Shown here: piece after piece, positions 1 to 64,000 of the stretch | How positions within the stretch are numbered: position 1 is the first letter of the stretch | Layout of the letters: every line of letters starts with the position of its first letter | Assembly: GCA_043820105.1 (NCBI GenBank) | Contig: JBDREC010000088.1 | Location: 1-64,000, forward strand | DNA: 64,000 bases | Direction of reading: 5' to 3' | Source of the DNA: Pseudomonadota bacterium | GTDB lineage: Bacteria > Bdellovibrionota_F > JAHFAK01 > JBDREC01 | Made by a program: the position numbers and the translations under genes | Notes under the pieces: model-generated | Told to the model about the DNA's origin: nothing | Databases searched by the model: none | The model's input: the letters and a program-made list of their open reading frames with translations, nothing else

Positions 1-51
1 TGAAAAAGTTATTGACTTTGAATGCAAATCTGCTCCAATATAACTATTCAT
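1..51 (-). mobile_element. 5' end of IS110-family (DEDD) transposase, running off the window
   Basis: Minus strand ATG at 51 behind AAGGAG RBS translates MNSYIGADLHSKSITFS, matching the IS110 N-terminal Y-I-G-x-D-L-H motif. Only 17 codons are visible. Confidence 0.7.
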
Positions 52-158
52 TGCGTCTCTCCTTCTTGTATCTTAATAATAATATTGTTATACAACAATT
101 TATACAGAAGCGAGAGATGCTTTTCATTATAATGGCACTAAACCCCCTGTTATATCAA

Positions 159-186
159 GGGGATCTTGAAATAAGTTAAGGATGAC
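159..186. repeat. Degenerate copy of palindromic repeat family A (GTCATCCTGAACTTGTTTCAGGATCCC)
   Basis: GGGGATCTTGAAATAAGTTAAGGATGAC resembles the reverse complement of the copy at 36186 and the copy at 61178. Confidence 0.65.
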
Positions 187-314
187 CATCGGGTAAATCG
201 CCATTTCGGGGTGGAAACTATTAGTTTATTCAGACACTTCTTTTTCCAAAATTCCTCGCACAGTATCTGGAGTATCTTAAGATGGATCATCAGGGTCTTT
301 TTTTGACTGAATTC

Positions 315-1052
315 CTATAAATTAAACTCATAACTAAGTTCAATTTCTTCGTCTGGATTAGCTAATAGATATTCTTTTGCTAAAACTCTTTTAACATCAG
401 TAATCAAGCTATTTTCATGCATAAGCTCTATTAATGTTCTGCTGCTAACAAGTCTTTCCGTTATATTTCTTGATGTTTGAACAAATTCATATCGACAATT
501 GTTCTTCCAGTCTGTAACTATTGTCGCGATTTCAAATTCAAGGTTAATGCTTGTTTCAAATACTGGACCTTTTGATGTTAATTTAAAAACATCTGTACTT
601 TCAATTAATGAAATCTCTGAACCAGGACAAGTTTTATAAAGATCTATTTTTAGATATGTTGAACCATATTCAGAAAGCTCAGAAATATCCTCTGGAAAGT
701 TTAATGTTATTGTAAGATCTCTAGGTTCTGAATCTGAAATTTCATATTCACTTGATGAGAAAATATCGCAATCACTACATTCTTCAGAATCAGTTTCACC
801 GCTTTCTTCACTGTCGGTTTCTATTTCCGCACATTCAGGGGCCTCTGGTGTTAGTTCACAATCGATATAAGTGTCCCCATCTTCGGGATCTTCTCCAAGG
901 TCAGTTATAATAATTTCTTCATCTTCATCAAATTTAAAATTTGAATTTTCTAAATCCTGGTATCCGCATCCTATTGCCATAATACAAAATAATAATAACA
1001 TGCCTAAAATATTAACGTTTTTTGCCAATGTACCTAAGTTTAATTTTTTCAT
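315..1052 (-). CDS. Hypothetical lipoprotein with acidic linker
   Basis: Likely start MKKLNLG at 1052 behind AAGGAGG; lipobox-like MAIGC; D/E-rich segment. Confidence 0.75.
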   Translation of the reverse strand: MKKLNLGTLAKNVNILGMLLLFCIMAIGCGYQDLENSNFKFDEDEEIIITDLGEDPEDGDTYIDCELTPEAPECAEIETDSEESGETDSEECSDCDIFSSSEYEISDSEPRDLTITLNFPEDISELSEYGSTYLKIDLYKTCPGSEISLIESTDVFKLTSKGPVFETSINLEFEIATIVTDWKNNCRYEFVQTSRNITERLVSSRTLIELMHENSLITDVKRVLAKEYLLANPDEEIELSYEFNL

Positions 1053-1119
1053 ATCCCATTTCCTCCTTAATTGATAACCATAAAATATTGATTTTTGCAT
1101 ATCTTGCTTTAGTTTTAAA

Positions 1120-1134
1120 GCATGTTTTGTGCCA
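1120..1134 (-). promoter_or_regulatory. sigma-54 promoter
   Basis: TGGCAC-AAAAC-ATGC on minus strand, about 70 bp upstream of ATG 1052. Confidence 0.7.
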
Positions 1135-1192
1135 AGACAAATGAGTTTAAATAAACATTTAAATAACATCTGGTTACATGGCATTTGCCTTA

Positions 1193-1237
1193 CATTTATT
1201 AAGTTAAAACTTGTGGATTTTTGTTGTTTTTGTAAAG
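1193..1237. repeat. 45-bp upstream element identical to 3520-3564
   Basis: CATTTATTAAGTTAAAACTTGTGGATTTTTGTTGTTTTTGTAAAG occurs at both sites. Confidence 0.9.
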
Positions 1238-1257
1238 GGAGCTAAGATGTTTTTAAT

Positions 1258-2517
1258 TTAAAATAAATTTTTTATGTCTTCCAATGAATATTTGCTTTCA
1301 ATATTTCCTTCTGAATAAGTATAAAAAGTCAAACCGATGTAAGGATCATTGTCTAAACTAATAACTTTTATAAAGATTAAATTTCCATAATCATCATAAT
1401 CATATTCATATGTTAGATCAATATTATTATCACCATCTGAATCATCTTCTAATTTTATGTTATTTCCATTTTCATCATATTCATAAGTTTTTATATGTTC
1501 ATAATTATTATCATTTCCAGAGTCATAGCTATATGATATGTTATTTCCGTTATTATCATACTCATATGTCTCTGCGAAAACGTAATCGCTTCCTTGATTG
1601 CCATATTCTACGCGTATAATGTTCTGATTTTCATCTAGTTGATAAGAGGTGTAATAGTCAATTACTTCATCATTTTCATAATCCAATTCTTCTTTAAGCA
1701 AGTTATTATTATCATCATATTCATAGTATTTAATATATTCATCTGTATTATCTGCATCATAGTCGTATATTGCTTTGCTGAGGTTTCCTTTTTCATCGTA
1801 TTCAAAAGAATAAATATGGTCTATGCTTCCATTTGCATCATTGTCCCTTTGTTCAGACACTAAATTAGAATTTTTGTATACATAATAAAAAATTTTATCC
1901 TCTTTGCCATCTGCATCATTATCATAAATCTCCTTAGACATATTTCCATCTTTATCATATTCATATGAATAAATTATATCTAGGGTTCCATCTCCATCAT
2001 TATCACGCTCTTTAGTGAGCAAGTTGAAGCTTTCATCATATTCATACAAGTACATCTCGCTTATTTCAGTGGCATTTATGTCATCATAATGGAAATAACT
2101 TGTTTCCTGTCCCATACTATTATATTCAGTAATAATCAGGTCACGGAATATTATTTCAAGATCTTCTTTTTCATATTTGTAATAACTTTTACTAATAATA
2201 TATTTATCAAGACCACTGCAGTCCTGATCAATTCCATCACCAAGAATTTCAGTTGCTCCTGGGTAAATTGAAGGATCTTGATCATCGCAGTCACCAGCTG
2301 TGATACTATATCCGTCTTCATCATTATCAATAAGTTCATCTTGAGCAGAGGCTAAACCGTCATTTTCATAAATAGAGTCTTGTAGGTTTTCCTGATTTTG
2401 AACAAAAACAGGCTGATTTGCACACGAATTCATTATTAAAATAAAAATAATTAAAATAGATATTTTAATACTGGATTTTAGAATAACTATGTATTTATAT
2501 GTGTTATTTTTAAGCAT
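1258..2517 (-). CDS. Lipoprotein with MopE-like metal-binding motif and tandem YEYD/DxDxDG repeats
   Basis: Lipobox MNSC; DNDEDGYSITAGDCDDQDPSIYPGATEILGDGIDQDC motif; repeated YEYDxxGN...DxDxDG units of about 25 aa. Confidence 0.8.
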   Translation of the reverse strand: MLKNNTYKYIVILKSSIKISILIIFILIMNSCANQPVFVQNQENLQDSIYENDGLASAQDELIDNDEDGYSITAGDCDDQDPSIYPGATEILGDGIDQDCSGLDKYIISKSYYKYEKEDLEIIFRDLIITEYNSMGQETSYFHYDDINATEISEMYLYEYDESFNLLTKERDNDGDGTLDIIYSYEYDKDGNMSKEIYDNDADGKEDKIFYYVYKNSNLVSEQRDNDANGSIDHIYSFEYDEKGNLSKAIYDYDADNTDEYIKYYEYDDNNNLLKEELDYENDEVIDYYTSYQLDENQNIIRVEYGNQGSDYVFAETYEYDNNGNNISYSYDSGNDNNYEHIKTYEYDENGNNIKLEDDSDGDNNIDLTYEYDYDDYGNLIFIKVISLDNDPYIGLTFYTYSEGNIESKYSLEDIKNLF

Positions 2518-2539
2518 ATATCTTCTCCTGTTGTATTTT

Positions 2540-3379
2540 TTAGTAAGCTTTAAAAGGTGTATTTGTGTTATCTAGCCTTTGGCTACCTGCAACTCTAATT
2601 ATTGAATTTGATAAGTCTTTTTGAGTATCTTCAAGAGAAGACAAGGGACCTGGGCAGTTTTTTTTCATGGTTTTGCATGGTCCACTATAATAAGGAAAGT
2701 AAATAGTATAAAATTCAGCATAGCCACTACCACAGCCCCTTTTTTCCAGAAAGGGCCCTATCATTGCATTAAGCTTTTCATCACCAAAGGCCCTTCTTAA
2801 TTTCTCTGGCAAGTATTCCAAGTCTTCTTCCGGGATTGAAGCATACATATAGTCTAGAAAGCATTCCATGTCCATATCATCTTTATAATACTTATCTGCT
2901 ATTTTCTCGAAATCACCAGCTGCCCCTCTTGTTTCTTGTGCTAGTTTAATTTCAAAAATCATATCAACCATGGAGTTTTTATCACCATCTGCTCCAAGTT
3001 CATAAGCTTGTTCTGCTACCATCATGGCTTGACCGCAATCACCGCTTCTTTTATAAGCATCTGAGATTTTGCGAAATAAGTTAAGTTTTGTTTGATACAT
3101 TTCGGATTCGGCATCTATGTTCCGAAGTATATTATAAGCAGCATAATTGAGGATATCCTCGATTTTTTGTCCTTTGCAGTCAAGCTTTCCAATTTCTTTA
3201 ACGCCAGGCCCGGCATTATCAATGCATTCATTTGCCTGGTTAAGCAGACCGTCAAGATAATCTGCAAGTACGGTTTGGCTTTTTATCGAGTTGTGTTGTG
3301 CAAAGCTTGGTGTGAAACTAAAAATTAGAAAACATTGTATTAAAAGAAAAAACACCTTTTTATTTGCCTTAATTTTCAT
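2540..3379 (-). CDS. Secreted hypothetical protein
   Basis: Signal peptide ending PSFA; AAGGAGG RBS; helical and Cys-containing. Confidence 0.75.
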   Translation of the reverse strand: MKIKANKKVFFLLIQCFLIFSFTPSFAQHNSIKSQTVLADYLDGLLNQANECIDNAGPGVKEIGKLDCKGQKIEDILNYAAYNILRNIDAESEMYQTKLNLFRKISDAYKRSGDCGQAMMVAEQAYELGADGDKNSMVDMIFEIKLAQETRGAAGDFEKIADKYYKDDMDMECFLDYMYASIPEEDLEYLPEKLRRAFGDEKLNAMIGPFLEKRGCGSGYAEFYTIYFPYYSGPCKTMKKNCPGPLSSLEDTQKDLSNSIIRVAGSQRLDNTNTPFKAY

Positions 3380-3446
3380 ATCCCATTTCCTCCTTAATTA
3401 ATAGCCATAAATTTTCGATTATTGCTAATCTAAGTTTATCTATATA

Positions 3447-3461
3447 GCAGGGATTGTGCCA
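3447..3461 (-). promoter_or_regulatory. sigma-54 promoter
   Basis: TGGCAC-AATCC-CTGC on minus strand; IHF-like AAACAATGACTTA at 3491-3503. Confidence 0.75.
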
Positions 3462-3519
3462 AAACACCTCGCCAGCAACAAGCGAAATTAAAACAATGAC
3501 TTAGCTTGCCATTTGCTTG

Positions 3520-3564
3520 CATTTATTAAGTTAAAACTTGTGGATTTTTGTTGTTTTTGTAAAG
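3520..3564. repeat. 45-bp upstream element identical to 1193-1237
   Basis: Exact duplicate at the same distance from its sigma-54 promoter. Confidence 0.9.
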
Positions 3565-3710
3565 CAAGAAGTCTTTTTAGGCAAGATTTTGTAATATTTT
3601 ACATAGCAATATTCTTAAAATAATAAATTTATTCATATGAAAAAAGTTGATTTACAGTGGTTTTTATGTTATAACATTATTTATTATCAACAAAAAAAGA
3701 TATAAAATTT

Positions 3711-5024
3711 ATGAAAAGAAATATTTTAAATAAACTTATAAACTGGAAGAACTCACAAAATAGAAAACCTATTCTATTAAAGGGAGCAAGACAGGTTGGG
3801 AAAACATACATTATCAAAGAATTTGGTAAAACCAATTTTGAAAATGTTCATTATTTTGATTTTATGAAAAATAAAAAGTTATGTGACTCCTTTTTAGACA
3901 CCCTTAATCCAGATCAAATATTATTAAATCTTGAACTGCAAAATAAAATCAAAATTGATATAAATAAGGATTTAATAGTTTTTGATGAGATTCAGGAATG
4001 TGAAAAAGCAATAAGTAGTTTAAAGTATTTTTATGAAACTTATCCAGGTGCTTTCATTATTGGATCAGGTTCATTTTTAGGATTGTCATTGGGGACAAGT
4101 TCATTTCCAGTTGGAAAAGTTGAAAAATTAAACCTCTATCCTATGAGTTTTTTTGAATTCTTGGAAGGCATTGATAATGAAAAAATATTAAATTTAATGA
4201 CTGATGGGTATGTTAATAACAAAATCTCTAAAGTGCTTCATGATGAAGTATTAATTTATTTAAAATATTACATAATAACTGGTGGTTTGCCTGAAGTTGT
4301 ATCGACATTTCATGAAAATTCAAATGATTTACAACTTGCGTTTGCTAAAGTTAGGGAACTTCAAAAATCTTTATTATTTGATTATGAAGCAGATATTAGC
4401 AAGCATTCTGGAAAATCAAATGCTGTTAAGATATTATCCGTTTTTAATAATGTGCCATTACAGCTGGCTAGAGAAAATAAGCAAAATAAAAAATTTATAT
4501 TCAAAAATATTTTGCCCAAAAACTCCAATTATTCAAACCTGGAAGATCCAATTAGCTGGTTAACAAAAGCTGGCCTGATTCATAAAATATCAATCTGCAA
4601 AAGAGCGGTAGAGCCTCTTAAGGCTTATACAGAAGAGAATAGATTTAATTTATTTATGTTTGATATTGGAATACTTGGAGCTATGCTTGATTTGGATCCC
4701 ATAAGTATTTTTAAATCTACCTATAAAGAATATAAAGGGTATATTTTTGAAAATTTCGTTATCCAAGAGCTTGTTTCCAGTCAAAAGTTTGATTTTTATA
4801 GCTGGAAAGAAGGAACTAGTGAAATTGAAATTTTAGCAAGAACAGAAAGTGGCATTACACCAATTGAAGTAAAATCAGGATTAAACACAAAAGCAAAAAG
4901 TCTAAAAGTTTTTGTTGAAAAATATGCTCCTCAAAAAAGATATTTATTATCACCTTTGAATATCAAGAAATGTGACTCTGGTATGGTTTTTTTACCTATT
5001 TATTGTGCTTCACTTATTCAATAA
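3711..5024 (+). CDS. AAA-family ATPase with DUF4143-type C-terminus
   Basis: GARQVGKT Walker A, VFDEIQ Walker B, GGLPE, FDIGIL and PIEVKSG motifs. Confidence 0.9.
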   Translation: MKRNILNKLINWKNSQNRKPILLKGARQVGKTYIIKEFGKTNFENVHYFDFMKNKKLCDSFLDTLNPDQILLNLELQNKIKIDINKDLIVFDEIQECEKAISSLKYFYETYPGAFIIGSGSFLGLSLGTSSFPVGKVEKLNLYPMSFFEFLEGIDNEKILNLMTDGYVNNKISKVLHDEVLIYLKYYIITGGLPEVVSTFHENSNDLQLAFAKVRELQKSLLFDYEADISKHSGKSNAVKILSVFNNVPLQLARENKQNKKFIFKNILPKNSNYSNLEDPISWLTKAGLIHKISICKRAVEPLKAYTEENRFNLFMFDIGILGAMLDLDPISIFKSTYKEYKGYIFENFVIQELVSSQKFDFYSWKEGTSEIEILARTESGITPIEVKSGLNTKAKSLKVFVEKYAPQKRYLLSPLNIKKCDSGMVFLPIYCASLIQ

Positions 5025-5094
5025 ACCTATTATAAAAGAAGCAATGTGCTTATTGCCTAAAGGCGAGTGTTTTTCTGCTATAAAAAGAGAACAA

Positions 5095-7008
5095 TTAAAA
5101 AGAACCAAGTTCAATGCAGCTCAGATTATCTCCCATTTCACCTGTCTGATCACCAATGTTTTCAGAAGCAGCCAGCCCTTGACCAAGTTCGCCAGAGCTA
5201 TTATTTCCCCAGCATTTTACACAATCTTCATCTATTAAAACGCAGGTGTGCTCGCTTCCAAGGGAAATTTCACTGGCTGTCAGATCATAGCCAAGACTAA
5301 CAGCTGACAAATTGCTTCCCATTTCGGAGGCTTCGTCTCCTATTGTTTCACTGTTTTCGTATCCTAGCCTTCCATAGGTTCCAATTCCCCAGCATTTTAC
5401 TCGACCAACAGATGTAAGCGTGCATACATGGTCATTTCCACAGGAAATTGCTGTTGCATATGTATTATTTCCAAGATCTACATTTGAACTGCCTGAAGGG
5501 TCATTTATATCAGTTGTATTTTCATAGCCAAGATTTCCATCATTTCTCCCCCAACATTTAATTCCGTTACCACTTAATAAAGCACAGGAAAATTGATTTC
5601 CAGTGCACATGTCCATTGGAATTTTATTTGCATCCCCAAGGTTTATTGCAGTGAAACTGTCTGATGCATCATCTCCTATTGGGTTACCAGTGCTATTATA
5701 ACCGCACTGTCCATATTCATTATTGCCCCAGCACTTTATTTCCTTGCCATTAATATCTTTCAAAAGTGCACAAACATGATTTGTGCCTGCGTCCATTTTT
5801 AAAACTTCAAAATAGCTGCCTATTTCAACAAAGGGTAAATTATTTCCCATTTCTGAAGTGCTGTCACCTCTATCTTGAGTATCTTTTAAGCCTAAGACGC
5901 CATTAGTGTTTTGCCCCCAGCATTTAATTCCCGCTGAAAAATCAGAGGTTTTATATCCATAGGCGCAGGAAAAACTGCCTCCTACTGTAATTCCTTGAGC
6001 TAGAAAGTTCATTCCAAGGTCAACGGCAACTATTGTCGCATTATCAATTAATTCAGAACCAGTTCTTCCAAGCACTGCGTTTTCAGCCAAGCCCCAGCAA
6101 TAAACAATGTTGCCAGTGCTTAAAGCGCAAGCATGTGTTTCTTGTATATCCATTTGAGTTATTTCAAAATTATCCAAATCAATTGGGAGCAGGCTTATCC
6201 CCATTTGTGAAGACGAAGTGCCTATATCTGAAGTGCCTGAGTTTCCCAGCAGATCACTATCTCCCCAGCATTTTACTATGCCATTTTGTATGACACATGA
6301 ATTATCACCACCTGCAAATAATTTCATTTCATCTGATGACTCATCATCACTTGTGCTTGTGGATTCTGAAATACCTTCTGTTTCTGTGGTGTCAATAAAA
6401 CTGATTAGTTGATTATTTGATGAATTGTAAACCAGGGTTCCAAAATCTAAATCCACATCACTTGAAGCTTTAAGTAAATTTGTGCCATTTTTATCTTTAA
6501 TGGAAATTTTTTCTGCATCCACACAGTCCAGGCTTGAAAGAGTTGTTAGTGTACTTGAAGCTTCAATGCAATTTGCAATTCCAGGAACTATCCAGATTGA
6601 AAAAGTCAGGTCTGCAGAAATTTCAGCACTAACATCTATTGTATTATTTGATATTTGTGCAAGGCCAATAATCTCAGAATTATCTTCATCAACGATCATT
6701 GCCATAAATAGATAATCTGAGGAGCTATTTTTTATCCTGGAAATAGTTTTTTTCGATTTATTGACTATTTCAGATACTGGCACCCCAACAGGAGATATAA
6801 TTTCATCGCTTGTTATTAGATCACTTGTGTCAATGGTGGCAGAATTGCTTAGAAGCATATCAATATCGATTGTGGCTAGAATATTAATTTCATAATTATC
6901 ATTATTTTGAGTTTGATCAGTATTGCTGTCATTGTTATTAAAGTTGCAGGAGTAGAATGATAATACAATAAAAACATAAAGAAGAAATCTTAATGGTTTT
7001 GTTTTCAT
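5095..7008 (-). CDS. Lipoprotein with RCC1-like beta-propeller repeats
   Basis: Lipobox FYSC; repeated HxCAL...VKCWGxNxxGxLG units. Confidence 0.9.
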   Translation of the reverse strand: MKTKPLRFLLYVFIVLSFYSCNFNNNDSNTDQTQNNDNYEINILATIDIDMLLSNSATIDTSDLITSDEIISPVGVPVSEIVNKSKKTISRIKNSSSDYLFMAMIVDEDNSEIIGLAQISNNTIDVSAEISADLTFSIWIVPGIANCIEASSTLTTLSSLDCVDAEKISIKDKNGTNLLKASSDVDLDFGTLVYNSSNNQLISFIDTTETEGISESTSTSDDESSDEMKLFAGGDNSCVIQNGIVKCWGDSDLLGNSGTSDIGTSSSQMGISLLPIDLDNFEITQMDIQETHACALSTGNIVYCWGLAENAVLGRTGSELIDNATIVAVDLGMNFLAQGITVGGSFSCAYGYKTSDFSAGIKCWGQNTNGVLGLKDTQDRGDSTSEMGNNLPFVEIGSYFEVLKMDAGTNHVCALLKDINGKEIKCWGNNEYGQCGYNSTGNPIGDDASDSFTAINLGDANKIPMDMCTGNQFSCALLSGNGIKCWGRNDGNLGYENTTDINDPSGSSNVDLGNNTYATAISCGNDHVCTLTSVGRVKCWGIGTYGRLGYENSETIGDEASEMGSNLSAVSLGYDLTASEISLGSEHTCVLIDEDCVKCWGNNSSGELGQGLAASENIGDQTGEMGDNLSCIELGSF

Positions 7009-7396
7009 ATTCCTTATCAGTCTTTTGAGTAAATTACCTTTAGCCTAGCATAGCTTTATAGAAAAGTAAATTATTTATTATTGAAATAGGCCATGTTATT
7101 TTAAAAGCACCGAGAAGGACAATATTTAGAGATTTGTTTTAATTTACACGGGCTTGCAACAAACACTTATTGTCTTGTTAAGTTAAATATGCTATGAATT
7201 TGCAGCCTTTTGTCACAAGCAAGGCCTATCAAGACACAATCCCTGCGCTGGGCGTTAACACTTTAATAATAAAAAGGAAATATAGCTAACGGCTATTAGA
7301 AAAGCATTTATTTAACTTAATAATGTTGAGTTTTTTGTTTTTTTTGTTAAGCTATTAAAATTATAATCATTATTAATTAATTAATGAGTTTAAAAA

Positions 7397-10300
7397 ATGA
7401 AAGAAAAATTAGATGCTTTTTTTGCTTCATTAAACAAAGGCAAAAAAAAGTATTCAGCTCATACAATTGAACAATATAAAAAAAAGCTTAATGATTTATT
7501 TGAATTTTGTGGCTATAAAGATGAATTTGACTTAGCTGACCTCGATGCATTTATCAATGATTTAAAAGCTAAAAATCATTCAAATTCTATTATTAACTTA
7601 TACATTTCAGCAATTAAAACCTTTTATAATTTTATTAATAAAAGATATAAAACCGAAAATCTAGGCAAAAAAATAAAAAACGAGAAAATTCGAAAGACTT
7701 TAAAGCTTGAAGATACAGATATTTTAAAGTTTTTACATAACATTAAAGATTTAGAAGATCCTAATAGGGGGATTTTCTATTTATATATCTTGTTTGGATT
7801 TAGCACCTCATTTATATCTAAATTAACTAAAGAAGATGTTGAAATTTTAGAGTGTAAAATAGGAATAAAAACAGATAAAAAACAATTTGAGTATTTTTCG
7901 TTAAATAATAGTGAATTTAAAGAGGTAATCAGGGCTTGTCTTGTGAATTTATGCGAAAATTCTCAAAATTATTTATTTGAAACCAAAAAGGGCACCTGTC
8001 TTTCAAAGCCCCATTTTAAATATCTGTTTAATAAATTTAAAAAATATTTACCTTTAGATTGCGATTCAATTATAAGATTAAAGGCAGATAATTTAATGCT
8101 TATAAAAGAAAATATACTTGATGGTTCATTGGTAAAATTATTATCTAAAAAACTAAAGATAAACAGGCTAATTTCAAAAAATGATATGACGGCTATTTAT
8201 GTTGCCTATAATATCCCAGAAAAAATGCCCGTTATTTTAAAAATCTTAAATAAGGATAAACAAAGCAAGGTCACAATTGACCAATTTAAACACGAGTTTT
8301 TAAATCTTAAAAAAGTCTCACATCCTTTGGTTCCAAAAGCATATGACTTTGAGTATCTAAAAGAAATAGACAGCTATTGTTTTACAATGGAATATTTTGA
8401 TTTTGAAAGTCTATCAAAATATGAAAAGAAAATATCTAATAAAGATATTGCCTTTATTCTTTACTATATGCTTGAGCTTCTTGAGCATCTTAAAAAAACA
8501 GGAATAAGCCACAATGATATTAATCCAAATAATATTTTATTTAAAAAAGACAGTGACAATAAGCTGCATTTGAAATTACTTGATTTTGGACTATCAAAAG
8601 CCAGCAAAGAGTTTAGTGTAGGAGGCACATTTTTATATATGCCACCTGAAATGATTATTGAAAAGCAAATGTCTCCTTCTTTGGATTTATATTCATTGGG
8701 TATTACAGCGTATTATCTTATTTCAGGAAAGTTTCCCTTTAGCGTGAAAAGCTTTGATGCATATCTTGAGGATATTAGAAAAGATAATTATATTTCCATA
8801 AGTAAATATAACAAAAATATATCCCTGAATTTTGAAAAAATTATATCTAAAATGACAGCCTTTGATCATGAAAAAAGGTACTCTTCGGCAAAAGAAGCTT
8901 TAGAGGACATCGAGAATTTAATTAAAATAGAGTTTTTAAATGATGATATTTTAAATGATCAAATCTCTCTTTCTTATGCAAATTTCATTGGAAGAAACAA
9001 GGAACTTTCAATATTAAAAAATAATTTTAGTATTGTTTATTCAGATATTTTAAAAACAAAGGAAATTAAATCATTTTTAATAAGTGGAGAAAAAGGTATT
9101 GGTAAAAAAAGACTAATAAACGAAATAGAAGTTTTAGCAAATTTAAACTGTATAGAATTAATTAAAGTTGATATCTCTAATAAAGATTTTTTAAATGAAA
9201 TTGTAGAGATTTGTCATAAGAAAAGAAAGCTCAAAAAAGAAGATACTAATATTGAATCAGAAGATGTAAATATTATAAAATCATCTCTGCTAAAAAAACT
9301 AGCTGTTTCTTTTTGTGATATTTTCAAGAATCAAAAGACTCTTCTTATTGTTGAAAACTTAGAGTGCCTGGACAAAACAGGCTTAACATTCTTTAAATTC
9401 TATTTAGATGAGCTTGTAAAAATTAGACTGTCATTAATGCTTTTGTTTTCACAGAATATTGACATATCGAGGGAAAATCCGAATATTTATAAGCTAAAGG
9501 AGTCAACTTCAATACACACAGGCTTTGAAGAAATTTGCCTGACAAATTTTTGCATGGCAAAAAGCCTTGATTTTATTTCTTCTATCTTAAACAGAGCCGT
9601 TTCTCCTGATTTTGTGGACTTTGTGTTTTCTTCTACAAATGGTAATCCACATTATATTATCTCATTGCTCTCTTATTTGCGAGATAGGGCCTTCTTGTAT
9701 ACAAAGAACCAGGTTGTAATGTTGAAAAAACATGCAATCGATATTCCTCCAAATATTCTAGAATTAACTTCTTCGAGGCTAGAGAGATTATCGCAAATAC
9801 AAAAAATAATTTTATTTATATTTACAGAGTTTAACAAGGAATTGAAAGTAGATATGTTGTTTTCAGTGTTATTAGAAACAAAACACAGTTTGCCTTTAGT
9901 TGATTTGATTGTGCACCTTAAGCAGCTTGTATCTGTAAATTTTATTAAAATAGTAAATAAAAAAGATGTTTTGTATAAGGAAAATATTAACGAAAATTCA
10001 ATCCTCAATCTTTCTGATCAGTTAATCAGTAATCAGATTCAAAAGCATATTTCGAAAAATAATTTAAAAGATATATCTTTGGCACTTTCAAATACAATGG
10101 AAGATTATTTAATAAAAGATAGTTCGTATAAAAAAGTCGCTGCTAGAAATTTACATAAAACAGGTCAAAACCAGAAGGCCTTTGATTTATATATTGAAAT
10201 CGCTGACGATTATTTGAAAAATAACATGATTGATTTAGCAGAAGATTATTACGAAAAAGCAACTTCTGCAAAGGAAATATTTGAAGGCGGTGAAAGCTGT

Positions 10301-13243
10301 ATATTTAATTATGCTAAGATTAAATTTCTTTTAAATAAATACGAAGAGGCTTTGGGCATTTATAATGCATTTTATGATAGATTGGAAAACAAGCCTGTTC
10401 AGGCAAAAGTATTGAAATTCATCGCTCAAATAAAAACAAAACAAGGCAATTATGAGGAGGGAATCAGGATATACGAACAAGCAATTTCTCTTTTAAGCGA
10501 TGAAAAACCAGACATGATGTCTGTAGAGATTAATTTACTTAAATTGACGGCCTTAATGAGTTTATCGCGATTCCAAGAATGTAAAGATATAATAAATAGG
10601 CTTAACGAGCTTAAAGAAATTGATATAAAATTACAGGCCAAGTTATATAACCTTGCTGGTCTTGTTAGTTATTATGAAGGCGAGCTTGAGCAAGCCAAGT
10701 CGAATCTTTTGTTAGCAATTGATTTGTCTGAGCGTTGTAATAGCATAAATGAGCAAATAGGAAGCATAAGCAACCTGGGTCTTGTTTATTTTGCACAAAA
10801 AAAATACCTAAAATCAATCAATTGCCACCAAAAAGCCTTGGAAATATGTGAAAATAATTTTATTGTTTTTATAAAAGCTCAACAATTAATAAACTTAGGA
10901 AATTGTTATTTAGAAACTGGCGGTTTGTCTAAGGCCATAGAAACATATGAAGAAGCGTATTCAATTTTTTCAAGCCTTAATTTTCCAAAGCAAAGTGAAG
11001 TGATTACTTTTAATGTTGCTTTAGTCTATTCTGAAATCGGCAGTTTTGATAAAAGCGAATTCTTTATTAACAAGTCCTTAGATTTATCTATTAAAAGAAA
11101 TAATAAACTTATGCAGGCTTATAATTATACCTTGTTAGCAAATCTTAATGCTTATAAGTATGATTATATCAAGGCCAGCAGCTATTTTAAAGAAAGCATT
11201 AAGATATTCAAAGAAATAAACGATAAAACTGGACTTGGCGAAACATATTTAAATATCGCAGATTCTAAGATCAGACTTGATGAATCAAGTGACCTTAACT
11301 ATTATATACAGGAAGCTAATAGTTTAGCCGCTAACAATCCTAACATTAGACTCTTTGCTATTTTATTAAAGGCAAGCGACCACTTAGATTCAAATAGTTT
11401 TAGCGAATGCAAGAACTTATTAGATTCCATAGAAAATACTGATATTGAGGATTATAGTTATTTTATTAAAATAAGATTCTATAAAATTTTTGCCTCTTAT
11501 TACTTTAAAATAAATAATAATGAAAAACTTAGCGTCTATAGTGATAAACTGAGAAATACACTGAGTGAATTATTGGAAAATATTCCAGCCACAAATAAAT
11601 TTAATTTTAAAAATCATTTTAAATTTATAGATGCCTTTCAATTTTTAAAAAATCTAGAGTATAACAAAAACGATGATACAAGTTCTTTTAAGCTTGAAAT
11701 GTTATATGAACTAACATCTGAGTTGTTGTTTGAAAAATCTCTGGAAAAACTGCTTGATTCAATTTTGGATAAGGCAATATTAATTTCAAATGCAAAGCGT
11801 GGATTTATTTTTTTAAAAAAGGATGAAAATGAAAACCTACAGCTTGCAAACAGCGACTACATTGTTGTTGCTGCAAGAAAAATAAATCAGGAGGAAATAG
11901 GAAAAACTTCTTTTAAACTTAGTTTATCAATACTTGAAAAAATGAAAAAGGAAAACAAGGTTTTAATTATTGATAATGCTCTGGAAACTTTTGATAAATC
12001 TTATAGCATACAGGATGCGAAATTACGCAGTATAGCTGTTTTTCCTGTTGTAGAAAAGGAATCAATTATTGGAGCGATATATTTAGATGATCCAGGCAAA
12101 GTTGATGCCTTTAAGGATATTGATGAAAAATTAATATCTACTTTATCAAAACATATTTCACTTGCGATTTCTCATGCAAGATTTTTGAATGGTTTAGAAA
12201 GTCAAAACAAGAATATCCTAAATGTAAATAAAAATTTGTCAGCCAGGCTAAATAACTTTGAGCAAAGAGAAGTACAGCTTTCAAAAATATTGGACTTTCA
12301 AAAAAACAAAGAAGAAGAAAAATATAATTATAAAAATATAATTACCAAAAGCCCTAAAATGCTGGAGATTTTCCAAACGCTGCAAAAAATACGAACTACT
12401 AATATTAATGTTTTGCTATTAGGAGCAACTGGTGTTGGAAAAGAGCTTATCGCTAGAGCCATTCACTTTAAAGGAGATAGAAAAGACAAGCCCTTTATCG
12501 CTGTTAATTGTGGAGCTTTTACAGAAAGCTTAATTGAAAGTGAATTGTTTGGTCATATTAAAGGAGCTTTTACGGGAGCTGATAACAATAAAGATGGAAT
12601 ATTTGAAGTGGCAAAGGGTGGCACCGTATTTTTAGATGAAATTGGAGAAATGTCTCTGGAGACTCAAAAAAAACTTTTAAGGGTACTGCAAAATAGGGTT
12701 ATAAAAAAAGTTGGAGATACAAAGTTTGTTGACATTGATGTAAGAATAGTTGCAGCTACAAATGTAAATTTACTAAAGAGTGTACAAAAAGGTACCTTTA
12801 GACATGACCTTTATTATAGAATAAATTCAATGGAAATTGTTATTCCGTCATTAAAAGATCGCATTGAAGACATCCCACTCCTTGTTGAACATTTCGTTAA
12901 TAAGTTTGATCCAAATAAGAAAATAGACCCAAAGCTTATTGAAGTATTTATGAATTATGATTGGCCGGGAAATGTTCGAGAACTTGAAAATGAAGTGCAT
13001 AAACTGGTTGTTTTTTCTGAAGGTGATATTCTCAAGAAATCTTTACTACAAAATAATTCTAAATTTTTTATTAATAAACAAGAAATAAAAATAAAAACTA
13101 TTGCTGAAATGGAAAAAGATCTGATTATTAAAGCTTTAAAAGAAACTTTGAATAATAAATCTAAAGCAGCCAAAACTCTTGGTATTGATAGAAGGACTTT
13201 GGATCAAAGAATTAAAAAATATCATTTAACTTTTCATTCTTGA
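7397..13243 (+). CDS. Multidomain sigma-54 activator: degenerate tyrosine-recombinase-like N-terminus, Ser/Thr kinase, STAND-type ATPase, TPR, GAF, bEBP AAA+ and Fis-HTH
   Basis: YSAHTIEQY...SAIKTFYNF (integrase SAM-like); [20 protein letters not shown] (kinase); [15 protein letters not shown] (ATPase); TPR helices; GAIYLD (GAF); [48 protein letters not shown] (HTH). Confidence 0.9.
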
Positions 13244-13331
13244 CTCATTTATAAATTATTGCTTATCTTTTAAAGCTTTTAGTGGACAAAAGAACCTTGA
13301 ATATCTTTTTAATTTTCGAAAAGGAGTAAGT

Positions 13332-14183
13332 ATGAATAGATATTTGATTTTACTTATGCAATTGATATTATTATTTTGTTTTTCTCTTATAATGCTTTCA
13401 TGCGTTAGTAGCGTTGAAAAAGATGTTGAAAGAGCAGAACAGTATTTGAATGATGGTGATATTTTTACAGACGATGATGCAGCCGCAGGTGAAACAGAAG
13501 ATGAAGATAATTCCTTTTCAGTATATGCAGAAAAAGGCAAAGAACTTCTGGATCAGTATTTTGACCAAACTACAGGAGCCTTTACTGATAAAGTTGAAGG
13601 CGTTTCTGCTGATGTTAAATTAGCTTTAATTAAGGTTTACGTTGAATGCGTTTTGGGAACACATGGAATTACCTTTGTTAATGTTTTCTCTTCATTTTTA
13701 GATCAAGGTTCAGGCAATGAGTTTTCTGTTTTTGCTTCTTTAATACCGGATGACATTGAAGATTCGGCTCAAACTGATTTTCAGCTAGCTTTTAACGCTA
13801 TAGACAATAATACCCAAGCTTCTTCTTTATATTTTAAATTCACTGATGGTGATGATTCTTCTTCTGAAAGCTCTTCAGAAGAAGAATCAACAGTTCCAAC
13901 CAAAGATACTGAAACTCTTTACCTCGAATCCTTTATTTCCTTTGCTGTAATTTCATTTGTTTCATTAGCCTATTCAAAAACAGGTACTGTTACAGCAGAG
14001 CAAGCAGCACTATTTTTTGAAGGTCTAGGTAATTGTGCTGATGCCCTGGAAGCAGCCGGTGTTGACGCGACTGTTTTGGATACTCTGAGAGAGGATTATG
14101 ATTTTGTTGATGATGGTGGAACTGAAGGTGATGCTGATACAACAGAAGCAGTTATTGAACTATTAAGTCATAATTTTGATTAA
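13332..14183 (+). CDS. Acidic hypothetical lipoprotein
   Basis: AAGGAG RBS; lipobox MLSC. Confidence 0.75.
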   Translation: MNRYLILLMQLILLFCFSLIMLSCVSSVEKDVERAEQYLNDGDIFTDDDAAAGETEDEDNSFSVYAEKGKELLDQYFDQTTGAFTDKVEGVSADVKLALIKVYVECVLGTHGITFVNVFSSFLDQGSGNEFSVFASLIPDDIEDSAQTDFQLAFNAIDNNTQASSLYFKFTDGDDSSSESSSEEESTVPTKDTETLYLESFISFAVISFVSLAYSKTGTVTAEQAALFFEGLGNCADALEAAGVDATVLDTLREDYDFVDDGGTEGDADTTEAVIELLSHNFD

Positions 14184-14235
14184 AGTAAATGGATGATTTA
14201 GTGAATTTCCTATGGAGTATAAAGGAGACCCAAAA

Positions 14236-15354
14236 ATGAAAAAAATATTATTTATAATTTTAGGCATGCTATTTCTATCAACAGTAATATTTGCCTTTCC
14301 TCAATCACCCAATACATATAGAGGCTTAAGACCTCTTGGCATGGGAAATGCTTTTATTGCTGTTGCTGATGATCAAAATGCTCTTTCTTATAATGTCGCT
14401 GGCTTGAATGATGTTGAAAAATGGAGAGTTGAAATTTTAAATCCAACTTTTGAAGTTTCACTCACAGTTTATGATATTATAAAAGAGGTTTTAGAAATTG
14501 TGGATGAAATGGATTCAAGTTCTTCAAGTACAGATCAATCTGAGATAATTGAAGATGTAGTTGATGCAAACCTCGGTCGCTTGACAACGCTTAGAGCAGC
14601 AATCTCACCATCTTTTACCATGAAAAACTTTGGAATAAGATTTCTTGGTGATGCCCGTGGCAGGTTTCATATTAGAAATTCTGTTTTCCCCAATGTTTAT
14701 TATACTGGTAAAGCTGATGTTGGCATGATGCTTGGCGGAGCATATGGCCTTTGGGATAAGGCTCTGCAGTTTGGATTAGGGCTTAAGCCAATGTACAGGC
14801 TATCAACAGGTGAAGTTGTTTTGGGCGCACATAACTTGTCCACTTTAGAAGATGAAGTTACAGATTTTCACACAGGTTTTGGAGTTGGAGTTGATGTTGG
14901 TTTAAAATCTCATCTTGATGCTGTTGCAACAAAGGCAGACTTATCTCCAAAAGTTTTAAGGGTTATGAATTTTTTAAGACCAATGGTAGGCTTAACCTAT
15001 CAAGATATTGCTAACACAAGATTTCAAGATGCTGACTCAAACAAGCAAACAATTGGTTTGGGCACAGCTGTCCACATGGATTGGAAAGTTATAAAAAATA
15101 CTTTTGCAATTGATTTTAGAGATTTAACCTGGTCTTCTCCTTTTATTTCAAAATTATGCATTGGTTGGGAAACCTGGTTTGACAAATATTTTGCATTAAG
15201 ATTTGGTGTCCACCAAGGAAGACCATCTGGTGGTTTAACTTTAGATTTATGGCTCTTTAAGCTTGAGGGCGCGATTTATGCAGAAGAAATCGGCGAATAT
15301 AACAGAGTTAAGGGCGACTACAGAGGCGCTCTACAGTTAGTTCTAGGATTCTAG
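14236..15354 (+). CDS. Outer-membrane beta-barrel (TraF/FadL-like N-terminal motif)
   Basis: Signal peptide; RPLGMGNAFIAVADDQNALSYNVAGL; C-terminal LQLVLGF. Confidence 0.75.
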   Translation: MKKILFIILGMLFLSTVIFAFPQSPNTYRGLRPLGMGNAFIAVADDQNALSYNVAGLNDVEKWRVEILNPTFEVSLTVYDIIKEVLEIVDEMDSSSSSTDQSEIIEDVVDANLGRLTTLRAAISPSFTMKNFGIRFLGDARGRFHIRNSVFPNVYYTGKADVGMMLGGAYGLWDKALQFGLGLKPMYRLSTGEVVLGAHNLSTLEDEVTDFHTGFGVGVDVGLKSHLDAVATKADLSPKVLRVMNFLRPMVGLTYQDIANTRFQDADSNKQTIGLGTAVHMDWKVIKNTFAIDFRDLTWSSPFISKLCIGWETWFDKYFALRFGVHQGRPSGGLTLDLWLFKLEGAIYAEEIGEYNRVKGDYRGALQLVLGF

Positions 15355-15410
15355 AAATTCCTATCTAAAACCCACCCTTGCCTGTTTTTAGAACATAAGG
15401 ATATTGTTAA

Positions 15411-16868
15411 TTAGAATCGAATTGTTGCATTCCACTGAATAGTCCAAGCTTGCTCAGCTGTGTTTGTATCACCAGCAATTGGATAGAGGAAGTTTTGTTG
15501 CTCGTCAAAGATTCCTCCAGGGATGAAATGACCCCATAGCAAACCATAGCTGAGGTTTTCGTTTTGATCTATATTAAAGTAAATATCATATTCTATTCCA
15601 TACCACTTAGAGCTGGCATAACCTAAATTTGTTACATCATCAGGATCGTAACCTATAAAAGGGGATCTGTATGGAAGAGCTGAAATAATATTTATTCCAG
15701 GGCGCAAATATTTACCAAATTTAAAATCTGTAAAAGCTCTAAAATAAAAGGCATTAGAAACAGAAGAACCACTTCTGCCTGCGGACAATACATTTTCATT
15801 ATCTTCATCACTACCATCGGCTTGTGCGCCACCTGGAAGGGATTCTTCAAATAAAATATGTGAAATATTATAATCTCTATTAAAGGGCAAGGTTCCTAAT
15901 ACCGTTGTATTTGATGGACCACTTTCTGTTCCACTTGCACAACCATGTTCAAATCCAATATTTAAGTATTTAAACAAACCTTCAAATCTTAAAGCATAGT
16001 TATAAATATCAATATCTCTCTGACCAAGGCTGCCTTGAGCTGAAAGAAATTCTGAGCTGAACTTGAACCAATCTTTTTTATAAACAGCATAAACATCGTA
16101 AATCCAGCTTGATAAATCATATGCTCCACCCCATTTTTTTGAGATTCGAGCTAGCAGCTTTCTATCTTCTGAATCAAGGCCAGCCTGAATGAAGATTCTA
16201 TTAGTATCATCATCTGAGGTGTCTACTCCAACAGCCTGATACCTGTTGCTTGCTAAAGAAGCATCATCAATCTCAACCTCTTTGTCATATCCTATGGAAA
16301 ATTCATAATCCGAAAACCCGGTTTCAAAACTTATTCTATCTACCGTGTTTCCGAAATTGTCATCAAGACCATTTCCAGCATTTTCAAAAATTCCGAGACC
16401 AAAATGGCTGGGTTGACGACCAAGTTTTAAATAGCCAACAGGAAATAAAATTTCAGCCCAGGCTCTTTTTAAGTAAATAAAGGAAGAACTTTGTCCTTCC
16501 GTAAAAGCAAGTGATGTAGCTACAATGTCACTTACGGCTTCCGGTGTTTCATCAGTCGAGCTAGCTGCATAAACAGCAGGTGTTGAAGATGTAGCTAGAC
16601 TTTCTGCTGAATCACCAAAAAAGGCGTTATCCAAAACATCGATCTGGGTTTTTATCAAAATATTATCTGTAACAATTAGGGTTGGGTTGAATCTAAATCT
16701 TTGATCAATATAAGATCTGTAGTTTGCATACATCCCATCATTAAGGTCTAGTTGTCTGAAAGTGTCGCCTCTAACTCGAAAGTAGCCCTCTAAATCTAGG
16801 TCAACAGCACTCAAAAAACAACTTAACATTATAAATAAGGCAAAAATAATTCTAAAACTTTTAGTCAT
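15411..16868 (-). CDS. Outer-membrane porin-like beta-barrel
   Basis: Likely start MTKSFR at 16868; LEGYFRVR, IDQRFR, LKLGRQPSHFGLG; C-terminal WNATIRF. Confidence 0.8.
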   Translation of the reverse strand: MTKSFRIIFALFIMLSCFLSAVDLDLEGYFRVRGDTFRQLDLNDGMYANYRSYIDQRFRFNPTLIVTDNILIKTQIDVLDNAFFGDSAESLATSSTPAVYAASSTDETPEAVSDIVATSLAFTEGQSSSFIYLKRAWAEILFPVGYLKLGRQPSHFGLGIFENAGNGLDDNFGNTVDRISFETGFSDYEFSIGYDKEVEIDDASLASNRYQAVGVDTSDDDTNRIFIQAGLDSEDRKLLARISKKWGGAYDLSSWIYDVYAVYKKDWFKFSSEFLSAQGSLGQRDIDIYNYALRFEGLFKYLNIGFEHGCASGTESGPSNTTVLGTLPFNRDYNISHILFEESLPGGAQADGSDEDNENVLSAGRSGSSVSNAFYFRAFTDFKFGKYLRPGINIISALPYRSPFIGYDPDDVTNLGYASSKWYGIEYDIYFNIDQNENLSYGLLWGHFIPGGIFDEQQNFLYPIAGDTNTAEQAWTIQWNATIRF

Positions 16869-17105
16869 CAATTTTCTCCAGAAAACATAAGTGTTTATTA
16901 ATGAAGCCACATAATTAGTGATTGAAATAAAAAAAATCAATGCTAATATTTTAAAATTGTTATTTAATTTTACTTGATGTCTTTTACTTCTTAACCTTAA
17001 TCCAAACTTCCCAAAAGCTATTAATTCGTGGCGTTTTCGGGACATTTACGCCCTATTTCAAATAACATTAAGTTCTAAACGCCTAATATCACGTACTTTC
17101 ATTCT

Positions 17106-17120
17106 TGGCATGATTTGTGC
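17106..17120 (+). promoter_or_regulatory. sigma-54 promoter
   Basis: TGGCAT-GATTT-GTGC, 40 bp before ATG 17161. Confidence 0.65.
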
Positions 17121-17160
17121 AAATAGTAGAAATATTAATGATTTCTCGGGAGCTCCAGTT

Positions 17161-17727
17161 ATGAAAAAACTAATATTTTCATTTATCTCTATTATGATTT
17201 CCATGCCAATATTTGTTCCTGAACCAATTTTTGCAGCTGATGATGTTGAAGTTATTTGTGATGTGGAATATTTTGAAAAATCTCAGGAAAAAGACATTTC
17301 AATTGCTACAATTTCAATTTTAGATTTAGATTCATTGATCTCAGAAGCTAATGATTTGCTAAAACTCAATGAAAAATTGACTAAAGAAGAATATGGGGAA
17401 AGTGCCAATAGATTATGCCTTTTAGTCGTTAAAAGCAATTTAACCGCATATGCCCTGGATTTCAAAAAAGAAAACCCAAAGGACTTACCAATAACAAAGG
17501 ATTGCCTACATCATATGGGTCTTTCGATGTTTTATGCAAAGGTTTATGTAAAGGTAGCCAGTACCAATGCAAAATTTAGCAAAGAAAGAGAAATTATAGT
17601 TAATGGCCAATCTCCATTCCCAGATGTAGTAAACTCTTTTTGGTCAAATCAAGAATATGATAAGCGTACTTTGGGTAATTTAAAATTCTGTGAAGGAAGT
17701 ATTCCAGAGTGGGTATTTGAAAAATAA
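17161..17727 (+). CDS. Secreted hypothetical protein
   Basis: GGGAG RBS; MKKLIFSFIS...IFA signal peptide. Confidence 0.75.
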   Translation: MKKLIFSFISIMISMPIFVPEPIFAADDVEVICDVEYFEKSQEKDISIATISILDLDSLISEANDLLKLNEKLTKEEYGESANRLCLLVVKSNLTAYALDFKKENPKDLPITKDCLHHMGLSMFYAKVYVKVASTNAKFSKEREIIVNGQSPFPDVVNSFWSNQEYDKRTLGNLKFCEGSIPEWVFEK

Positions 17728-17777
17728 TACCATGCAATTTGGTTGACGAAATCATTTCCAATTTCTAGAATATCTTT

Positions 17778-18893
17778 ATGATTCATGGATTCACAAAAAT
17801 AATTGTACCTATTTTAATTGTTTTATCTGGATTTATTTGTCTTGAATTTGCTTTACCTATCTCTGTTGGTGAATTTCTCGCTGGCATGCTTGGCTCTATC
17901 TTTTTTGATTTTGAAAAAATTCCATGGCTGGAATTCTTTTCCTACCTTGGTATTCTCTGCATTATGTTTCTTGCTGGCTTTGAGATTGATACTAGAATTT
18001 TAAAAATGAATTTCAGGAAAAATCTCATTGTTGGATTTTGTTCTTTTTTTCTTCCATATATTTTAATCGTTCTTTTAGCCATAATGATTGGAATATCATA
18101 TACTCAAGCGCTTATTCTTGGCACAGCCTTGTCTACTACATCCCTGGCAATTGTTTTTACAATTCTGAGAACATCAGAGTATTTAGAAACAAAAAATGGG
18201 CAGATTCTCTTAGGCTCAGCCATGATTGTTGATATTATAAGCATGATAAACTTAACCATAATCCTGGTTGGTTTTTCTTTTTATAATCTAATTTATCTAA
18301 TAGTTTTAGCCTTGATTTTAATTTGGATAAGAAAAGTTGTTATCACAATTTTCAGAAGATACCAGGGAAATAAAGCTGAATTTGAATTAAAATTTTTCAT
18401 GTTAATATTATTATTTTTAGGACTTCTTTCAGAAGGTGCGGGTATTCACGCCGCCATCATTGCGTTTCTAACAGGGGTCATTTTTTCAAATATAGACCAA
18501 GAATATGAAGATATTATTTTAAAACTTCATACCATTGTATTTAGCTTGCTTGCCCCAATTTTCTTTTTTCATGCAGGAACACTGTTGTCAATTACTAGTA
18601 TAGATTTGCAGAGTTTATTGTGGCTTGTTTTATTTTTGTTTATTGCTGTCAGCGGCAAATATTTTGCAACATTTATGGCGATTTATTTTTTACATGGAAA
18701 AGATTTTAAACTAGCAAGATATGGTGGGGTTCTATTTAATTATAGACTGAGCTTTGGTATTGTGATTGGTGTTTATGCCTATGAAACAAATATTATTGAT
18801 ATTAATGTATTGAATATTATCTTATTGATTGTTGGAATTAGTTCAGTTTTAGCTGTTATTTTAGAGAAAAACATGAAATTTAATTTTAAATAG
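17778..18893 (+). CDS. Cation:proton antiporter (CPA2/Kef-type)
   Basis: Polytopic; MFLAGFEID, LSTTSLAIV and SAMIVDI motifs. Confidence 0.88.
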   Translation: MIHGFTKIIVPILIVLSGFICLEFALPISVGEFLAGMLGSIFFDFEKIPWLEFFSYLGILCIMFLAGFEIDTRILKMNFRKNLIVGFCSFFLPYILIVLLAIMIGISYTQALILGTALSTTSLAIVFTILRTSEYLETKNGQILLGSAMIVDIISMINLTIILVGFSFYNLIYLIVLALILIWIRKVVITIFRRYQGNKAEFELKFFMLILLFLGLLSEGAGIHAAIIAFLTGVIFSNIDQEYEDIILKLHTIVFSLLAPIFFFHAGTLLSITSIDLQSLLWLVLFLFIAVSGKYFATFMAIYFLHGKDFKLARYGGVLFNYRLSFGIVIGVYAYETNIIDINVLNIILLIVGISSVLAVILEKNMKFNFK

Positions 18894-18939
18894 CAATCAA
18901 GTCCTGCTATTAGAGATGAATCTAGTTTAAGGAAAAACA

Positions 18940-20451
18940 TTGTCTAATAAAATATCAAAAATCGGTTTTGTGCTTGGACCATTTTTTTACATGGTCATTT
19001 TATTATTTTGTGATTTGGATCCACTAAAGCTTTCTGTAACCCATACAGCAGCTGTTGCTACCCTGATGGCTGTATGGTGGATAACTGAAGCAATTCCAAT
19101 TGCAATTACAGCACTTTTACCTCTAGTTTTTTTTCCAATGCTAGGGATAATGTCTGGACAAGATGTCGCTCCAATTTATTTTAACCATATTATCTTTTTA
19201 TTTATTGGTGGTTTTATTGTAGCCCTTGCCATGCAAAAATGGGATTTGCATAAGCGCATTGCTTTAAAGATTTTAATGGTATTTGGTGTTAGACCAAAAA
19301 ATATTTTAGCAGGTTTTATGATTGCCACTGCTTTTTTGTCAATGTGGATTTCGAATACAGCAACAACAATGATGATGATTCCAATTGTCTTATCAGTTAT
19401 TTTAAAACTAGAAGAGCTATTGGGAATTGATAAAATAAATAAATATTCTATAGGAGTCTTTTTAGGGGTTGCCTATTCAGCTTCAATTGGAGGAATATCA
19501 ACGTTAGTTGGAACTCCACCAAATCTTTCTTTTTCAAGAATTTTAATAATCTGCTTTCCTGCTGCTCCTGAAATTTCCTTTGGGTCTTGGTTTGTTTTTG
19601 CACTGCCATTATCCTTGCTTTTACTTTTAATTGTTTGGATTTTCTTTGTTGTTTTATTTTGTCCAAAAACAGTTGATTTCCAGATAGATAAAGATACATT
19701 TAAGAAACAATATAAAGAACTTGGAGAAATAACTTTCGAACAAGTTATTGTTTTTTTAATATTTATTATGTTGGCTTTTTTATGGCTTTTTAGGGCTGAT
19801 ATAAAGCTTGGCTCTTTTACTATTCCTGGTTGGTCAAATATTTTTCCCAATCCTAAATTTATCACAGATGGATCAATTGCAATTTTCATGGGGATTCAAC
19901 TTTTTTTAATTCCCTCAAGAACTAAAAAAGGCGAGATGCTTATGGACTGGGAAGCTGTTTCCCGTTTACCATGGAACATTGTTTTATTGTTTGGTGGTGG
20001 ATTCGCTTTAGCAAGTGGTTTCAAAACATCAGGTTTGTCGGAATGGTTTGGAAATCAATTAATTTGGGTTTCAGCTTTTCATCCAATTTTAATTGTAATG
20101 GTAGTATGCTTGCTTATATCTTTTCTTACTGAACTAACCTCAAATACAGCTACAGCTGAAATATTTTTACCAATTTTAGCAGCTCTAGCTGTAACCATGA
20201 AAGTAAATCCTTTGTTATTAATGATTCCTGCTACCTTGTCTTGCTCATTTGCATTTATGCTGCCAGTAGCTACCCCCCCAAATGCCATTGTTTTTGGAAC
20301 AGGCAAGATTAAAATGTCAGACATGGTGAAAGCAGGGATTTGGCTTAATTTGATTGGTGTGGTTTTAATAACATTGGCGATAGTTATTTTGGGCAAATTG
20401 GTTTTTGGGATTGATATTAAAGAATTTCCAATGTGGGCGATAATGCCTTGA
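18940..20451 (+). CDS. DASS/SLC13 sodium:dicarboxylate symporter
   Basis: WWITEAIP, SMWISNTAT, GTPPN, TELTSNTAT and AFMLPVATPPNAIVFG motifs. Confidence 0.95.
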   Translation: MSNKISKIGFVLGPFFYMVILLFCDLDPLKLSVTHTAAVATLMAVWWITEAIPIAITALLPLVFFPMLGIMSGQDVAPIYFNHIIFLFIGGFIVALAMQKWDLHKRIALKILMVFGVRPKNILAGFMIATAFLSMWISNTATTMMMIPIVLSVILKLEELLGIDKINKYSIGVFLGVAYSASIGGISTLVGTPPNLSFSRILIICFPAAPEISFGSWFVFALPLSLLLLLIVWIFFVVLFCPKTVDFQIDKDTFKKQYKELGEITFEQVIVFLIFIMLAFLWLFRADIKLGSFTIPGWSNIFPNPKFITDGSIAIFMGIQLFLIPSRTKKGEMLMDWEAVSRLPWNIVLLFGGGFALASGFKTSGLSEWFGNQLIWVSAFHPILIVMVVCLLISFLTELTSNTATAEIFLPILAALAVTMKVNPLLLMIPATLSCSFAFMLPVATPPNAIVFGTGKIKMSDMVKAGIWLNLIGVVLITLAIVILGKLVFGIDIKEFPMWAIMP

Positions 20452-20465
20452 GCGTATGGCGTACA

Positions 20466-20527
20466 GCGCTCTTGTTCTCTTTAAATGCGCCTGTTCCTTT
20501 TTTTCCTAATATCTTCTGGCACCTTAT
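20466..20527 (-). repeat. Dispersed repeat family B
   Basis: Reverse complement AAGGTGCCAG...TAGGAAAAAAAGGAACAGGCGCATTTAAAGAGAACAAGAGCGC matches 38551-38613. Confidence 0.8.
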
Positions 20528-20529
20528 TA

Positions 20530-21618
20530 TTAGAAAAGATTTATGCACTTTTGATTCATGACTGGATATTTTACAGATAAAGACATTTCGAAATTTGATT
20601 CTTCTAAATTACCCTGCCTTTCTAAAACCATGCGTAAAAGCAACATTCGAATTATAGCAGGATGTGTTATTGGATCACTAGCCTCATAATAAACAACATC
20701 CATGGCATCAAACATTGCAATAAGGGCAGCTGTCCCATGAAAAGCGTACATAGCTAGCATTTGTTGAATTTCTATAGCATTTGCCTTAAAAAACTTATTT
20801 TCATTTGTTGGCTTGAATAAGGAACTTTTTTTTAATCTATCATCCAAAACAAACTCAAATTCTTTATCAAAATAATATATATCTCTTGTAGAAAAAATCA
20901 TTGTTTTTACAAGATCGCGAGCTATCTCACGAATAAATGATAAATTCTTTCCCATACACCCAAAATTTCCAATAAATATAGCTCTTAATTGCCGCTTTAT
21001 TAATGGATCTAAAACCCTATTATTTTCAATTTTAACAAGAGCTTTTTTGTATTTATCTAGGTCATTATCTACTGCCCTTGCTAACATAAACAAAAAGCCT
21101 GAATAATTATTAATATCAAGTCGTGAAAGCAGATCAAAACTATATTGCAAATAGCCATCAAAACTTATAAACTCATTTTGAAGCAAGGCAAATAGGATAT
21201 GAGAAGCAAGCCTCAATTCATGAACAGACGCATCTTTTTGAAATATTCTAGCATTTATCGCCCCATTTGCCTCTCTTAATGTTGATGAAATTTGGAGATC
21301 CTGTGCAATGGCCATTGCCTCGATCTCAAAAACCATTTTTTCAAGCTTTGAAAAATTTCTTTCAAAAAGTGGTTTTAGAGATTCAAATAAATCCCTCACT
21401 TCTTCTGCTTCAGCTTGAGAATAAAGCCCTGAAATAGACAAATATAAAACATTTGCCTCAACATCATCCACTGTTTTATGTCCATTTAATGTGACAATTT
21501 CTCTTAATATCTTAAATGTATCCAGTGAATACCCCTTTGTTTCTTCTGAAAACAGGTTTGTTGATAAAATAAAGAATGTACAAATGTAGATTAATTGATA
21601 TTTACGATTTCGTTTCAT
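20530..21618 (-). CDS. Secreted hypothetical protein ending CINLF
   Basis: Likely start MKRNRK behind GGGGA; signal peptide ending NLFS. Confidence 0.75.
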   Translation of the reverse strand: MKRNRKYQLIYICTFFILSTNLFSEETKGYSLDTFKILREIVTLNGHKTVDDVEANVLYLSISGLYSQAEAEEVRDLFESLKPLFERNFSKLEKMVFEIEAMAIAQDLQISSTLREANGAINARIFQKDASVHELRLASHILFALLQNEFISFDGYLQYSFDLLSRLDINNYSGFLFMLARAVDNDLDKYKKALVKIENNRVLDPLIKRQLRAIFIGNFGCMGKNLSFIREIARDLVKTMIFSTRDIYYFDKEFEFVLDDRLKKSSLFKPTNENKFFKANAIEIQQMLAMYAFHGTAALIAMFDAMDVVYYEASDPITHPAIIRMLLLRMVLERQGNLEESNFEMSLSVKYPVMNQKCINLF

Positions 21619-21674
21619 TACTTGTTCCCCGTAGTTTTGATTTTTGTGCCACATAACAGATTGGGCGCAGCGTG

Positions 21675-22055
21675 TCAAGAATTATCCTGCCTTTGGTCCC
21701 CTAAGTGTGGCACTGGTGAACTAGAACAATCAATCATCCCTTGCAACAACTCCATACTATTAAAATAACCATACTCCCAAAAAATAAAAAAATCACTGCT
21801 TTCATGATTTGTATCATTATAATAATCATCCAGCTCTTCTTTGCTTGGAACTATAAATTCCCGAGCAATAAGATAGCACTCCTGCCAAGAGCTTGCTTCA
21901 AAATTATACCTAAAATAAGGCTCAAGAGTCTGAACATAAATAGATCGCTTAATGTCAAATCGCTTAAAACTACATTCTCCAGGTGTATCTTTTGCAAAAG
22001 AATTAAAAGGAATAGATAAAATAATAATACATAAAGAAATGAAAAATAACTTCAT
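21675..22055 (-). CDS. Small secreted hypothetical protein
   Basis: GGAGG RBS; signal peptide ending NSFA. Confidence 0.75.
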   Translation of the reverse strand: MKLFFISLCIIILSIPFNSFAKDTPGECSFKRFDIKRSIYVQTLEPYFRYNFEASSWQECYLIAREFIVPSKEELDDYYNDTNHESSDFFIFWEYGYFNSMELLQGMIDCSSSPVPHLGDQRQDNS

Positions 22056-22278
22056 ATCCCCCTCCAGGATTTTTAATAAATATTTATCAACTTTTTATAA
22101 ATTCCAGGGGATTATACTAAATTTTATTTTTTGTGCAAACTAATTTAGAATATATTTAAAAAAACTCAATACCTTTATAATAAAAGATTGAAATAGCATA
22201 AGAGTATTATATTCATTATAATCTCTTTCTGATTTATTCTAATAAAAATATGTGATAAACAAAAAAGAGTCTACCCTT

Positions 22279-25200
22279 TTACAGATAGCTAGTTATAAGA
22301 CTTATAATATTGAAACCATCCGTCTTTTGAATATTGTAGTTATTTTGTTCAACTACTGAACCATAAAGTATGTTAAAAATCTGATTGAAAAACATTGATT
22401 CTACGCTATATTTGAAAAAGATTTCATGTTTTTTTTGTAATTCAAAATTATCGAAACTTAAAAGCTCCTGATATAGCTTTTCAATCACAGGTCTTTCATA
22501 TAATATCACCTTATCAAGTTCAATCTTTTCATTATATTTTTCTTGAGCAAATTTTCTCAACTGCTCAATAGTTGAAAATTTTTCTTTGTTCCCCTGATTT
22601 ATTTCAATTGCGTCTAATAAAATTTTAATAAAAGCAATTTCCGAAAGACAAGATTCGAAAATTAAATCCTTATTTTCATTATAAAAACTCACTATTTCAT
22701 AAACTGAAGGATTACTCAACAAGAGCAATTCAATTTCACGCCATAAAAGACCTGCTATTTTAATAGAAGTTATGTCCAGCTTAACATCACCAATCTCATT
22801 ATCTATATAGTTAAGAGGCAAACCATTTTGAATTCTTAAATTTAAGTCTAAAAGTGCATATTTAAATTCTAAGTTATCTTCATAATCAACAATTGTTGAT
22901 AAATGTTGTTCAAATTCTTCAACTGTGAAATCCTGATATTCAATAAAATCCAAATATTGTTTTAAATAAGACCATAACAAATCATTGTTTTCATTATCTT
23001 CAAATGAAACCTGCTTTCTTCTGTCTACAGAAGAACACATTAACAAATCAGCTTCATTAAGCTCATCAATAAAAGGATCAACAAAATTAACCAAGGAAAC
23101 AACAGGAAGGCCAAAGTCGTAAGAGTCAATAGTATCTTCACGTGTCGGATCCCAAATTTCTTCTTCCCAGCCAACAAGAATCATTTTAGATTTTATAAAC
23201 TGGTTTTGGGCATATTTTATTCTTTCATTTTCAGACAAAAAGAAGTCTGGATTTGTGTAAACCTGCAATTGCACTGCTTCTTCAAAACGTTTTTTATCTT
23301 CTGCCGAAGCTTCCAGATATTCTTTTGAGTTCATTTGTTCATTTATATAATTTAATTGCATTAAACTTAAATAATCATCTTTTCTACTAAGCATCTTTAG
23401 ATCAGCAAAGAAGTTGCGAGCATTATATTTCATTTCACTAATTCTTCGCAATTCATTTTCTAACACAAATCTTACATCATCGTCGTTTTTGATTTTCTCT
23501 TTAAACCAGTATTTAAAAGGTTCGTTCATGTAGTTTTCTGCGTATTTCCCAGCATTTGAGCTTAAACCTTTTTTATAGGCTATTATAGGATCAATAACCT
23601 TTTCAACAGAATCTTTTAATATAGCTACGGATTGAGAGAGCTCTTCTAGTTGTTCATAATGTTGAATTAAATCTTCTGGGCTTCTTATGGCATGATAAGA
23701 ATAAGTCAAACCAATGCTTTCTACTGATATAAAAGAAGCTGTTAGTTTAATTAAACACGCTGGATAATAGGCAAGGTCAATTTGGCTTTTTGCTGCATAT
23801 GCTCTTTCAATTGTGTTCACTGAATCATTTATTATTTTTAAAGTTTCATCCTCGCAAGCAGCATATTTTTTATTCAGCTCACTAAGTTCCATATTTGCTA
23901 AATAATCTTTGTGCATTCCCATACTTTTTCCAACACACTTTACTGCTTTTTCACAGATAGAAAATTCTTTTTCATATTGCCCGATTTTCTTTTCAAAAAT
24001 TGCTTTTATTTTTTCAGGATTATTTTTATTATCTTGAACAACTTGGTTTATGTTAAAATCTGAGTTTGCGGAACTGGTAGGCCCTACATCATGCAAAAAG
24101 TAATCTCTTTGCATTCCAATAAAATCCTCATAATCTTCAACTGTCTCTGAATAAAGCTCTCTAATTTTTCTTTCTTTAGTTGTTTGCATATCAATATAGC
24201 TCTTAAGCTCATGCTTTAAGCTTGGAATTTCTTCAATAAGCTCTGCTCTATCTGTTGAAATTAAATCAATCCCTGCGTCTTTTAAGCCTCCAGCTAGAAC
24301 TTTTAAGGATATTTCTTCGTCTTGGGCTTTATAGTTTTTAAGAACATTTATTAAAATTGTTTCTCCTCTTGTTAAGCCTTTCTTAAAAGGAGACGGTCTT
24401 TCTATTTCTCTAACAAAATGAGTTAATCCATTTTCAGAAACATCAAAAAAGTTTAGCATGGTTACAATTGAAGATCTTAAAATCCCAGGGCCATCAACAA
24501 TATGGCCAGCATCTACATTTTCCCAAAACTCACTGTTTTCTTTATCAACCAACATTGATAAAATACGTTCGCCAAACTTTAAGCCTTTAAAAAAGTTTAT
24601 TATTTCTAAATGAGCGTGAACATATTTTGAATCTGGCAGTTCATCTTCTAAATTATTAATTTTAAGTTTTTCCCTTGCATATATTTCCCATGTAAGCTGT
24701 CTGGTTTTTGCTAAATTGTGAAGATAAGCTTCTATATAAGGATTAATAGTTGCTTCTCTTCCAAATTCAAGTCCAGACAATATTGTTTGCACACTAGTCT
24801 TATTAACAGGTGTTGCATTTAAGCTTTTAAGAGACAAAGATAATTGGGCAAGACCCGATTGATAGGCGGCATTAAAGCCATAGTACCTCCCTGAATCAAA
24901 AACTTCATCAACTGCAATTGTTACATACTCTGGTACCTGAGTGTAAATATAAACTCCTAAGAGACCTCCTAAAACACCTATCCCAAAACCAGCTGCTCCT
25001 CCTGGAACATTTCCAAGAATCGCGCCAGCTGCTGTTCCAACTATGGCAGGCCCAAGCATCATACTTGATACTAGTGTTACAAATTCACCTGAAAGAATAT
25101 TATGCCACCATAGGTTCCTAAGCAATAAAGGTGCGAGGCCAGAAGGAGAAATCGCCTTATAAAGGTTTCTGAAAAAACACTGCCTAACAATTTTGTTTTT

Positions 25201-25926
25201 TGAAAGAACAGAAAAATATGTAACTTTTTCAAGGTCTATTTCAGGATGTTTTATCCCAAGTTCCTGAATTGTAAAATATCTGGCTATCTCTATCCAAACC
25301 TCAAAAAACTCCCAAAATCCAAATAAATAAGCAGTATGCAAAAAGGAAAAAGTAATTTTTGAAAAGGCATTTCTACCCATTTGTGTTTTAACAGAATTTG
25401 CAAAAAGCTGAAAAGCCATGTCACCAGCTGCCTTTGAAGCCTCTGTTCCAATAATTTGTTTTAAGTAAAGATGCTTAAACGCTTCTTGTCCTACTTTTTT
25501 TAAAATAGCTCCAACTGGTTTCTCTAAAGCTTGAGATCCAAGCATCATTGAAGGAAAAGTTACCTCATCTGCAAGATAAATTAAAGAATCTGTAGCTAGA
25601 TCAAGCTTTTCTTGAAAATCCGCTGGCTTTCCATAAATAAGCAAAGACCTTTCAGAGGCTGAATCAAATGTTGCTATAACCGTTGAAATAGCAACCATCA
25701 TTGCAATAGACATGGTATGTTGACCTGGCATTTTATCAAACTTTGACCTAATTGCCTCAATGTCTTTTTGTGTTTCTGGAGCTTCTAAAGCATCAACTGT
25801 TGCGCCCGCTTGATCAATTGGATCAGCTGGCAAAGTTGTATCAGCAGCATAGATATGGGTAAGGTTAATGATTAAAGTAATTATTAAAAGCGCACCAATA
25901 AATAATTTCCTTGAACTCCATAGCAT
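22279..25926 (-). CDS. Large exported hypothetical protein with glycine-rich hydrophobic hairpin
   Basis: About 1215 aa from MLWSS (GGAAGG RBS); signal peptide; GPAIVGTAAGAILGNVPGGAAGFGIGVLGGLLG; helical remainder. Confidence 0.8.
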   Translation of the reverse strand: MLWSSRKLFIGALLIITLIINLTHIYAADTTLPADPIDQAGATVDALEAPETQKDIEAIRSKFDKMPGQHTMSIAMMVAISTVIATFDSASERSLLIYGKPADFQEKLDLATDSLIYLADEVTFPSMMLGSQALEKPVGAILKKVGQEAFKHLYLKQIIGTEASKAAGDMAFQLFANSVKTQMGRNAFSKITFSFLHTAYLFGFWEFFEVWIEIARYFTIQELGIKHPEIDLEKVTYFSVLSKNKIVRQCFFRNLYKAISPSGLAPLLLRNLWWHNILSGEFVTLVSSMMLGPAIVGTAAGAILGNVPGGAAGFGIGVLGGLLGVYIYTQVPEYVTIAVDEVFDSGRYYGFNAAYQSGLAQLSLSLKSLNATPVNKTSVQTILSGLEFGREATINPYIEAYLHNLAKTRQLTWEIYAREKLKINNLEDELPDSKYVHAHLEIINFFKGLKFGERILSMLVDKENSEFWENVDAGHIVDGPGILRSSIVTMLNFFDVSENGLTHFVREIERPSPFKKGLTRGETILINVLKNYKAQDEEISLKVLAGGLKDAGIDLISTDRAELIEEIPSLKHELKSYIDMQTTKERKIRELYSETVEDYEDFIGMQRDYFLHDVGPTSSANSDFNINQVVQDNKNNPEKIKAIFEKKIGQYEKEFSICEKAVKCVGKSMGMHKDYLANMELSELNKKYAACEDETLKIINDSVNTIERAYAAKSQIDLAYYPACLIKLTASFISVESIGLTYSYHAIRSPEDLIQHYEQLEELSQSVAILKDSVEKVIDPIIAYKKGLSSNAGKYAENYMNEPFKYWFKEKIKNDDDVRFVLENELRRISEMKYNARNFFADLKMLSRKDDYLSLMQLNYINEQMNSKEYLEASAEDKKRFEEAVQLQVYTNPDFFLSENERIKYAQNQFIKSKMILVGWEEEIWDPTREDTIDSYDFGLPVVSLVNFVDPFIDELNEADLLMCSSVDRRKQVSFEDNENNDLLWSYLKQYLDFIEYQDFTVEEFEQHLSTIVDYEDNLEFKYALLDLNLRIQNGLPLNYIDNEIGDVKLDITSIKIAGLLWREIELLLLSNPSVYEIVSFYNENKDLIFESCLSEIAFIKILLDAIEINQGNKEKFSTIEQLRKFAQEKYNEKIELDKVILYERPVIEKLYQELLSFDNFELQKKHEIFFKYSVESMFFNQIFNILYGSVVEQNNYNIQKTDGFNIISLITSYL

Positions 25927-25999
25927 TAAAAAATTCCTTCCACTAAAAAGCCGCCATAATATAAATAAAAAAATTTTCACATAAGCTGTTTTAATATAA

Positions 26000-26014
26000 G
26001 CAATTTGAATACCA
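26000..26014 (-). promoter_or_regulatory. sigma-54 promoter
   Basis: TGGTAT-TCAAA-TTGC on minus strand; IHF-like AATCAGAATGTTA at 26042-26054. Confidence 0.7.
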
Positions 26015-26135
26015 ACAAGCGATCCTGATTTACTCCTATCAAATCAGAATGTTATTGCTTGGTTTTAGGTTTTTTTATGTTCAATGAAGTAAGTATTAGG
26101 CGGTTTTATGGATTATTGGGAAACCAAAGTCCCAT

Positions 26136-27560
26136 TTATTTAATCTTTCTAACTTCTCTTCCATCTATTTTTGTCCTAGCTCTTTCAAGCTGGGCTAGTC
26201 TATCTCTTAATATTGCAGGATCAGAAATTAAACGTCCTTCTTCTGTTTTAATGTATTCCCAATGCTGGGCACCTAGGCCATATTCGTTTAGAATACTAAG
26301 AATCTGCCTTGATCTTTCGATGTAATCTATCTTTCCGGGAGATGTTGATTTATCTACCTGCAAAACTTTGGGTGTAAGATTTAATGTTTCAAATAAGGGT
26401 GGCATTTCCTGCGTAGATATCGGAATTTCACTTGAAGCAAGTAAAGTAGCATGTCTTGCTCTACTAACATCTAAAATCTGCACTCTTTGTTGAAATCTTT
26501 GACGAAGTTCTTTGAATTTTCCTTTTTTAAACCTTAACAGTTCATCTGATAAAAGCCCTTCAAATTCAAGCTCACTAAGTTCTGAATCAAGCCATTCCAA
26601 ATATTCATTGATTCCCAAAGCCGCTAAAGGAAACCTGTCTGACAAAAAAACCATTTCATCTACCATAGGCTGCAGATTATCCATTTCTGTAATATCAACA
26701 CAAAATCTAACAGCTTCTCTTCTTTCAATTAGATTTATAGATCCAAGATAAGCATAAACAATTTGCCTATAAGCAATTACTTCATGCAATTTATTCCATC
26801 TAATGTGATCAATAATATCATATTCAAGTTTTCCATGAGCAAGCAATTCAAATAATAAAACAATTAGCTCTCCTGTCCTAAGCTCGCCTCCGGGCTGGGC
26901 TTTTAGTTTTAACAAATATTCATCAAAACAATCCTCAAATACTTTAATGGCTTCACTAAGCCTGTCATCGCTTAGAATAATCCCCTGAGCTTTGGCATCT
27001 TGTATAATTTTATAAATTTCTTCTGCCCAAAAAGCTCTTTCCTCAATACTCGCCCTTTTTGACAACTCATCAAAATTTATATCTTCAGTTTCTCTTTTCA
27101 TTGTTTCAGGAAAATACTTTGAATATCGGCCAAGATTTGAAGTTTTTTGCCTGGACATTTTAATTAAAATAAAAGTAAAGCGTCTTACGTCAGCCCTATC
27201 AAGGCCAATCATTTTATCTATTAGAATATCATCATGTAAAGAAATACAAATCGTGGATACCTGGAGATTGCTATCCTTTGCTCCAATTTCAAGAGAGCTT
27301 AAAATGCTTTTTCTTAATACTTGATCTGCTCTAAGCATTCTTCGAATTTCCTGATTTTCAAAGCTTGGAACTGATTCATCTAATGGATAAATGAGCTGAT
27401 CTAATCGAATAATATATTCGAGTCTTTCGAAACCTGAGCTTGATTCTATTTTTTGTGCAAGCTCCGTCAATTGACTTGTATTATTTGAATAAATCATGGG
27501 TACTGTAAATATAAAAACTAATCCTGTTAAAATGGATAATTTCAAAATATTTCTCTTCAT
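26136..27560 (-). CDS. Secreted helical hypothetical protein
   Basis: Signal peptide MKRNILKLSILTGLVFIFTVPMIYS; 16 bp downstream of the 1.65-kaa gene. Confidence 0.8.
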   Translation of the reverse strand: MKRNILKLSILTGLVFIFTVPMIYSNNTSQLTELAQKIESSSGFERLEYIIRLDQLIYPLDESVPSFENQEIRRMLRADQVLRKSILSSLEIGAKDSNLQVSTICISLHDDILIDKMIGLDRADVRRFTFILIKMSRQKTSNLGRYSKYFPETMKRETEDINFDELSKRASIEERAFWAEEIYKIIQDAKAQGIILSDDRLSEAIKVFEDCFDEYLLKLKAQPGGELRTGELIVLLFELLAHGKLEYDIIDHIRWNKLHEVIAYRQIVYAYLGSINLIERREAVRFCVDITEMDNLQPMVDEMVFLSDRFPLAALGINEYLEWLDSELSELEFEGLLSDELLRFKKGKFKELRQRFQQRVQILDVSRARHATLLASSEIPISTQEMPPLFETLNLTPKVLQVDKSTSPGKIDYIERSRQILSILNEYGLGAQHWEYIKTEEGRLISDPAILRDRLAQLERARTKIDGREVRKIK

Positions 27561-27576
27561 ATAACTTCTTTCCTTA

Positions 27577-30500
27577 TTAGTTCCATGTAGGACTTTGAAT
27601 AATGCTTCTATTTAAACTCATGTCAATGTGTATAGATTTAATTCTACCGCGATTCCGGCTAATTCCATTTGCATCTGTATATGTTGAATAATTTTTATCT
27701 GAAACTATTGCTTTAAGTCTAACACCATCAACTGTTGCCCTTATAATAATATCACCTCTTGCATCTACTTTCTTTTGACCATATAAAAATAAAGCTTCAA
27801 CTGCTGCATCTATTTTGGCGCTATCCCAAGAGGCTGGAAAAATTGTTTTAGCAATAGGTATTGGGGATCTAACTATTTCCCCATTTGCTTGCACAACAGC
27901 AGGTCTGATTAAAACACCATAAAATCCACCAGGAAATTCTACAAGACCTAAAAGTTCTTTATTAGACCTGCTTGTTTCTAATTCATATCTACCAGCAAGT
28001 AGCATCTTAAGGCCTTCATAAGAATGAAAACCATCTAACACATATATTCTTTTATTATGATCCCATCTTATTCTACCAATTTCGTGATTTACCTCAGCAC
28101 TTGTCATAAATTTTGCACTATTTCCCTGAGATCTTGATGAAATAATTTCATTAAACACTGACTCTCTCACAACAGGTGAAGCCTCAGAAGGAGTTGTAAA
28201 CATTCTTTCGCTTACAGGCAATTGCCCACGAGCCACAGCTACACCCATCCATGCACGCACTCTTGCTTTTAATTCAGGCTTAGAAACACCTTTAAGTGAA
28301 GGATTTTTGCTGATAATCTGTTCATATTTTTGATCGATATATTGTTCTTCCGCTGTTACAGATTTTGATCTGGCCAACCTGGACATTATTTGACTTGGCA
28401 AATGCCCTGGTAATGATTCACCAGCTCTAATACCTTCAATAGTCGCAATTTCACCAGAGACTTGTATTTCAATAGATACAACCTTCGTTGGTATTGGTGA
28501 TTTTTTAATAGATAAAACAGTATCACTTCCAGTTGATTCCATCATTCTATGTGAGCTTTCACTGCTTGAAATTTCAATTAAATCACTAAAAGCTATATAT
28601 TCTTTGGCGCTATATCTCAGTGTATATCTACCTGGAATTGTTTCACTGGCTTTTATTGAAATCTTTGTGCCTGGATCCATTTGACTTTCAATTGCTTCAG
28701 GCACACCACCATTATTACTTCCTTTTATTATAGCATCTACGGCTTCATTTAATGCAGCATCTCTTGAAAGAGCAGCGGCATTTCCCCAAGCCAGAACAAA
28801 CTGTCCAGAAGGATTAATTACAAATATTTCATTCTGTCTTTGAATCTCAGAACTATCAGAACTTAAGCTTACTTTCGGCCTAATTACTTGTCTTCTTGAC
28901 ATATCAACAGCTTGTAATTCTACGACTGCTCTTCTGGATACTGCAGGTTGCTGCATTCTGCCTGAGCCACCGCCATTATAGTTTCCTCTATGCCCTCTTG
29001 AGTAAGAACTGCTTCCTTCTCCAGGTCGAGAGGATCCATTATTGCTTCCTCCTGAGTTCAATGCAACATCTAGTCGCCTAAACAAATCTTGACGTGCCGA
29101 AAACTCATATCCAGGTTCACTTCCCTGACCTTCAAAAAATCTCATATTTAATGTGTTATTTTTAAGGTTCCATTCTGAAACAATGCCCAAATTTCCTTGC
29201 TCAACTGAAGATCTGTCAAGAGCTGATGGCTCTGTTCCATTATTAACATGGTTATGTAAAGTAATAAGGTATTGTTCTGCATTAGCCTTACCTTGAGCTC
29301 TTTGAGTAAATCGCGGTAAAATATATGTTCTATCTGGTGTGGAAATTGCTTCTGTTTCTAGTCTTTGCGCAAGTTGAGCATCACTTAGCTCAGACTCTGG
29401 GTTTGATTCTCTTAGTTTTTGCAAGGCTTCAGCCTTAGACATATTACCTCTTTGATAAGCGGTTATGGCAATATATAATCCTTGAGTTTGAGAAGATGTT
29501 TCAGCTCTTAATACAGACTCAGGAGTAAAAGCAACATCAATAAGCACATCTTTGCCTTCAGACCTTGCAAGGAGCAAAGTAGGAAGCTCCATTTCACCAA
29601 GCAGACCCCTTTTTGTGCTTTCAGCCATTTTTAAAAGAGCAGCTTTATGAACCTTCACAGGAGCTCTAAGATGATCAAAAACATAGAAGTCTCCTTGCCT
29701 TGAACCTTCAAGACTTATCTTTAAACCACCAAAATCAAGAACATGCCTGTCACCTCTATAAGCAACAGAAATCTCTCCACTTGCCAGCTGTGCTAAAGCT
29801 AATGAATGGTCATAGGCAACTGCTTCAGCAAAAAGCCTTTGAGCTTCTTTACAAAGATCAGACTCCGGATTTTCCCTGCTAAGGTGAGGAATAATCCTTG
29901 CAAGAGTTTTCTTTTCTAAATAATTTATCTTTTGCTCTATTTTTATTCTTTTCTTAGTGCCTGTTTCTGATAAAAGCTTGGCTCTTAGTTGTACAGTTCT
30001 AGATTTTAAAAGTTCAAATTCTGCTTTTGCTTGAGAAGAATGAATTTTGCCTGATATTCTTGATGTTAAAGGCTTTGTTAAAGCTCCTGCAATTCTAAAG
30101 CTAATAACAGTTGGCAGTGATCCAGTAATATTTTTTCCTATATTTTCAAGACTTCCAATATCTTCTAAAGATTCAGCTTCAATGATCTCACCGTCTTTAA
30201 AAACATATACAGGTTCATCACTTAGCTTAAATTGTAAAGCCTGTACAGAAACCGAACCAAGCCCCATTCCTGTTGCTTCACCTGCAATAAAAACAGCATG
30301 ATTAATTAGTTTAGACGGAATCAAACCTGATTGCCCAGCAATATGCGCAACTTTATTAACTGATTTTAAAACACCTAGTGAGACAACAGTTCCAGCATAT
30401 TCCCAGGCTGCCTCCTCAAGGGAATGAGGCAAAAGGTGATCCATAAAGTCATCGTTTTCAACACCTCTTATAAGGTCTTCTCCAAGATCTACAACAGCAG

Positions 30501-32550
30501 TGATTACTCTATGGCCAGCCATAAATATTAGAGATTCAACACCTAAGGCAACAATAACACCACTAATTGTTGCCATTGTGCTTCCAACTCCAAAAATCGT
30601 TCCACCAATATAAGCTCCAGCAAATTGACCAGCTGGACCTGCAATCGAAAAAAGCCCAACCATTAATGTCGTTGTTACTGCAAACTTAGCTGACTTTATT
30701 AATGTTTCTTTTATTCTTTCATTGCTCTTAATCTTTTCCCAACCATTTATGAAAACAGAATAAAGACCTGCTTCACCACTTGCTGAGATAAGGCCAGCAC
30801 TTTGTGCATAAGCGCCTTGAGCTACCTCAAGCATAGATTGGAGTTCTATGCTTCCTTCTTCACTAGGTCTTGCTAAAAAGGCCTTTATTCCTTCAAAGGT
30901 TTTCAATAATAAGGATCTGTTGTCTTCTAATTCTTGATAAACTTTTACAATGTCTTCATCAAAAGTATTTATATATTTCCTTGCCTTGTCTAAATAGGTT
31001 TCAACCTCTATCATTTGTTGAAGCAAGCCCAGACTTGTCACCCCAAGCTCTAAATACAATTTGGCTTTTTCCATATCAGATTGATGAAATGCCATCTCTG
31101 CATCACCAAAAAGAGAATAGGCTAAATCCATTTCCAGGTTGAAGTATTTTATTATATGCTTAGAAAGGTCTGATAGTTTTCCATTTTCAACAATATATTT
31201 TACATATGCTTGATTTTGATCCCACGTATAAACCATAGAAACAATGCTTAAAAGAAGCATTTCTTTTTTTATAATTTTTCTTGCTTTTTTTAAAGCATCT
31301 TTGGAAATATCAGAATTCCTAATAACACTAAACTGATCTCTTATGCTGTCTATTGAAGATTGATACTTTGTTTGAATATCATTTGGGATTATGCTCAAAT
31401 AGCTAAGAAGATTTTCATTTTCTTTTCTAACAACTGAATAAAAGCTATCTAAAGTTTCTTCTGATAAACCTGCTTCGTTTCTAAGTTTCTGTCTTTCTTT
31501 TTCCTCATCACTTACAGATAATGAAACATTCCTTGATGGAATTAAAATTCCCTGAGCCTTTTGGCTTAAGTTTCTGTATATGTGATTATGAAAGTCTCCT
31601 TGCAAATAAACTCTTTCAACTATATCTACAAAACTTTGCACTTCTTTTAGTTCAACATCAATTTCAGTCCATGCCTCAATTATTTTTGCAGCAACCAAAC
31701 TATTAAATAAAAATATTTCCTTAAAAATCTTTTCAGCAAAAGAGTAATTTGTATTATAGCGATCTAAAATAGTAGATTCAACTGATGACGTTCTTGTTTT
31801 ATAATGCTCTCCTAGAATAAAAGCAGCTGATCTATATTGAGCAATAATTTCGTCTTTATCTTTTGAAAACCTATCTGTTTTTATAAGCTCATAAGCAATT
31901 ATATGAGCTATCTTTTTTATTTTTTCATCTAAATTATCTCCACCTCGATCAAGATACAAAACAATATCTTGGTTACTAATAGAAGATTGCCTTGAGTCAT
32001 ATTGAGCAATCTTTTTAAAATCTTCTTCAAAATCTTTTGTAGTTTCAAGTTCAGCAGAATGTGAAATTCTACCTGTATATTTTCTTTTTAAAGCGCTAGA
32101 TGTTTTATTTCTTTGCTGCTGTCTTTCTTCTTTATTGGCAAAAATCATCATGCCATGATACAATTTCTCAAGGGCTTCAATGTTTGCTTGTTCTAGATTA
32201 GTATTTAGTTCTATAAAAACTTGTTCATTTTCTTGCGATAGCCTTGAAGCAATTTCTGAAGCAATATTAAAAGAAACATTATTGCCTCCTAATAGATTTA
32301 TAAATAGATTAGTTGCTTCATCTGGATATTGATCGCAAAGACTAATCAAATAATTATAGGCCTGATTTTCATTTTGAAGGTAGTTATTAGTAAATTCGTT
32401 TGAATAAATTTCCACCGATGCAAAAATATTAGACAGAGATAATGCTATAAATAATAAAAATAGATAAATTTCTAATATTTTACTTACTCTAAAAATTTTA
32501 TTTTCTCCCTTGATGCTGTTCATAAGGATCTCCTTAATCTTTAACTTCAT
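27577..32550 (-). CDS. Very large exported protein with JAB-like motif and C-terminal bacterial EndoU-like domain
   Basis: Signal peptide (alternative start 32523 has AAGGAG); hydrophobic Gly-rich middle; LHNHVNNGTEPSALD; NHEIG...DGFH...KTIFPASWDSAKIDAAV...GVRL. Confidence 0.7.
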   Translation of the reverse strand: MKLKIKEILMNSIKGENKIFRVSKILEIYLFLLFIALSLSNIFASVEIYSNEFTNNYLQNENQAYNYLISLCDQYPDEATNLFINLLGGNNVSFNIASEIASRLSQENEQVFIELNTNLEQANIEALEKLYHGMMIFANKEERQQQRNKTSSALKRKYTGRISHSAELETTKDFEEDFKKIAQYDSRQSSISNQDIVLYLDRGGDNLDEKIKKIAHIIAYELIKTDRFSKDKDEIIAQYRSAAFILGEHYKTRTSSVESTILDRYNTNYSFAEKIFKEIFLFNSLVAAKIIEAWTEIDVELKEVQSFVDIVERVYLQGDFHNHIYRNLSQKAQGILIPSRNVSLSVSDEEKERQKLRNEAGLSEETLDSFYSVVRKENENLLSYLSIIPNDIQTKYQSSIDSIRDQFSVIRNSDISKDALKKARKIIKKEMLLLSIVSMVYTWDQNQAYVKYIVENGKLSDLSKHIIKYFNLEMDLAYSLFGDAEMAFHQSDMEKAKLYLELGVTSLGLLQQMIEVETYLDKARKYINTFDEDIVKVYQELEDNRSLLLKTFEGIKAFLARPSEEGSIELQSMLEVAQGAYAQSAGLISASGEAGLYSVFINGWEKIKSNERIKETLIKSAKFAVTTTLMVGLFSIAGPAGQFAGAYIGGTIFGVGSTMATISGVIVALGVESLIFMAGHRVITAVVDLGEDLIRGVENDDFMDHLLPHSLEEAAWEYAGTVVSLGVLKSVNKVAHIAGQSGLIPSKLINHAVFIAGEATGMGLGSVSVQALQFKLSDEPVYVFKDGEIIEAESLEDIGSLENIGKNITGSLPTVISFRIAGALTKPLTSRISGKIHSSQAKAEFELLKSRTVQLRAKLLSETGTKKRIKIEQKINYLEKKTLARIIPHLSRENPESDLCKEAQRLFAEAVAYDHSLALAQLASGEISVAYRGDRHVLDFGGLKISLEGSRQGDFYVFDHLRAPVKVHKAALLKMAESTKRGLLGEMELPTLLLARSEGKDVLIDVAFTPESVLRAETSSQTQGLYIAITAYQRGNMSKAEALQKLRESNPESELSDAQLAQRLETEAISTPDRTYILPRFTQRAQGKANAEQYLITLHNHVNNGTEPSALDRSSVEQGNLGIVSEWNLKNNTLNMRFFEGQGSEPGYEFSARQDLFRRLDVALNSGGSNNGSSRPGEGSSSYSRGHRGNYNGGGSGRMQQPAVSRRAVVELQAVDMSRRQVIRPKVSLSSDSSEIQRQNEIFVINPSGQFVLAWGNAAALSRDAALNEAVDAIIKGSNNGGVPEAIESQMDPGTKISIKASETIPGRYTLRYSAKEYIAFSDLIEISSSESSHRMMESTGSDTVLSIKKSPIPTKVVSIEIQVSGEIATIEGIRAGESLPGHLPSQIMSRLARSKSVTAEEQYIDQKYEQIISKNPSLKGVSKPELKARVRAWMGVAVARGQLPVSERMFTTPSEASPVVRESVFNEIISSRSQGNSAKFMTSAEVNHEIGRIRWDHNKRIYVLDGFHSYEGLKMLLAGRYELETSRSNKELLGLVEFPGGFYGVLIRPAVVQANGEIVRSPIPIAKTIFPASWDSAKIDAAVEALFLYGQKKVDARGDIIIRATVDGVRLKAIVSDKNYSTYTDANGISRNRGRIKSIHIDMSLNRSIIQSPTWN

Positions 32551-32605
32551 AAACTATCTCATGATCCTTAATGATAAAATTTTACCCAACTCGCTTTTAT
32601 TATTT

Positions 32606-32620
32606 GCAATTACTGTGCCA
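32606..32620 (-). promoter_or_regulatory. sigma-54 promoter
   Basis: Consensus TGGCAC-AGTAA-TTGC; consensus IHF box TATCAAACGATTA at 32648-32660. Confidence 0.85.
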
Positions 32621-32792
32621 CCTTGAAACAAATAAAAACACCTTTACTATCAAACGATTAACAGGAACACTTTAATAATTTTATGTTCAAAAGGATAAAA
32701 ACGAGAGCTCAAGCAATGATAATAAAAATTGACAGCTTGCCATGATTTGAATATGAAGAGCCTGTTTTATTAAGCATTAAAGAAGTTATAAC

Positions 32793-33803
32793 ATGAGATA
32801 TAAAGCAATATCACTACTTTCAGGTGGCCTTGATAGCATAATAGCAACTAAAGTTATAATGGAACAGGGAATTGAAGTCTTAGCATTGAACCTTGTTTCA
32901 CCTTTTTGCACCTGCACCTCTTCTTCAAGTGGCTGTTTAAATATAGCTAAAAAAGCAGCAGATGATTTGGGAATTGAAATTAAGTTTGTTAACAAGGGCC
33001 TAGAATATGTAAAGTTAGTTGAAAATCCCAAGATGGGATATGGAAAAGCCTTAAATCCTTGTCAAGATTGCAGGGTTTTTGCCTTTAAAGTTGCTAAAGA
33101 TGTTATGGACTCTGAAAAGGCTCAATTTATTATTACTGGTGAAGTTCTCGGCCAGCGTCCAATGTCTCAACGAAAAGATGCTCTCTTTAGAATTGAAAAT
33201 GCAAGTGGTTTAAAAGGATATATAGTAAGACCTCTTTCAGCTAAACTTCTTCCCCCTACTATCCCAGAAAAAGAAGGTATTATTGATAGAAATAAGCTTC
33301 TTGATATTGCAGGGAGAAGCAGAAGGCAGCAATTGGACTGGGCAGACAACTTTCAAATTAAAGACTTTGCTTGCGCAGGTGGTGGATGTAAATTAACAGA
33401 AAAACTTTTTGCTAAAAAGCTTAAAGATGTTTTTGAAAATGATCCTGCTTATGATATGTCTGATATTATTCTTTTAAATATCGGCAGGCACTTTCGAATT
33501 GCTAAAAATACAAAAGTAATCATAGGTAAAGATGAAAAAGAAAACAGAAGGCTTGTTGCTTATGCTAAAGCTTCTGAAAAATATAATTATTTAGAAGCTG
33601 TTGATTATCCTGCGCCAAGTGCCTTGATAACAAATGGAAAAAATGAAGAGGCAATGGAAATTGCCAAAAAGCTGATAAGTGAATATGCAAAGTTTAATGA
33701 AGAAAAGCTATCAGAAATAAAATTTAAGGATAAGGATGAGGATATTATTGTTATTAGGGTGGCCGAAGCTGGATTTGAGATTGATCGGTATCGGGTTGTG
33801 TAG
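32793..33803 (+). CDS. ThiI-like PP-loop tRNA thiolation protein
   Basis: LLSGGLDS, NPCQDCR, TGEVLGQRPMSQ, RPLSAKLL, AGGGCKLT and GRHFR motifs. Confidence 0.85.
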   Translation: MRYKAISLLSGGLDSIIATKVIMEQGIEVLALNLVSPFCTCTSSSSGCLNIAKKAADDLGIEIKFVNKGLEYVKLVENPKMGYGKALNPCQDCRVFAFKVAKDVMDSEKAQFIITGEVLGQRPMSQRKDALFRIENASGLKGYIVRPLSAKLLPPTIPEKEGIIDRNKLLDIAGRSRRQQLDWADNFQIKDFACAGGGCKLTEKLFAKKLKDVFENDPAYDMSDIILLNIGRHFRIAKNTKVIIGKDEKENRRLVAYAKASEKYNYLEAVDYPAPSALITNGKNEEAMEIAKKLISEYAKFNEEKLSEIKFKDKDEDIIVIRVAEAGFEIDRYRVV

Positions 33804-33891
33804 GTTTATTGATGGGGGAAGAAAAAATAAGAAAACAACCACTAATTAATAAATAATAATTAATAATTAATGGGGAGAAGAGGAGACAAAA

Positions 33892-34656
33892 ATGGAAGCA
33901 TATAAGATTCAGAAGCAAATATTAGAAGCTATGGAAAGCTCGAAAAAGGCTGCTGTTATTACTGTAATTAAAACAGAAGGGTCGGCTCCGCAAAAGCCTG
34001 GGGCTAAGATGATTGTTTATGAAGATAAATTGATTGTTGGGACAATTGGAGGAGGAGCTATTGAATTTAAGCTAACTGAAGATGCTTTGAATGTTATTGA
34101 GTCTGGCAAGGCTCAGATGTTTTCTTATAATTTAGGTGCACAACTTGGAATGTGCTGCGGAGGAAAAATGGATGCATTTATTGAACCGACTGAACCATTG
34201 AAAAAACTTGTAATTTTTGGAGCTGGTCATATATCAGCTGAGCTTGTTCCCCTTGCGAAAAAGATTGGTTTTCATGTTACAGTTATTGATGACAGGGAAG
34301 ACTTTGCCAATAAAGAGAGGCTTCCTCAAGCTGATGAAGTGATTTTTGAGCACTATGACTATACTCTTGATAAGCTTACTTTTGATAACTCTACATTCAT
34401 AGTCATAGTAACACATCAACATAAATACGATGATGAAATTTTAACGCGCATAATAGATAAAGAATATGCATACCTTGGAATGATAGGCAGTAAAACCAAG
34501 TTTGAAAAAACAAAGCTTAGACTAAAGTCGCAAAATTTTTCAGATCAAATTATTTCCAAAGTACATACTCCAATAGGCATCAAGATTTCTGCTAAAACCC
34601 CATTTGAAATAGCTCTTTCTATTTCTTGCGAATTAGTTAATTATAAATATATTTAA
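33892..34656 (+). CDS. xdhC: XdhC/CoxI-family molybdenum-cofactor accessory protein
   Basis: GSAPQKPGAKM, GTIGGG, GMCCGG, IFGAGH, YLGMIGS and HTPIG...TPFEIA motifs. Confidence 0.9.
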   Translation: MEAYKIQKQILEAMESSKKAAVITVIKTEGSAPQKPGAKMIVYEDKLIVGTIGGGAIEFKLTEDALNVIESGKAQMFSYNLGAQLGMCCGGKMDAFIEPTEPLKKLVIFGAGHISAELVPLAKKIGFHVTVIDDREDFANKERLPQADEVIFEHYDYTLDKLTFDNSTFIVIVTHQHKYDDEILTRIIDKEYAYLGMIGSKTKFEKTKLRLKSQNFSDQIISKVHTPIGIKISAKTPFEIALSISCELVNYKYI

Positions 34657-34667
34657 ATGGAGATTAA

Positions 34668-35297
34668 ATGCTACATTGGGTAGAATACACGAAGTTGCTA
34701 GCAGGTTTATTTGCAATAATTGATCCTATTTCAATAGTTCCCTTATTTCTTGTTATTACTTCTGCTGCAAACTTAAAAGAAAAAAGGGAAATCATAAGTC
34801 TGTGCGCTTTATCTATGTCTGTTATTTTAATCTTCACTTTAGTATCTGGTGAATTTATTATGTGGATGTTTGGAATAAGTATTCAATCTTTTTCTATAGC
34901 TGGTGGAGTCATTTTAGTCTTAATAGCCATGTCAATGGTCACAGGAAAGCCTGTTGCAAGCTATGCTGACAAGCAAGAAACCTCAAATAAAAGTTTAAAA
35001 TCCTTAGCTGTTGTACCCTTAGCAATCCCTCTATTATCAGGACCTGGGGCCATAAGCACTGTTCTGGTTTATGCACACAAACACGAATCGCTTTTTCATT
35101 ATTTAATAATTCTCTGTGCTATAATAAGCATAGCTATGATAATATTTATTTTATTAAGATCCGCCACAAAAATTGAAGCCTTTTTAGGGAAAACCGGAAT
35201 GGATGTGGTAGCAAGGTTAATGGGCTTAATAACTTTGGCAATTGGCATAGAGTTTATTGCTCAAGGCATATTGGAATTTTTCCCTGGTTTAAAATGA
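34668..35297 (+). CDS. MarC-family membrane protein
   Basis: IIDP, FGISIQSFSIAGG, VPLAIPLLSGPGAI and RLMGL motifs. Confidence 0.92.
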   Translation: MLHWVEYTKLLAGLFAIIDPISIVPLFLVITSAANLKEKREIISLCALSMSVILIFTLVSGEFIMWMFGISIQSFSIAGGVILVLIAMSMVTGKPVASYADKQETSNKSLKSLAVVPLAIPLLSGPGAISTVLVYAHKHESLFHYLIILCAIISIAMIIFILLRSATKIEAFLGKTGMDVVARLMGLITLAIGIEFIAQGILEFFPGLK

Positions 35298-36226
35298 TAA
35301 AAAACACTAAATCATTTGCTCCTTATCTTATGCTTATAATTGGCGCCATAATGATCAGCTTTTCATCTGTTTTTGTTAAGCTTGCTAATGTAGCACCAAC
35401 GGCAGCTGGCTTTTATCGCATGTTTTTTGGGGGCCTTGTACTTTTCCTTATAGTTATTATTAAGTCAGAAAAGTTTTTTTATAATTTCAGGCATTTATTT
35501 TATGTAATTTTATGTGCTGCAATTTTTGCCCTGGATCTTATAATTTGGCATCGATCTATTCACTATGTTGGTCCTGGTCTATCAACATTACTAGCTGCCT
35601 TTCAAGTTTTTTTCATGGCTGGAATTGGTCTCATTGTTTATAAAGAAAAAATAACTTTTAAATTAATTATTGCTATTCCCTTGGCTTTATTTGGATTATA
35701 TTTGATTTTAGGGGATAATTGGACAGGTCGTGGTGATATATATCGGCTTGGAGTTATTTTTGGTTTATTAACTGGTCTGACCTATGCAGCCTACGTAGTT
35801 TTCTTAAGGAAATCACAAAATATTTCTAAGGAGATATCAGGTCATAGTAACCTTGCTTCAATTACTATTATTTGTGCAATAATACTGGGAATTACAGCTT
35901 TTATTCAAAATGAAAGTTTTATTATTCCAGATTTCACTAGCCTTAGCACCATGCTAGCCTATGGAATTATTTCACAGGTCTTAGGTTGGATTTTGATTTC
36001 CATTGGAATTTTAAAAGTACCAACACCAATTATTGGCTTAATTTTACTGTTACAACCGACCTTAGCTTTTGTTTGGGATATATTGTTTTTTAATAGACCA
36101 ACAAAATATTTTGAAGTTTTAGGGGCCTTGCTTGCTTTATTGGCGATTTATCTTGGATCGCAGGGGAACAAAAGAACAAGGCGAGGTCATCCTGAACTTG
36201 TTTCAGGATCCCTTGAACTAAATTAA
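35294..36226 (+). CDS. DMT/EamA-family transporter with repeat-derived C-terminal tail
   Basis: About ten TM segments; AGFYRM and LLLQP motifs; tail GNKRTRRGHPELVSGSLELN is encoded by repeat families B and A. Confidence 0.9.
   Translation: MIKNTKSFAPYLMLIIGAIMISFSSVFVKLANVAPTAAGFYRMFFGGLVLFLIVIIKSEKFFYNFRHLFYVILCAAIFALDLIIWHRSIHYVGPGLSTLLAAFQVFFMAGIGLIVYKEKITFKLIIAIPLALFGLYLILGDNWTGRGDIYRLGVIFGLLTGLTYAAYVVFLRKSQNISKEISGHSNLASITIICAIILGITAFIQNESFIIPDFTSLSTMLAYGIISQVLGWILISIGILKVPTPIIGLILLLQPTLAFVWDILFFNRPTKYFEVLGALLALLAIYLGSQGNKRTRRGHPELVSGSLELN
36186..36212. repeat. Palindromic repeat family A
   Basis: GTCATCCTGAACTTGTTTCAGGATCCC with ATCCTGAA/TTCAGGAT stem. Confidence 0.85.
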
Positions 36227-36326
36227 TACAGCGTCCTTTTTTATTGCCTTTTGCGTCACGTTAGCTTAGTATTCATATTTGTTGTAATATTGAAACACGT
36301 TACAAAATATAATTCTTGGGAGCGAC

Positions 36327-38552
36327 ATGAGATCTTTTAAACCAATTTCTAATCTATTTATCCTATTTTTGATTTTTATATTTGTTAATTTTTCATTTAT
36401 TTTTATTTCATGTACTTCAAATATAACAGAAGATGATACAACAGAAGATGACAGTTATACAGATGATGGTTCTTCTGGTGAAGCCGAAGAAGAGGAAACT
36501 GAAGCCGAAGAAGAGGAAACTGAAACCGAAGAAGAGCAAGAAGAAGAAACAGCCCCAAGCACCTATACTTATTATTTAGATGATGATAGCGATGGTTATG
36601 GTGACGCAAACACCTCAACAACAGCAGAATCAGCTCCATCAGGCTATGTGGCAAATGCAACTGATTGTGACGATACTGATGCAAACATTAATCCAGGAGC
36701 TTCCGAAACCTGCAATGAAATTGATGACGATTGTGATGGAACTGTAGATGATGGCTTAACAAGCTATACATATTACAAAGATCTTGATGAAGATACCTAT
36801 GGAGATTGGGAAACAACGATAGCAATTTGCCATGATTCAGCACCAACAGGTTATGTAGAAATTATGGGAGATTGTGATGATTCTGATGATTCTTTACCAA
36901 ATATAATAGTTAGACAAGATGGGCTTGGTGATTTTACCGAAATATCAACAGCTGTTGCTGACGCTGGAACTGTCAATGGAGATTGTATTGTTGTTTATCC
37001 AAGTACTGCCCTTGATCCTTATGAAGGAGAATTTGAAGTCTCGGATAATATTTCAATTATAAGTACAAATGGAGCCAGCCAGACAAGCATTTATGGAACA
37101 GGAACTTCAAGCAACATTTTCTTAAATGGAGGACAGTCTTTTAAAATTATTGGTTTCACTATTGAAAATGGAGGCGGTTCAACTGGTGGGGGGATATATC
37201 TGGTCGCTGTTTCAACATCATTTACAGTAGCTAACAATATTATTAAAAACAATTCCAGTACCAATGGCGCTGGCATAACTGTTAATAATAGCGGTAGCGG
37301 AACCATTAGCAATAATACAATCTTTGGAAATGACGCAAGCAATTCCGCAGGAGGTGTTTATATAACAGCATGCTCGACAACTGTTACAATTGAAAACAAT
37401 AGAATATATAATAATACTGCAAATATAAGCGACGGAAGAGCAGGAGGAATTCAAATAAATAATAGTGTTGTGGATATTTCAGATAATACCATTTATTCAA
37501 ATACAGCCGAAGATGGTGGTGGAATTTATGTAAGCGGAACATCCAGAGCTAATATTGAAAACAATTCAATATATAACCATGATGTTGGTGCAGCTGGAAA
37601 AGGTGGTGGTATTTATATTGAGGGTACATCCGTAACTTATATTAACATTGCTTCCAATGATATTTACAACAATTCAGGATATAAGGGAGGAGCGATTGAA
37701 CTTGCAAATGCAGGAAACATTACAGCTTGCACAATAAACTCCAACAATTTTTATGACAATTCAGTCACTAATTATGGCGGAGCCATACACTTTGAAGATG
37801 CTCCAATTGAACATAAAATTTATAATAATATTTTTACAAGAAACAATGCACAATCAGGATCAGCAATTCATTTCACCACAGCAATGGGGGTCAATGTCTT
37901 AAATAATATTTTTTATGCAAACGGAAATGATGGCTCATTGACAAATAGCGGAACCATCTATTTACAGACAGAAAATGAAACAACAGTTAATAAAGCATAT
38001 ATTGCAAATAATACTTTAATGTATAATTCCACAAACATACAAGGAACAATCTCAAGAGGTAGCACTTTTGATATTTCCTTATATGCAGGAAATAATATTA
38101 TCACAAATAATGATTGCGGGGTTAGAATATATAACAGAGAGGAAACATATTTTATTTCTAACCTGCTATATGACAATAACGACGATAATTATTGCAGCTC
38201 AAATATTTCTGGTTTTGCTACAATGTCTGGAAATATTGAAGATGAAGATCCATTGCTAGATTTTACACTTGTGTCATCAACAGATGATGATGCTGATGGC
38301 ATTCCAAATGAACTTGAAGATGAATCTGATGAGAATTTTGATGAAATAAAAATAAATACTGAATTTACCATTTCAGCATCATCTCCATGTATTGATGCTG
38401 GTACAAACAACATAGATTCCAGCGACTCTGATCCTGATGATATAGATAATGATACCTTCGCAGAAGATTGGAACCACGACGGAACAAATGATACCTCTGT
38501 TGTTTTAATTGACTGTGGAGTGCATGATGGGATTTATGGTGTAAGTTGGTAA
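36327..38552 (+). CDS. Lipoprotein with MopE-like motifs and right-handed beta-helix repeats
   Basis: Lipobox FISC; DCDDTDANINPGASETCNEIDDDCDG; repeated NNxIxxN...GGGIY units. Confidence 0.88.
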   Translation: MRSFKPISNLFILFLIFIFVNFSFIFISCTSNITEDDTTEDDSYTDDGSSGEAEEEETEAEEEETETEEEQEEETAPSTYTYYLDDDSDGYGDANTSTTAESAPSGYVANATDCDDTDANINPGASETCNEIDDDCDGTVDDGLTSYTYYKDLDEDTYGDWETTIAICHDSAPTGYVEIMGDCDDSDDSLPNIIVRQDGLGDFTEISTAVADAGTVNGDCIVVYPSTALDPYEGEFEVSDNISIISTNGASQTSIYGTGTSSNIFLNGGQSFKIIGFTIENGGGSTGGGIYLVAVSTSFTVANNIIKNNSSTNGAGITVNNSGSGTISNNTIFGNDASNSAGGVYITACSTTVTIENNRIYNNTANISDGRAGGIQINNSVVDISDNTIYSNTAEDGGGIYVSGTSRANIENNSIYNHDVGAAGKGGGIYIEGTSVTYINIASNDIYNNSGYKGGAIELANAGNITACTINSNNFYDNSVTNYGGAIHFEDAPIEHKIYNNIFTRNNAQSGSAIHFTTAMGVNVLNNIFYANGNDGSLTNSGTIYLQTENETTVNKAYIANNTLMYNSTNIQGTISRGSTFDISLYAGNNIITNNDCGVRIYNREETYFISNLLYDNNDDNYCSSNISGFATMSGNIEDEDPLLDFTLVSSTDDDADGIPNELEDESDENFDEIKINTEFTISASSPCIDAGTNNIDSSDSDPDDIDNDTFAEDWNHDGTNDTSVVLIDCGVHDGIYGVSW

Positions 38553-38634
38553 AAAGATGCCAGGCGACATTAGGGAAAAAAGGAACAGGCACTTTTTAAG
38601 AGAACAAGAGCGCAAGGGAACAAGAGAACAAGGC
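38551..38634 (+). repeat. Dispersed repeat family B
   Basis: AAAAGATGCC...TAGGGAAAAAAGGAACAGGCACTTTTTAAGAGAACAAGAGCGCAAGGGAACAAGAGAACAAGGC directly after a stop codon. Confidence 0.85.
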
Positions 38635-38702
38635 TAGGAAAATAGCTTTCAACTTTTTCGCTGATAGCTGACAGCTTACTTTTTCAATGAAGACTATTAT
38701 TT

Positions 38703-41549
38703 TCATTCACTAAAACTAACATCACTCACGCTTTCTTCGCTTCCAAACTGAAAAACGCTTGGCTCGATTTCTACATATTTCCTATGTTCATAGTGAGCGA
38801 TAACTTCTTCTTCTGCCATGTAGCGATCGTAAATTCTAACTTCATCTATTTTTCCATCTAAAACAGCGCCGTAACCATTGCCTCCGATAGCAATTATATC
38901 AGTTGATCCTGGTGATAATCCCTGATAGTCAGAAACTCGTTCCAGATCTCCATTTATATAGACTTTAAAAGAATCTGCCTCGCTTTTATCATGAGTAACA
39001 AGCACATGATTCCAGGTACTTTCTTCTAAGCATCCAATCGAATATTCAGGATCAAAAGTATCAATTCCCACTACAATTTCACACCCATTTGTTTGCTTTA
39101 TTATTTCAAAATTTCCGCCGCCGCCGGTCCCTGTTGTAAAAATCGGCCCCCAGCCACCACCTGCAATATCATCAAACATAACCCAGGCTTCCAGGGTAAA
39201 ATCTTCATTTAAATTTGAATTTATCTGCAGAGCGGAATAAACCTGATCAGCTCCTGCTCCGCTGAAATCAACAGCGTCGCCTACTGAAAAATAATTGTCG
39301 GAACCATACCAGTTACTGCCTTCATCTCTTACCAGGATTCCATTATTTCCATTTCCAGAACTATCAGCTACCACTGTTCCTGTTCCTTCATCCAGCAGCC
39401 ATTGCAATAAAAGATCACTGTCACTGGAATAATCACTTGCCATTGTATTATTGTAGCTGGAATTTGAAGTAGCATCAGCATTTCCATAATACATGTAAAC
39501 ATTTACAGAAGAAGATCCTGTAATTGAAGGAAGCTCTACCCAGACAAGAGCATAATCAGAATCAACTTTAGATTCCAGATAATAATCAAGCTCAGTTTCT
39601 CCATCTGCCGCAGTAAAACGAAGATCATCAAAATCTGTTTGCATGTCACTATCATAATCAACGAAAAATAGTGTCTGGTAATTAGTTAAATTGCTGGCCA
39701 CATTATTAACAACTTTAAATTTTATCCGCTTTGATCCCAGGTCTGGAGCTGTACTTTCTTCTTCTCCAAAAGAAACCAGGGGCTCACTTGTTGCATATTT
39801 TTTTATGTAAAAATGATCGAAACTAGCTGAAACTGTTGATTCAGTTCCTAGCCAATGCTTAATATAAAGTCCAAGAGAAGACATTGTATCAGCTGCTGTA
39901 TAACTTCCACATTGTGTCCAGGTATCACCATTATATGAAATATAATAATTATATTCATTGGCTAAGTCAGGACCATTTCCTGTTGTATTGGAAATTTTTA
40001 AATAAACAGGTAAAGTCGCTGGAGTGATATCACAAAGATCATTTGCTCCTGTTTGTTCTAATCTAAACTCATCATTATTATCATCATCAATATTCATTTT
40101 TCCAAAACTATAGCCATTAGTTAGATTTTCAAAATTCATTATTCCATATTGCTGATATTGTACATCAGTGCCATTTGTTATTTTTGTTACTGCCTCCCAT
40201 GTACCACCAGGATCTGAAACGTATATTCCAGCCCTTAAAGAAACAGTATTCCACCAGTTACAATCTTCACCACTTCCTGAACATGTTTTTGTCCAGACTC
40301 CATTTTCAATTGTCCCAACTGATGCTCCTTCTGATGTCACCTCTGTCCAAGCCTCATTAATAGTTTCACCTGAAAAGTCATCTGCAAATAAAAAGGTGTC
40401 AGAAGCTGAAGAAACAGAAGAAATTGTGTTATGACCATAGTACATATATAAGGTAGTGCTTGAGCTTGCTTCCAAACTTGCAACTTTTACCCAAACCTTA
40501 GCTGATGATCCATTAATTTTGCTTTCTATCCAGTGCGAAAGTAGTGTTGATCCATCACTTGCTGTAAATCTTAAATCATCAAAATCTTCCTGCATTTCAC
40601 TTTCATAACCTACATCTAATTTAACTTGATAATTTGTAAGATCAGATGCTTCATTGTTTGTAATTGAAATTGCCTTTCGCTTTATCCAGGCAGTTGAAGG
40701 GCCTTCTTCTTCGTCATCGTCTTCATCACCATCTCCGTCTCCATCTCCATCTCCATCTCCGTCTCCATCGCCGTCGCCATCACCATCTCCGTCCTCACCT
40801 TGTCCGCCAGAAGCTTCAGAAGCGATATCTTCCAAAACACTTTCATCAACTTCTGAACTTGCTGTTAAAGTCCCATCTTCATCTTCACTAACACTTATTT
40901 CACTAAAATCAAATTCTTCTGCTTCTTCTGATTCAATCCTTATAACAAAATCACTCTGATCATCTGATAGTCCACTTGGATTATAATCTATCACAATATT
41001 ATTTTCATCTTCTGCCCAATTCTGCCAAGTGCTTACATCTGTTTCCTCAGATAACATTATTATTTTTAATTTAAGGTCTATACCATTTACAACCTGAAGT
41101 GAAAAAGATCCATCTTCATTTATTAAAACATTCGAATGCAATGAATCCTGATTTGCTTCCTGAGAACTTAAAAAGATTGCAGGCAAAGCTGCTGCTTCTG
41201 ATTTTTTCAATATTTGCTTTTGATAATAGGATGATATTACCTCAAAAGGATTTATCTTAAAAAAAGCAGAATTTGGTGCTGCAATATTTTCAGTAGCTGT
41301 AAAATCAGTTCTACTTATAAGATCATTTCTGGTAATTAAGTCACTACGACTTATAATTGTGTCATTAGTGCTAATTGAATCCAAATCAACTGTTCCAGTA
41401 ATTCGAGAAATAATATAGCCATCTAAAGTTTCATTTTCACTTGTATCATCTGACTCTGGTGAACCAGCATTTGAAGAATTTGTTCCCTGGCAAGATAAAA
41501 TAAATAAGCCAATAATAAAACACATCCCCCAAATTAGACTTTTTTTCAT
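38703..41549 (-). CDS. Lipoprotein with two DUF2341-like domains and LamG/ConA-like domains
   Basis: Lipobox ILSC; two copies of DMQxDFDDLRFTA.DG...W/Y.ES...VWV...YMYYG; WLLDEGTG...GKIDEVRIYDR; (GD)n linker. Confidence 0.88.
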   Translation of the reverse strand: MKKSLIWGMCFIIGLFILSCQGTNSSNAGSPESDDTSENETLDGYIISRITGTVDLDSISTNDTIISRSDLITRNDLISRTDFTATENIAAPNSAFFKINPFEVISSYYQKQILKKSEAAALPAIFLSSQEANQDSLHSNVLINEDGSFSLQVVNGIDLKLKIIMLSEETDVSTWQNWAEDENNIVIDYNPSGLSDDQSDFVIRIESEEAEEFDFSEISVSEDEDGTLTASSEVDESVLEDIASEASGGQGEDGDGDGDGDGDGDGDGDGDGDGDEDDDEEEGPSTAWIKRKAISITNNEASDLTNYQVKLDVGYESEMQEDFDDLRFTASDGSTLLSHWIESKINGSSAKVWVKVASLEASSSTTLYMYYGHNTISSVSSASDTFLFADDFSGETINEAWTEVTSEGASVGTIENGVWTKTCSGSGEDCNWWNTVSLRAGIYVSDPGGTWEAVTKITNGTDVQYQQYGIMNFENLTNGYSFGKMNIDDDNNDEFRLEQTGANDLCDITPATLPVYLKISNTTGNGPDLANEYNYYISYNGDTWTQCGSYTAADTMSSLGLYIKHWLGTESTVSASFDHFYIKKYATSEPLVSFGEEESTAPDLGSKRIKFKVVNNVASNLTNYQTLFFVDYDSDMQTDFDDLRFTAADGETELDYYLESKVDSDYALVWVELPSITGSSSVNVYMYYGNADATSNSSYNNTMASDYSSDSDLLLQWLLDEGTGTVVADSSGNGNNGILVRDEGSNWYGSDNYFSVGDAVDFSGAGADQVYSALQINSNLNEDFTLEAWVMFDDIAGGGWGPIFTTGTGGGGNFEIIKQTNGCEIVVGIDTFDPEYSIGCLEESTWNHVLVTHDKSEADSFKVYINGDLERVSDYQGLSPGSTDIIAIGGNGYGAVLDGKIDEVRIYDRYMAEEEVIAHYEHRKYVEIEPSVFQFGSEESVSDVSFSE
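40726..40793 (-). repeat. Coding hexamer repeat encoding (Gly-Asp)n
   Basis: TCTCCA/TCGCCG-type hexamers on the plus strand encode GDGDGD on the minus strand. Confidence 0.9.
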
Positions 41550-41714
41550 AACTAATCCTGCCCCCATTAATATTAACATTCCGATATTACGGTGTTATTT
41601 TTTATAATTATATGTTTTTTCATTATAACATATTTAATAATTTAATAAAACTGTAAATTTTGATCAAACCCTCCCTACAGCCACTAGTCCTTAGAAATAG
41701 CATGCCTCAGAGAA

Positions 41715-41795
41715 GTGACAAAATTTGTCACCCTTGTCGAGCTGTTTTGTCTTGCAATTTCAGGGGCTTACAACCGGGGTGACAAAAATTGTCAG
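41715..41795. promoter_or_regulatory. Two palindromic enhancer-like sites upstream of the pilin gene
   Basis: GTGACAAAATTTGTCAC (41715-41731) and GTGACAAAAATTGTCAG (41779-41795), 64 bp apart. Confidence 0.7.
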
Positions 41796-41866
41796 GTTTT
41801 TTCTATTGCCGAAACCCAGCCCCTTAAATTGATCTATAATTTCAAACAGTTAAAAAATAGAAGTTT

Positions 41867-41881
41867 TGGCATAAAACTTGC
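41867..41881 (+). promoter_or_regulatory. sigma-54 promoter of the pilin gene
   Basis: TGGCAT-AAAAC-TTGC; IHF-like TTTCAAACAGTTA at 41840-41852. Confidence 0.88.
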
Positions 41882-41938
41882 TACAAAAAAAGATCGAGTC
41901 TGTTAGTAATATTATTTTTTTTAAAAGAGGAGATCAAA

Positions 41939-42448
41939 ATGAAAAAGAAAGGCTTTACATTAGTCGAACTAATGATCGTTGTTGCCATTATCGGCATTTT
42001 GGCAGCAATCGCGATCCCATCTTTTATGGCTTATATTAAGAAGTCAAAACAATCAGAAGTTAACACTTTATTTAATGGAATGTTTGCAGCAGAAGCTGAT
42101 TACAATATAGATAATGCAAAATTTCATGAAACTCCTGCTATTAAGCCATTTGAAGAAGTTACGGATTTAGATGGAAATAAACAACCAGGATCTCAGGCTG
42201 CATTTGCTAATGATACAAATGGATTTAAAATTATCGGCTTTGCCCCTGACCAAGATCTTTATAGTGCAGCAAAAGTTGCGTGTAGTGGCGGTTCACTTAG
42301 CCCAATTACAATGTGTGCAATGGCTGTTTTTCAAGATCTCGATGATGATGATACCGCTGGACGCTATATTCAGCCTATAGCTAGAGATAACACGGGAAAT
42401 GCAGATGCATACAAAATGGGACAAGTGGATACTCAGGTTGAAGACTAG
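41939..42448 (+). CDS. pilA: Type IVa pilin
   Basis: [27 protein letters not shown] class III signal; AGGAG RBS; own sigma-54 promoter. Confidence 0.9.
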
Positions 42449-42507
42449 GAAAAAGAAACAGGCACTTTTGAAGAGAAAAAGAGTGAAAGGGAACAAGAGA
42501 ACAAGGC
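42446..42507 (+). repeat. Dispersed repeat family B
   Basis: TAGGAAAAAGAAACAGGCACTTTTGAAGAGAAAAAGAGTGAAAGGGAACAAGAGAACAAGGC starting at the pilin stop codon. Confidence 0.85.
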
Positions 42508-42694
42508 GATGTTGTTTCTCGATACTCGATAAAAACATCGAGCAACGAGCATCTAGCATCAAACTGTACAAATAACTTTAAAACTGATCTATTGAAGGTA
42601 GTCCAGATTATTAATTAGTTTTCATCCCTAAAATTTCACTTTATGCCACGTTATCCTTAATTTCTTTCAAAATCCCCCTGGTATAGCTTCGTTC

Positions 42695-42721
42695 GGGGAT
42701 GCTGAAACAAGTTCAGCATGA
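42695..42721. repeat. Palindromic repeat family A (compensatory variant)
   Basis: GGGGATGCTGAAACAAGTTCAGCATGA; a C-G pair of the stem is swapped to G-C. Confidence 0.8.
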
Positions 42722-42875
42722 GGAAAAGGAATTTCGGTATGGAAAGCAATTAACCACGAACTCATAACCCAAAAGCCACGCCTTAAGCTGCAATCAAAAG
42801 CCTGTCAATCAAAAGCCTTGCAAAGTTATTATTTTTAAGATACAAGCGTTTTGCATTAAATTTAGGGACCCTATT

Positions 42876-44393
42876 ATGAATCGAGCTCTTTCGTTTTTTA
42901 TAGTATTTACATTTCTAACAATTTTACTCCCCACTTGTGAATTTCTCTCTGGAGAAGGGCCAAGTGAATCTAATATCGAAAATCAAAATTTAGAAGAAAA
43001 CAATCTTGATCTTAATGAAAATGGCTTTGGATCAATTAAGTTAAATGTTTTATATAATGAAGCCACAGAAATTTCTTATTTTGAAATTATAATTTCAGAT
43101 GAAGCAGAAGAACTAATAAATTCCACCCTAACACCTGAATCAGGTGAAACAAGTTTTCATATTTATAATATTCCAAGTGGAATAGATCGATCAATTGAGG
43201 TTAATGCTTATGATATTGACGATACGTTAATCTTCCTGGGTTCTGCTACGGCAGATATCACCGCTGATACTGAAAGCACAATTCAAATTCAATTATTAGA
43301 AGTCAACCCACCAGAAGAAAGCTTAGGTGATGCCCAAATCAATGGGTTTGAAGTCACACCTGAAGAAATAACTTTTGATTATTATGGTGCTGCCTGGAGA
43401 GGGGATAACCTCAACAATATGTACATTGGAAAATATGAAGGCCGCATAGCAAGCTTTCGCTTTAAAGCAAAATATACCAAACAAGTTGAAAAGGTGATCT
43501 TATACTTAATTCATAGTTACCCAGGTTACTATGATGGCGACGGGGGACACATATTAATGGAACTTCAGGCAGATGACGGCTCAGCTGATCATCTGCCTGA
43601 TGGTGTCACCTTAGCATCGTCTTTAATAACTGATCCTTTAATTTCATTTTTCAGAGATTTTTATTTTGATTCGCAAGTTACAATTAATGAGGGCCAACTT
43701 TATCACCTTGTTTTTACTAATCCTCACAATGACCCTGTTAATAATTATGTTTCAATTGATATGACCTATTCTGTAGATATTCACAGTCCAAGACAAATTG
43801 CTTTTACAGACGATGAGCTTGGTGTTATTTATAAACGTGCTGGAAACTGGCCATGGGAAGTTAATGAAAGATCATCTCCAATTTTTTCACTTTTCTACAC
43901 TGATGGCGCAAACCAAGGACAGTGTTATATTGAATTTCTATCTAACAGTGCTGTTAGAACAATATCTGGAGATAATAAAGTCAGACAGCACTTTACTGTA
44001 AGCGATTCAACAAAGATTGCACACTCCACTTCTGTTCGAATAAGAAAAATCAATGACAATGGAAGCCTAACTGTTCGCCTTGAAAATAATGATGGCAGTT
44101 TAATTGAAGAAGGGGAAATCTCCGCAGCTGATATTAATAGCTCAATGAGATATGTAACATATAATTTCACAAATACACATGACCTCGAACTTGCCCAAAC
44201 TTATAACCTTGAATTAAGCTCAACAGCCGGCCACTTTGAAACCTATGGAATGCAAGAAGGCGATCATTACGGCATGGATGGCGATTATCTTTTCTTAGAC
44301 GGATATATGCAATATAACACAGGTTCAGGCTGGATAACTCACAGAAACGAATCAATTGATATGCAAGCTTATTTTAGGGTTGAAGCTAATTGA
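42876..44393 (+). CDS. Putative lipoprotein with beta-rich domains
   Basis: LLPTC lipobox-like signal; two related-looking beta-rich modules (GQLYHLVF and AQTYNLEL). Confidence 0.75.
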   Translation: MNRALSFFIVFTFLTILLPTCEFLSGEGPSESNIENQNLEENNLDLNENGFGSIKLNVLYNEATEISYFEIIISDEAEELINSTLTPESGETSFHIYNIPSGIDRSIEVNAYDIDDTLIFLGSATADITADTESTIQIQLLEVNPPEESLGDAQINGFEVTPEEITFDYYGAAWRGDNLNNMYIGKYEGRIASFRFKAKYTKQVEKVILYLIHSYPGYYDGDGGHILMELQADDGSADHLPDGVTLASSLITDPLISFFRDFYFDSQVTINEGQLYHLVFTNPHNDPVNNYVSIDMTYSVDIHSPRQIAFTDDELGVIYKRAGNWPWEVNERSSPIFSLFYTDGANQGQCYIEFLSNSAVRTISGDNKVRQHFTVSDSTKIAHSTSVRIRKINDNGSLTVRLENNDGSLIEEGEISAADINSSMRYVTYNFTNTHDLELAQTYNLELSSTAGHFETYGMQEGDHYGMDGDYLFLDGYMQYNTGSGWITHRNESIDMQAYFRVEAN

Positions 44394-44518
44394 AAGATTA
44401 TCTCACTATTCTTGGGAAAAGTCTTATATAAATTATAATTCAATAATTTTTATTTACATTCCTTCTAAAATTATTAAGTATAAAAAAATATATTTTAACG
44501 TCATTGGAGGGGGAATCC

Positions 44519-45823
44519 ATGAAACAAGTCTTTCTTATTCTTTTAATTTTTTTTTACTTTTTATGCACACACTTATCAATAATTAATGCACAGGATTATT
44601 TAGTTGCAATTGATACATCTGAATACTCGTATGCAGACTTAGTTTTTTCATATGATATAATTGAGGATCGAAAAGATTATGTTCTGGCTCTTGCAAATAA
44701 TGAACACATAAAAGATCTTGAATATAATGAGATTAATTATGAAATTATTGATACTGAACCATTAAAAAATGAATACTTTTTTATCTATCAATACCAAGAA
44801 GATGACCTAGAGCTTTTAGAAGAAATTGGTAAAATTATTTTTTATGATTATGGCACAGTCTTACTCAAAACAAGTCATAAATATGCAATCATTATAGCAC
44901 AATCAGGTTTTGAAATTTCTAAATTATTCTTAGAACCTATAAGTTCTCTGCATCAAGCTCAAGCAATTGAATCTTCAGCTTTTAAATACAATAATGATAT
45001 TAAAGCGATGACGGATTCAGTTGATAAAAAAAAATTGCTTTCAATTGCCACAACACTTGTTGATTTTGGAACAAGAAAATCAACGAGTCCTCAAGGCATT
45101 GAAGCATCAAAATATATTTATAATCAATTTAAAGAATATGGCTTAAAAAGAGTTGGCTTTCATGATTTTGATAAAAATGCCGACAATGTTGTTGCGGTTT
45201 TACCAGGGAATGAGGAACCGGAAAAGATGGTTATAATTGGGGCTCATTATGATTCTCTTTCTTCTTATTATTCAACTGTAGCTCCTGGGGCCGACGATAA
45301 TGCCTCAGGGACTGCTGCGGTCCTAGAAGCAGCCAGAATTTTTTCAAATTATACTTTCAAATATTCTATTGTATTTATAGCCTTTGCAAGTGAGGAGCTT
45401 GGTCTAATTGGATCAAAAAACTATGCTCAAGAGGCAAGGGAAAGAGGCGATGAAATAATTGCCATGATAAACATAGATATGATAGGCTATTTAGCTGAAA
45501 ATGATGTTCCTGATATTGACCTTATTCCAGGAAGAAATGCTCAAGACCTATTAGAACTAGCGCATTTTGCAACAAAAACATATATTGGTGGTTTTTCATC
45601 AATCACCGGAAGTTCTCCAATGTTTGCCTCAAGCGATCATGCTTCTTTTTCAAAATATGGATATAAAGCACTTTGGTTTTTTGAAGACTCAAAAGACGAT
45701 TCTCCGTTCATTCACTCTGCGAATGATATAATGGGCAAGAGTCTTAACAATCCGGAGTTCTTTACAAACTGTACAAAATCTGTAATCGCGACTGCGGCGA
45801 GTCTAGCAGAAGTTATTGATTAA
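44519..45823 (+). CDS. Secreted M28-family aminopeptidase
   Basis: IIGAHYDS, PGADDNASG, EELGLIGS, INIDMIGY, SDHASF and IHSAND motifs. Confidence 0.93.
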   Translation: MKQVFLILLIFFYFLCTHLSIINAQDYLVAIDTSEYSYADLVFSYDIIEDRKDYVLALANNEHIKDLEYNEINYEIIDTEPLKNEYFFIYQYQEDDLELLEEIGKIIFYDYGTVLLKTSHKYAIIIAQSGFEISKLFLEPISSLHQAQAIESSAFKYNNDIKAMTDSVDKKKLLSIATTLVDFGTRKSTSPQGIEASKYIYNQFKEYGLKRVGFHDFDKNADNVVAVLPGNEEPEKMVIIGAHYDSLSSYYSTVAPGADDNASGTAAVLEAARIFSNYTFKYSIVFIAFASEELGLIGSKNYAQEARERGDEIIAMINIDMIGYLAENDVPDIDLIPGRNAQDLLELAHFATKTYIGGFSSITGSSPMFASSDHASFSKYGYKALWFFEDSKDDSPFIHSANDIMGKSLNNPEFFTNCTKSVIATAASLAEVID

Positions 45824-45903
45824 GCGGAAAGATAATATTTCTTTTATTAAATTTAAATAAAGTATAAGCGGATTGATGAATTTTTTAAAGCCGCAAGTTA
45901 AAT

Positions 45904-46440
45904 CTAGCCCAAGATACTTAAACCAAAAAATAAAATAGAATAAAATATTGCAGACCCATAACAGCATTCACCTTCCAGTTTTACAGAAAGATCCTCTTTG
46001 CCGTTATTTAAATAGAAAGTAATATTTTTCATATGTCCGTCAGCGAAGTCCTCAAACTCAAAACGGATTTGAAAATCTGCGCTGAAACTTTCATTAGTAA
46101 GATCATCATTAATATTTAAAGTTATAATCTTATTATCAGGATCCAGACCCGAAAAAGAAATTGCATAACCCTCAAAATACCCGGTAATTGGTTTTCCTTC
46201 TTCGGCGATCACTCCAAATTCTTTTATTTCTTCACCTGTTTTATATTGGCCTTTAATATGACTTCCACATTCTTTTTCTGCCCAAACAGGAATAAGATTG
46301 TATGTTCCAACCAGAACATGATTTACATGTACAAGGTCAAAACCTGCACCTTTGATAAATTCTTTATCAGCGTGACCTTCGCTTGCTAATAGATAAACAG
46401 GAAATAATAAGATTGATAGAAATAGAAAAGATTTTTTCAT
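45904..46440 (-). CDS. Secreted hypothetical protein
   Basis: AAGGAGG RBS; MKKSFLFLSILLFPVYLLA signal peptide. Confidence 0.75.
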   Translation of the reverse strand: MKKSFLFLSILLFPVYLLASEGHADKEFIKGAGFDLVHVNHVLVGTYNLIPVWAEKECGSHIKGQYKTGEEIKEFGVIAEEGKPITGYFEGYAISFSGLDPDNKIITLNINDDLTNESFSADFQIRFEFEDFADGHMKNITFYLNNGKEDLSVKLEGECCYGSAIFYSILFFGLSILG

Positions 46441-46537
46441 TTGCCCCTCCTTGGCGTTTAGTTGTTTAAAATTGAGTTTGCAATTTGCCAATATTAAGAA
46501 TAAAAATCAATTAAATAAATTTCTTAAAGGCTTTAAA

Positions 46538-46807
46538 TTGAAAATAATAAAAAAAGTAAACTTGATATTAATTTTTATAGTTTTCATTAACTTGTTTATA
46601 ATTACTCAACTTTTTTCAGCTGAGCCTCAAGTTAATAATCGGGAAGTTATAGAAAGCAGGAATATATCAACTATTCAAAATATATTAAGTATAATAAAAA
46701 CACTTGAAGCAGAAGCTGTAAACAAGCAAAAAGACTTTGATCACTCTAAAAATGAAGCTGAGCAACAGGAAATTACAAAACAGATTTCCTCTTCCAGCAG
46801 TTCCTAA
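46538..46807 (+). pseudogene. Probable 3'-truncated exported or membrane protein
   Basis: TTG start, signal-like stretch and coiled coil, ending abruptly (SSSSSS*) and overlapping the stop of the convergent gene. Confidence 0.4.
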
Positions 46808-47616
46808 AAAAGCAATGTACATCTCGTGTTTGGAACATTGCCTTCTATAGCAAGCAAAGGATTACTTTCTATACCATACACAGCTTCAATTGAATTAATT
46901 TCTAAAATTGAATCTACTGCCAAAGTTTCTGTAATTTGGAAAATCTCTCTGGTTAACAACCTTAATTGACTTTTAATAAATAGATTGGAAGATTCAAGCA
47001 AAAGCACATTAAGAAACCACTCATAAATTGCTCGGTCCTGTTTCACCTGCCCCAGTGCCCTATCTATAACGTGACATGCAGTAACAAGGGTTTCAGGATT
47101 TTTATCAACAATCCAGGCCATATATTGTATTGCTTCATATGAAGACTCCTCAAAAGACACTCTTATCATTGGATCAAAATTTAATCCCCCAGTTGTATGA
47201 GCACCAGCCAACACAAACCGTGCAAGATATACTAAAACATTATTTCTAAGTGGACCATAATTTGTTTGCAGTGCTATTTCTCCCAAAACCTTAATTTCAT
47301 CACCCTTTATAAAATTCTTTTTTCTAGTGCTTGGGTCAATATAGTCATTGTAAATTTTGTGAATTCGCTCTGGGTATTCCAATGCTTCGTTAATCAATAA
47401 TCCTAGTATTTGAATTGAATCATAATTTTCATTTGATAAACTTACAATTTCATCATTGCCTGATATTATCAATCCCTTATCAGAGGAGGGATTTGAGTTT
47501 TGTAAAACACTATCATCTTCAGGATCAAGCGTTGTTGAATCCATTGAATCTTCTGCAAATACAATAAGTGAAATGATATGATAAAGAAAAAGGGTTAAGC
47601 ACAATAGTTGTTTCAT
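46804..47616 (-). CDS. Secreted hypothetical protein ending CTLLF
   Basis: Likely start MKQLLCL; signal peptide ending IVFA. Confidence 0.75.
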   Translation of the reverse strand: MKQLLCLTLFLYHIISLIVFAEDSMDSTTLDPEDDSVLQNSNPSSDKGLIISGNDEIVSLSNENYDSIQILGLLINEALEYPERIHKIYNDYIDPSTRKKNFIKGDEIKVLGEIALQTNYGPLRNNVLVYLARFVLAGAHTTGGLNFDPMIRVSFEESSYEAIQYMAWIVDKNPETLVTACHVIDRALGQVKQDRAIYEWFLNVLLLESSNLFIKSQLRLLTREIFQITETLAVDSILEINSIEAVYGIESNPLLAIEGNVPNTRCTLLF

Positions 47617-47660
47617 AATATATTTAAATCCTATTTTAAATGCAAACTTTTGCATAAGCT

Positions 47661-47675
47661 GCAAGAAAAGTGCCA
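47661..47675 (-). promoter_or_regulatory. sigma-54 promoter
   Basis: Consensus TGGCAC-TTTTC-TTGC on minus strand. Confidence 0.85.
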
Positions 47676-47759
47676 GAACAAATAATTGTCATTTCCTATA
47701 ATGTCAAGAGCTTATTACAAATTTAGATAAAGGAACCCTTAATATTGAGACAATTTTCC

Positions 47760-48109
47760 CCCAGCTTTTTTTTCATAACCACCTAACTTTGAATCACCCT
47801 TTGAAATCTCAGCAGAAAAGGAGCAATATTCATATGGTTCAATTAGCTCAAAAGGATCCCATATCCTAAAATTTCTTTAACTAGAATTGAACCCATTATA
47901 GATGAAAAACCTTCATCAAAAGCTGCTGCTGGGCACCCTCCCTGTAAATGTCCATTATTGCCAGGACAGGGTGCTGCACTATCAGAGTTTTTATAAAACC
48001 AAACATGCATTGATTTATGAAAGGATATTTCAGCAATATTAGGATAATTACCATTTGTATAATCATCTAAATAGAGCTTACCCTTAAAAGAGTTTCCAAT
48101 ATTGTTTTT
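47760..48109 (-). pseudogene. Decayed zinc-metallopeptidase (gluzincin-like) fragment
   Basis: Startless frame 48109-47843 reads ...AEISFHKSMHVWFY...AAAFDEGFSS, i.e. HExxH with E>K plus a downstream EG ligand motif; an apparent frameshifted continuation reads DPFELIEPYEYC. Confidence 0.55.
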
Positions 48110-48147
48110 TTATTTGCCTTCTTTCTTAGAATAATTGTAATGACACC

Positions 48148-49785
48148 ATGAAAATAATTTTAATTCAGCCTCCAATTCAGGATTTTTATGATACCAAGAT
48201 AAGACTGCAACCATTAGGTCTTGCATATTTAAAAGCAAGCATTAATAAATTTCATTCTGAGGTAGAGGTTAAAATTAAGGATTATCACGCTGGATTTAAA
48301 AGACAAACCATTTCCTATCCAAAAGAACTTTCTTATTTAAAGGATTATTACAAGTACCCTGACAAATCGCATTTTTCTAGCTTCTATCAGTACTATCATT
48401 TTGGTGCGAGCTTTGAATTTATTGCTACTGACATTGAAAGTGAAAAGCCAGACTTAGTTGCAATATCATCTTCCTTTTCTCCCTATTATAAGGAAGTTTT
48501 AAAATGTGCTGAAGTAATAAAATCAAAATTAAATGTTCCGATTGTCTTAGGTGGATCCCATGCCTCAAGTATGCCTGAAATGATGCTTGAAAATAAAAAC
48601 ATCGATTTTATTATAATTGGTGAAGGAGAAAGGCCAATAGTTGAACTAATAAAGGCACTCACAGAAAATAGAGATATCGCTCAGGTTCCTAGTCTTGTTT
48701 TTAAACAAGAGGATAAAATAATTTATAATAAGCTACAAGAAAATTATGATATTAACAAATTAGCTATTCCTGATTTTAATGACCTAAACCCACAAAATTA
48801 CCTTTATGATGGCAAACCACTTAGCTTTATTATCACCTCCAGAGGCTGCCCTTTTAAATGTTCGTTTTGCTCGATTAACAAAGTATTTGGAAAAAATTAT
48901 AGACGAAGGAATAATGAGTCCATTATAGAGGAAATGCTTTTAAGATATGAAACTGGCATAAGAGTTTTTGATTTTGAAGATGACAATCTAAGTTTTCACA
49001 AAACAGAATTTTCAAAGCTATGCAAATTAATTATTAGTACCTTCACAAGAAAAGACATTCAACTTCTAGCAATGAATGGAATTTCTTATCAACTTCTTGA
49101 TAAAGAAATTTTAGGTTTGATGAAAGAAGCTGGTTTCACACATTTAAATATATCTTTAGTATCATGTGATCTATCAACACAAGACAAAACAAAAAGATCA
49201 TTGGACTTAAAAAAATATGAATCTGTAGTTAAAGAAGCTTTTTTACTTGGGCTTAAAACAGTTTCTTATCAAATTCTTGGTTTGCCAAATGAAAGCCTTG
49301 AAACAATGATTGATACTTTAATTTATCAAAGCCAAAATCCAGTTTTAATAGGTTCATCTATGTACTATCAAACCCCTGGATCACATCTATCAGGGGGAAT
49401 TGAAAAATCGTCACTATCTGATGTCTATAAATCGCGCTTAACTACAATGGCGATTGAAACAGATCTATTTAAAAGAGAGGACATATATACTCTTTTTATT
49501 ATAACAAGAATAATTAATTTCATTAAGAGTCTAGAAACTGACCAAAAAGAGATTTCAATTCAAAAGGCATTGAACTTATTAGAAAATAAAGATTTAAGGT
49601 CAAAAACTTCAGTAGAAATATTAAACTTACTTCTATCGGGCAAAGGTTTTTTTGCCTACACAAAAGAAGGTCAAAAAATTCAAAACAAATTTGATAATAA
49701 TTTGTTTTTAAAAATCTGGATGCAACTTAGTTATATAAAAACGCAGAAAGGAATAATAATACTGAAAAATAGTATTATCAGCTAA
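48148..49785 (+). CDS. B12-binding radical SAM protein
   Basis: PLGLAYL, LGGSHAS, GEGE, TSRGCPFKCSFC and FEDDN motifs. Confidence 0.93.
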   Translation: MKIILIQPPIQDFYDTKIRLQPLGLAYLKASINKFHSEVEVKIKDYHAGFKRQTISYPKELSYLKDYYKYPDKSHFSSFYQYYHFGASFEFIATDIESEKPDLVAISSSFSPYYKEVLKCAEVIKSKLNVPIVLGGSHASSMPEMMLENKNIDFIIIGEGERPIVELIKALTENRDIAQVPSLVFKQEDKIIYNKLQENYDINKLAIPDFNDLNPQNYLYDGKPLSFIITSRGCPFKCSFCSINKVFGKNYRRRNNESIIEEMLLRYETGIRVFDFEDDNLSFHKTEFSKLCKLIISTFTRKDIQLLAMNGISYQLLDKEILGLMKEAGFTHLNISLVSCDLSTQDKTKRSLDLKKYESVVKEAFLLGLKTVSYQILGLPNESLETMIDTLIYQSQNPVLIGSSMYYQTPGSHLSGGIEKSSLSDVYKSRLTTMAIETDLFKREDIYTLFIITRIINFIKSLETDQKEISIQKALNLLENKDLRSKTSVEILNLLLSGKGFFAYTKEGQKIQNKFDNNLFLKIWMQLSYIKTQKGIIILKNSIIS

Positions 49786-52700
49786 GCCCTTGGAGGGATA
49801 TTTGATCTTGTGTCTAAAGCTGCTACCATGGAAATATTATAACCATAGCGCTGAACTAGAACTTTTCGTTTTTCTGATGTTTCTTTTTGAGCAATATCAT
49901 GTAATCTATCTTTTGAAATTAACAAAGGAACGTCTTCATCAAAAGTTTCATTATAATATTCACGGATCATAGCAAAGGCATCAGTATTAAAAATACCTAA
50001 AACTTTAGATTGTCTACCAAAGGCTGAAGCATCAGGAATAGCAACCGTATAGTCACCATTTTGCCCCCATATATTATTAATAATCATCAATGCAACATTA
50101 AAAGTTGTAGCACCAAATTTCCCATCTATTCTATAATTTGCGGGCAAGTCAAGGTTTAGAGATTTTGCAATTTGATAAAGTGTAAGTTGAACAGCCATTG
50201 CAACAGGTACTGCGGCCCCTCCATTATGAGCGTCACAAAGAGCAATAAAAAGATCTTCTTTATTTACATTAAAACCATATTTTTGAGCAAGACCATTGTA
50301 AACATCTCTATTAGCATCTCTCATTTCAAGCGCAATTTTTGCAGCGAAAGATGGATCCTGAAGATTCATAAGAGCTTCTTGTCTGGAAAGATTATGGCGG
50401 CTTTGAGTAAAATCAACAGACACTTCAAAAGCACCTGTTGATCCAGCTTTTAAAGATCTTTCAATGTGTTCATTTTCTTTGGTAGCCCTGTCAGCGATAT
50501 CAAAAGATTCTCTGGCAAATTGCTGTGCCACCTGAGGTCCAAAATATTCATTTTCCATGTAAAAGTTTTTAAGCCGTTCAATACCTTCATTAATGCCCTG
50601 TTCTAAAACACTCGCTTTTTCTTCCACATAGTCAGATACAGACTCAAAAGACTCAGCAGCGGTTAAATAGGCTTTTGCTTTTGCATGTGCAATTGAACTA
50701 TCTGCTTTCATTAATTCTTGAGCTTTTTCCCTATACCTTCTTGCCATTTCTAAATTAGCATCACTAACAGTCTTTGATCCTGATTTTATGGTTGGCGAAA
50801 CAATCCCTTGAGCAACAATAGTTGAGATGCTTTCTGGACTGTGAATATATTCATTGCCTAAAACAGCTAAATTCCCTGCATAATGAACACCTCTGGCTGC
50901 TACATCACCAGCTGTTTCAACGCCGCCAGCAGCCAGATCTCTAGCTGATGAAAGCATGCCTTCTTGCCCTGATTCACTTCTAACTTTTTTAGCAACTACT
51001 AAAGAAGCATCATGAGTAATATCAACAGCTGCTTCCCTCATCATAACAGTCCCTTCCATTCTTTGCCTTGCATTTTCTCCTTGAGCTGCAAGTTCAAAAC
51101 CCGTTGCTAAACCTTGTGCATTAGCCCTTGATAAAGGATTCGCTTCTGTTTCAGATTTTCCAAGTTGTTCTCTCCCAAAAAGCTGCTCTAAGTATTCTCT
51201 ATCTTCTTCATCTCCAAAAGTTTGAATTTCAATAGCTTCATTTACTTCTGCAGGTAAAGCTCCAGTATGAATATCCTGAATCAAAGGACCATCCATGCTT
51301 CTATGTTCTCTGCTGGCTGTAATTTCCTTGTCTTCATAAACTCTTTCTTGGAGCGCTATTTGCTCATAGGCAGCATTACAAACTTTTTCAATATGTTCTT
51401 TTCTTGCCACAAAGGCAACTTCTGATAAGGCCTGCTCTGATCCCCACTTTTTGATTGATAGATCAATGTTTGGATCAAGCAAGTCCAAAGTAGCAGCTAT
51501 TGACTTTGCTTGAGCATATGTCCAAAAACTTCCCATTTTTAGTGGACAAACATCATTAACCCACTGGCTCATTGAATATCCAGATGGAATAACTTGGGCA
51601 TACCAGCCATCTTCGGACTTATACATTCTTTGTATTGCAAGCTTCATTAACCTTAATATTCCTTTTTCTTTATAGTTTGGCGTATTTATATCAAACGTAT
51701 GAACATAGGAAATAAAGGCATCAATATCATTAATTTTTGGCAGCATTTGCTTTGGCCCACCGATCATTCTTTCTGGATTTATACCTGCATAAAAACATGC
51801 AAGCATTAAATATTTCCATTCTGCTTCTATTTTTCCTTCTGTCGCATATCTTTCAGGATATTGATTTTTGTAAGCATCCATTGCATTTTGAGCAGCCCCC
51901 ATCGGAAAAAATCCAGCTATTTGAGGAGGAATTATACTTGTAGCTTCTCCTCTTAAAACAGCACTAATTCCTGTTTTCACTTTTTTATGATTTAATGTAA
52001 AAATTTCAACTGGAGCGAACAATCTTGAACCAATCATTAAGGAAAGGGGTGTTGTTCTTTCAGCTCCAATAATTTCATGAGTAATTATAACATCCGTAAA
52101 TCTAAATTTCTCACCGCTATTAATTCTTTTGCTTATCGAGATTTCTTCCCATGTTTCATTCCTGAAAACTTCTGGATTCATTCCTTGAATAATTTGATTA
52201 TTCATGTTCCAAATATTATTGGAAAAGGACAATCCACCAGAAACATCATAAGTTTTAGCGAGTAATTTTTTAAAATTTCCATTTTCGCTTGCTATAAATT
52301 CTTTTGTTTGAACACCTCTGTTAATTGAAATATGACTTGAAGATGCTGTTATTTTTTTTGTTTCTTGGCTTGCATAAGAAGCAATTATTTTTCCAGCTGC
52401 TCCTGTTCCACTAAACAAGTATGATACTGTTCCATATACGGCTTCATTTGTTTTTGCAAAATTAATAAAATTTTTGTAATCATTTATGAGATTTGAGGCA
52501 TTTGAAGAAAATATTTTTGTTTTGGTCCAAACTGTCTTATTTCTTCTGGCTTCACTTGCCCACTGAGTTTCATATCCTGGAATAAGCAATTCTCTATTGG
52601 CGGCCCTTCTATTTAATTGCCAGGCATCTCCATGGGGAAAGCTTACATTAAAAAAAGCAGATAATGTACCAATAACATGGGCTGCACATTTAGCTCCTTC

Positions 52701-53231
52701 TACAAGACCTTCTTCATTTCCATAAATAACAGGCATTACATCATCTGTCCTCAAGCCAATTTCAAACATGCCAGGTGAAGGCGAAAGTCCACTTTTTTTA
52801 CCTGCTGAATATTCAAACTCACCCTCTAATGCTTCTGTCTCAAACTCAGGAAAAGAAAAGACAACAGCAGTTTCGCCTGTATCATCATCCAATGAACTCT
52901 GTTTTAATATCCCAGCGATATGAAGTTTTTGTAAAACTTCAAGTTTTTGACTTTCGTCAGAACATTTAACTATAACTTCAAAACCTGCTTTTAACCACCT
53001 AACTTCTTTATTCTTAATTTGTATGATTTGTTCTTCAGATTCTATCTGATATTCTGCAACACCAAGGAATCTTGCTAAATTTTTCTTGTAGCCACAGATT
53101 TTAGTCAACTCAGGACTGTTTTGAATTATTTCGAATTCAGGAAGATTAAAAGTTACTTCCAGATCAGGACTTGCATAAAGGGGAACAAATAAAAGAATAC
53201 TTATTATAATTATTATAAACCTATTAGTCAT
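49782..53231 (-). CDS. Large secreted protein with lysozyme/DUF1615-like C-terminus
   Basis: Signal peptide ending PLYA; C-terminal STGAFEVSVDF...DAHNGG...AVQ...IDGKFGATT. Confidence 0.65.
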   Translation of the reverse strand: MTNRFIIIIISILLFVPLYASPDLEVTFNLPEFEIIQNSPELTKICGYKKNLARFLGVAEYQIESEEQIIQIKNKEVRWLKAGFEVIVKCSDESQKLEVLQKLHIAGILKQSSLDDDTGETAVVFSFPEFETEALEGEFEYSAGKKSGLSPSPGMFEIGLRTDDVMPVIYGNEEGLVEGAKCAAHVIGTLSAFFNVSFPHGDAWQLNRRAANRELLIPGYETQWASEARRNKTVWTKTKIFSSNASNLINDYKNFINFAKTNEAVYGTVSYLFSGTGAAGKIIASYASQETKKITASSSHISINRGVQTKEFIASENGNFKKLLAKTYDVSGGLSFSNNIWNMNNQIIQGMNPEVFRNETWEEISISKRINSGEKFRFTDVIITHEIIGAERTTPLSLMIGSRLFAPVEIFTLNHKKVKTGISAVLRGEATSIIPPQIAGFFPMGAAQNAMDAYKNQYPERYATEGKIEAEWKYLMLACFYAGINPERMIGGPKQMLPKINDIDAFISYVHTFDINTPNYKEKGILRLMKLAIQRMYKSEDGWYAQVIPSGYSMSQWVNDVCPLKMGSFWTYAQAKSIAATLDLLDPNIDLSIKKWGSEQALSEVAFVARKEHIEKVCNAAYEQIALQERVYEDKEITASREHRSMDGPLIQDIHTGALPAEVNEAIEIQTFGDEEDREYLEQLFGREQLGKSETEANPLSRANAQGLATGFELAAQGENARQRMEGTVMMREAAVDITHDASLVVAKKVRSESGQEGMLSSARDLAAGGVETAGDVAARGVHYAGNLAVLGNEYIHSPESISTIVAQGIVSPTIKSGSKTVSDANLEMARRYREKAQELMKADSSIAHAKAKAYLTAAESFESVSDYVEEKASVLEQGINEGIERLKNFYMENEYFGPQVAQQFARESFDIADRATKENEHIERSLKAGSTGAFEVSVDFTQSRHNLSRQEALMNLQDPSFAAKIALEMRDANRDVYNGLAQKYGFNVNKEDLFIALCDAHNGGAAVPVAMAVQLTLYQIAKSLNLDLPANYRIDGKFGATTFNVALMIINNIWGQNGDYTVAIPDASAFGRQSKVLGIFNTDAFAMIREYYNETFDEDVPLLISKDRLHDIAQKETSEKRKVLVQRYGYNISMVAALDTRSNIPPRA

Positions 53232-53288
53232 TTTAAACCCTACCCTCTTTTAGAAATAAACATTTTTTTATATTCCCCTAAATATAAA

Positions 53289-53303
53289 GCAATCTTCATG
53301 CCA
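53289..53303 (-). promoter_or_regulatory. sigma-54 promoter
   Basis: TGGCAT-GAAGA-TTGC on minus strand. Confidence 0.82.
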
Positions 53304-53561
53304 GATATTAAAAATGTTATTAGTTCTTTATTTTCAGGCCATTAAGTCGGGCAAACTACGGTTTTTATGTTAAAATCGCAATTTCCATAGTAATTATTCT
53401 GTATTTTTTACATTAATGCCAAAACCGACTTGTCCCCTTACACATTATCCAAGTTTACACTATTATTCCAAAAGACTCAATCCAAGACACTTTAACATAA
53501 AATTCCGACAACCAAAAACATAACCCCCTGTTTTCACTCAGTTTCCCAGTCACTGGCGAAA

Positions 53562-53576
53562 TGGCACACAATTTGC
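53562..53576 (+). promoter_or_regulatory. sigma-54 promoter (cassette 1)
   Basis: Consensus TGGCAC-ACAAT-TTGC. Confidence 0.85.
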
Positions 53577-53630
53577 TTCTATATAAAGGTATAAAAACAA
53601 GACAAAAAGTTTAAAAATAGGAGTGAGGAA

Positions 53631-54785
53631 ATGAAAAAACTACAAATAATCATAAGCTTAGCAATCATATCAAGCTTAATTTACTCTTGTGGACCAAGTT
53701 CTGCCAGAAATGCAGCTGAATTCAACAACCCTTTAGATGATCTTATCGAAAAATGGGGTCAATGCGAAGAAGTATCAGCCACAGCCTCAGATCCATATTG
53801 CATTGATTCAGATGGAGATGGTATTCCAGATATGGTAGAAATTGAAATGGGCACAGATCCAGATGATGGTGATATGACCAGTGAAGAATTTTGCTATAAT
53901 GCAATGATGACAGGCTCAGAATATGCTGACCAATATTGCCAGGCAATTGGTGTTGGAAGTTTTGCAGACCTTGCTGAAACTTATGCAGCTGATGGATACA
54001 ATGCAGAAATGCTGTTTCAAATACTAGAAATGTCAACAGGAGCAATTGAGGCGATCATTGTGGCTTTGATTGAGAGAGGGAAGACAGCGGATGCTCAAGC
54101 TGCTACAATGCCAGCAGGATACTGTCAATTAGATGGTGAAATTTCTGAGGCTCTTGATGAGTTTTTAGAAGCATTAAGAACTGACACTGGCAGAAGCACT
54201 TCAAGTAGTAATAGCGGAAGATCAGAACCAAGCACTTCAACAACTCAAATTACTTCGCACACTTTCTATGCACTTGACGAAGATAATCATATTGTAAAAA
54301 CACGAGGTAGTCCTTGGGAATATTTTAAATGGCTAACACCAGATATGTATGAACAGTCTGATATTATTGACAGCGCCTTAGAAGCTCCTACATTCATTAA
54401 TATAAACTACATTGGCAATGGCGACTATGAATATGTACTTGGAACTTATGGAGATACAGGATATGCCTATCAATACGGTGAAGTACTTGGCCCTTGTGGT
54501 GGAAGTGGTTGTGCTATAATGTTTGTTCCTGATTCAACAACACAAAATATAACACTAAACTATCAAGCAATTGGATACACAGGTTGCAAAGAAAGTGGTG
54601 ATAAAGATTCATTAAAAAAAGATACAACAGGAGCAGTATACAAATTCGCACTATGCTATGAATCAATTTCAAGTGATGCTGTAGGTGAAAATGGAACCTA
54701 TACAACAGACCTAAGCGATGATGAAAATTGTGATTATTTCTTTAGACTTAATCCAGTTGATTGCAATGATAAAAGTGATGAGTAA
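53631..54785 (+). CDS. Lipoprotein A1 (TSP3-like Ca-binding motif, Cys-rich C-domain)
   Basis: IYSC lipobox; DSDGDGIPD..E..MGTDP; paralogous to the genes at 56453 and 58890. Confidence 0.85.
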   Translation: MKKLQIIISLAIISSLIYSCGPSSARNAAEFNNPLDDLIEKWGQCEEVSATASDPYCIDSDGDGIPDMVEIEMGTDPDDGDMTSEEFCYNAMMTGSEYADQYCQAIGVGSFADLAETYAADGYNAEMLFQILEMSTGAIEAIIVALIERGKTADAQAATMPAGYCQLDGEISEALDEFLEALRTDTGRSTSSSNSGRSEPSTSTTQITSHTFYALDEDNHIVKTRGSPWEYFKWLTPDMYEQSDIIDSALEAPTFININYIGNGDYEYVLGTYGDTGYAYQYGEVLGPCGGSGCAIMFVPDSTTQNITLNYQAIGYTGCKESGDKDSLKKDTTGAVYKFALCYESISSDAVGENGTYTTDLSDDENCDYFFRLNPVDCNDKSDE

Positions 54786-54966
54786 AAAAATAAAAATCAT
54801 CCTGGCAACTGGTGCTCTGGTGACTGGTGACCAAGACTAGGATTAAAAGCAAATAAAATTGAAAACTGATTATGAAAACATAAAATTTTCAATAATCAAC
54901 AATTAATAATCAATTTTCAATGAAAGAAATAAGTAAGTTAGATAATAAAACGTACAAAGGTGGAAA

Positions 54967-55992
54967 ATGAAAAAGCTAATAACAACATTATTATTAATAT
55001 CCTTTATATTGTCATCATGCATGACCTCAGGAGGAACCTCTGCTAACCAGGTTATTGGTGATGCAGCTGGAAGTGATGAAGAATGGGATTGGGATGAAGA
55101 TGATCCATTTGGTGGGCTTGAAGATTATGATGATACTGATAGTGATGGTGATGGAGTATATGACTGGATTGAAGAACAAATGGGCACAGATCCAAATGAT
55201 CCAACAGATGTTCCAGATGTAGCAGGTGCACTGGCCTATGATGCGAGTCTTGATTCTTCAGGAATGTCTAATTTAACAGATTATCTTGGTGGAGCGTTAT
55301 CAACTTCAATGGCCTCTGTACTAACAGCCTGGGGACTACCAAAAAATATTAAAACTTGCATAACTCCACGCCCTACAAAAATTAAAGGAAACTTAGTAAC
55401 AACAGATCAAAAGGCTTTAAAACAATCAAGCTTTACAATAAACTCTTTGGATATTGATACAGCAACAGAAACACCAACAACAGGAAAATTGAAATTTTCT
55501 GGAAACCTTTATTACATGCTAACAAAGGGAACTGGTGATAGTAATATACAAGTAGGTCATTATTCTGTACAAGCTGGTATAATTATCATGAAACCAATGG
55601 GTTTTACAACTTGTGTTAATACATTCGCAGTAGATGTGGCTGAAATCCCATGCAAACCTTGTGAGTTTACAGATACAGGCGTTGTTGAAGTATTCGCGGA
55701 AGTTTTTGGTGACTGGGCTTGTACTCAAGATCTGGATAATAAAAAACCTGGTCTTTATGTGGGCTGGGAAGAACCAATTAGCAATGGCTCAATTCAAGGC
55801 ATTGAATTAACAGGAGTTTCGGCAATTGATGGAAATTTATATGAATTAACCTATATAAATGATAAAGCTGGAGCAACAGATCAAGAATGTGATGAAATAA
55901 GAGATGATTCAACTGAAGTAAGCGCTGAATCATTAGTAGAAGATCAGACAAGTATTCTTGAATTAAGAGAGATTTCAACACCGAAAATATAA
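54967..55992 (+). CDS. Lipoprotein B1 (TSP3-like motif)
   Basis: LSSC lipobox; DSDGDGVYDWIEEQMGTDPND; paralogous to the genes at 57628 and 60098. Confidence 0.85.
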   Translation: MKKLITTLLLISFILSSCMTSGGTSANQVIGDAAGSDEEWDWDEDDPFGGLEDYDDTDSDGDGVYDWIEEQMGTDPNDPTDVPDVAGALAYDASLDSSGMSNLTDYLGGALSTSMASVLTAWGLPKNIKTCITPRPTKIKGNLVTTDQKALKQSSFTINSLDIDTATETPTTGKLKFSGNLYYMLTKGTGDSNIQVGHYSVQAGIIIMKPMGFTTCVNTFAVDVAEIPCKPCEFTDTGVVEVFAEVFGDWACTQDLDNKKPGLYVGWEEPISNGSIQGIELTGVSAIDGNLYELTYINDKAGATDQECDEIRDDSTEVSAESLVEDQTSILELREISTPKI

Positions 55993-56328
55993 GTTGAATT
56001 TTGAATTTTGAATTTTAAAAACCATACGACAGTCACTAAAAGTCAATAATATTAATACCATAACAGCCCTAAAACCCTCTTAAAACCAATTTAACAACAG
56101 AAACCCACCTCTAATAATCCAAAATTCAAAATCCAAAACAAACCAAATCCACAAAAATACCAGTAAACCAAATACCAAACACAACTCCCATGCCTAAAAT
56201 TCAGCAAAAAACCCCTGTTTCCTTAACAAAATCGCTGAAGATTATGGATTATAATTAGGATTAGGATCAAGGTTAGAATAAAAAAATCCAAGAAATCTCC
56301 ATATAAGCTCCCGAAATAACAAGAAACA

Positions 56329-56363
56329 AGCTTACAGCTGACAGCTTACAGCTTACAACTTAT
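56329..56363. repeat. Heptamer array (AGCTTAC)n abutting the cassette-2 promoter
   Basis: AGCTTAC AGCTGAC AGCTTAC AGCTTAC AACTTAT. Confidence 0.85.
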
Positions 56364-56368
56364 TCTCT

Positions 56369-56383
56369 TGGCACACATCTTGA
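56369..56383 (+). promoter_or_regulatory. sigma-54 promoter (cassette 2)
   Basis: TGGCAC-ACATC-TTGA (-12 GA variant). Confidence 0.7.
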
Positions 56384-56452
56384 AATAGAACTCAGTAAGG
56401 CGTATATAAAAACTGTATTATTGTATAAAAACACCAAAATGGGAGTTAAGCA

Positions 56453-57586
56453 ATGAAAAATATTAGTTTTTTAGTCGCCTTATCATGGCTCTATCTATTA
56501 TCAACAATTGGTTGCGGACCAACTGCTGCCAGAAATGCATCAGAATTTAAAAATCCATTAGATGAATTATTCGACAAATGGGGGCAATGCACAGAAGTTT
56601 CCCCAACAGCCACAGATCCATATTGTATTGATTCAGATGGAGATGGTATTCCAGATCTAGTGGAACTGGAAATGGGAACTGATCCAGATGATGGTGATAT
56701 GACCCAGGAAGAATTTTGCTTAAATGCAATGCAAACCGGATCAGAGTACGCTGAACAGTTCTGTGAAGCCATGGGCCTGGGCAATGGTTTTGGTGATATG
56801 CTTGATCAGGCAGCAGCTGGTGATGGATTTAATGCAGAACTTCTGATTTCGATTTTGCAATTAACAGGAGATGCTCTGACTCAGATTTTGACAGCTTTTG
56901 CTGAAGCGGGAAAGACGAGTAATCCGTATATGGGATCAGCTCCAACTGGATATAACACAAGAGATAGTGAAAAAACAGATAAAACAAATGAATTACTTGA
57001 GGAATTACTATCAACAATGGATGAACAACCAAGTAATCTTGGACAAGCATCACCTTCAACGATTTCTAGATCACATAATGAATACTCATATTATTATATA
57101 GGAAAAGCACCTAGAAGAACTTGGACCAAAAATGAAGTTAGAAGCCAGAACGCTTCTCAATGGCAATTTGCTGAACCTACATCTTCTACATCATACATAA
57201 ATATTGTTAGCACAGAATCAAAATATGAATATGTAATCGCATCAAATTATTCTCCAACAGAAGGCCTAAGTTATGATTTTGGGTCTATAACAGACGCTTG
57301 TGGAAATATTGGTTGTGGATTAATTTTTACACCATACGCCACTTCGCAAAATTATTTTAACGCAATGACAATTCATTCTTATTCAAGTTGTAAAATTGTT
57401 GATAACGGTGATAAAACATATGATGATATAAAGAAAAATACGCCTGGAGCAATTGGTCTATTTTACCTTTGTTATGATCCGATTACAGGCGAAGACACAG
57501 GTTATATAGATTCAGATGATAACGAATGTGAGGTCTATTTGAGAAAAACATTGGTTGATTGTAACACTGAAAGTTCAAGCAGTTAA
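56453..57586 (+). CDS. Lipoprotein A2
   Basis: TIGC lipobox; N-terminus highly similar to A1 and A3. Confidence 0.85.
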   Translation: MKNISFLVALSWLYLLSTIGCGPTAARNASEFKNPLDELFDKWGQCTEVSPTATDPYCIDSDGDGIPDLVELEMGTDPDDGDMTQEEFCLNAMQTGSEYAEQFCEAMGLGNGFGDMLDQAAAGDGFNAELLISILQLTGDALTQILTAFAEAGKTSNPYMGSAPTGYNTRDSEKTDKTNELLEELLSTMDEQPSNLGQASPSTISRSHNEYSYYYIGKAPRRTWTKNEVRSQNASQWQFAEPTSSTSYINIVSTESKYEYVIASNYSPTEGLSYDFGSITDACGNIGCGLIFTPYATSQNYFNAMTIHSYSSCKIVDNGDKTYDDIKKNTPGAIGLFYLCYDPITGEDTGYIDSDDNECEVYLRKTLVDCNTESSSS

Positions 57587-57627
57587 TCAATGAATGAACC
57601 AATATTATTATTTAGAAAGAGCAATTT

Positions 57628-58590
57628 ATGAAAAAAATATTTTCAATATACTTATTAATCGCGTTTTTAAGCTACCCATTCACCTCTTGCATGACAGGTG
57701 GAACATCCGCTTCCAGAAATCTTTCTGACACTGGTGGCATAACAGATCCTGGCGCCGGCTGGGATATTGATCCAGGTGATCCTTTTGCTGGTCTTGAGGA
57801 TTATGACACAACAGACACAGATGGTGATGGGGTGCCTGACTGGATTGAAGAAGAATATGGCTCAGATCCAAATGATCCAGATTCAATCCCGGATTTAGAA
57901 GCAGCCCTTGGTTATGACGAAAGTCTTGATGCTTCCGGCATGGAAAACCTGGCTAGCACCCTTGGAGGCCTGACTGTCACCATAGCTTCAACCTTGATTT
58001 CCTGGGGTTTAACAGCAAATGCGAAAATGTGTATCAAGCCATCTGGCAAAGGTAACATAAAAGCATCAGACCTGGAAGCCCTTCAAGGAGCAACACTTTC
58101 AATTTCAGGTGGCGCTGGAAGCTTGACCCTAGCAGGCGGCCTGTACACAATGACAACAGCTGGGGCTCAGGGTGATTATATAGATGCAGGAAATTTTACA
58201 ATATCCAAAGGTCATCTTATTTTAAAACCAATGGGAAAGGAATGTGTTTATACTTATAGTGCTAGTATTCAGGAAGTGCAAAATGAAGGTTCATGCAATC
58301 TGTTTTGTATTGGAACCGGAAGTATTCCCTATAGTGATTTAGTAGTTGATGGTGTACCAGTCTGCAAAAATGAATGCACAAAACCTAATGACGGAACAGC
58401 AATGGCAACAAAGCATAACACACCTCAACTGGGCTGGGCTGATCCAATTGAATCCTCAAAAATCGATCAATTCAAGTTAGAAGGAATAGACTCTCCAACT
58501 AAAACCCCAATAAGCCTAACGTACTCGAACACTGGATATAAAAGTACTGGAGTTAGTTATAATGACATCGATGAACCCAGAACTTTCTAA
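57628..58590 (+). CDS. Lipoprotein B2
   Basis: FTSC lipobox; DTDGDGVPDWIEEEYGSDPND. Confidence 0.85.
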   Translation: MKKIFSIYLLIAFLSYPFTSCMTGGTSASRNLSDTGGITDPGAGWDIDPGDPFAGLEDYDTTDTDGDGVPDWIEEEYGSDPNDPDSIPDLEAALGYDESLDASGMENLASTLGGLTVTIASTLISWGLTANAKMCIKPSGKGNIKASDLEALQGATLSISGGAGSLTLAGGLYTMTTAGAQGDYIDAGNFTISKGHLILKPMGKECVYTYSASIQEVQNEGSCNLFCIGTGSIPYSDLVVDGVPVCKNECTKPNDGTAMATKHNTPQLGWADPIESSKIDQFKLEGIDSPTKTPISLTYSNTGYKSTGVSYNDIDEPRTF

Positions 58591-58746
58591 AAACATGCCT
58601 AAATTTCAGCAAAAAATTAAAAAAATGGTGGTTTTTGGATATACAATCAGAATTAGGATTAGGATTAGGATTAAGTTTAGAATTTGTTTTCAATAATCAA
58701 AATCCATTAACCCTCCAATAAGCCCATGAAATCACTAAAAAACAAA

Positions 58747-58805
58747 CTTACCACCTAGCACTTACCACTTACCACTTACCACTTACCACTTACCACTTCC
58801 CCACT
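58747..58805. repeat. Heptamer array (CTTACCA)n abutting the cassette-3 promoter
   Basis: CTTACCA CCTAGCA (CTTACCA)x5 CTTCCCCA. Confidence 0.9.
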
Positions 58806-58820
58806 TGGCACAGATCTTGA
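58806..58820 (+). promoter_or_regulatory. sigma-54 promoter (cassette 3)
   Basis: TGGCAC-AGATC-TTGA (-12 GA variant). Confidence 0.7.
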
Positions 58821-58889
58821 AAAATAACCTAATTAGAGCGTAAAAAACGTTAAATATTATGAAATAAAAACACTTTGGGGAGTTAAGTA

Positions 58890-60068
58890 ATGAAAAATAT
58901 TAAACTATTTATTGCCTTAGCATTGCTCATAGCAATATCAACAATTGCTTGCGGACCAAGCGCAGCCAGAAATGCTTCAGAATTTCAAAATCCACTTGAT
59001 AACTTATTAGACAAATGGGGTCAATGTGTAGAAGTATCACCAACAGCCACAGATCCATACTGCATAGATTCAGATGGAGACGGTTTTCCAGATCTAGTAG
59101 AACTAGAAATGGGAACAGATCCAAATGATGGAGATATGACTCAAGAAGAGTTTTGCCTAAATGCAATGCAAACTGGTTCTGAATATGCTGATGCATATTG
59201 TGAGGCAATGGGTCTTGGTGGTGGATTTAATGATCTTTTAAATCAAGCTGCCGCTGGCAGTGGATTTAATTCAGAACTTTTAATATCAATTCTTCAAATA
59301 ACAGGTGATGCTTTAACTCAGATTCTAACAGCTTTTGCTGAAGCAGGAAAGACAAGCAATCCACAAGGGGGCACAATGCCATCTGGTTATAATTATCAAA
59401 ATGATAAAATAGATAGAGATGAGCTTGCAGAACTTCTGAATCAAATGAGAACAAATCCAGATACAAGCTCTTCATCAACAAGCAATAGAGGAAAATCAAC
59501 ACCAACAACAGAGTCAGTAACTCCTGATGAGTATACTTTTTATAAATTTGATGACGATGTATTTTCTAACATTTCAACTTTTGCAACAACTTTAGATGCA
59601 AACTATGAAGCAGAAACAATGATGCCTTTAGCTGCAGATAATCCTACTTACCTGAATATCATAAATGTTGAAGGTAGCAAGTATGAATATGTAATAGGAA
59701 CATATGCTGACTATGGTTACTCATATGAATTTGGGTATATTAATAATGGTTGTGGCGCTCCTGGTTGTGACCTTATATTAACACCATTTTCAACTCAGCA
59801 AAATATTTTTAAAAGTTACACAGCATTATCATACACTGGCTGTAAAGAAGTTAAAAGTCAAAATGGCAAAACCGAATATGATGCATTAAAATCTCAAAGC
59901 ACTGGTGCAGTTTATAAATTTGCATTATGCTACAAATCCATTGCTCAGCAGGCATATGATGGAGAATTATTGGAGCACTGTGATTATTATTTTAGAGCAA
60001 ACCCCGTTGACTGCAATGATAAAAGTGATGAATTAGAAGCAGCTGAAGCCGATGCAACAGATGAATAA
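58890..60068 (+). CDS. Lipoprotein A3
   Basis: TIAC lipobox; paralog of A1 and A2. Confidence 0.85.
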   Translation: MKNIKLFIALALLIAISTIACGPSAARNASEFQNPLDNLLDKWGQCVEVSPTATDPYCIDSDGDGFPDLVELEMGTDPNDGDMTQEEFCLNAMQTGSEYADAYCEAMGLGGGFNDLLNQAAAGSGFNSELLISILQITGDALTQILTAFAEAGKTSNPQGGTMPSGYNYQNDKIDRDELAELLNQMRTNPDTSSSSTSNRGKSTPTTESVTPDEYTFYKFDDDVFSNISTFATTLDANYEAETMMPLAADNPTYLNIINVEGSKYEYVIGTYADYGYSYEFGYINNGCGAPGCDLILTPFSTQQNIFKSYTALSYTGCKEVKSQNGKTEYDALKSQSTGAVYKFALCYKSIAQQAYDGELLEHCDYYFRANPVDCNDKSDELEAAEADATDE

Positions 60069-60097
60069 ACAAACATTATAAAGGAAAAGAGCAAATT

Positions 60098-61060
60098 ATG
60101 AAAAAGATATTTTCAATATATTTAATAATAGCATTATTAAGCTACCCACTAAGTTCTTGCATGAGTGGTCAAGCTGCCGGATCAAGAGCTTTATCAGATA
60201 GTGGAGCAACAGACACAGGTGATGGCTGGGAATTTGATCCGAATGATCCATTTGGCGGGTTAGATGGCATTGATACAACAGACACTGATGGTGATGGAGT
60301 TTATGATTGGATTGAAGAAGAATATGGTTCAGATCCAAATGATCCAAATTCAATACCAGATCTTGAATCAGCTCTTGGTTATGACGCGAGTCTTGATTCA
60401 AGTGGTTTAGACAGTCTTGCTGACACCTTAGGTGGCCTAACAATTTCACTTGCTACAACATTAATTTCTTGGGGATTAACCGCTAATGCCGTTATGTGCG
60501 TAACCCCAGGCCCAGGAAAAGGAAATATTGAAACAACAGATCAAGAAGCATTAATTGGAGCATCATTTGCAATGGTTTCGTCAGAAGCTGCTGGAGCAAT
60601 TAAATTTGATGAACAAACTAGATACTATCTAACAACAGTTATTCCTGATTTTGATGATCCCTTTACGGAAACTGGATATTTTAAAATCATAAAAGGTAAA
60701 TTAATTCTAAAACCAGTCGGAAAAGCCTGCGTTTATACTTATAAGGCTAGCATTCAAGAGATAACATGTGAACCTTGCGTTACAACAGACTTTCCTATAA
60801 GCGATGCTTTGCTTACCATGTTTGGAGATACGAAATGCACTTCTAATACAAAAAATCAAGTAGCTGGCACTTATATGGGCTGGCAAGATCCAATTGAAAC
60901 ATCAACCTTACTAGAAATGAAAATAGAAGGAATTGACTCTCAATCAAAAGCTGAAATTATTGGCCTATATACAAATGCAAGAGCTGGTCAAGGAAATGAT
61001 ATGGAGTGTGACGAAGTTTCAAAATCTGAGACAATGACCATTAGAACTATGGCTGAATAA
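60098..61060 (+). CDS. Lipoprotein B3
   Basis: LSSC lipobox; paralog of B1 and B2. Confidence 0.85.
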   Translation: MKKIFSIYLIIALLSYPLSSCMSGQAAGSRALSDSGATDTGDGWEFDPNDPFGGLDGIDTTDTDGDGVYDWIEEEYGSDPNDPNSIPDLESALGYDASLDSSGLDSLADTLGGLTISLATTLISWGLTANAVMCVTPGPGKGNIETTDQEALIGASFAMVSSEAAGAIKFDEQTRYYLTTVIPDFDDPFTETGYFKIIKGKLILKPVGKACVYTYKASIQEITCEPCVTTDFPISDALLTMFGDTKCTSNTKNQVAGTYMGWQDPIETSTLLEMKIEGIDSQSKAEIIGLYTNARAGQGNDMECDEVSKSETMTIRTMAE

Positions 61061-61140
61061 AAATAAAATAATTAAGATTTCTTGAAATTGCTTTCCTAAT
61101 TTCCTATAATAATATAGAGTTTTTAAATAAAAGACTGGTG

Positions 61141-61204
61141 GTCATTCTGAACTTGTTTCAGAATCCACTGCGTCCAAGGGATCCTGAAACAAGTTCAGGA
61201 TGAC
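61141..61204. repeat. Inverted doublet of palindromic repeat family A
   Basis: GTCATTCTGAACTTGTTTCAGAATCC, 11-nt spacer, then GGGATCCTGAAACAAGTTCAGGATGAC. Confidence 0.9.
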
Positions 61205-61227
61205 AAGCCAATATATATTGGAATAAA

Positions 61228-61830
61228 ATGAATAAATTTAATTTACGACATACTACATACAACTTACGACTTAAACGAAAAGGACAAACTTTAATTGAGT
61301 TTGCTCTCATCTTGCCCTTTTGGTTTTTTCTAGTTTTCTTTTTTATCAAGCTTTGCTTTTTCTTGGTAGAAGAGCACATTGGAACATACATAGCATTTAT
61401 GGCAGCCAGATCATATCAAGTTTATGGAAATGAAAAAGAAGAAAATGGCTCTGAAATGAAATATAAAAAAGTGGCAAAAGATATGTTATCTCACTCTTTT
61501 TTATTTACAAGTGAAAATGAACAAACCATAGATGTTTTCGTAGACAGCGCTAAAGCTCAAAATATGACTGTCTTTTCACAAGAAAGTAACTTTTACCAAT
61601 ACGATGCGCTGCTTGATATATATGGAATGTCACAAAACCAAGATAATTACACATTAGGAGTCCAATCCCCTGATCAAGCAATAGACAAAGGACGCTTCGG
61701 AATTTTAAAACTAACCTTTCCACACACCTGGAATATTTTCCCAATGTTAGGTGGATCGATGTTTGATAAACATGAGATTTATGTACCGTATAGGCTGGAG
61801 CCTTTGTTGATACCCGATAGCGGGGGGTAG
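61228..61830 (+). CDS. TadE-like pseudopilin
   Basis: KRKG|QTLIEFALILP prepilin motif followed by AFMAARS. Confidence 0.82.
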   Translation: MNKFNLRHTTYNLRLKRKGQTLIEFALILPFWFFLVFFFIKLCFFLVEEHIGTYIAFMAARSYQVYGNEKEENGSEMKYKKVAKDMLSHSFLFTSENEQTIDVFVDSAKAQNMTVFSQESNFYQYDALLDIYGMSQNQDNYTLGVQSPDQAIDKGRFGILKLTFPHTWNIFPMLGGSMFDKHEIYVPYRLEPLLIPDSGG

Positions 61831-61840
61831 TGGGGTGTTG

Positions 61841-61878
61841 GTATTTGGTATTCAGTATTTAGTATTCAGTATTCGGTA
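61841..61878. repeat. Heptamer array (GTATTYR)n, left arm of an inverted pair
   Basis: GTATTTG GTATTCA GTATTTA GTATTCA GTATTCG GTA. Confidence 0.9.
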
Positions 61879-61937
61879 GGTGAATAGAGGGTGTTATTGT
61901 TAATGTGCTTTGGTGAATAAAGCTATATTGAGGTTTT

Positions 61938-62294
61938 ATGACGATTAAAAATTTTAGAGAATTAATTGTTTGGCAAAAGGGAGTTGAATTAACAGAATTA
62001 GTTTATAAAATTACTAAAAGCTTTCCTAAGCACGAACAGTACTGTTTAAATCAGCAAATAAGAAGATGTGCAATTTCAATCCCATCTAACATTGCAGAAG
62101 GTTTCGCGAGAAAACACAACAAAGAATTTAAACAGTTTTTATATATTTCTTTAGGTTCATTGGCTGAACTCGAAACGCAATTAGAAATAGCAAACAAACT
62201 AGCATATATGAATAATAAAATTTATGATAACATAATCACAGAAGTTACACATGAATATAAAATGATTTTAAATTTAATAAAAAAACTAAAATAA
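61938..62294 (+). CDS. Four-helix-bundle protein (23S rRNA-IVP/TIGR02436-like family)
   Basis: FRELIVWQKG...FPKHEQY.L..QIRRCAISIPSNIAEG...FLYISLGSLAELETQL. Confidence 0.93.
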   Translation: MTIKNFRELIVWQKGVELTELVYKITKSFPKHEQYCLNQQIRRCAISIPSNIAEGFARKHNKEFKQFLYISLGSLAELETQLEIANKLAYMNNKIYDNIITEVTHEYKMILNLIKKLK

Positions 62295-62316
62295 AATAGA
62301 AAGATTTTCAATAATA

Positions 62317-63735
62317 ATGAAAAATATCTTCAAAAAATGGACCCCTCTTAAACCAAATACTAAATACCGAATACTGAATACTAACCACGGCCAGGCCCTA
62401 ATAATGTTCGCCCTCTCAGTCATGCTATTCATGGTCCTACTCAGCTTTGTTGCAAATATGTCTCGCTTAACAAACTATAAAATCCGCCTGCAAACAGCTG
62501 TAGATATGGCGGCCTATAATGCAGCGGCCATCATGGCTTATTATATGTCGAATGATTCGCCTGATGAGGATTCTGTGGCTGAGATAAACAGGGAAATAAT
62601 GATAGATTTCGTGAAATTTCGGGAGGGAGTAACTTTGGCGAATTGTTCTAAGATACCGACTGAACATGGTCCTAGAGAAAACTGTTATCCTGGTATGATG
62701 TTAGAAATGTCAGAATGTGATGCTGCCCCTGGAATTGGTCCCCCTTGTACACATCCTGGGGTTGGATCACGGGCAAGTGAATCAATAGATGCATATTATG
62801 ATGATTATTTGGCAAGAACCGAAAAAAGACATGAAAAAATCTATTATTTAATGTTAAATGCTTATAAAAACGCAATAACTTCTGCTAAAAAAACTATTGA
62901 AGCAAATTTACCTAATGTTGATGTAGAAAATGAACTTATAACAATTGCAAATCCATTAAAATTTATCCAGGAATCTGAAAATATTATCCCTTCATTTTAT
63001 TGCCCTGAAATACAAGCGGGATGGCAAACTGAATATAATTGTTTTTGCACATTATCCTCAAGTCCTGACCCAACATTTATGGCAATGCCTTATGATGAAA
63101 AAATAGGCTCTGTAAACCGCCGACTTATTTTTGACAGAACTAATTCTTCTGGTTATTTTTTAGTAGGCGTTGTTCAAAGTGCCCATGATCCGGTCTTTGA
63201 CCCAAGCACAAAAGAAAAGCCAGCCCCATTTGATTATATGAACTTTTCATCTGCCTTTGGAAGACATGATTTCCCGGCTATGCAGGCCTGGGCAGCTGCT
63301 GCGCCTTATAGAGATTGGAATGAAGTAACAAATTCAAGCGATACACCCATTAGAGACCCCTATTTAAAAGAATACATTCAAAGAACAGTTGATGTAATTC
63401 GTAATTGGCATCATGATCACAAGAGATATCATGAATATTGGAGTAGTCTTAATAATCTACATGGTGACTATTATGCTGAAGGCCCCCCTGATGAAACGGA
63501 TTACGCCCCTGACGCCCTCTTTTACCCAAATCCAAAATACAGAGTTCGCTTCATCCCTCTTGCTGGTGGAGAAGGACCATATGGATTAGGATTATATGGA
63601 AAAGATTCAAGTGCAAATCCATTTGAACTTTTTGGATTATCTGAGATATTATTTGGCAATGATGCATATGTAAATCATTTGGCTTCGTCAGGAGTGAATG
63701 CGCAGAATGCTTATAAGGCGTTGTTTAGGCATTGA
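62317..63735 (+). CDS. TadG-like pseudopilin (Tad N-terminal domain)
   Basis: HG|QALIMFALSVMLF...KIRLQTAVDMAAYNAA; Cys-rich variable body. Confidence 0.8.
   Translation: MKNIFKKWTPLKPNTKYRILNTNHGQALIMFALSVMLFMVLLSFVANMSRLTNYKIRLQTAVDMAAYNAAAIMAYYMSNDSPDEDSVAEINREIMIDFVKFREGVTLANCSKIPTEHGPRENCYPGMMLEMSECDAAPGIGPPCTHPGVGSRASESIDAYYDDYLARTEKRHEKIYYLMLNAYKNAITSAKKTIEANLPNVDVENELITIANPLKFIQESENIIPSFYCPEIQAGWQTEYNCFCTLSSSPDPTFMAMPYDEKIGSVNRRLIFDRTNSSGYFLVGVVQSAHDPVFDPSTKEKPAPFDYMNFSSAFGRHDFPAMQAWAAAAPYRDWNEVTNSSDTPIRDPYLKEYIQRTVDVIRNWHHDHKRYHEYWSSLNNLHGDYYAEGPPDETDYAPDALFYPNPKYRVRFIPLAGGEGPYGLGLYGKDSSANPFELFGLSEILFGNDAYVNHLASSGVNAQNAYKALFRH
62353..62382. repeat. Heptamer array (YRAATAC)n, right arm, inside the TadG-like leader
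   Basis: CAAATAC TAAATAC CGAATAC TGAATAC; complementary to 61841-61878. Confidence 0.9.
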
Positions 63736-63738
63736 GAA

Positions 63739-63792
63739 TAAGTGGTAAGTCGTAAGTGGTAAGTGGTAAGTGGTAAGTGGTAAGTCGTAAGT
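63739..63792. repeat. Heptamer array (TAAGTSG)7, left arm
   Basis: Seven TAAGTGG/TAAGTCG units directly after the stop of the TadG-like gene. Confidence 0.95.
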
Positions 63793-63885
63793 ATTTGTTG
63801 ATGAAGTTAAGGTTTTTTGATTTGAATTAAAGATTGAGCTAAGGAGCTTATAAATCAAATTCAGGACGCTAACAAAGAGGAATAA

Positions 63886-64000
63886 ATGAATAAAACCAAA
63901 AACATCCAAAAACTAGCAAAGCCCTTACGACTTACGACTTACCACTTACGACTTACCACTTACCACTTACCACTTACCACTTACCACTTACCACTTAAAC
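63886..64000 (+). CDS. 5' end of a probable third Tad-like pseudopilin (partial)
   Basis: AAGAGG RBS; MNKTKNIQKLAKPLRLTTYHLRLTTYHLPLTTYHLPLK is open to the window end and resembles the TadE leader LRHTTYNLRLK. Confidence 0.55.
   Translation, partial: MNKTKNIQKLAKPLRLTTYHLRLTTYHLPLTTYHLPLK
63924..63997. repeat. Heptamer array (CTTACSA)10, right arm
   Basis: Ten CTTACCA/CTTACGA units; reverse complement of 63739-63792. Confidence 0.95.

Follow-up and report, generated by a model that had tools for sequence, protein, structure and literature searches.

A tyrosine-recombinase-derived module that has lost its catalytic residues was found at the N-terminus of a giant sigma-54 activator. Residues 1-235 of this protein, P0001, were shown to comprise a complete core-binding (CB) domain followed by the N-terminal two-thirds of the catalytic (CAT) domain. 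P0001 is encoded in the window, i.e., the whole stretch of 64,000 nucleotides of contig JBDREC010000088.1 that was analyzed, and it belongs to a set of eight co-linear paralogs (P0001-P0008) located on seven contigs of the genome, with open frames of 1670-1993 aa. From the combined analysis, we give about an even chance to the reading that the module acts as a non-catalytic DNA clamp, giving the activator a second DNA anchor.

Recombinase ancestry of the N-terminal module

The open reading frame at positions 7397-13243 (+) is uninterrupted and encodes 1948 aa, and since an in-frame stop lies immediately 5' of its ATG, no earlier start is possible for P0001. The four peptides quoted in the original prediction were located at aa 19-27, 62-79, 123-148, and 192-203 of this translation. 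As it had also proposed, the frame runs without a stop from the recombinase-like segment into kinase, ATPase, TPR, GAF, GAFTGA-AAA+, and HTH domains. The Pfam analysis assigned Phage_int_SAM_1 (PF02899) to aa 6-80 (E 4.8e-9, 36.8 bits, cut-off 22.3), followed by Pkinase (266-503), AAA_16 (530-672), TPRs, GAF (1447-1591), Sigma54_activat (1648-1814), AAA_lid_14, and HTH_8 (1902-1942), and the resulting features are collected in Table 1.

Table 1. Features of the P0001 locus, given as positions in the window, and the evidence for each.
Feature	Positions	Strand	Evidence
Core-binding (SAM-like) domain of the recombinase-derived module, aa 1-95	7397..7681	+	PF02899; four-helix model, pLDDT ~90; VIA matches
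Basic linker and truncated catalytic-domain remnant, aa 96-235; Ser136 at Arg I; without HxxR, LGH, and Tyr	7682..8101	+	Profile alignment to XerA/XerD; PF00589 in paralogs; VIA; catalytic columns
Linker helix between module and kinase, aa 236-262	8102..8182	+	Model helix 238-263, pLDDT dropping; 29% paralog identity, one of the lowest values by segment
Hanks-type Ser/Thr kinase domain, aa 263-505	8183..8911	+	PF00069, E 8.3e-37
STAND-type NTPase (AAA_16-like), aa 530-672	8984..9412	+	AAA_16, 21.9 bits (cut-off 32.6); Walker A GEKGIGKK
TPR (MalT-like) repeat region, ~aa 931-1400	10187..11596	+	TPR_12, E 4e-26, 7 stretches; weak TPR_MalT
GAF domain, aa 1447-1591	11735..12169	+	GAF_2, E 9.3e-10; GAF, E 7.5e-7
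Sigma-54 interaction AAA+ domain and lid, aa 1648-1887, GAFTGA loop intact	12338..13057	+	PF00158, E 2.4e-69; AAA_lid_14, E 1e-18
Fis-type HTH_8 DNA-binding domain, aa 1902-1942	13100..13222	+	PF02954, E 3.6e-14
RCC1-like repeat protein, 637 aa, divergent upstream neighbour, possible target gene	5095..7008	-	PF25390 and RCC1_2

The hallmarks of a sigma-54 activator, i.e., Walker A/B, the GAFTGA loop, and the C-terminal HTH_8, were all present in P0001. The kinase motifs (beta3 Lys, HxD Asp, Asn, and DFG) were found in the seven kinase-bearing paralogs and in P0154, a homolog from outside this genome. The Gly-rich ATP loop GxGxxG, on the other hand, survived in part in P0002, P0003, and P0006 and was degenerate in P0001, P0007, P0008, and P0154. 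The AAA_16 match, below the cut-off in P0001, exceeded it in P0003, P0005, and P0007 (37.0, 38.9, and 46.7 bits), and TPR_MalT, with 28 bits in P0001 (cut-off 45), reached 57.9, 58.5, and 50.3 bits in paralogs.

Three lines of evidence upheld the original prediction that about 225 aa at the N-terminus are recombinase-like. First, PF02899 was above the cut-off in all eight paralogs, in P0154, and in two divergent relatives, P0268 and P0269. Second, a profile built from the eight paralog modules matched XerA (4a8e, E 1.9e-9, profile positions 4-201) and XerD (1a0p, E 4.9e-4), and both alignments paired GLRVSEL with the G-L-s-x-x-x-i of the module. Third, an AlphaFold2 model of the module, built on just eight sequences (pLDDT 85.8, pTM 0.59), was submitted to Foldseek, and the 36 matches listed were all tyrosine recombinases with a probability of 1.00, which is the outcome that the prediction had anticipated for this check. 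Structural comparison with VIA aligned model residues 1-235 with chain residues 76-319 of lambda Int (Z 13.2, rmsd 4.6 over 227 residues) and residues 2-234 with chain residues 20-299 of Cre. The CB domain matched structures with Z 11.3-12.8 and rmsd 1.8-3.6, including the isolated CB structures 3nrw (Z 12.8, rmsd 1.9) and 2oxo (Z 11.7, rmsd 1.8), and residues 101-230 resembled a topoisomerase IB core (Z 10.8) and residues 102-247 the C-terminal domain of XerD.

A search of 1.84 billion representatives returned, as the best non-self matches, mainly recombinases of ~200-320 aa with at most 94 bits. Recombinases of the XerC/XerD/XerA type are nearest to the module in sequence and share with it the CB domain, the linker, and the beta-sheet portion of CAT; however, they have Arg I, HxxR, H/W, Tyr, and the C-terminal helices, and the module lacks all of these. 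Genuine Xer recombinases are encoded separately in the same genome, as three open frames of 302-312 aa (PF00589, 126-171 bits).

Loss of catalytic residues and truncation of the fold

The original prediction held that the catalytic Arg is replaced and that the HxxR/Tyr region is absent, and both statements were borne out beyond P0001. The Arg I position (G-x-R-x-x-E) was occupied by S, N, N, S, N, S, K, and K in the eight paralogs, by N in P0154, and by S in P0268 and P0269, so that Arg was kept in 0 of 11 modules, whereas the nine true recombinases in the same alignment all carried it. The HxxR (HxLRH), LGH, and Tyr segments were looked for in the alignments of the 11 modules and were present in none of them, and where the Tyr helix was expected, the sequence continued into the linker and the kinase. 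PF00589 was not reported by Pfam for P0001 and was partial where seen, covering positions 3-121 of 172 in P0008 and 10-119, 6-119, and 7-135 in other modules. In the model, the chain departed from the recombinase fold at about residue 235, ahead of the nucleophilic Tyr, and the VIA alignments stopped at Cre 299 and lambda Int 319, short of Cre W315/Y324 and lambda H333 (numbering as given in Table 3 of PMC10516654). The GKG signature of the beta2-beta3 hairpin that carries the catalytic Lys (GKGxKxR) was absent, and Lys residues were found nearby, in a region that is Lys-rich and poorly aligned. With Arg I, HxxR, the H/W motifs, and the Tyr-bearing C-terminal helices gone, the module is, judging from its residues, incapable of cutting or rejoining DNA, and its fold is truncated, beyond mere mutation.

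A basic residue persisted at position 229 of P0001, in the last helix (K/R in 10 of 11 modules), and this may be left over from either Arg II or the Arg of the next helix, a point on which the alignments disagree. This residue, along with the likeness of the truncated CAT to topoisomerase IB cores (6z01, Z 10.8; 2h7g, Z 9.4), would speak for nicking or topoisomerase-like activity retained through a non-canonical active site. We consider this highly improbable, because Arg I was found in no module, His-x-x-Arg, H/W, and the Tyr-bearing helix were absent, and there was no conserved Tyr at a place equivalent to the nucleophile, the invariant Y27 and Y209 being elsewhere in the fold.

Origin and conservation of the fusion

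Module identity among the eight paralogs was 33-41%. By segment, the paralog identity reached 42% in the kinase, 39% in the CAT remnant, 38% in GAF, 34% in CB, and 29% in both STAND and TPR, and the module is conserved on par with the kinase and GAF domains. In P0004, the kinase was lost and the module retained. The same architecture was sought in other genomes, as the original prediction had suggested, and one outside homolog and two divergent relatives were found in addition to the paralogs. The former, P0154, lies on an unrelated JGI contig and is co-linear, with 30-34% identity. The latter, P0268 and P0269, are proteins of ~1017 aa from both same-order genomes, which carry a divergent module at their N-terminus, joined to a different C-terminal region of ~770 aa where no sigma-54 or HTH domain was detected. 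For the C-terminal part of P0268, the ESM Atlas gave a best score of 0.77 (AAA/TPR clusters), which is a lead only.

These copies bear on whether the fusion could stem from a chimeric assembly or from faulty gene calling. Public reads cover the junction poorly: one search listed no RNA run and three groundwater-metagenome DNA runs from one study, whose word shares were 0.20, 0.13, and 0.00, and the assembled read pieces were short and of low depth (6800-7036, 8145-8427, and 8412-8622), none of them extending across the whole of 7900-8200, which is uninformative either way. Nevertheless, eight diverged copies have an identical domain order on seven contigs, P0154 has the same architecture on an independent contig, the frame is neither stopped nor shifted, and conservation extends to the linker. 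The chance of an artefact is negligible, and an assembly chimera was ruled out by the eight paralogs.

Next, the part of the protein without the module was considered. When P0003 from residue 256 to its end was used as the query, it aligned over 100% of its length, with 25-30% identity, with many proteins of ~1650-1850 aa, and of the 7999 candidates that were scored, 1740 satisfied the E 0.001 threshold. Among the 120 matches listed, PF02899 was limited to the proteins of this genome and P0154. The core of the P0001 family is therefore common to kinase-STAND(AAA_16)-TPR-GAF-sigma-54 AAA+-HTH_8 activators, annotated as 'PknK' or 'sigma 54-interacting transcriptional regulator', but the five module-less giant activators examined lacked the recombinase module that the P0001 family carries, and began right at the kinase. 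The original prediction had assigned such kinase-ATPase-TPR-GAF-bEBP fusions to myxobacteria and relatives; Myxococcota were indeed among the sources of the matches, but the fusions were not confined there, as Planctomycetes, Acidobacteriota, TA06, Zixiibacteriota, and others were also represented. It knew of no such fusion with a recombinase module, and our literature search likewise found no printed description of one.

In a tree with the five module-less relatives, the module-bearing proteins formed a clade (SH-aLRT 100). Since the module-less core is widespread and starts at the kinase, this showed that the module was gained once, at the extreme N-terminus, in a small lineage, and was kept through an eight-fold paralog expansion. 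Protein word-index searches with the module returned only P0001, or P0001 and P0006, and missed paralogs already known, and they therefore say little about how rare the module is. Relatives of the P0154 module were sought in metagenome contigs and genome contigs, and none was found. The phylum was sampled through four species genomes, and because the lineage is poorly sampled, the family may be larger than it appears.

A candidate DNA anchor

In the reading that we put forward, the module would still perform the non-catalytic half of recombinase work, clamping and probably bending a specific DNA site. This second anchor would be placed at the end opposite to the C-terminal Fis-type HTH, and it could aid the selection or bridging of enhancer sites, or position the kinase on DNA. 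The module was basic in the eight paralogs (pI 9.2-9.6, net charge +10 to +18, against pI 6.0-9.0 for the remainder of the protein), and its high pI is partly expected from a Lys-rich genome with 30% G+C. The column of P0001 K74 was basic in 11 of 11 modules and that of position 229 in 10 of 11, both columns being basic in true recombinases too, and the conserved basic positions of P0001 comprise K18, K74, K94, K145, and R229; counting against DNA binding, three other columns that are basic in true recombinases were basic in just 0, 2, and 1 of the 11 modules. The two-domain arrangement of the model gave, with VIA, rmsd values of 4.5-4.7 for lambda Int and ~4.8 for Cre, compared to 11.6-13.8 for apo XerD and XerA. 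The predicted arrangement thus fits DNA-bound clamps far better than the apo enzymes, and this pose may be an echo of DNA-bound structures in the AlphaFold training data. Moreover, as HTH_8 is already in the protein, a second DNA-binding domain is not required.

Alternatively, the module may no longer touch DNA and may work as a protein-protein or intramolecular regulatory domain, for inhibition of the kinase or STAND part, partner docking, or oligomerisation, an explanation that we find possible, if somewhat doubtful. The N-terminal domains of STAND and bEBP proteins are often regulatory modules. All the phosphate-binding catalytic residues of the module are missing, and so is the C-terminal third of the catalytic domain, which in real recombinases also contacts DNA, as PMC10293859 states for XerH. 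In P0268 and P0269, the C-terminal region without a detected sigma-54 or HTH domain indicates that the module needs no adjacent transcription output. No DNA motif shared near the eight loci was found, the best 9-mer occurring in 4 of 8 loci versus 0.16 expected, which is unconvincing given the number of words tested. In contrast, the retention of the module in the kinase-less P0004 indicates that its role goes beyond assisting the kinase. The two lobes of the recombinase persist together with the basic linker, the charge is basic in 8 of 8 paralogs, and the characterised dead-recombinase precedents considered, MrpR and TnsF, bind DNA.

It is also conceivable, though unlikely, that the module senses a state of DNA (dif-like sites, junctions, or foreign DNA) and relays it to the kinase and the sigma-54 ATPase. 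Recognition of bent DNA and of DNA junctions is a property of tyrosine recombinases, and the basic charge and clamp-like model would serve a sensor as they serve an anchor. However, the sensor of STAND proteins is normally the C-terminal repeat region, with the N-terminus as the effector or targeting end, and for this reason we rated a DNA anchor above a DNA sensor; TPR and GAF already provide inputs. Eight paralogs with modules so diverged are more in keeping with eight separate site specificities than with a single generic DNA signal, and true Xer recombinases exist separately in the genome. In addition, no defence or repair signs were seen in the paralog neighbourhoods. There was no conserved operon around the eight paralogs. 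All eight have an upstream neighbour gene of 450-640 aa, five with repeat or lectin-type domains (RCC1-like, TSP_3, and three with Laminin_G_3) and three without a Pfam match.

The genome encodes rpoN (DNA-binding domain, 211 bits) and has 31 Sigma54_activat (PF00158) AAA+ matches, and promoter-like -24/-12 sites, scored against a consensus, numbered 282 versus 28 in the shuffled genome. Every paralog has sigma-54-like sites at a distance of a few kb or less, but such sites are abundant genome-wide, and none scoring at least 8 of 11 was found in 7009-7396. The repeats in this interval were just short AT-rich pairs resembling chance matches, and Rfam gave no match on 6800-7600.

Returning to the DNA clamp, related cases have been described. 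According to PMC10516654, MrpR (YopR) of the Bacillus phage SPbeta has the fold of a recombinase but no longer recombines, and it acts as a repressor that binds DNA; SroF of phi3T is reported to bind DNA via an integrase-like fold (bioRxiv 10.1101/2025.11.27.690993). Like the module, these proteins have a tyrosine-recombinase fold with catalytic residues lost, and they regulate genes by DNA binding; structures of this type matched the model with Z values of 9.9 (9rd5), 9.3 (9rgl), and 8.4 (8a0a) in VIA. Both are, in these accounts, stand-alone, full-length phage repressors of ~320 aa with Lys and Tyr still there, whereas the module is cut off before the Tyr helices and forms a single domain within a cellular sigma-54 activator of 1948 aa, where we infer DNA binding. 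TnsF of Tn6022-like Tn7 transposons is presented in PMC10293859 as a DNA target selector with an inactivated tyrosine-recombinase domain without the Tyr chamber. That domain is likewise fused to others, and it serves only for recognising and probably bending DNA, the likeness being one of description only; TnsF has N-terminal zinc fingers, selects transposon targets, and, in this account, is without the kinase, STAND, and sigma-54 parts of P0001. Recombinase-derived domains were also taken into regulatory proteins in the Crypton-derived eukaryotic genes (DUF3504), according to PMC3212892; these are again likened by description only and are of independent origin from the bacterial module.

A further, tentative proposal, which we hold doubtful, is that these are a new class of sigma-54 activators with DNA grips at both ends: the N-terminal dead-recombinase clamp would recognise and bend its own site and take over enhancer selection or an IHF-type looping role, and eight modules would mean eight site specificities and eight regulons. 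Few dead tyrosine recombinases are known as DNA-recognition parts (MrpR, SroF, and TnsF), and if the clamp reading is true, this would be the first inside a cellular signalling and transcription machine. The truncated module shows how little of the recombinase fold was retained. For protein evolution, the family is a clean example of a single gain followed by eight-fold expansion, with domain losses sparing the module, and sigma-54 research gains from it a testable case, an activator that may have two unrelated DNA-binding ends.

A recombinase-like N-terminus in one reading frame

The gene for P0001 (window 7397-13243, +) lies in a region of about 30% G+C, on contig C88 of a 3.8-Mb genome (113 contigs, 92.9% complete). 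Its frame ran for 1948 aa without interruption, and an in-frame stop immediately 5' of the ATG left no possible earlier start. The four peptides quoted in the original prediction were found in the translation at aa 19-27, 62-79, 123-148, and 192-203, and the proposed continuation from a recombinase-like N-terminus into kinase to HTH domains was borne out by this single ORF, with the Pfam domains in order (table).

Domains of P0001 with mean pairwise paralog identity, and positions of neighbouring and related genes
Feature	Position	Strand	Evidence or content	Mean pairwise paralog identity
Core-binding domain (Phage_int_SAM_1)	P0001 aa 6-80		Pfam E 4.8e-9, 36.8 bits (cut-off 22.3)	34%
Catalytic remnant				39%
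Module-kinase linker				29%
Kinase (Pkinase)	P0001 aa 266-503		Pfam E 8.3e-37	42%
AAA_16	P0001 aa 530-672		Pfam 21.9 bits, below cut-off 32.6
STAND NTPase				29%
TPR repeats	P0001 aa ~940-1260 by Pfam		TPR_12 E 4e-26	29%
GAF	P0001 aa 1447-1591		Pfam E 7.5e-7	38%
Sigma54_activat	P0001 aa 1648-1814		Pfam E 2.4e-69
AAA_lid_14	P0001 aa 1821-1887		Pfam E 1e-18
HTH_8	P0001 aa 1902-1942		Pfam E 3.6e-14
419-aa protein	window 1258-2517	-	MopE-type metal-binding motif + RHS repeat
437-aa protein	window 3711-5024	+	AAA_14/DUF4143 ATPase
P0268 locus	G001:C44 (L040:4124-7180)	+	module-headed protein
P0269 locus	G002:C23 (L041:2934-5978)	+	module-headed protein

Three independent routes, Pfam, sequence profile, and predicted structure, identified the N-terminal module (aa 1-235) as recombinase-like. 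The core-binding SAM-like family (PF02899) scored over its curated threshold in P0001 and all seven paralogs from the same genome. Pfam reported no match to the catalytic family PF00589 for P0001, and the matches in three paralogs covered just profile positions 3-121, 10-119, and 6-119 of 172. A profile of the eight modules, run against the PDB sequence set, retrieved archaeal XerA (4a8e, E 1.9e-9, profile positions 4-201) and E. coli XerD (1a0p, E 4.9e-4), and both alignments extended through the GLRVSEL motif. We then modelled aa 1-268 with AlphaFold2 from the 8-sequence alignment (mean pLDDT 85.8, pTM 0.59). In agreement with the ancestry first proposed, all 36 Foldseek matches listed were tyrosine recombinases at probability 1.00 (XerA, Cre, lambda Int, XerD, Tn1549 Int, Brujita Int). 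VIA-align placed model residues 1-235 on lambda Int chain positions 76-319 (Z 13.2, rmsd 4.6 over 227 residues) and 2-234 on Cre 20-299; isolated core-binding domains superposed on the model with rmsd 1.8-2.0, and residues 101-230 taken alone matched the topoisomerase IB core.

The core-binding-domain profile also matched residues 7-92 of PDB chain 9i5v_14 (401 aa, labelled 'Ribosome-associated translation inhibitor RaiA'; E 0.0026), which suggests either an odd label or a SAM-like domain within a ribosome-bound protein. In the global profile search, P0009, P0010, P0011, P0023, P0049, and P0071 (517-818 aa) were recombinases with a single complete catalytic domain behind tandem SAM-like core-binding domains, two to several in number.

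Loss of the catalytic residues

The catalytic Arg had been read as replaced and the HxxR/Tyr region as gone, and this was confirmed by aligning 11 modules (the eight paralogs, the outside homolog P0154, and the divergent P0268 and P0269) with a reference set of nine true recombinases. Of these, three are encoded in this genome and six were retrieved by the global search; 9/9 had R, HxxR, LGH, and Y. Arg I was retained in 0/11 modules (S, N, N, S, N, S, K, K in the paralogs, N in P0154, S in P0268 and P0269), and neither HxxR nor LGH was found in any of them. Where the Tyr-bearing helices are expected, the chain continued through a linker helix of low conservation (aa 236-262) to the kinase. 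The structural alignments ran no further than lambda Int 319 and Cre 299, and thus did not reach lambda H333 or Cre W315/Y324 (numbered as in Table 3 of PMC10516654). Position 229 of P0001 was basic in 10 of the 11 modules; this residue may be what is left of Arg II or of the Arg one helix on, sequence and structural alignments disagreeing on this, and the beta-hairpin Lys site falls in a stretch whose Lys-richness precludes a call. Residual enzymatic activity of the module is nearly excluded.

Other motifs also varied. The kinase Gly-rich loop (window 8160-8560 for N-lobe and catalytic loop) was degenerate in P0001, P0007, P0008, and P0154, and the HRDxKPxN Lys was Asn in most copies, with Asp, Asn, DFG, and the beta3 Lys retained; judged by these motifs, the kinase is possibly atypical or weak. 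Within the module-bearing set, the GAFTGA loop (window 12530-12600) was canonical in P0001 alone; the seven paralogs and P0154 had GAFTDA, GSFTDA, or GAYTDA, a Gly to Asp change at position 5, and five module-less relatives had GAFTGA or GSFTGA.

Paralogs, origin, and rarity

Searching beyond the single gene, we found the same architecture in eight co-linear genes on seven contigs of the genome (open frames 1670-1993 aa) and in P0154. The paralog modules shared 32-41% identity with that of P0001 by tblastn and 33-39% by alignment, too diverged to be strain variants or the product of one mis-join. The public reads retrieved were too sparse for any to cross the module-kinase junction; the eight diverged, co-linear copies nearly rule out an assembly artefact. 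P0154, a 1957-aa singleton from a JGI/IMG contig of 7125 bp and visibly less Lys-rich, aligned co-linearly with each of the eight (30-34% identity overall, 26-37% in the module), and its automatic JGI name contains 'site-specific recombinase XerD'.

By the per-domain identities (table), the module is constrained as much as domains presumed to work. In P0004 (G000:C54:14626-19611, -, 1661 aa), the kinase is deleted and the module joined directly to the STAND NTPase, which argues against the module as a mere kinase accessory.

With P0003 residues 256-end as the query, 1740 proteins scored E <=0.001 among 7999 candidates, many of them 1650-1850 aa long with the same kinase/AAA_16/TPR/GAF/sigma-54/HTH_8 families at 25-30% identity. 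Such core fusions had been placed in myxobacteria and relatives; Myxococcota and 'Deltaproteobacteria' were indeed among the named sources, but so were Planctomycetes, Acidobacteriota, TA06, and Zixiibacteriota. Among the 120 matches listed, PF02899 occurred solely in proteins of this genome and P0154, and 5/5 fetched module-less relatives began directly at the kinase. In a quick maximum-likelihood tree against these five, all module-bearing proteins formed one clade (SH-aLRT 100), with P0154 as sister of the eight paralogs. P0156 (G000:C108, 1119 aa), with just TPR, GAF, sigma-54, and HTH left, nested inside this clade, indicating secondary loss of its front end. The simplest history would be a single N-terminal gain of the module, then expansion.

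An exhaustive profile search with the module over 1.84 billion cluster representatives gave five matches below 1e-30, each of them a protein of this genome. The score fell from 331 to 94 bits at the next best, which were ordinary recombinases, and among the 150 matches listed none beyond those five exceeded 818 aa. P0154 was missing from the results, so members inside 50%-identity clusters may be overlooked, and the architecture is better called 'rare' than 'unique'. The collection contains just four species genomes of the phylum. Both same-order genomes carried a divergent module (E ~1e-16) heading proteins of ~1017 aa, P0268 and P0269, with PF02899 over cut-off, PF00589 positions 7-135 of 172, and no Pfam match on the remaining ~770 aa; no module was found in the same-class genome (86% complete). 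The BLAST alignment of P0268/P0269 to P0003 extended into the first kinase strands, and ESM Atlas leads for such proteins (<=0.77) were AAA/TPR clusters. Both may be decayed cousins of the family. Full-text literature searches turned up no account of a sigma-54 activator or kinase-STAND protein that carries a recombinase-derived domain; module and activator core are of known kinds, and their combination is new.

Sigma-54 setting and putative role of the module

The genome has rpoN and 31 Sigma54_activat (PF00158) AAA+ matches in 3.8 Mb, eight of them in this family. Sites with 10 or 11 of 11 positions of a -24/-12 consensus numbered 282 vs 28 in a shuffled genome (~10x). These counts point to heavy use of sigma-54. 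An upstream neighbour of 450-640 aa stood at 8/8 paralogs, divergent or co-directional (window 5095-7008, -; loci L009-L015). Five carried repeat or lectin-type domains (RCC1-like, TSP_3, and three Laminin_G_3), three had no Pfam match, and two were clear relatives of one another (E 1e-43); these neighbours may be the regulated genes. The intergenic window 7130-7260, 5' of the P0001 gene, was G+C-richer than its AT-rich surroundings and gave no Rfam match or sigma-54-like site; Pfam found no match in several neighbouring ORFs (283, 380, 544, 205, and 382 aa).

The module was basic in 8/8 paralogs (pI 9.2-9.6, net charge +10 to +18; remainder of each protein pI 6.0-9.0). Its predicted pose fitted DNA-bound lambda Int/Cre (rmsd 4.5-4.8) far better than apo XerD/XerA (11.6-13.8), a difference that may be model bias. 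Three recombinase-related proteins that bind DNA without recombination are precedents; for the P0001 module we infer binding. SroF, from a preprint, reportedly behaves in this way, as do MrpR (PMC10516654) and TnsF, which lacks the Tyr chamber (PMC10293859). Basic charge, clamp-like pose, these precedents, and the sigma-54 machinery together rank a non-catalytic DNA anchor or bender as the most likely reading, which we hold at roughly even confidence.

Counting against DNA anchoring, no shared motif or repeat was found by a motif search near the eight loci or a repeat search upstream of P0001, and several columns that hold basic residues in true recombinases lack them in the modules. In real enzymes, moreover, the third of the fold missing here likewise touches DNA, as PMC10293859 states for XerH. 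The main rival, a protein-interaction or regulatory domain, is a tentative second choice, and the DNA-state sensor of the original prediction is possible, although rather unlikely. As a DNA anchor, the surviving core-binding domain, basic linker, and sheet-bearing half of the catalytic domain would correspond to the recombinase's C-shaped clamp, and this putative N-terminal anchor or bender, without catalysis, would complement the C-terminal HTH_8.

Follow-up and report, generated by a model that had tools for sequence, protein, structure and literature searches.

Most of the PF05635/TIGR02436 genes examined here are flanked by complementary heptamer arrays that can form a hairpin with the gene in its loop, and this arrangement is probably the normal genomic form of the family, not a peculiarity of one locus. 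From 5' to 3', the unit generally comprises a G-rich heptamer array, 10-100 nt that include a ribosome-binding site, the ORF, 0-80 nt, and a complementary C-rich array. The gene described here encodes a 118-aa protein and is located near the end of the window, which is the whole 64,000-nucleotide stretch of DNA analyzed. No report of a family-wide link between PF05635 genes and heptamer arrays was found in the literature searched. We know of no function for the PF05635/TIGR02436 family, the Avd branch aside, since its discovery in rRNA intervening sequences (IVS) in the early 1990s.

Results

Complementary heptamer arrays enclose the 118-aa gene

The locus and its neighbors consist of the following features.

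61228..61830, + strand: upstream neighbor, a 200-aa ORF with a TadE-like N-terminus, KRKGQTLIEFAL (ORF list, weak PF07811)
61243..61273, + strand: degenerate heptamer array, TTACGAC-like, in the leader-coding 5' end of the 200-aa ORF (Tandem Repeats Finder)
61841..61878, + strand: 5' arm, (GTATTYR)5 followed by GTA (sequence, Tandem Repeats Finder; paired in predicted folds)
61879..61937, + strand: 5' portion of the loop (sequence reading)
61938..62294, + strand: 118-aa four-helix-bundle gene, PF05635/TIGR02436 (ORF list, profile searches)
62295..62353, + strand: 3' portion of the loop, containing ATG 62317, at which the downstream ORF has its first in-frame start (sequence, ORF list)
62354..62384, + strand: 3' arm, (YRAATAC)4 followed by TAA, the reverse complement of the 5' arm (sequence, Tandem Repeats Finder)
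62317..63735, + strand: downstream neighbor, a 472-aa ORF with a TadG/Tad-like hydrophobic N-terminus (ORF list, PF13400)

Direct reading of the sequence gives the units of the 5' arm at 61841-61875 as GTATTTG, GTATTCA, GTATTTA, GTATTCA and GTATTCG, and those of the 3' arm at 62354-62381 as CAAATAC, TAAATAC, CGAATAC and TGAATAC. Tandem Repeats Finder recovers both arrays (61841-61878 and 62352-62384), so the original prediction of a (GTATTYR)5 array upstream and a (YRAATAC)4 array downstream of the gene is borne out. The 5' arm is G-containing and C-poor, and begins 11 nt past the stop codon of the 200-aa ORF. An 18-bp perfect complement had been claimed between 61861-61878 and 62365-62382; it is correct, and extends without mismatch to 20 bp (61859-61878 with 62365-62384). 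The motif GTATTYRGTATTYR, at no more than one mismatch, has 8 matches in the window against a shuffle mean of 0.58, and none of 100 shuffles reached 8. Seven of these matches make up the two arms. The predicted fold of the 580-nt segment 61821-62400 pairs the arms with a minimum free energy (MFE) of -119.1 kcal/mol (z = -2.94, matched by none of 100 shuffles), and the arms joined only by a linker have a predicted fold of -50.6 kcal/mol.

A Shine-Dalgarno-like GAGG (61930-61933) is positioned 4 nt ahead of the ATG of the 118-aa gene, and no sigma-70-like promoter was called within 61879-61937. The start codon of the next ORF, ATG 62317, was said to lie inside the loop, and it does; the public gene call for this ORF starts instead at ATG 62404, 3' of the second arm, and yields 443 aa, leaving the start ambiguous. 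The 3' arm codes for residues 13-23 in the 472-aa reading or, if translation begins at 62404, sits 20 nt 5' of the start. Start codons in the window are hard to call with confidence where repeats encode such "leaders".

The flanking genes had been labeled a Tad-like locus, but this label is weak. The 472-aa ORF reaches the PF13400 cut-off (22.5 bits against 22.3), but PF07811 matches the 200-aa ORF below its cut-off (E = 6.9e-4, 20.1 bits against 22.9), and profiles detected no pilus assembly genes among 32 further ORFs of the window, which ends at 64000. The Tad-type N-terminal scores are weak throughout (PF07811, 20.1 and 17.3 bits against 22.9; TIGR03816, 18.3 against 50.95). A search of 5.8 billion proteins with the 472-aa ORF returned no homologue, its sole match being the record from its own contig.

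The 118-aa protein is an ordinary family member

Profile searches matched the 118-aa protein to PF05635 with E = 8.7e-40 and 135.7 bits (cut-off 33.8) over profile positions 1-104 of 106, and to TIGR02436 with 132.9 bits (cut-off 24) over positions 1-109 of 109. By sequence, it is an ordinary member of this four-helix-bundle family, annotated as "23S rRNA intervening sequence protein". It has the family size of ~110-130 aa and the conserved SxPSNIAEG / ExxTQ core, and the invariant columns of a 34-sequence alignment include S47, P49, S50, N51, E54, G55, F56, R58, E77 and T80. At least 7,997 significant homologues exist, the nearest having 63% identity among the matches listed. Among all window ORFs of 70-260 aa, an iterated HMM search identified the gene at 61938 as the sole family member. 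No nuclease, transposase or recombinase domain was recognizable in the protein by profile searches.

Solved relatives were found by sequence similarity (PDB 2gsc, E = 7.5e-24; 2rld, E = 7e-6), each with 5 chains. The description of the PF05635 family as pentameric is credited to Lin et al. 2006 in PMC4990558. The 118-aa protein is basic, with a predicted pI of 9.3, and is a candidate repeat binder. The ideas in the original prediction that it recognizes 7-nt-periodic duplexes, and that the unit is mobile or acts as a switch, stand as hypotheses.

Inverted heptamer arrays recur around related genes

The genomic loci of relatives were taken from the best 80 of 597 confirmed matches; these represent the query's own subfamily at 44-62% identity, a part of PF05635, and cover at least 12 phyla, with isolate genomes among them. 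The closest relative in the genome contigs searched is 62% identical over the best matching segment. Taxonomic placement by a conserved transporter was tried and dropped, as the best match had 67% identity and the matches bore mixed names (Neomarinimicrobiota, Deltaproteobacteria, Nitrospinota). An exact inverted repeat of at least 12 bp spans the gene in 42 of 84 relatives compared with 3 of 415 random positions of the same spacing (Fisher p = 7e-34), and the longest repeat at those 415 positions is 14 bp. When the remaining ORFs of these loci serve as the control, the counts are 37/83 and 19/704 (p = 1.6e-26). The proposed survey of PF05635 genes for enrichment of inverted heptamer arrays therefore gave a positive answer against both controls.

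Arms were defined by ungapped alignment. Duplex folding of whole 150-nt flanks was rejected for this purpose, since the predicted duplexes sprawl over ~130 nt, although it favored a gene's own pair of flanks (median -62.0 kcal/mol versus -45.4 kcal/mol for mismatched pairs). The ungapped complementarity score is at least 12 in 55 of the 84 genes, and the median arm length is 23 nt. Self-identity of the flanks is in excess only at lags of 7 (0.342 versus 0.288) and 14 (0.325 versus 0.285). The arms are 7-nt periodic, and the sequence of the unit varies between loci. A universal heptamer core was considered and discarded; AGT/TAG upstream and ACT/CTA downstream were the commonest 3-mers recurring at +7, yet these occurred at only 25-30 of 84 loci and many units lack them.

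The 1.2 Mb of related loci contain 143 period-7 arrays compared with 0-29 for periods 5, 6 and 8-11, and local shuffling reduces the number of period-7 arrays to 0-4. Sixty-four of the 143 lie within 250 nt of a family gene, a zone that makes up ~6% of the sequence, and 79 lie away from any. Inverted pairs of period-7 arrays enclose a family gene in 17 cases out of 21. Strict period-7 detection finds arrays on both sides of 15 of 86 genes and misses many arms that are too short or degenerate, so measures were combined; by this threshold count, 68 of 84 genes have an inverted repeat or a period-7/8 array. Degenerate heptamers were visible by eye in most of the 12 genes inspected among the 16 below threshold.

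The cassettes in related loci are mostly wedged between two genes of the same strand. For 64 of 86 family genes both neighbors lie on the strand of the gene itself; the median gaps are ~60 nt, and this is the setting expected for co-transcription. Distant arrays match the arms of the local family gene, at no more than one mismatch, in 11 of 53 cases, and match the arms of other loci at a rate of 3.2% (binomial p = 8e-7).

A second hairpin has no four-helix-bundle gene

The end of the window holds a second hairpin, and further heptamer arrays are found upstream of the locus.

56329..56362, + strand: (AGCTTAC)4.9 array, paralogous, ahead of ORF 56453 (Tandem Repeats Finder)
58746..58806, + strand: (ACTTACC)7.6 array, its unit in common with 63924-63997 (Tandem Repeats Finder)
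63739..63792, + strand: 5' arm of the second hairpin, (TAAGTGG)7.7 (Tandem Repeats Finder, fold)
63793..63923, + strand: loop of the second hairpin, 131 nt, with a ribosome-binding site (AGAGGA) and the start codon, ATG 63887, of the ORF that follows, MNKTKNIQKLAKP... (sequence)
63924..63997, + strand: 3' arm of the second hairpin, (CTTACCA)10.6, reaching the window end (Tandem Repeats Finder)

The 5' arm of the second hairpin begins 4 nt past the stop codon of the 472-aa ORF. Its 3' arm can be translated as the repetitive leader LRLTTYHLPLTTYHL... of the ORF starting at 63887. The predicted stem of 63739-63997 is ~54 bp (MFE -114.7 kcal/mol, z = -14.6), and the iterated HMM search of window ORFs of 70-260 aa placed no four-helix-bundle gene in its loop. 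Together with the 4 of 21 inverted pairs that lack a family gene and the 79 of 143 arrays found elsewhere, this hairpin indicates that the structure does not depend on the gene. The proposal that inverted heptamer arrays are general companions of PF05635 genes is accordingly upheld as an enrichment across relatives, but not as a gene-specific association.

Arrays beyond the two hairpins are located at 55994, 56329, 58746 and 61243, and the array at 58746-58806 is directly 5' of a TGGCAC-N5-TTGAA motif and a lipoprotein ORF at 58890. The window contains 7 period-7 arrays compared with 0-2 for periods 5, 6, 8 and 9. Its G+C content is 33%, and the Tandem Repeats Finder output has 76 rows of short repeats.

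Predicted stems do not differ in stability between strands

As a test for selection at the RNA level, the predicted stability of sense and antisense hairpins was compared at 55 loci. The sense strand was better at 25, the antisense strand at 29 and the two were equal at 1 (Wilcoxon p = 0.91). There was no excess of G-U pairs on the sense strand at these loci (102 of 1,669 sense pairs and 100 of 1,690 antisense pairs). The stems would therefore form as well in antisense RNA or single-stranded DNA, and RNA and DNA models are not separated by this test. The position of a G-rich arm upstream of the gene (51 of 55 loci; 81 of 83 when whole flanks are counted) was rejected as a sign of strand-specific use because an inverted repeat shows this polarity whichever strand is read.

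Stop codons occur at 0.093 per nt in 5' arms and 0.042 per nt in 3' arms, a 2.2-fold difference (p = 5e-5). This surplus is a side effect at best. The provision of stops in all frames was rejected as the cause of the 7-nt period; only 13 of 55 5' arms close three frames, and the arm in the window closes one.

Discussion

The 118-aa locus as a probable hairpin cassette

By analogy with the rRNA insertions, we give somewhat better than even credence to the 118-aa locus being an IVS-like hairpin cassette within an operon transcript that is processed by RNase III. The cassette would be transcribed from the promoter of the host operon, and the arms would pair in the transcript to form a 20-45 bp duplex. 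RNase III may then cut this duplex as it does the stem of an rRNA IVS, which would release the mRNA of the small gene and part the upstream from the downstream cistron. If the 472-aa reading is right, a cut in the stem would also sever the start codon from the body of that ORF. Since each arm is a tandem repeat, the arms can still pair after slipping into any register, and the stem can lengthen or shorten by 7 nt at a time. A change of this size also alters the frame of any coding leader that an arm overlaps. Overlap of this kind is certain at ORF 61228, likely at ORF 63887 and possible at ORF 62317. RNase III does not account for a period of 7, and this counts against the cassette explanation.

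The inverted arrays might act instead at the level of DNA, either as the functional termini of a cassette that moves or promotes recombination or as scattered sites on which the product acts in trans, as in the RAYT/REP model, with the hairpin forming in single-stranded DNA or the arrays serving as protein-binding sites. We consider this fairly unlikely. Mobility would explain why two cassettes 4.8 kb apart in one genome (L002) share the ORF, with most columns identical, and arms of the CGTGAAG type but cannot be aligned beyond the arms. It would also fit a five-protein clade (98% SH-aLRT) that unites a record titled Deltaproteobacteria with Nitrospirota records and has CGTGAAG-type arms in 5 of 5 members, but the clade comes from a quick tree of 121 columns with many unresolved forks, from which 10 of 86 genes were left out because the estimated start gave an in-frame stop or a product of <90 aa. 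The sharing of units between distant arrays and the local gene (11/53 against 3.2%) points the same way, and the genomes published as heptamer-rich (Xanthomonas, Nostoc and Bacteroidetes) fall in groups that carry the family; yet the other 42 of the 53 distant arrays differ in unit from the local arms, and those elsewhere in the window are of the ACTTACC type, not GTATTCA. Stems that are equally good on both strands suit a DNA element. The 118-aa protein, however, lacks a recognizable nuclease, transposase or recombinase domain, and several Flavobacteriia loci (L007, L013 and L015) have near-identical coding sequence either side of the cassette, which resembles vertical inheritance of a fixed site.

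Local features of the window lend some appeal to an account in which the arrays are primarily phase-variable simple sequence repeats of surface or pilus-like genes, with the four-helix-bundle gene in the loop by happenstance. All period-7 arrays of the window that are not low-complexity lie within its last 8 kb; three successive pilin-like ORFs (61228, 62317 and 63887) have a heptamer array in or adjoining their leader-coding 5' ends, where a 7-nt step shifts the frame; and two paralogous lipoprotein genes have arrays just 5' of promoter-like motifs. There is also a precedent in the phase variation of a Haemophilus influenzae adhesin, described as driven by heptamer repeats with an RNase III-cut hairpin (PMC12721329). 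This account is nevertheless improbable given the family-wide statistics, which show that a gene between inverted arrays is no coincidence of this locus. Moreover, related cassettes mostly lie between same-strand genes that have no obvious surface role, such as bccP (acetyl-CoA carboxylase) in Xanthomonas and the response-regulator-like starts in L002. An AT-rich, repeat-prone intergenic region could in principle produce two unrelated arrays as by-products, and the G+C content and the 76 repeat rows of the window are of the kind that would allow it. The probability of this is close to negligible: the 20-bp perfect complement exceeds the 14-bp maximum of 415 control positions, none of 100 shuffles yields as many motif matches, period 7 alone stands out among the periods counted, and the architecture recurs in 55 to 68 of 84 relatives.

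Implications for heptamer repeats and for annotation

The hairpin cassette links two subjects, the orphan PF05635/TIGR02436 family and the excess of heptamers; the normal habitat of the gene is the loop of a complementary-array hairpin in operons of at least 12 phyla. Heptamers are reported to be in excess among the simple sequence repeats of bacteria, and "no detailed literature" is said to explain why (PMC4692102). A speculative extension, which we regard as rather doubtful, is that bacterial heptamer repeats have a trans-acting partner, so far missing, in the PF05635 proteins. A pentameric ring would read 7-nt-periodic nucleic acid, the cognate arrays around its own gene would serve self-regulation or self-propagation, in the manner of RAYT genes between REPs, and the protein would act on or seed scattered arrays. 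If this were true, its targets would be the hundreds of arrays and hairpins that precede start codons in organisms such as cyanobacteria, Bacteroidota, Xanthomonas and Beggiatoaceae, and it would explain both a very large orphan family and the heptamer excess. For annotation, the cassettes split operons and may cut or frame-shift the neighboring genes.

Comparison with known systems

The 23S rRNA IVS of Leptospira, Coxiella and others likewise places a PF05635 ORF in the loop of a long stem of terminal inverted repeats. At 61841-62384, the ORF is enclosed by the 20-bp complement inside a longer predicted stem. The Coxiella IVS has 2-3 tandem GACAGAT heptamers upstream of the family ORF, with a copy number that differs among strains, and is excised by RNase III with the 5' cut at the first repeat, as published for one organism (PMC4990558). 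The statement in the original prediction that the family occurs in RNase III-excised 23S rRNA IVSs agrees with this account. The IVS is an insertion in helix 25/45 of 23S rRNA, whereas the cassette in the window lies between protein-coding genes, has tandem arrays of 4-5 units as both arms and contains the start codon of its neighbor in the loop. No rRNA gene or Rfam family was detected at the gathering score in the whole window, and only two chance-level Rfam matches appeared at E up to 1 in 55800-64000.

Avd, the DGR accessory protein, is a basic pentamer that binds nucleic acid, a description supported in part by PMC10053308, and belongs to a related four-helix-bundle sequence family. The original prediction had also named this kinship, and the Pfam bAvd match and PMC10053308 agree with it. 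The 118-aa protein scores under the cut-off of both Avd models (PF22296 (bAvd), 32.2 against 40 bits; NF033474, 32.9 against 80). No reverse transcriptase was detected among the 39 window ORFs scanned, a set that covered ORFs of <110 aa only within 56-64 kb.

RAYT is a small transposase gene bracketed by inverted REP sequences that are also scattered over the genome. RAYTs are recognizable as HUH/Y1 enzymes, and each REP is a palindrome whose sequence is fixed. The cassettes resemble this system in that one small gene is bracketed by a short repeat in inverted orientation, with further copies of the repeat dispersed in the genome. They differ in the protein, for which no catalytic domain is known, and in the repeats, which are heptamers in tandem and vary in sequence.

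The hmw1A gene of H. influenzae has a heptamer-repeat 5'-UTR hairpin that RNase III cleaves, and both expression and changes in repeat number require this hairpin (PMC12721329). The likeness is a transcribed heptamer array that forms one arm of a long hairpin just 5' of a surface-protein gene. As described in PMC12721329, only the left arm of the hmw1A hairpin is repetitive, the right arm being a G-rich region, the loop has no ORF and the pyrimidine-rich arm comes first, the reverse of the polarity in the window. In the window, a heptamer-array hairpin arm lies at or over a gene start at both 61841-62384 and 63739-63997, and the surface nature of the ORFs is weakly indicated. The hmw1A hairpin is the best analogue of the cargo-less hairpin at 63739-63997.

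Dispersed intergenic heptamer arrays, often just 5' of start codons, are the remaining point of comparison. Xanthomonas genomes have 70-75 convergent inverted GGGAATC pairs each (PMC4692102), and a GGGAATC array overlaps the start codon of XCC0516, the crystallized family member of PDB 2gsc (PMC4692102, supplement file 2, row 27). TAACTGA repeats occur in Beggiatoaceae, cyanobacteria and Bacteroidetes with 7-nt-step length changes between strains (PMC4679880), and the STRR of cyanobacteria are another array type, mentioned in PMC4692102. A term search found neither "S23" nor "four helix" in the main texts of PMC4692102 and PMC4679880. The arrays of those two reports have one unit per genome; in the cassettes described here, the unit varies by locus while the period of 7 and the complementarity of the arms are kept.

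Inverted heptamer arrays bracket a four-helix-bundle gene

The original observation of a gene bracketed by inverted heptamer arrays holds in the sequence. Both arrays can be read directly and are also listed by Tandem Repeats Finder, and the ORF list places a 118-aa reading frame between them.

Elements of the cassette (forward-strand coordinates)
61841-61875, 5' arm, five GTATTYR units
61938-62294, 118-aa ORF between the arms
62354-62381, 3' arm, four YRAATAC units

The arms are perfectly complementary over 20 bp (61859-61878 with 62365-62384), 2 bp more than originally noted. A pattern search gave 8 matches to the two-unit motif versus 0.58 in shuffles, and none of 100 shuffles reached 8. 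The predicted fold of a 580-nt stretch pairs the arms (z = -2.94), and the predicted folding energy of the arms alone is about -50 kcal/mol.

The encoded protein is basic (pI 9.3) and scores 135.7 bits against PF05635 (cut-off 33.8) and 132.9 bits against TIGR02436 (cut-off 24), the 23S rRNA intervening sequence protein family. Among solved structures it matches XCC0516 (PDB 2gsc, five chains) with E = 7.5e-24, and it scores below the cut-offs of both models for Avd, the accessory protein of diversity-generating retroelements. Homologues number in the thousands, the nearest among the matches listed having 63% identity.

The cassette sits between two same-strand ORFs whose N-termini are weakly TadE-like and TadG-like. 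These N-termini are what stands of the proposed Tad-like locus; within the 64-kb window, neither pilus machinery nor a reverse transcriptase or rRNA gene was found. A search of 5.8 billion proteins matches the TadG-like 472-aa ORF (62317-63735) to a single entry, which comes from the window's own contig. The public call is 443 aa with its start at ATG 62404, beyond the 3' arm, so translation of this arm depends on the start used (62317 or 62404).

The architecture recurs in at least 12 phyla

A profile from an alignment of 34 homologues was scanned against a genome collection, giving 601 candidates, of which 597 were confirmed. The best 80 of these 597 loci were kept, a sample of the query's own subfamily that covers at least 12 phyla, isolate genomes among them, and contains 86 family genes by tblastn. 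Flank tests left out two genes whose flank ran beyond the locus end and one further gene for N in its flank. An exact inverted repeat of at least 12 bp between the 250-nt flanks was present at 42/84 genes compared to 3/415 random positions of the same spacing (p = 7e-34). When flanks of other ORFs served for comparison, the values were 37/83 versus 19/704 (p = 1.6e-26). The enrichment anticipated around family genes was thus found by both comparisons.

Self-identity of the flanks rises at lags 7 and 14 only. The loci hold 143 period-7 arrays versus 0-29 for neighbouring periods, and 0-4 remain after local shuffling. Stretches up to 250 nt from a family gene make up about 6% of the sequence and contain 64 of the 143, a count that includes two divergent family genes beyond the tblastn set. 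With these two genes included, family genes are enclosed by 17 of 21 inverted array pairs, and the ungapped arm complementarity score is at least 12 for 55/84 genes. The median arm spans 23 nt, stopping 40 nt 5' of the ATG and resuming 17 nt 3' of the stop. By combined thresholds the architecture is present in 68/84 genes; 12 of the 16 genes under threshold were inspected by eye, and most have degenerate heptamers. Unit sequence varies by locus (CGTGAAG, AGTGAAC, CAGATAC, AGGGGAT and others) and a minority of loci have 8-nt units; period and arm complementarity are conserved. These results establish the architecture with its statistics, and the pairing as a prediction; the finding is broader than originally proposed.

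When a unit with a stop codon repeats every 7 nt, 21 nt are enough to close all three frames. Among 55 cassettes, stop codons are 2.2 times as frequent in 5' arms as in 3' arms, and all three frames are closed in 13 of the 5' arms, the window's own not among them. Translational insulation is a possible effect of stop-rich 5' arms.

Family genes are embedded in operon-like runs: 64/86 share the strand of both neighbours, with gaps of about 60 nt. In a quick tree that dropped 10 of the 86 genes, close protein relatives share the unit type of their arms, and a 98%-supported clade joining a Deltaproteobacteria-titled record with Nitrospirota records has CGTGAAG arms throughout. Two cassettes in one genome have ORF and arm type in common and differ in the sequence outside the arms. 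Distant arrays have the unit of the local gene's arms in 11/53 cases versus 3.2% for other loci.

Locus L004 has family genes of different subfamilies at 8825-9248 and 10001-10360, each within its own inverted heptamer arrays, and one ORF (9345-9950) between them in the same operon-like run. In three loci (L062 11733-11849, L011 5491-5565 and L033 9196-9272), perfect arrays with about 11 to 17 units occur at 1-5 kb from a family gene; one example of a very long array is CAGTGGT, repeated about 17 times in a Balneolaceae genome.

Heptamer arrays without the family gene

Period-7 arrays are confined to the final 8 kb of the window, except for an AT-only low-complexity array at 33847-33871.

Further repeats in the window (forward-strand coordinates)
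56240-56267 and 58652-58684, hexamer arrays GATTAG/ATTAGG, before the heptamer arrays of the lipoprotein gene pairs
within 56329-56384 and 58746-58821, heptamer arrays AGCTTAC or ACTTACC, ahead of the lipoprotein gene pairs
63739-63792, second inverted pair, 5' arm, (TAAGTGG)7.7
63924-63997, second inverted pair, 3' arm, (CTTACCA)10.6, continuing past the window end

Folding predicts about 54 bp of stem for the second pair (z = -14.6), which is much stronger than the cassette pair. The 131-nt loop of the second pair contains nothing more than a ribosome-binding site and ATG 63887, and the ORF from this start continues across the 3' arm, which gives it a 7-aa-periodic repetitive leader (LRLTTYH / LPLTTYH). 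Searched iteratively with a profile, the window's ORFs of 70-260 aa gave no second family gene; therefore, heptamer hairpins occur with and without gene cargo, and the window's arrays are not private to the family gene. Similar cargo-less inverted pairs with loops of 10-116 nt occur in three related loci that have a family gene elsewhere.

Cargo-less inverted pairs in related loci
L037, 17471-17541
L037, 20110-20191
L074, 9297-9361
L044, 2518-2728

The TadE-like ORF 61228 has a degenerate TTACGAC/ACTTACG array in its leader-coding region (61228-61290; MNKFNLRHTTYNLRLKRK followed by GQTLIEF), of the unit type seen at 63739-63997. ORFs 61228 and 63887 open alike, with MNK and an LRLTTY-type leader. 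A 7-nt step in the 61228-61290 array would shift the reading frame of the TadE-like ORF, and the window's arrays may in addition be contingency repeats of pilin-like genes. Just upstream, 61140-61205 contains short hairpins TCTGAACTTGTTTCAGA and ATCCTGAAACAAGTTCAGGAT, mutually inverted copies with only a chance-level match in Rfam; similar repeats occur in intergenic regions of other bacteria.

Two duplicated lipoprotein gene pairs (56453-58590 and 58890-61060) encode TSP3-repeat proteins and have paralogous upstream intergenic regions, each ordered as hexamer array, heptamer array and TGGCAC-N5-TTGAA. The last motif is sigma-54-promoter-like apart from the -12 GC. ORF 7397-13243 encodes a 1,948-aa kinase-TPR-GAF-sigma-54-activator. 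Immediately 3' of the stop codon of ORF 54967-55992 lies (TTGAATT)3 (55994-56016), with an imperfect inverted partner (AATCCAA / AATTCAA, 56116-56138) about 100 nt downstream; 55994-56138 is possibly another small heptamer hairpin.

A model for the cassette

The best-supported reading is an IVS-like unit (after the 23S rRNA intervening sequence) in an mRNA. By analogy, we infer transcription through the cassette and RNase III cleavage: the cassette would be co-transcribed with its operon, the arms are predicted to pair in the transcript, and RNase III would cut the paired arms, which would free the small gene's message and uncouple the neighbouring cistrons. With tandem-repeat arms, the stem would outlast slippage and its length could vary in 7-nt steps. 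The original interpretation is supported in part: inverted heptamer arrays do accompany family genes in general, and similar hairpins also occur without the gene, as at 63739-63997.

A role at the DNA level, resembling that of a RAYT transposase gene and its scattered REP repeats, was also considered. The test able to favour RNA over DNA was neutral, and the 'G-rich arm first' rule, followed by 51/55 loci, is uninformative because it is strand-symmetric. A RAYT/REP-like role is therefore kept as a candidate, although an unlikely one.

Relation to known repeat systems

No report tying the family outside rRNA to inverted heptamer arrays was found in the literature searched, which misses most subscription journals. 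Xanthomonas has about 186 GGGAATC arrays, with 70-75 pairs in convergent orientation, and the same paper describes an excess of heptamers in bacterial repeats (PMC4692102). The main text of that paper does not mention S23 or four-helix proteins; in its supplementary table, array 15 overlaps the beginning of XCC0516, the family member that was crystallised. In Beggiatoaceae, cyanobacteria and Bacteroidetes, TAACTGA arrays are found immediately 5' of start codons (PMC4679880), and the main text of this second paper does not mention the family. In the Coxiella 23S rRNA IVS, 2-3 tandem GACAGAT units precede an ORF of the same family, unit number differs between strains, and RNase III excises the IVS with its 5' cut at the first repeat (PMC4990558). 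In Haemophilus influenzae, a 5'-UTR heptamer-repeat hairpin that is cut by RNase III controls both an adhesin and changes in its repeat number (PMC12721329).
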